From the IMG/VR virus record IMGVR_UViG_3300032167_000103, positions 51,473 to 71,472 of that record: DNA of 20,000 bases; one strand, 5' to 3'. This DNA is from an uncultured virus (IMG/VR IMGVR_UViG_3300032167_000103) (lineage: Duplodnaviria > Heunggongvirae > Uroviricota > Caudoviricetes). The notes under the pieces are model-generated. The model was given only the letters and a program-made list of their open reading frames with translations. It was not told where the DNA came from and did not search any database. Positions 1 through 20,000 of this stretch are shown here, in pieces; the stretch's first letter is position 1; each line of letters starts with the position of its first letter. The translations under genes were made by a program, and so were the position numbers.

Positions 1-1027
1 CAGCTAATGTATTGTTAGAATTATCATATGAAAATGTTACATTTTTGAGATTAATTTCATCCTTAAATTCTAACAACTCTACAGACCCATCTCTCATCAA
101 ACCAGGATATTCAATAATATTTTTATATTCATCTTTCAATGACATGTTATCAGAAATATCAGATATAAAATCAAGTATTGCTAACATTGGATCCATGAGT
201 TTAAATACTAGCATTATTAAACTCATTGCTTGAGCTTGATTAAGAGCTTCAAGAGAAAGCTGATAAATTGTATATCCAATTACAATAATTAATCCAACTG
301 CTTCAACACCATCTATTGATCCATATAATATTGAATTAATTTTTGCTTTCTTTATTTGGTTTCCGCATATTTCTTGATTTTTATTTCTTATAGAAATTCG
401 ATGTTCTTCAACTGTATTAAATGATCTAACCTCGGCAAATCCATTAATGATGTTTTCTACTTCCTGATTCCTTTTTCTTTTGACAACTGTAAACGCTTCA
501 TCAATTTTCATATACTCTTTATAAACTTTACTGAAAATTATCATTCCTATGAAATAAATGATGATTATTGGAATTATCATATCTCCACCAATTTGATACA
601 TTGTAAACAATGTTATGATTATCGCACAGCAACGAATGATGAAAGCTCCGGTATTCATACCGATACTAGAAATCTTACTGAGAAATTCTTGAGCAGTATT
701 AATTCGAGCAACCGAATATTTAGTAAACATTTTGTATTCAGCACCTAGAATTTTATCTACATATCTATTGATCAATGTAGTATACACTTGTTTGATACTA
801 GCTGTTCGTAAATAACCAACAAGAGAACTTGCAATTATATTCGTGATTAGTACGAATACGAGTGTGATCAAATGATTAATCCAATTTTCAATATCACCGA
901 AAATATTGGATATCATTATCACTAAATAGTTACTGATTACCACTGTTACAAGATTACAGATAAACCAACATAACAACATCATGCAAGCTTTCTTATCTTG
1001 TAACCATTCTTTGAAAATAAATTTCAT
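1..1027 (-). CDS. ABC exporter (fused transmembrane domain + start of nucleotide-binding domain), 3' end outside the window
   Basis: Not in the ORF track because it has no stop in the window. ATG at 1027 follows AGGAAGGTG and the frame is open to position 2 (342 codons). It reads MKFIFKEWLQDKKACMMLLCWFICNLV..., with several hydrophobic segments, EVENIINGFAEVRSF (typical ABC TMD segment) and EINLKNVTFSYDNSNNTL (classic start of the NBD). Walker motifs lie outside the window. Confidence 0.85.
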   Translation of the reverse strand, partial: MKFIFKEWLQDKKACMMLLCWFICNLVTVVISNYLVIMISNIFGDIENWINHLITLVFVLITNIIASSLVGYLRTASIKQVYTTLINRYVDKILGAEYKMFTKYSVARINTAQEFLSKISSIGMNTGAFIIRCCAIIITLFTMYQIGGDMIIPIIIIYFIGMIIFSKVYKEYMKIDEAFTVVKRKRNQEVENIINGFAEVRSFNTVEEHRISIRNKNQEICGNQIKKAKINSILYGSIDGVEAVGLIIVIGYTIYQLSLEALNQAQAMSLIMLVFKLMDPMLAILDFISDISDNMSLKDEYKNIIEYPGLMRDGSVELLEFKDEINLKNVTFSYDNSNNTLA

Positions 1028-1060
1028 TTTAAGCACCTTCCTTTTCTTTATTATACATTA

Positions 1061-1069
1061 ATAATATAT
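1061..1069 (-). promoter_or_regulatory. Putative early phage promoter motif ATATATTAT upstream of the ABC gene
   Basis: The same ATATATT(A/C)T motif precedes other non-structural genes in the window and resembles the TATATTA-type early promoters of phiKZ/AR9-like phages. Confidence 0.55.
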
Positions 1070-1095
1070 TTACATAAAAAGAAATGATGCGTTTA

Positions 1096-1138
1096 AAATA
1101 ATATGGAGAGAGGATTAAATCCTCTCTCCATATTATTT
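1096..1138 (-). terminator. Intrinsic terminator, 21-bp perfect inverted repeat
   Basis: AAATAATATGGAGAGAGGATT-A-AATCCTCTCTCCATATTATTT lies immediately after the stop of the 369-aa gene. Confidence 0.8.
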
Positions 1139-1141
1139 GTA

Positions 1142-2251
1142 TTATTCGCTAACGGATTCAGATTCTTCTGTGATTGGAGGTGTTACTTCGTGTTCAGTTT
1201 CAGGTTCCTTAATGAAATCAATAAACTGATCTTCAAAAGCAATGATATTATTAAGCAGATTCTGCTTTCTTTCCTCTCTCCAAGTATTGCGGATAAATGC
1301 ATCTAAAGCAATAACCATACAAACAGTCTTCACACGACCATCATCTTCAGGATCACTTGCTTTACAATATCCACATGTTGCCATGAAATATAATAGAAGA
1401 ACATTGTTAGCTTTATGATATTTCTCAGGAAGGAATCTCTGTTCAAACTGTGCAATTTCCAAAATGAACTTCTGAGAAATCTTTAACTGGGAAAGTTTTG
1501 TTCTACATCTTTCAAGCCAATATTCAATCTTCTTTGGATCTCCAAGTGCTTTGAGAATACGATCTCTTTCATCTTCTGCAAAAGGTTTAGCTAACCATCC
1601 AAGGAATTTTCGATCATAATAAAGATCGATACTTTCCTGCATCTTAGCTTTCTTTTCAGGATCTTCTTCCTCTTCAGCCTTTGCTTTGAGAACTTCAATA
1701 TTCTTTTCTTCTTCTACTTCAAGTAGTTCAAGATAAGCATCATGAATCTGACGATATTCACGCATAGTTGTTAACCAACCAAAGAAGTCATTACAAGCAG
1801 CCTTAATTCGATCAACTGTCTGAGAGAACATAACACCATGAATAGGATGCTCCTCACCAAAGATTCTATTTACTTCTTCTTCAGTAATACAGTCAATACC
1901 ATTTAAATGATCCCAGTTATTTCTTTCTTCTTCACTGATATCTTCAGGCATAGGAGTACGATGATCATCGTTCCATTTACCAAGTTCTTTCATATGAGTA
2001 TCATTAATATGTAACTCACGAGCAGAAGCACTCCACTGATTCTGCATAATCTGAACCATCATTTCAGCCTGCTTCATAAGTTCTTCAATCTGTTTCATAC
2101 TCATTTCATTAATTGGGTTTTCAGGATCCAATTCAATAGGACCACTTTCCGCAATCTCTTCCTGAACTGCTTCTACAGTTTCGTTTTCTTTAATTTCTTC
2201 TTGTGCAGTTTCACTACCAGGAAATGCAATTACTTTACTTTCGTCACTCAT
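1142..2251 (-). CDS. Hypothetical acidic, largely helical protein (369 aa)
   Basis: Long ORF with AAGGAGG RBS; third gene of the RNAP-beta transcription unit; no motif recognised. Confidence 0.85.
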   Translation of the reverse strand: MSDESKVIAFPGSETAQEEIKENETVEAVQEEIAESGPIELDPENPINEMSMKQIEELMKQAEMMVQIMQNQWSASARELHINDTHMKELGKWNDDHRTPMPEDISEEERNNWDHLNGIDCITEEEVNRIFGEEHPIHGVMFSQTVDRIKAACNDFFGWLTTMREYRQIHDAYLELLEVEEEKNIEVLKAKAEEEEDPEKKAKMQESIDLYYDRKFLGWLAKPFAEDERDRILKALGDPKKIEYWLERCRTKLSQLKISQKFILEIAQFEQRFLPEKYHKANNVLLLYFMATCGYCKASDPEDDGRVKTVCMVIALDAFIRNTWREERKQNLLNNIIAFEDQFIDFIKEPETEHEVTPPITEESESVSE

Positions 2252-2274
2252 GTTAAATATCCTCCTTAAACATG

Positions 2275-2727
2275 TTAAATTTCATCTACTGTTTTTGATA
2301 GTAGATCTTTAATGGTATCCATTGTTATACGAATAATATATGATTCGTAAAACTCTTTAGTGAATAGTGTGTCATCAAATATGATTCTATCAGCATTAAT
2401 ACTGTCATGTACTTCATTACTGATATCTGCCACTAAAGTTCTGATATTTTCTTTCGTTGTCATTTCAACTTTATGATTGTCAATGAAATCTCTGAAATGC
2501 AAGAAAGTTACTTGGGTTGTAAACATACGAACATATTTCAATATATCTTCAGAATATTGAGTGTTCTTTCGTTCACTATCTTTCTTTAATTTTGCATTTA
2601 GTTCTTGTAATTCTTCTTCTCTCTTTTTTAATATGAGATAGTTTCGGAGCACACATAAAAATGCTCCGAAACTAATCAACATTGATACAGAGAGAATAGG
2701 AATAATGATTTTATAAATTTCTTCCAT
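2275..2727 (-). CDS. Hypothetical membrane-anchored protein (150 aa)
   Basis: GAGGT RBS; N-terminal hydrophobic helix IIIPILSVSMLISFGAFLCVL followed by a charged coiled-coil-like stretch. Confidence 0.8.
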   Translation of the reverse strand: MEEIYKIIIPILSVSMLISFGAFLCVLRNYLILKKREEELQELNAKLKKDSERKNTQYSEDILKYVRMFTTQVTFLHFRDFIDNHKVEMTTKENIRTLVADISNEVHDSINADRIIFDDTLFTKEFYESYIIRITMDTIKDLLSKTVDEI

Positions 2728-2744
2728 ATCATTTACCTCTCTTT

Positions 2745-3255
2745 TTATTTGCTGATAGCGAAATCTTCCAAATGAGTCTTAAACAAGTTGATTATATTAT
2801 CAGTGAGATATTTCTTCTTGAATGGAAGATTTTCTACTACATAGTCCCAAACTTCGTCAACATCATCAATATCTCCAGGATTCTCTTTAAGATATCTTCT
2901 GTATATTTTACCAAGTTTCTTGAGATGATACATTTCATTAGATGTGCAGAAGATTGTACTATTACCTACTACAAATCCTACACTATCTTCATCGTGTTCT
3001 GCCTCACCGATATATTCATCTTCATCGATGATTGTTTCCATACGTACTCCTAATGATTTCAGATATACCTGAAGAACTTCTACAGATCGTTGAGTAAAAT
3101 TATCCGGAATATTATAATGACCATCTTCTGATAATATAGCTTCATACATATAACGTCTTCCATCAATTGAAGATCTGTATAGTGCACTAACTAATGCGAA
3201 GTCTTGAGGATCTGTAATTACAAGGAAATTAGGCGTTTCGTACTCCCCAAATCTA
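2745..3255 (-). CDS. rpoB: Phage RNA polymerase beta subunit (C-terminal half), exon 3
   Basis: Begins (I)RFGEYE, matching the beta RFGEME motif, and contains SVEVLQVYLKSLGV, matching the beta C-terminal SFxVLxKELxSLGL. It joins exon 2 inside the Ile codon AT^T. Confidence 0.88.
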
Positions 3256-3475
3256 CAAGGGATTTTCTTAACTTTCAATTTCGTGAATAGATTAGACTAT
3301 ATCTTCAAATAATATCTATTACCAATATTATTTGCCCTCCATTTCCATATTGCACTATTTATCATTCCACTATAAATAGACTAATGAATTCATTAGCTGT
3401 ACTCTACTGACTGTATTAGTATCGTATTTCTCGAATACTACAGTTGGTCGATAGTCGTTGAACTTTATACTGTGT

Positions 3476-4324
3476 TTATTGACGTTTAACTGGTATACTA
3501 TATAAACAACTAATATGTTTCCATGATCTTTTAGTATTAATATCATAAATTAACGTTTTAGGAACATTCATAATCTCAGATATTTCCATTATTTTCACAT
3601 TTGGATTTTCTAACATTTTACAAATATTATGAATTTTATCTTCTGAATATTCATTTCTAAAATTTATCGAAGGAATATTATATTCAGAAGAAATATGTGT
3701 CCATGTTTCACCTTTTCTAATATGATAAATAATTATAGATGAAACACCTGTTAATTCTGATATTAAAGCTGGATTACTATTAGTATTTTCTAACATTTCA
3801 CATACTAATCTAATTTGTTCTTCAGTATACACATTTTCTGGATGTTTAATACCTTTAATGTCTAAAAGACCAGTATCTACTGCATGTTGCATATTTTCTT
3901 GAATTGTGACCCATTCTAAGTTCCCAACCCAATTACATGTTTTAATACCATTCTTGTGATTTACAAATGGTTTATTCTCTGGATTTGGAATAAATGCTTC
4001 AGCTACTAACCTATGTATGGAACGTTTATATGGTTTTTCTTTTAGACCATAAATATTTATCATCAGATATCCAGCATTTGTAACAGCACCTTGAATAGTT
4101 TGATTTTTAACATTTATCACAACGCCTGTATTACTAATCTTATATCCTGAATCTTTACCATCAATAATCACTGGTTTCCATACAGGATTATTCAGATCAT
4201 GAATGTATTGATTTAACAATTGTATTTCTGCAATTTGTAATTCATAATCATTCTTGTTAAATAGATATTGAGAATGTTTATTTCTTTCTTCTTGTAATAA
4301 TTTATCTAATTTAGATAGTTTCAT
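3476..4324 (-). CDS. Intron-encoded HNH homing endonuclease (NUMOD4/I-HmuI-like, about 282 aa)
   Basis: WKPV..YKISNTG.V N-terminal motif; HRLVAEAFIPNPENKPFVNHKNGIKTCNWVGNLEWVT HNH core; two C-terminal ~55-aa HTH-like repeats. The start is placed at ATG 4324 (AGGAGG RBS) rather than 4372. The ORF is flanked by the P6a stem AUACUGUGU/ACACAGUAU. Confidence 0.92.
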   Translation of the reverse strand: MKLSKLDKLLQEERNKHSQYLFNKNDYELQIAEIQLLNQYIHDLNNPVWKPVIIDGKDSGYKISNTGVVINVKNQTIQGAVTNAGYLMINIYGLKEKPYKRSIHRLVAEAFIPNPENKPFVNHKNGIKTCNWVGNLEWVTIQENMQHAVDTGLLDIKGIKHPENVYTEEQIRLVCEMLENTNSNPALISELTGVSSIIIYHIRKGETWTHISSEYNIPSINFRNEYSEDKIHNICKMLENPNVKIMEISEIMNVPKTLIYDINTKRSWKHISCLYSIPVKRQ

Positions 4325-4346
4325 ATTGATTACCTCCTTTCTATAT

Positions 4347-4355
4347 AGAATATAT
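4347..4355 (-). promoter_or_regulatory. Putative early promoter motif ATATATTCT inside the intron, upstream of the HNH ORF
   Basis: Identical 9-mer to those upstream of the beta gene and the DHH operon; a second variant GTATATTAT lies at 4372-4380. Confidence 0.5.
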
Positions 4356-4543
4356 GATTTGATTTTAGTCAATAATATACACAGTATTTTAGCTGCGGAT
4401 TATCCAATCTTATAACGTTTTTACCATCCCTAACCCATTACAGTTAGTACTAACACTGTCCATTACTGGCAGCTGTGGTAGTTATAAGCTCTAAGGAACT
4501 TCCCGCAATTAAAAGGGTTTAAAGCCAACTAGATTTGTAGTTA

Positions 4544-5250
4544 ATCGGCTTTGTTGATTTCCAATCTCTACCAGTTTTATTCGAGTTACTCTTCTCAGGT
4601 AGAGATTCATCACCAATGGCTCCAGAAGATCTAACAGAGAAACCTTTCTCACCGGACTGTTTAAGCATCATGATATATTGATATCCAACATAATCGTCAC
4701 CAATCCAAATATCCCTTCCCCACTTTGGTTTAGGAGCAAAGATATGATAAGGTTTAATAATATCACCATACTTTTCATATATCTCTAAGATAGAATCTCG
4801 TAATGACCATTCTTCATTGAAAGGTTCCCATCTTGAATATAATCCATTATTGGTGATAAGTAATCCATTTCTATCTACAGAGATACAGTCTTGAATGAAA
4901 TGTTTCTTTTGATAATCTGATAAACCATCATAAATATCTTCTAAATCTTTAGTCTGTTTAGGATTTAAGATTCGTAATATATCGAACATAAATTCTTTTT
5001 GTTCTTCTATAGTATCTAAAGTTGCTGCATGTTTTCTAGCACGATCTAGAATAAATGTAACTGATCCTTCATACATAACCATTGGAATAGTACGATTGAT
5101 AATAGCCAATGGATTAGTTATTAAATCTACTCGTTCTCGTACTCCTTTAGCATGTTTTACACCATATTGATCAGTTGTCATTTCTGTAGTTAAATATGGC
5201 ATTTCTTCATCTGGCCATATACTACATGTCACAGTCTTGTTTCCATGCCT
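4544..5250 (-). CDS. rpoB: Phage RNA polymerase beta subunit (C-terminal half), exon 2
   Basis: RHGNKTV...EMPY...DLITNPLAIINRT...VGYQYIMMLKQ...SVRSSG matches the beta motifs GRHGNKG, DMP, DxxxNPLGxxSRM, VGxxYxxKLxH and ARSxG. Confidence 0.92.
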
Positions 5251-5678
5251 CGGTTTCTTACACATTGATTCGCAACATCAATGCAGCAACTTAATGCTTC
5301 TTATGCTTTCACATAACGACAGTAGAATTTCACTACTGAAGGATCTTTCGATCGTCGAGATCATATCTTTCATAGTAATTATACTATGACCGGCATTTCG
5401 ATTTAAGGGATTCTCACCCACCTCTTAGACCTTATTCAGTCCTGCTTAGGCCCTACTCCTATTGATAATATTAATTTATTAATATTATCCAAGGGATGAT
5501 CGTTGAACTCATATCCTGTTTAGGATACTTCGCTGCGTCGGTTGTCCCTATTTCTAACATTTTTACTATACCTTTGGAATTACCCATTGCCCCATAGTAT
5601 ATCACTATCTATGGTTAGTAGTTAGAACTTAACAGGAGTTTCCCGCAATTAGCACGATTTTACGTCGGCATGCATTTT
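5251..5678 (-). mobile_element. ORF-less group I intron (428 nt) in the RNAP beta gene
   Basis: P1 pairs GUCGGU^ with GCCGAC (U-G at the splice site). Core elements: P AAUUGCGGGAAA (5639-5650), R GUUCAACGAUCA (5497-5508), S AAGAUAUGAUC (5359-5369). Terminal G is at 5251. Splicing gives GGT^AGG CAT GGA AAC AAG = GRHGNK. Confidence 0.93.
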
Positions 5679-6821
5679 ACCGACTATTTTGCGGCCGACT
5701 TTGACGGTTTCTTTACTTCTAATCAGAATCTCTACCATAATATTTGAAAATACAGAATCATTGAAAGCCCATTGAGCATCTGTATCCAAATAGTTCATAG
5801 CTTTACGTTTCCATCTATTGATTTCCTTGTCGATATTTTTGGAACCGCTTTTCAGAATTTTCTTACATACTTTATACACATCAGTGTAGAACCATCTTGC
5901 ATCATTGTAATACTGAATAAGTTGTTTTGTAACCTTATTGGTTTTGATATTAGGATTATTGCAGTATACATTGATATCGATAATTTCAGAATCTTTAGGA
6001 CAGTAATATTTAGCATCTGATTGATTGATATGATGTAAAGAAATATCTCTCATGTCAGAAAACATTCTACTTTCTTTAATCTGACGAGTAGCTGCTAAAA
6101 TACCATCACTGATAATATCACCTATATTCGGAAGACCTTGATATTCTCCTTCTTTACCATAGAGATTCAGAAGAATAGTATTTTCACTAATAGGTATGGT
6201 CTTTGATGTTACATTATTTGCTACCATTCTTTTTGCAAAAGATTCTGATAGAATAATGGCATCATCCTGTACAGCTGGATGTGCACCATATAGAATTCGA
6301 CCATTTACACCAATTGAAGTATTTCCGTATTCATCATAAGATGTAGTTGAATATAACATTGTACCTTCAGGAATAATTTCACCAACTTCTGCAGCATCAA
6401 GAAAATCATTCTTGTAATCGAAACCAAAATTCTCAGTAAGATTTTCTACTTGATTTCTCTCTACTACTGTATACGAGTCATCCTGCCTGCAATATAAGAA
6501 GTATAAAGCAACGTTACATTTACCTTTTAGAAGGTTTTCATATTTCTTACAGATTGCATATACTTCATATTCCTTATCTGCTCTTTTATAGAATGAAGAA
6601 TGTTCACCGGTAATATTTTCTTTACCATCATACAGGAATGGAAACTCTGGATTATCTAATGTAAGATGTTGCGTATGATGTTTAATGTTCATCGTACTAC
6701 GCATTACATTGTTACCTCCATAGAAATCACCTTGACCTGTTAATGCTAATTTCTTTTTCCCTTTGAGCTCTTCATTTTTTCGTTGCAGTTCTTGGATGAG
6801 GTTATACTTTTCTCTAACCAT
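5679..6821 (-). CDS. rpoB: Phage RNA polymerase beta subunit (C-terminal half), exon 1; spliced product 786 aa from 6821-5679, 5250-4544 and 3255-2745
   Basis: NNVMRSTMNIKHHTQHLTL..PEFPFLYDGKE resembles the beta RALMGSNMQRQAVPL..GTGME region, QDDAIILSE resembles EDxIxxSE, and the exon ends KVGRKIVG. RBS AAGGAGG. Exon lengths 1143+707+511 = 2361 nt = 787 codons. Confidence 0.9.
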
Positions 6822-6904
6822 TTTATATCCTCCTTTTCTGTGTTGAGTGTTAATAAATTAAGACGGTGAGTGAATTAAACATTGTTGTCTTAATTGTTAA
6901 GGGC

Positions 6905-6913
6905 AGAATATAT
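6905..6913 (-). promoter_or_regulatory. Putative early promoter motif ATATATTCT for the RNAP-beta operon
   Basis: Lies between the tail tube terminator and the beta start codon; recurrent motif. Confidence 0.55.
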
Positions 6914-6936
6914 AAATATTTATTTGGACAAAAAAT

Positions 6937-6972
6937 GATACAATCCAGAGGGAATTCCCTCTGGATTGTATC
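6937..6972 (-). terminator. Intrinsic terminator, 36-bp perfect palindrome after the tail tube gene
   Basis: GATACAATCCAGAGGGAA-TTCCCTCTGGATTGTATC followed by ATTTTTT on the minus strand. Confidence 0.82.
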
Positions 6973-7016
6973 TGTATATATTTAAGGAAAGGAAGTGGTA
7001 GTAAACCGTTATGGGA

Positions 7017-8093
7017 TTATTCCTGTGCAAAACCATCCCAAGAAGTTCCAGCAGATCTTCCTGGCTGACCAGCAAGTTTGCCATCAACCATACTCTTGAG
7101 ACCAATGTTCTTAGTAACAGGTGCAGTAGTGGTAGTAAATACAGGAACGTTACCGATATTAGTACCAGTTGCACTATCAACCGGAACAGCACCAAGAGAC
7201 CTATTAAACAAGTTAGCATTACCGTTTGCATATACAGCATCACCAAGTTCAGGGTTGAAGTTCAGTGAGTTAGATACAATACGATACTGTTTTAACAAGT
7301 CATTTGCAATTGCTGTGATGATAGGAGATCTGTACACAACGCAGTTGAAAGTAACGTCATAAGTTACGTTATCATGAGTTCCGCCCTGAGCCATATCAAG
7401 GATTGCTCCCTGATTAATTCCCTTAGGATAACAGTCTGCAAGTAATACAGCACGTTCAACTTGAGCACCGGAACGATCATGCATGATATAGATGAATTCT
7501 GCAGTATGATTTGCTTCATTGAATGCAATACCATCTGTACTTTCACCATTACGTGCATACAAACGTTTCTCTTTACCATCTGCGTCAGTACCACCTGAAA
7601 TCCAGCCACCATAAGTAGCAAGACCACTGTTCTCATCACCGATGGCGTTCATCCAACCATCAATAACAGTGAATACAGGTGCACCCACCATTTCATACAA
7701 ACCAATAGTAATTTCATTGGTTGTTTCTTTAGTTACTGTAGGAGTAAAGAACTGGCGACCTGCAAAACCACCCTGAATAGGTGTAGATGCATTTTCAATT
7801 GTTTTCTCCTGGAAACCAGTAACAGATCTATTCATATATTCAAGCATGTGCTTAAATTGAATGAACAAAGAGTTTGTGTTATACAAGTCATCTCCACCAG
7901 CAAACATTTTAGCGATTGCTAAAGGAGGACGTACCATAAATAATCGACCGAAACCATTGAGCATTGGAGAATAGTTACGTAATGCATGATGAGTTGCATT
8001 AGTACCACCAACGAACATAGAGTATTTGGTGAAGTCAGGAGCATCAAACTGACGACCTCCGGTCTGACTGGTGATTACATTTTTAAGAGCCAT
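7017..8093 (-). CDS. Tail tube protein (358 aa)
   Basis: Translationally coupled (TAATG overlap) downstream of the sheath. The pattern ITIGLYEMVG.PV..VIDGWMNAIGD and LLADCYPKG...YDVTFNC fits myophage tube proteins. Confidence 0.78.
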   Translation of the reverse strand: MALKNVITSQTGGRQFDAPDFTKYSMFVGGTNATHHALRNYSPMLNGFGRLFMVRPPLAIAKMFAGGDDLYNTNSLFIQFKHMLEYMNRSVTGFQEKTIENASTPIQGGFAGRQFFTPTVTKETTNEITIGLYEMVGAPVFTVIDGWMNAIGDENSGLATYGGWISGGTDADGKEKRLYARNGESTDGIAFNEANHTAEFIYIMHDRSGAQVERAVLLADCYPKGINQGAILDMAQGGTHDNVTYDVTFNCVVYRSPIITAIANDLLKQYRIVSNSLNFNPELGDAVYANGNANLFNRSLGAVPVDSATGTNIGNVPVFTTTTAPVTKNIGLKSMVDGKLAGQPGRSAGTSWDGFAQE

Positions 8094-10552
8094 TAACTTT
8101 CACCTCCATCAGAATAATCAGGTCTCTGGATATTAATTTCAAGAATGATTCTCTTAATAATATCACGGAATTTAACTACACAGTAGCAGTGCATAATCAT
8201 GCGTTCCTGCTCCCACTCATTAGCTTTGAACTCAATGTTGATATCCTGAACCATTGTACCAATCCAAGGACGATAAATCGCCATCTGAGCATCAGTATAA
8301 CCCTTACGAGCTTCAGGTTCATTCCAGTTGTACAGATAATTGCGGTTAGCCTGTTCAAGACCTTTCTTAAGTCTGTTAAGAACACGAACGTTATTCTCTT
8401 CAAGCAATGCAGAAGCATCAAGCTGACGAGTATTCTGAACAGCACGCTGAACAATTCTACCCTCTTCACGAGTTAAGTAGTAATTGAAACGATTTGTGAA
8501 CAGAAGTTCCTTAACATCCCAGTCGATAAGATCAATATCAGGTTGGAAGGTATCACGAATCATAGAGTTAGCTGCAGTAAGTGCATTATTCTTCTGAACG
8601 CAAGTTAACTGAGCAAGACCATATACGAAAGGTTTGTTCAAACCTTCATGGATGATATGATTGATCAATTCTTTAGCAATGAAGTAAGAAGTTGTAACTT
8701 TAACTCGTCTGCCAGTATAAGGATCAAAAATATCATAACAACCCAAGTCGATAGAAGTTGCACGTCCAGTGAACTCACTAAACATTTCAATGATATCCAT
8801 CAACTCAGTAGAAGCATTAACATTCTTAATACCTACATTACCACAGTCAAGATATAAAGAACAACCAGCACCCATGTCTTCTGCAATAGTCATACCATTG
8901 CGGTTTCTGAATTCGTTAAGATCGTACATAGCACGTTTAACGTTAATATCAGTAACATCAATGGCACCAGAACTTGCAGTAATTGCTAACTGCTGATAAT
9001 CTGCATCTGTCAGGACAGTACTATTACTATATAGATTCTGGATAGAATCATCAAGTGTCAAGTCACCTTCAGAAGTCATATTATAGTTAGCATCGAACAT
9101 GAAATCAAGGTTTACTCTTGCAGGACTTAAGATCTTACGATCCTTATATCCACGGAATGCAGAAACATATTCACGAGAGAGTAATAGTTTCATTTCTGCA
9201 GCAGTAGGAGCACGAGTTACTCCATCAACAGTAATCTCTTCGAAATCACCATCATGACCGCCAGTAAACATGATACCTCTAGAATTAGTGATATCAATAC
9301 CATCGTACTGATCGTCATCAGCAGCAGCTTCTACACCTTCATCGTATGTAATGTTTCCTGCATCAGTATCAATATGAGATACAGTATAACGCCAACGATA
9401 TCCACCATTGTTTTCATCTGCAAGTACAAGTACAGAAGCACCTACAGTTGCAGTAGCCCAATCGGATAGATTCTGAGGCATCATAGATGCATTTGCAACT
9501 TCCATATCAGGAGCAACATAAGGACCAGTGCTCTTCATTGTGTAGTTTCTGTAGTAAGGAATAATCTCGTTAGAACGAGTATTCAATACAGTACCAAACA
9601 TAGGATCGAAAGTTTCTTCACTAATTGCCATAGCAATTTCAAGATCAGCTAACTGATCATCAGTAGAAGCATTCTGAGCCAAGTAAGTCTGGTTAGATTC
9701 TACAATCTTCTTATAGAAGTCATAAAGTTTCAGATAATTATCTTCGAAAGGATAAATATATACAGGACAGCTACCAGTAGCAAACTGATCTAATACGTCA
9801 CTAATTAAAGTAGACATATTGAAACGAGTTGTCTGATATAAAGAACCAGAGAAGATATTGGATACACGAGATACACCAGCTGTATTAGTAATCAAAGACC
9901 ACTTATACATCTTCATCTCATATTCTTTTTCTGCATCAGTGTCTCTACGGAAACACATAGCATATTTATTACCATATTTACCACGACCGACAGAACGAAC
10001 GTAAGCAAGAGGTAATGTCATATAACCAGTCTGAGCATCAGGTACTTCACTTGCAAGAGAATTAGCAACTTCAAGAATTGCCATATCATCAGTGCTACCT
10101 TCAGTCAAACGAGGTTTGCCAGCATACGCAACATCGAATTTGATTTCGAAACGTTTTAGACCAGTTTCCTGACCTAAATCATCTAATTCATTACCTTCAC
10201 GATATTTCGCAAGAAGAATCATGTTTGCATAAGTAGCATTATCAGGAAGAACGCGGCAGAACCAAACGTTCGTACTTCCGTTGAATAAAAGATCAGCCTG
10301 TAGAGAAGCCTGACCATATTTCTGGAAGTTACCCTGACCGAATAAAGCTTTCTTTGTTGGTAGATCACTTATACGAACGAAAGTATTGTCAATACCCTGA
10401 TCAGCACCAGTAACTACGACTGTCGCATAAGGGAGTTCGCTAGTATCACTAGGCTGAGCAGTAGTTTCATCGTAAAAAGTGTCATCAAGAATTACCGTAT
10501 GCACATGAGGATGTGCATAGTACGGAATAATTTGGACGCTAGATTCACCCAT
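8093..10552 (-). CDS. Contractile tail sheath protein (819 aa)
   Basis: N-terminal HPHVHTVILD, ALFG...KYGQ and VWFCRV, and C-terminal EENNVRVLNRLKK...YLY...VVKFRDIIKRIILEINI, are typical of sheath proteins. Size and the terminase-sheath-tube order agree. Confidence 0.85.
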   Translation of the reverse strand: MGESSVQIIPYYAHPHVHTVILDDTFYDETTAQPSDTSELPYATVVVTGADQGIDNTFVRISDLPTKKALFGQGNFQKYGQASLQADLLFNGSTNVWFCRVLPDNATYANMILLAKYREGNELDDLGQETGLKRFEIKFDVAYAGKPRLTEGSTDDMAILEVANSLASEVPDAQTGYMTLPLAYVRSVGRGKYGNKYAMCFRRDTDAEKEYEMKMYKWSLITNTAGVSRVSNIFSGSLYQTTRFNMSTLISDVLDQFATGSCPVYIYPFEDNYLKLYDFYKKIVESNQTYLAQNASTDDQLADLEIAMAISEETFDPMFGTVLNTRSNEIIPYYRNYTMKSTGPYVAPDMEVANASMMPQNLSDWATATVGASVLVLADENNGGYRWRYTVSHIDTDAGNITYDEGVEAAADDDQYDGIDITNSRGIMFTGGHDGDFEEITVDGVTRAPTAAEMKLLLSREYVSAFRGYKDRKILSPARVNLDFMFDANYNMTSEGDLTLDDSIQNLYSNSTVLTDADYQQLAITASSGAIDVTDINVKRAMYDLNEFRNRNGMTIAEDMGAGCSLYLDCGNVGIKNVNASTELMDIIEMFSEFTGRATSIDLGCYDIFDPYTGRRVKVTTSYFIAKELINHIIHEGLNKPFVYGLAQLTCVQKNNALTAANSMIRDTFQPDIDLIDWDVKELLFTNRFNYYLTREEGRIVQRAVQNTRQLDASALLEENNVRVLNRLKKGLEQANRNYLYNWNEPEARKGYTDAQMAIYRPWIGTMVQDINIEFKANEWEQERMIMHCYCVVKFRDIIKRIILEINIQRPDYSDGGES

Positions 10553-10600
10553 AATTGTACACTCCTTTACTATATTTTTTGATGAATTTAATGAGACATC

Positions 10601-10617
10601 TTCATTATTAATCTGGT
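10601..10617 (-). promoter_or_regulatory. Candidate late promoter ACCAGATTAATAATGAA upstream of the sheath
   Basis: Near-identical to ACTAGATTATAATGAA upstream of the 719-aa gene (19837-19852). Confidence 0.35.
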
Positions 10618-10633
10618 TCTATATTTTCTATGA

Positions 10634-11347
10634 TCAATAGTGAATGATTTTCTCTAATGGTGATACAGGTTCTTCAATATTTTCGGCAGAATTGTTAATA
10701 CCATTTGATATCATAGTACCGATATCTTCAAAGACCATACCACTAAATGTTGATAGATCTTTAACTACAGATCTTACATTTCCTGTTTGATAATCATAAC
10801 CATTAGGTTTTGATTGTCGAGCATAATATTGCCCATAACGTTCTTTCATATTGTTTGGATTACGATAAATGCTTGCAATGATCATTTCATATATTTTTGA
10901 TGGAACTTTATAACTTACACCAGAAATTTCCAAGTTTCTCCACCAAATGTCAATCACCTTTGTATAGTTTAAAGTACGAGGAAGTTTACCAGATAACATA
11001 CTATCTAGGAATGCACCTGCTACTTCTCTTCCTTTAGGTAATGTTTGGTGGATAATATAAGAATCTTTCATGTACTGTAAAGTCATTACAGAAATAATCT
11101 TTCCGTGTACTTTAATATTTTCTACTTTAGATTCATATACTATGAAATTTGTAATAACTGGAACATTGAAGAGTTTTAACTCTCCTTCTTGTCCATTAGG
11201 AAACGCTCGTGTATAAACAATACCGAGTGCTTCAATAGATGCACCTCTGTTTACAGCAATTCCTGAGTTGAAATATTCCATTGGGATATATATTTCCATA
11301 TAATCGTTGCAATAAATTTTTCCTGATTTTGCGTATAAAATACCCAT
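10634..11347 (-). CDS. Probable RNA polymerase beta-prime extreme C-terminal fragment (237 aa)
   Basis: WWRNLEISGVSYKVPSKIYEMIIASIYR and GNVRSVVKDLSTFSGMVFED align by eye with beta-prime VYRxQGVxINDKHIEVIVRQM and GITKASLxTxSFISAASFQE. RBS AAGGAGG. Confidence 0.6.
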   Translation of the reverse strand: MGILYAKSGKIYCNDYMEIYIPMEYFNSGIAVNRGASIEALGIVYTRAFPNGQEGELKLFNVPVITNFIVYESKVENIKVHGKIISVMTLQYMKDSYIIHQTLPKGREVAGAFLDSMLSGKLPRTLNYTKVIDIWWRNLEISGVSYKVPSKIYEMIIASIYRNPNNMKERYGQYYARQSKPNGYDYQTGNVRSVVKDLSTFSGMVFEDIGTMISNGINNSAENIEEPVSPLEKIIHY

Positions 11348-11365
11348 GTTTATTGTTACACCTCC

Positions 11366-11560
11366 TTACTCGATTTGTAGATATCTTATTACCTTTGGAT
11401 TATTTTTCATATCATCCAACGCTTCTTCTATTGTATTAAACTTACAAGGACAAATATGACCTTTCGTAGTATTTATATAACTATATCCGGATCCATCTTT
11501 GTGAGGAAGAAGTAATACTTCAATATTATCATCTTCTCGTTCTACTAAAAATTTTAACAT
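11366..11560 (-). CDS. Small hypothetical protein (64 aa)
   Basis: ATG abuts the terL stop, and the AGGAGG RBS lies in the last terL codons. Contains a GHICPC motif. Confidence 0.7.
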   Translation of the reverse strand: MLKFLVEREDDNIEVLLLPHKDGSGYSYINTTKGHICPCKFNTIEEALDDMKNNPKVIRYLQIE

Positions 11561-12904
11561 TTAATATCTTCCTCCTGTTCCATTAATATCATCAAAGAAC
11601 CATGAGCCTAGATCCACAGTATCAGAAGGATTAAAATCTCTATCTTCTCTAGAGTAAATTGGATCATTCATAAAAGATAAAGTATCACATAAAGTTCTAA
11701 TTTGAGATTCCATTCTTGCAGAAGCATCCATAACTTCAGCGTCATATGAAACTACTTCTTTGCCTCCTGAATTAACTAATGCAGTTTCTTGAGAAGTGAT
11801 TCCTCCAGCAGGAGGTTCTTCAGGTAACTGAATTGGTCCATATAATGGATTATCACCTTTAATGATACCAAATGTTTCAAGATTATCTCCAGTATAATAA
11901 ATATAGATGGCATGTAGATATGCCATTACACAGTCATCATGTTCACCCTTATCGGCTTCAATACGTCCAGTAGATGTTTTAATCAATTTACACAAATCAT
12001 CTACTAAGTATTCAGTAGTAAGAATATCTTTACATACATCGACATGTTGGAATAACAATTCAAACATTGCATCACGGACTTTCTTGCTTAAGAATGTACC
12101 GTATTTTCTATACTGTTCTGACAATGATTTCAATTCTTGTGTTCCGTCTTCTGATGTTAATTCCTCTAATTCTTGAGCTTTTCTAGACCAATACAAGTTA
12201 TCTCTAATATCAGTCTCTAATAGCATCTGAATTAAATAAATACCCATTGAGTTCTTTTCTGGAATTAATACTGCCTTAGGAATATATTCATGAACTAATT
12301 CAATCAACATTCGAACTGCATTAGGTCCAGAAATATATGGAGATTTAAATTCAGCAGCAATCTTCAAGTTAAATGGGTTAATAATATACACTGAGAAGTT
12401 ATCTCCTCCGCCACCGCCAGCAGGGTCAATACCAACAAGATACGGGATATTTTCATCAAGATCTTTAGGACGACCGAATTGGTATCCTGCTCCATGTTCG
12501 TAAAGTTTATATAACCATTTTCCACAAATCAAAAGATCATTTGTTGATTTCTTCATATTAGAAATCAAATATTCAATATCTTCAGCACTAATTGCAGAGT
12601 TGTTAGAACCACGAAGTCTCTGTAATAAGATTTCACGACGAATTGCCATCTTATCACCAGATAATGCAAACTGATCTAATACCCAGTTATAGTCTTTACG
12701 TAACTGGAAATATTGATATTCAATATAATATACATCAATTACTTCACGAGTTTTCTTCTCTTCTGAAGAGTGGTAATCTTCTCTGAAAGCAGATTTATAT
12801 TCTTTAATCTGCTCTTCCGTCATGTCATATATTTTTTCAGTCCAAGGAATCATTGACTGAATAATAGGTAAAGCTTCACGACCCTCGCGAGTATCCAGGT
12901 TACC
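11561..12904 (-). CDS. terL: Large terminase subunit, exon 2 (end of ATPase domain and RNase H-like nuclease domain)
   Basis: Starts GNLDT. LVGIDPAGG..GDNFS, IPEKNSMG and GEHDDCVMA are terminase nuclease motifs. Confidence 0.9.
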   Translation of the reverse strand, partial: GNLDTREGREALPIIQSMIPWTEKIYDMTEEQIKEYKSAFREDYHSSEEKKTREVIDVYYIEYQYFQLRKDYNWVLDQFALSGDKMAIRREILLQRLRGSNNSAISAEDIEYLISNMKKSTNDLLICGKWLYKLYEHGAGYQFGRPKDLDENIPYLVGIDPAGGGGGDNFSVYIINPFNLKIAAEFKSPYISGPNAVRMLIELVHEYIPKAVLIPEKNSMGIYLIQMLLETDIRDNLYWSRKAQELEELTSEDGTQELKSLSEQYRKYGTFLSKKVRDAMFELLFQHVDVCKDILTTEYLVDDLCKLIKTSTGRIEADKGEHDDCVMAYLHAIYIYYTGDNLETFGIIKGDNPLYGPIQLPEEPPAGGITSQETALVNSGGKEVVSYDAEVMDASARMESQIRTLCDTLSFMNDPIYSREDRDFNPSDTVDLGSWFFDDINGTGGRY

Positions 12905-13332
12905 CGTTATATTCACACAGTTCGCAACACTGTGCAGTTCTCTAAACTCAATTCATTATATTCATATGAATTGAAAATGAACTTCCCTATCTCTCGATAG
13001 GATACTTGACTATATCTCCATCCACATACAATATTTTATGTGGAGCAATCCATTTCCATTTAAGGGATTTTCACCCACCACCATTGGCAATTGTGGTCGT
13101 ACTCCTATTGCCGACTTTCACGGCTTATTTCAGGATAGTCGATGAACTTTACTCTGAATAAGATCAGAGTCTTAGCTGCGGATTGTCTGTACCATGTACC
13201 TTTTTACTATACCTTCCACATTACTGGTTGCCACTATGATATCACTACCATAGTTTAGTAGTACACGTTTAACCAGAGTTTCCCGAACAATTAAGATTGG
13301 AAAACTATATGTTACCATATAGCCACCCCGTT

Positions 13333-14385
13333 TTATACTATAATTTCTTTAATTTCATTTTCATTGAGAAGAATACTTTCGTTTTCTTTTATGGCTTTCA
13401 TTTTATTTATTTTTAGTATTCGTTTATTGATAGATCGTCGTAATAAACTATCTTCTTTAGTTCCATCATTTTTATACCAAAATATTTGTAAATTTCGTTT
13501 CTTGGTATATTAGATGAAATCATTCTAGATAACACATTTTCATCAATATTTCGTACAGTATGAGCTCTTTTTTCTGGTTTAAAATATTCTTTGCTAATCT
13601 GAGACCAAATATTTCCACTTTTAATATTACGAATAACATTCTTGTATCGTAATTCTTCCTTAGGATCATTTATAACAATTTTATTCAGTCCCAATATATC
13701 ATAAATTTCATCAGTAGTTTTACCATCTACATGAAGTTTACATATCTGATGAATTTGATCTAAAGAAAATTTACTATTTTTATCTTTTGGAAGATATTCT
13801 TTTTCAGAATTAGATGAAGTTTCATACTCATATTGTGATACTACGTCTATCCAAATCTTTTTATGTCTAAGCCTATGAATAAGTGTATACATTGACATAT
13901 CTTCTTTAGAATTATAATCAATTCGTACTTTATTCATTACTTTACGAAAAACTTCCATATTATTCATTCCATTTACAAACATTTTGCATATATCATGAAT
14001 TAAAGTTTCTGGATAGATATTCGTAGATGAATTTTCTCCACGTGTATTATATAAACCAGTAGCATGAGCTCTACGAGTATTTTCTGCAGATGTTACCCAT
14101 TCTAGATTTGTATAATGATTATTTTGTTTATTACCATCAATATGATCAATTTGTAAACGAATATCTCTATTTTTTTAAACAAAATTCATATGCGACTATT
14201 CTATGAACTCCATAATTGTTTTTACTAAGAGCGATCCTTAGATATCCATCTGAATCAACGTGAGATGATACAAATCGTTCGAATAAAGTATCATAGACTT
14301 TGCCATATTCTGATATGAAATATCTATTTTGATCTACTCCTGGATATGTAACTTTTCTGTATTCTTCTCTTTTAGTATTTTTCAT
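13333..14385 (-). pseudogene. Frameshifted intron HNH endonuclease gene
   Basis: ORF 14385-14167 (RYFISEYG.V, DGYLRI, VHRIVA) stops after an A7 run. The +1 frame continues LQIDHIDGNKQNNHYTNLEWVT into ORF 13413-13982. A probable second shift near the A5 run at 13469-13473 extends the frame to TAA at 13333. Confidence 0.85.
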
Positions 14386-14425
14386 ATTTTATATCTCCTT
14401 TAACATAGTATTTTCAGTTAATACC

Positions 14426-14434
14426 ATGATATAT
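14426..14434 (-). promoter_or_regulatory. Variant early promoter motif ATATATCAT upstream of the terL-intron HNH gene
   Basis: One mismatch from ATATATTAT, about 40 nt upstream of the ATG, which has an AAGGAG RBS. Confidence 0.4.
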
Positions 14435-14469
14435 GAAAAATACATTTAAAATCATAGCAATTTTACTTG

Positions 14470-15276
14470 AGGTGTGCAAGACATAAGTCTGCAATAAGGC
14501 TTACCTGCAGCTGCAGCGTTTTCAGAAGCTGTTTTAAACAATGGAGCTGAGTTAGCCATAATTTCTCCAAAGAATGGAGTATGTTCAATTTCGTCAAAAT
14601 AAAGAATAGCACCAGAACCACCACGACCAAGACCCTGGGCATGAGATAATGAAGTTGGTTTTGGATGAATTTCCAGAGTATTGTGTAACAAGTTATTCTC
14701 TAACTTTTCAGTAGCCTGACGAGATTTCTTTATTTTTCCATCTTCTCCCATGAATCGTCTAAATTGTAACCATTCAGGAAGTAATTCAATATTACTTTTT
14801 AAATGAGCTAAGTTTCGTTTTGTATTATCAGTTTCCTTACCAAAGAAATGCATGTGTAAGTTTTGGGATAATTGAAATGCCCATAGAATTGGTCCACCAA
14901 TTGTTCCAGTAGTCTTATATGTCTGACGAGGTTCACAAATACAATTATCTTGATGACGTTCGAAACACCATATTACTGCAGCTAATCCACGATGTAGTGA
15001 GTAAGGTACTACACCTTTATCGGTTCTCATACGTACACACATACGTATGAATGCCCAAACATTATGTTGAAATTCTTGCATTAATGCTTTAATTTCTTGC
15101 TCAGTAATATTAGGTTTAAATGGATCTATATCAGCAACTCTTGGATTGTCTATTCTAAGCATGAAGTAATAATTCTTAATTCCAACAGCCTTTAATTCTT
15201 TAGCTGTAATTAAGAATGATTCATTCGACGTGCCAAAATCGTAAAAATGACCATTAATCTGTTTAATATCACTCAT
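14470..15276 (-). CDS. terL: Large terminase subunit, exon 1 (ATPase domain); spliced product 716 aa
   Basis: Walker A-like PRQTYKT, GRG, Walker B ILYFDE and coupling-motif region SCTP. RBS AGGAGG. 807+1344 = 2151 nt = 717 codons. Confidence 0.9.
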
Positions 15277-15338
15277 TATGTTATTTCCTCCTTTCCTATA
15301 GTAAACTTAATGTTTTAGTTTATCGACATACGCAACTT

Positions 15339-15347
15339 ATATATTCT
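15339..15347 (+). promoter_or_regulatory. Putative early promoter motif ATATATTCT for the DHH-deaminase-FolD operon
   Basis: Recurrent 9-mer in the divergent intergenic region, about 50 nt before the ATG. Confidence 0.55.
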
Positions 15348-15395
15348 TATTATAGAAGAAACCAAAACATCTAAAATACTTAAAGAAAGAAGGAA

Positions 15396-16397
15396 ATGAA
15401 AATGTACAAAAAAGTTTTATTTACACATGATGATATGGATGGAGCCGGTTGCCGTATCGTATTTGAATTAGCACATAGACATCTTGAAAAAGGAAAGGAT
15501 TATGAGATATTCAACTGTTCAAACAATGGAGTTGATGAAACAGCTTTATCTATTTTCAGAAATGAACAGTTTGATCCTGTGAACACACATGTTATCTTTG
15601 CTGATATATGTTGTTCTGTGCAAGCACTTGAAGTCTTCAAATCTAAAGAAGTTAAAGTTGATATCTTTGACCATCATAGAACTAACTTCCCTGTTCAGCA
15701 GGTATATCCTGATGCACAAATTGTTCCTGAAAATGTATTGGGAGTACAGGAAAGTGGAACATCTCTCCTTTATCAGTATTTCTACAATATTGATGATTTT
15801 ACTGGAGAGCATTTCAAGAATCTTGATGAAGTAATGTTTTCAAAGTTGGTAGACACTATCCGTTCATATGATACATATGAATGGAAGACTACCAATAATA
15901 TTCTGGCAAAGGAACTGCAGACATTATTCTATCTCCTTGGGATGGATAAGTTCTGTGAGCGGTATATAAAGAAGATTAGTGATGTTGAAAACAAAGATAA
16001 CCATTTGATTTCACTAACAGACATGGACTTTGTATCTACGAAAATTGAGAATGAACAAAAGGTAATTGACAACTTTACACCTGATGATGTATTTGAATTT
16101 ATGCTTCGTGGATATAACATTGCATTCATTCTCACAACAAAGGGTGCATCTATTAGTGAACTCGGTTATCAGTTCTTGACTAAGTATCCTCAGTATGATG
16201 CAATGATCTATTTCTCTCCTTATAACGGAGGAAAGTTTGAAATGAGAACCGTGAGGGACGATATTGATATGGGTGCGATGTTTGCAATGCCTATCGGTGG
16301 TGGTGGTCATCCTAAAGCTGCAGGTGCACCATTACCTCAGTCTTCTCAGGATATGATGGTTGACATGCTGATTGACGTACTGAATGGGAGGTTCTGA
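15396..16397 (+). CDS. DHH/DHHA1 phosphoesterase (NrnB-like oligoribonuclease)
   Basis: Motifs THDDMDG, FADI, FDHH, SYDTYEW and C-terminal GGGGHPKAAG. Confidence 0.9.
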   Translation: MKMYKKVLFTHDDMDGAGCRIVFELAHRHLEKGKDYEIFNCSNNGVDETALSIFRNEQFDPVNTHVIFADICCSVQALEVFKSKEVKVDIFDHHRTNFPVQQVYPDAQIVPENVLGVQESGTSLLYQYFYNIDDFTGEHFKNLDEVMFSKLVDTIRSYDTYEWKTTNNILAKELQTLFYLLGMDKFCERYIKKISDVENKDNHLISLTDMDFVSTKIENEQKVIDNFTPDDVFEFMLRGYNIAFILTTKGASISELGYQFLTKYPQYDAMIYFSPYNGGKFEMRTVRDDIDMGAMFAMPIGGGGHPKAAGAPLPQSSQDMMVDMLIDVLNGRF

Positions 16398-16403
16398 TCT
16401 CAA

Positions 16404-16814
16404 TTGAACTATAGAGACTTGAGATACATTAAAACAGCCGCGAAAATTGCCGAGCATAGCACATATGCTCGGCATTCTATCGGTTGTGTAGTAGTCTATA
16501 GAAACACCATAATTTCAACTGGGTGCAATAAGGATCGTACCGATCCATTGCAGAAAAAATATAATAAAGAGAGGAATATTTCTGATAATTATCCTCACAA
16601 GATACATGCAGAAGTAGATGCTATTAAACATATAATTGATCTTGATATTGATTGGAAGAATGTTTCTATCTATATAGTTAGATTAAGAAAAGATCAACCT
16701 TATGGAATGGCTCGACCTTGTAAATCTTGTATGTCTTTAATAAAGGACCTTGGTATCAGAAATATTTATTACACGACAAATGATGGTATCGCACATGAAA
16801 GATTGGAGGATTAA
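16404..16814 (+). CDS. Zinc-dependent cytidine/dCMP deaminase-family protein
   Basis: IGCVVV...STGCN, HAE and PCKSC zinc-binding motifs. TTG start after GGGAGG; exact start uncertain. Confidence 0.88.
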   Translation: MNYRDLRYIKTAAKIAEHSTYARHSIGCVVVYRNTIISTGCNKDRTDPLQKKYNKERNISDNYPHKIHAEVDAIKHIIDLDIDWKNVSIYIVRLRKDQPYGMARPCKSCMSLIKDLGIRNIYYTTNDGIAHERLED

Positions 16815-16815
16815 T

Positions 16816-17586
16816 ATGATACAAATTAACAATGAATTGGTAAAGACATTATCATACTATTATGATGTAGCAACAATATATCTTATGAATAAATATAATA
16901 TTAATACAATTCAGATTCATGTATTTCCAGAAGCTAGGGGACATTTTTTCAATGCTATTAAAAAGAAAGGAAAAAGTATTGGATTAGATATTGAATTTAC
17001 TAAAATCCATGATCCAAATATTCCATTTTTGTTTGATAATTTTCCAGATTATATTGATGAAGAAGATCGTGAGTTAGAAGATTTAATGGATATATTTAAA
17101 AAAGATACAAGTGCAATATACAACATCGATGTTCGTAAAGAATATAAAACAAAACAATCAGGTATCTTAAACGCAACATCTCAAGGATGTTTTGAGTTAA
17201 TTAGAAAATGGAAAACAGAAAGGTTTGATAATACAGGAATTAATATCGGAATTATTGGGAGAGGAACATCTGTTGGTTATATGGATCTTGCCCATAGACT
17301 AGTGGAAAATAATGATACTCTTGTATTATGTCATTCTCATACATTAGATACAATTCAAATGGTTAGTAAATGTGATATAATTGTATCATGTCTTGATGAT
17401 GGTGATATATATCCTTTAGAAATGTTTAAAGATAAAAGTGTTATTGATATAGGATATGCATATAAAGATGCAATTCATATTGGTACCCTTACAACATCTA
17501 TTTTGGTATATAGAGCATTATCGAGTATAACTGATAAAAGATGGATTAAAGATTCTATCATGCCTTTTAAAAAGAGATACGAATAA
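16816..17586 (+). CDS. folD: Divergent FolD-like protein (methylene-THF dehydrogenase/cyclohydrolase family, 256 aa)
   Basis: NATSQGCFELI, IGIIGRGTSVG, TLVLCHSHT, CDIIVS, VIDIG and IGTLT match FolD PCTPxG, VVIGRSxxVG, TVTxCHSxT, ADIxV, VIDVG and VGPMT. The start is placed at ATG 16816 (GGAGGA RBS). Confidence 0.72.
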   Translation: MIQINNELVKTLSYYYDVATIYLMNKYNINTIQIHVFPEARGHFFNAIKKKGKSIGLDIEFTKIHDPNIPFLFDNFPDYIDEEDRELEDLMDIFKKDTSAIYNIDVRKEYKTKQSGILNATSQGCFELIRKWKTERFDNTGINIGIIGRGTSVGYMDLAHRLVENNDTLVLCHSHTLDTIQMVSKCDIIVSCLDDGDIYPLEMFKDKSVIDIGYAYKDAIHIGTLTTSILVYRALSSITDKRWIKDSIMPFKKRYE

Positions 17587-17588
17587 GA

Positions 17589-17632
17589 ATATAAAATGCA
17601 ATGGATCGTTAACGATCCATTGCATTTTATAT
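17589..17632. terminator. Bidirectional terminator, 44-bp perfect palindrome
   Basis: ATATAAAATGCAATGGATCGTT-AACGATCCATTGCATTTTATAT lies between convergent genes. Confidence 0.85.
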
Positions 17633-17647
17633 ATATATTTTTTTATT

Positions 17648-19807
17648 TTATCCTTCATATCCAGGAGGATATTGATTTACATCAATGAGTGGTCGTTCAT
17701 TTGGTTTTGGAATTTTTGTATCCATTATATTTTTATAACATTGAAGAAGTTGTGTACGCATATTCTGTAGATATGGTTTACTATGAGGAACAATATATTT
17801 CTTACTACCAACTTCAAGTAATTCAATATACCATTCAACCAATTCAATCTTAGAAATACAATATGAAGCAATCATATGTTTATCAGTTGCATCTCTAATG
17901 GATTCTGTTTCAATTGTAATATATGCTACAGTATCTGCAGGAATCTTCTTTAATTTTTTTACACCAAATTTTTCCTGTAGATATTTAACTTCAGGATTTT
18001 TCTGATTGAAACACCATTCCTTATCCAAATTTTCATGAATAAATTTATCTTCATATTTTTGGATATCTTCAGAGTATACACCTTCAAAATATTTGTTAAC
18101 TTCTTCAGGTAATGAATATAGATCTTGTAAACTTTCATTAAGGGGATCGGATGATTCTCTTATCTTTTTAATAATGTCTTCAAGATCATTGATAATACGT
18201 TTCTTTTCTTTATCAGGAGCAGCATATCTTGTATAGATATTTCTAATGAATTTAGTTACTGTATTGATATCTTCCTGAGAAATTTTAAATGTGTTCTTAT
18301 TACTCATATCAACATCATCAAAAATAAAGAGTAACTGCATAGGTAGAGTTACAATACCACTAAGTTTAGTAGTAACTACTAAGTATTTTAACTCTCTATT
18401 CAATTTCATTACTTCATTCATGATCTTTGTAGAATAAATTTCTACTCCTGAATCATAATATTTTATTAGTGCTTTAAAGAAGTTGAAAGCATCATCAGGA
18501 TTCTTCATTGTATGGAAGATACGAGGAGACATTTTAATATGAATCTCTGGATTCTGATGTAAAAATCCATTGAGAGTTTCTCTACCGCCTACAAATCGAG
18601 ACACAAAATCTTTACCCATCTTAGGGGTTTTGATTTGTAAAGTATTAAAAGACTGATAAGAATCTAATGTGATAGAAAATTTTCTATATCCCTTCGCCCA
18701 TACAGGTAGTAAGTTTTTTGTAATAATATTTGCATAGATATTTGCAGTATACTGTGTAACTTTGTAATTCTGCTTATTATTGCAATTATTAATAATATCC
18801 TGAGATAATTGTCTTAACACTTTCTTCGCTTCAGCTTCTGACATCTCACTATTATATTCAGGCTCAGGATTATTTGATTCTAGTAGTACATTTGGAACAA
18901 GTCCTTCCATTCGGGACCATAATTTTTCTACATATACAGAATCAAGATTTAAATGGAATAGTGCAGTATCATCAGATTCTTCATATATCAATTCTTTTGT
19001 ACCATTATCTTCCATATTACATTCATTTAGAATAAGATCAATAATCTCTTCATTGATATTCTCAGACATCTCATTGACTACTTGAATAGTTCCGGAATAT
19101 GTACCATCTGAATGTCTACACAGCAAAGTATCTCCAATTTCACCATTCTCTGTAATGGAATCAGTTAATTTGGTCTTGTTTAAGATCATTTGATTAGATT
19201 CTAAAATAAACTTTTGTAATCCATATGGAAGTTCTTCCATTTCAATAAACATAATCTCATTATGATGATCCATATCATTGACGGATTCTTTTATTGGTTT
19301 TATATTCTTTATAGGTTTATCTTCAAATAGTTCCCATAATTCTTTTGCAACTTTTTGTTTAGTCCATAGATCTAAACCTTCAAAATGTTCCCCATGTTCT
19401 GATTCACAAGTAAGTTTCATGTCATACTTACGACGAACTTTACTTCTGACAGATACATGTACATTTCTAATCAATCCATGGAAGAATTCTTCATCTTCCG
19501 TATTACGATTATTAGTAACATGAGCAGTTAGTTGAATCATACAACTGTAACGTTTACCTTGTTTATAGATTCTAACTGAGCCAACTTCAGATCTGTCTGA
19601 TGGTACCGTTAGAAATTCTTCCAACATAGTTTTTGCCCACTGTTGTGTATTAAGATATTCATATTTCTTAGAATTAAACATAGTATTTGCTGTAGTAGCA
19701 ACTAACTTATGTACTTCCATAACTCTAATACGGACATCTTCCGGTAGATCACCTAGATAGACATCACGTACTTGTTTAGTAGCTTTACTGATGGCCATAT
19801 TATACAT
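17648..19807 (-). CDS. Hypothetical protein, probable virion head protein (719 aa)
   Basis: Long ORF with AAGGAGA RBS. Repeated [IL]-x-E-[SN] motifs resemble prohead protease sites. Function is an inference. Confidence 0.7.
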   Translation of the reverse strand: MYNMAISKATKQVRDVYLGDLPEDVRIRVMEVHKLVATTANTMFNSKKYEYLNTQQWAKTMLEEFLTVPSDRSEVGSVRIYKQGKRYSCMIQLTAHVTNNRNTEDEEFFHGLIRNVHVSVRSKVRRKYDMKLTCESEHGEHFEGLDLWTKQKVAKELWELFEDKPIKNIKPIKESVNDMDHHNEIMFIEMEELPYGLQKFILESNQMILNKTKLTDSITENGEIGDTLLCRHSDGTYSGTIQVVNEMSENINEEIIDLILNECNMEDNGTKELIYEESDDTALFHLNLDSVYVEKLWSRMEGLVPNVLLESNNPEPEYNSEMSEAEAKKVLRQLSQDIINNCNNKQNYKVTQYTANIYANIITKNLLPVWAKGYRKFSITLDSYQSFNTLQIKTPKMGKDFVSRFVGGRETLNGFLHQNPEIHIKMSPRIFHTMKNPDDAFNFFKALIKYYDSGVEIYSTKIMNEVMKLNRELKYLVVTTKLSGIVTLPMQLLFIFDDVDMSNKNTFKISQEDINTVTKFIRNIYTRYAAPDKEKKRIINDLEDIIKKIRESSDPLNESLQDLYSLPEEVNKYFEGVYSEDIQKYEDKFIHENLDKEWCFNQKNPEVKYLQEKFGVKKLKKIPADTVAYITIETESIRDATDKHMIASYCISKIELVEWYIELLEVGSKKYIVPHSKPYLQNMRTQLLQCYKNIMDTKIPKPNERPLIDVNQYPPGYEG

Positions 19808-19864
19808 CTCCTTACTTAAATTATTCTCTGAGTAAATTCATTATAATCTAGTCGGTTAAAATAT

Positions 19865-19899
19865 GATATAGTAGCAGGGTTAAACCCTGCTACTATATC
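19865..19899 (-). terminator. Intrinsic terminator, 17-bp perfect inverted repeat
   Basis: GATATAGTAGCAGGGTT-A-AACCCTGCTACTATATC followed by ATATTTT on the minus strand. Confidence 0.78.
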
Positions 19900-19939
19900 T
19901 GAGGAGGTATTTACATGCCAAATGTATCGTATTACATGA

Positions 19940-20000
19940 TTAGATCATGCTAGAAGCACTTGTTACCATAGTATCCCAAGGTGCACCAACTACAGGTGGA
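19940..20000 (-). CDS. C-terminal end of a gene entering from beyond the window
   Basis: Frame ...PPVVGAPWDTMVTSASSMI* ends at TAA 19940, 40 nt before a terminator. Too short to identify. Confidence 0.5.
   Translation of the reverse strand, partial: PPVVGAPWDTMVTSASSMI

Follow-up and report, generated by a model that had tools for sequence, protein, structure and literature searches.

The window, a 20,000-nt stretch of DNA from an uncultured virus, carries on its minus strand a gene for one half of an RNA polymerase (RNAP) beta subunit, interrupted by two inserts with the features of group I introns. In the direction of transcription, the locus reads as follows:

6937..6972, minus strand: intrinsic-terminator-like hairpin of 16 pairs followed by a U-rich tail, ending the upstream tail sheath/tube operon
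6905..6912, minus strand: AT-rich putative early-type promoter core, 91 nt ahead of the start codon, resembling the AR9 early consensus
5679..6821, minus strand: exon 1 (aa 1-381), non-virion RNAP beta C-terminal subunit (phrog_3295, E 3e-55; 7s00_C, E 5e-43; 7ogp_C, E 9e-15)
5251..5678, minus strand: intron 1, predicted 428-nt group I intron without an ORF (own models built from relatives, sub-threshold Rfam match, fold)
4544..5250, minus strand: exon 2 (aa 382-617), beginning RHGNK (7s00_C residues 369-568)
3256..4543, minus strand: intron 2, predicted 1288-nt group I intron (HMM in two halves, E 1e-19 and 2e-7; covariance model, E 9e-12; fold)
4347..4354, minus strand: second putative early-type promoter core, within intron 2 and immediately ahead of the HNH gene's ribosome-binding site
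3476..4324, minus strand: predicted HNH homing endonuclease of 282 aa encoded within the intron; its N-terminal part is NUMOD4-like and its C-terminal repeats are helical
2745..3255, minus strand: exon 3 (aa 617-786 and stop), beginning within the PIRFGEYE motif (59-70% identity to the corresponding part of relatives)

When 5251-5678 (428 nt) and 3256-4543 (1288 nt) are taken out of the minus strand, three ORFs join into a single 786-aa frame, as the original prediction had claimed. The exons of 1143, 707 and 511 nt add up to 2361 nt, or 786 aa and a stop, with no internal stop codons. Junction 1 restores GRHGNK, with intron 1 in phase 0 after G381, and junction 2 restores PIRFGEYE, with intron 2 in phase 2 within I617; both of the catalytic-core motifs that had been expected are thus rebuilt upon joining. 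At each junction three registers encode an identical protein, and only one of them ends the exon in U and the intron in G. This register gives exactly the boundaries that had been proposed from group I rules. Exon 3 alone had no worthwhile match in Pfam, PHROG or PDB searches. Gene callers report three fragments, and an essential subunit is overlooked unless the introns are removed, here and likewise in dozens of relatives.

Homology supports the assignment of this gene to the C-terminal beta half of the non-virion RNAP of an AR9/phiKZ-type jumbo phage. The closest solved structures are AR9 7s00_C and phiKZ 7ogp_C (PHIKZ071), and AR9 g089 is annotated "non-virion RNAP subunit, beta C-terminus." The spliced protein is colinear with AR9 g089 (27.5% identity over 694 columns) and with phiKZ gp71-73, the alignments by which the joined frame was to be judged. 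Alignment of exon 1 to 7s00_C stops at residue 368 and exon 2 resumes at 369; because this continuity is exact to the residue, junction 1 is not a chance join. A profile alignment to bacterial RpoB matches at the GRHGNK and RFGE motifs, and the subunit holds the conserved RpoB core motifs: RFGE and the two lysines of GxKxxGRHGNK. These lysines, K378 and K386, are eight residues apart with intron 1 between them, and they are invariant in 25/25 aligned homologues.

Comparison with intron-free homologues leads to the same frame. Nearly all of the longer, uninterrupted homologues (119/120) align through both junctions, so the colinearity on which the original prediction depended was found. The best of them are 73-75% identical from end to end over 782-787 columns with 1-5 gap columns. 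Three complete relatives carry one strong copy of the gene each; their second beta-like genes match weakly (E ~1e-9 to 1e-17, versus 0 to 1e-154 for the orthologue).

The evidence common to the two inserts supports their being group I introns, probably with the exact boundaries first proposed. P1 hairpins of 7 and 11 pairs span the 5′ sites, each with the last exon base, U, in a U-G pair, and the inserts end in G at 5251 and 3256. In both, P7 forms 5/5 pairs and includes the guanosine-binding G-C pair. The core helices P3/P4/P6/P7 covary: 95.3% of 169 cells are paired (0/500 shuffles as high), compared with 30-42% in slid controls, although the counted structure was drawn from one aligned sequence, which favours it over those controls. 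Ten of the 19 pairs changed on both sides, and with intron 1 added to the alignment 96.2% of 182 cells are paired. Intron 1 is represented in this alignment, and the core of intron 2 was identified by model matches and fold.

We built an HMM from nine relatives' introns and a covariance model from 22 relatives' 3′ cores, neither including the window sequence. Both models match both introns, and their only other match is a terminase intron. The covariance model covers the 3′ half of the core, the whole core being too long to calibrate. The Infernal search by which the introns were to be recognized came out divided: this relative-built model finds both, whereas an Rfam scan of the whole window gave no group I match. 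Between P7 and P3, both introns contain ~90-110 nt of paired sequence. The group IA2 subgroup is marked by two extra helices, P7.1 and P7.2, at this position. Both introns appear to be IA-like and of the self-splicing type.

Intron 1 matches the HMM at E 2.5e-41 and the covariance model at E 9e-19, and its fold has a z of −4.8. Against Rfam RF00028 it scores 23.1 bits (E 9e-4), below the gathering score of 50, because of large P5 and P7.1/7.2 insertions. Its parts are an internal guide sequence (IGS) at 5669-5664, the P4 5′ strand at ~5647, P7 strands at ~5501-5497 and ~5363-5359, and the terminal G at 5251; inner coordinates of both introns were counted by hand. P3 requires a bulge and P4 has a 2-nt insertion. 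P7 shows two compensatory swaps that are common to some relatives. Read by eye in its usual register, P10 has 5/6 pairs, and the duplex that ranks best by computation overlaps the IGS.

Intron 2 begins with a P10 strand (4537-4530), an IGS (4529-4522) and the 5′ core (~4521-4376), and ends with the 3′ core (~3471-3278) and a short tail after P7, with its terminal G at 3256. P10 forms eight consecutive pairs with the first bases of exon 3. An alternative pairing of these bases just after P7 was set aside, given the eight pairs of P10. P6a (4386-4379 with 3475-3468) closes around the HNH ORF, a gene that the original prediction omitted. The ORF matches HNH_3 (E 4e-9, above the cut-off), NUMOD4 (just below it), phrog_59 (E 1e-50) and 1u3e_M (E 4e-11), the last an HNH homing endonuclease that we take to be I-HmuI. 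It keeps the catalytic His and Asn columns relative to 1u3e_M. Folding the protein from its single sequence gave a low-confidence model (pLDDT 50), on which nothing here relies. The gene therefore looks intact, and nuclease activity is predicted. For the early-type core ahead of it there is a precedent in AR9 g190, an intron-encoded gene served by an early promoter (PMC5312081). A further copy of the early-type core in intron 2 starts at 4379.

Our preferred reading, to which we assign a probability of roughly 0.93, is that a non-virion beta C-half gene is split by two group IA-like self-splicing introns. Early transcription of the gene, by the virion polymerase, would proceed from the motif at 6912. 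In each intron the exon end would be docked in P1 at the U-G pair, free guanosine bound in P7 would cut the 5′ site, and P10 would align exon ligation at the terminal G. Both splicing events should be needed, because intron 1 separates the RNA-contacting lysines K378 and K386, intron 2 falls in RFGE, and both read-throughs reach a stop within ~10 codons. Expressed from a promoter of its own within the P6a loop, the HNH protein would most likely act in co-infections by nicking, near the PIRFGE codons, alleles that lack the intron, and intron 2 would be copied in by homing. At the five closest loci, intron-less alleles differ at 15-22 of 60 bases around this site. Intron 1, without a nuclease, would persist vertically or by co-conversion.

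We infer from these features that both introns splice. They might do so only with help, from an HNH maturase or from folding coupled to translation, or a regulated exon-skipped product might also be made; we regard this as unlikely. A requirement for pre-mRNA translation is described for T4 introns and exon skipping is reported for Twort introns, and the short post-P7 tail of intron 2 and the irregular P3 and P4 of intron 1 would suit such assistance. However, both introns possess an IGS of their own and a complete core, and nothing here favours a maturase role for HNH proteins of this type. Because exon 2 is 707 nt long, a product that skips it would put exon 3 out of frame with exon 1.

It is highly unlikely that the inserts are dead relics and that the subunit is assembled from two or three separate polypeptides. 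Splitting is natural to the RNAP genes of jumbo phages, and one study proposes intron mobility as the origin of the splits (PMC7598289). The ORF callers' middle and last pieces are open frames with start codons, and in one study long reads from phiKZ showed no sign that the gp72 intron is spliced under the conditions used there (PMC10914365). Against dead relics, the starts of pieces 2 and 3 fall in intron sequence, and the first break would part two invariant lysines. Both cores are intact, with compensatory changes in P7, P4 and P3, and base-exact boundaries are kept together with P1 and P10. Moreover, the phiKZ PDB chain runs straight through its own intron site.

That the subunit belongs to the virion polymerase is scarcely credible, even though the gene comes immediately after the tail sheath and tube genes and is read in the same direction. 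The 16-pair terminator and the early-type motif lie between them, every strong named match is a non-virion beta C-half, and the complete relatives carry a different, weakly matching beta-like gene. Taking the AR9 early promoter consensus (PMC5312081) as the source of comparison, we found the early motif in 14/54 upstream windows, versus a shuffled mean of 3.5 (maximum 9). The motif lends moderate support only, because 9/54 reverse complements carry it too; it is consistent with an early, non-virion gene. Sigma-70-type promoters gave 22 matches versus 30.6 in shuffles, fewer than expected. The non-virion assignment that the original prediction drew from this motif stands, but on homology and not on the motif. 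Although the sequence comes from a metagenomic virus contig, an assembly artefact or chimera has a negligible chance of explaining the locus: two other IMG/VR records (L004 and L005, possibly not independent) share the layout, a diverged X1 contig spans exon 3, intron 2, exon 2 and part of intron 1, and a further locus, L013, has the same two sites in a protein 70% identical. The X1 contigs (share 0.43) show no joint at either splice junction; they contain the diverged intron-bearing relative, which does not bear on intron-less alleles.

The interruption is real, yet specialists would find it unsurprising, since interruptions of this kind are already published for the gene in Staphylococcus jumbo phages and in phiKZ. 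PhiKZ, Machias and MarsHill all have a split copy of it. In Staphylococcus phages Machias (CPT_Machias_266) and MarsHill (CPT_MarsHill_248; Korn et al., bioRxiv 10.1101/2020.12.14.422802), the orthologue is annotated as non-viral RNAP beta C-terminal and has six and four exons, respectively. Their introns strike the same two motifs, and one Machias intron contains a homing endonuclease gene. Unlike those in the window, their introns are compact and AT-rich, the proteins are ~29% identical, and in Machias the insertion points fall downstream of ours, by 9 nt for intron 1 and by 6 nt for intron 2. In phiKZ, gp71-gp72-gp73 form the orthologous non-virion beta C-half with an HNH-bearing group I intron in the GRHGNK-equivalent motif. 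This single intron, however, lies 12 nt downstream of intron 1 and, by eye, has its ORF before the core, whereas in the window the GRHGNK-motif intron is without an ORF and the second intron holds the HNH gene. AR9 g089 (7s00 chain C) and Yersinia phage phiR1-37 g261 encode the same subunit, colinear over ~690 residues, but are uninterrupted and ~120 aa shorter; AR9 also has a similar early promoter motif. The jumbo phage phiPA3 likewise has a group I intron in an RNAP beta gene, and the HNH nickase that this intron carries, gp210, cuts the intron-less allele (Birkholz et al. 2024, PMC11620839). The window resembles this case in the placement of the HNH gene and differs in that phiPA3's host gene encodes a virion RNAP and is interrupted at another motif, the activity of our ORF being predicted. 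A literature search whose scope left out most subscription journals returned nothing on phiKZ gp71/gp73 introns or on micro-exons in jumbo-phage polymerase genes. The locus confirms that group I introns target catalytic-core codons of jumbo-phage RNAPs.

What these data add to the published cases is the scale of interruption in an uncultured clade. Among the shorter homologues, 108/120 break at five positions inside the two motifs. At least five sites seem to fall within ~10 and ~25 nt, with introns sometimes stacked around micro-exons. These breaks are dispersed across the tree, a pattern expected of repeated homing and loss. Breaks at the intron 1 site occupy 33 tips and require 25 changes (shuffled mean 30.9, minimum 25). 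The neighbouring site requires 22 changes versus 22.9, a comparison blurred because carriers of intron 1's site mask it. At that site, the 5′ exon of relatives appears to end in A, not U. A tentative and rather doubtful extension is that introns compete for both motifs throughout a large clade of uncultured jumbo phages. ORF-less intron 1 might then be kept as a shield against relatives' endonucleases and not as a passenger, since an intron inserted at one site would interrupt the target recognized by nucleases directed at its neighbour; a rival class 10 nt downstream might splice with A opposite the guide G, against the usual rule. At five close sites the clade supplies naturally occurring alleles with and without introns, a resource for work on homing, co-infection interference and splice-site rules. 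One 90%-identity cluster includes both 787-aa and 620+172-aa forms.

On the minus strand, three exons join into a 786-aa reading frame with zero internal stops.

6821-5679, minus: exon 1
5678-5251, minus: intron 1 (428 nt, no ORF)
5250-4544, minus: exon 2
4543-3256, minus: intron 2 (1288 nt, with an HNH gene)
3255-2745, minus: exon 3
6972-6937, minus: terminator-like hairpin of 16 pairs that ends the tail operon
6912, minus: AT-rich 8-base early-type motif resembling the AR9 early consensus
4354, minus: the same type of motif, before the HNH gene

The original prediction had described an RNA polymerase (RNAP) beta half-gene with two group I introns. The intact frame, homologues that cross the junctions and the intron models show that this gene is real and was correctly read. 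At each junction the same protein arises from three registers, and a U-ended exon with a G-ended intron occurs in one only; the predicted boundaries are this single register at both junctions.

The joined protein aligns colinearly with the AR9 subunit g089 (27.5% identity over 694 columns), as had been expected. On the AR9 chain (7s00_C), the exon 1 match ends at residue 368 and the exon 2 match starts at residue 369; the gene pieces cover positions 25-398 and 400-606 of PHROG 3295. The search recovered 148 longer homologues, of which we analyzed the 120 listed. Both junctions are crossed by 119 of these 120, the top ones being 73-75% identical over their full length; exon 1 is 51-79% identical in 76 of the 120, and 33 of the 119 have the same 13 residues flanking junction 1. 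A profile from 25 homologues matches 7s00_C and the phiKZ chain 7ogp_C (PHIKZ071) best, with cellular RpoB next. By homology, the protein is the C-terminal half of the non-virion RNAP beta subunit. This agrees with the proposed non-virion assignment, as AR9 g089 and Staphylococcus orthologues are annotated in this way. Each of three complete relatives carries one strong copy of the gene.

Both introns interrupt catalytic-core motifs, as originally proposed. Intron 1 follows G381, between the invariant K378 and K386, which we take to be the counterparts of the cellular beta lysines that contact RNA. Intron 2 lies within I617, immediately ahead of RFGE. Among 76 close relatives, the two insertion sites fall in the top tenth for conservation (percentiles 0.91 and 0.95). 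Lysines of the RNA-contacting kind come up in passages of one review (PMC7598289), and that review and another (PMC12908238) regard it as expected that introns sit at conserved residues in essential genes.

A covariance search had been suggested as a check on the introns, and its outcome depended on the model. Rfam gave no group I match across the whole window and scored intron 1 by itself at 23 bits, below the gathering score of 50. Models built from relatives found both introns. An HMM made from the introns of nine relatives matched four stretches of the 71-kb contig: intron 1 (E-value 2.5e-41), each half of intron 2 (1e-19 and 2e-7) and an intron in the terminase gene. A covariance model of the 3' cores of 22 relatives, with rough E-values, found exactly these three introns in the window. 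Across the nine relatives, 95.3% of 169 cells in P3, P4, P6 and P7 are paired (96.2% of 182 with intron 1 included), figures somewhat flattered by drawing the structure on one of the aligned sequences. None of 500 shuffles paired as well, slid controls reached 30-42%, and 10 of the 19 core pairs show both-sided changes.

P1 is present at the 5' sites of both introns. Intron 2 has a perfect P10 of 8 pairs, and its P6a encloses the 282-aa HNH gene. The fold of intron 1 beats 100 of 100 shuffles (z -4.8). It has irregularities: its P3 is bulged, its P4 carries an insertion of 2 nt and its P10 is imperfect. A close relative on the run X1 contigs (aligned to window 4249-4331 and 5252-5354) keeps the introns; the start of its HNH gene is replaced, and in intron 1 the 3' peripheral stems are shortened from 101 to 64 letters. 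At another relative's locus (L016, ~6330-6700), the first intron has, by eye, a short reverse-orientation insert in its P6a loop in place of the HNH gene, bearing a promoter-like motif and a ribosome-binding site.

We infer from established group I chemistry that two guanosine-initiated splicing events, both required, would produce the mRNA. Against this, a long-read study of phiKZ reports no splicing at gp72 (PMC10914365), yet the phiKZ chain in the PDB reads continuously across that site. By analogy with phiPA3 gp210 (PMC11620839), the HNH protein would nick intron-less alleles and so drive homing. The early-type motif before the HNH gene mirrors AR9 g190, for which a section of PMC5312081 describes an early promoter inside an intron. 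Early-type motifs occur in 14 of 54 upstream windows (shuffled mean 3.5), but 9 of the 54 reverse complements carry one as well.

The two-intron polymerase gene belongs to an already known kind of interruption. RNAP genes split by introns into variable numbers of exons are described in part of Korn et al. (bioRxiv 10.1101/2020.12.14.422802), and GenBank joins the orthologous gene from 6 pieces in Machias and 4 in MarsHill, whereas it is uninterrupted in AR9 and phiR1-37. The Machias introns lie 9 nt and 6 nt from introns 1 and 2, and the phiKZ site, by eye, 12 nt from intron 1; neither exact insertion site was found in AR9, phiR1-37, Machias, MarsHill, LY01 or phiKZ.

The relatives are more surprising than the window, with five close sites, micro-exons and, apparently, a class with an A-ending 5' exon. 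Among 163 shorter homologues, we analyzed the 120 listed (209-667 aa), inferring break sites from protein ends, some of which may be contig ends. Matches end after KIVG, the site of intron 1, in 33 (the window's own protein included), after GRxG in 24, after PI, the site of intron 2, in 19, and after RFG(E) and GEYETP in 16 each; 12 break elsewhere or could not be placed. Many truncated tails are translated group I P3/P4 region, and the loci compared at the DNA level agree with these sites. In one locus (L013) both exact sites are occupied by introns, in another (L018) that of intron 1 is; five (L007, L008, L009, L015 and L032) are uninterrupted, and L027 and L031, by eye, show the same sites and, in addition, stacked introns.

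The distribution is patchy. A tree built from 189 exon-1 sequences needs 25 changes to account for the 33 carriers of the intron 1 site, against a mean of 30.9 and a minimum of 25 in 300 shuffles, so this site carries little vertical signal. A single 90%-identity cluster includes intact and split forms. Intron load also differs widely within the clade, with 5, 11, 12 and 1 intron-model matches in four relatives' genomes (G001-G004). By eye, stacked group I introns with intervening micro-exons of ~6-25 nt occupy L027 1450-4520, L018 7100-8400 and L031 1600-3140, all within the same two motifs; the L027 gene has four introns. At L014 (6850-8430), the insert at the intron 2 site seemingly contains one and a half cores, the second coming after the P7 strand of the first. 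The frame is not cleanly restored at the 3' junction of this insert, which may be an intron that is nested or recombined, or may reflect an error of assembly.

At a site 10 nt downstream from that of intron 1, introns (L010 ~3626-4004, L016 ~6150-6917, L027 ~2625-3000) can have a terminal G and restore the invariant Asn only if the 5' exon ends in A, which, instead of U, would face the guide G. In all 24 truncated proteins that break after GRxG, the next residue is T, N, I or S. Codons for T, N and I all start with A, and the single S codon may, matching the DNA of these three loci. From sequence, this neighboring class appears to have an A-ending 5' exon.

The virus contig is 71,472 nt long, and the window is its final 20 kb. 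Besides the polymerase pieces, the window carries genes for the tail sheath, the tail tube and a split large terminase. Complete relatives have genomes of 246-292 kb, indicating that the source is a jumbo phage. The large terminase gene (15276-11561, minus) is likewise split by a group I intron, whose core both relatives' models matched. The best U/G register for this intron, 12905-14469 (1565 nt), joins CTP to GNLDTREG in a protein of 717 aa. The guide sequence is likely near 13327, which would place the nuclease ORF within the P1 loop. This HNH gene (14385-13413, minus) has a frameshift in an A run near 14170; the length of that stretch is the same in all three matching IMG/VR records, so the gene is probably decaying rather than misread.

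A small plus-strand operon (15396-17586) encodes a DHH phosphoesterase, a cytidine/dCMP deaminase-like protein and a FolD-like dehydrogenase, with an early-type motif ahead of it at 15340. Directly downstream of the polymerase gene, a 150-aa membrane-protein-like gene contains a long imperfect hairpin (2614-2699), which on both strands matched a miRNA family below threshold.
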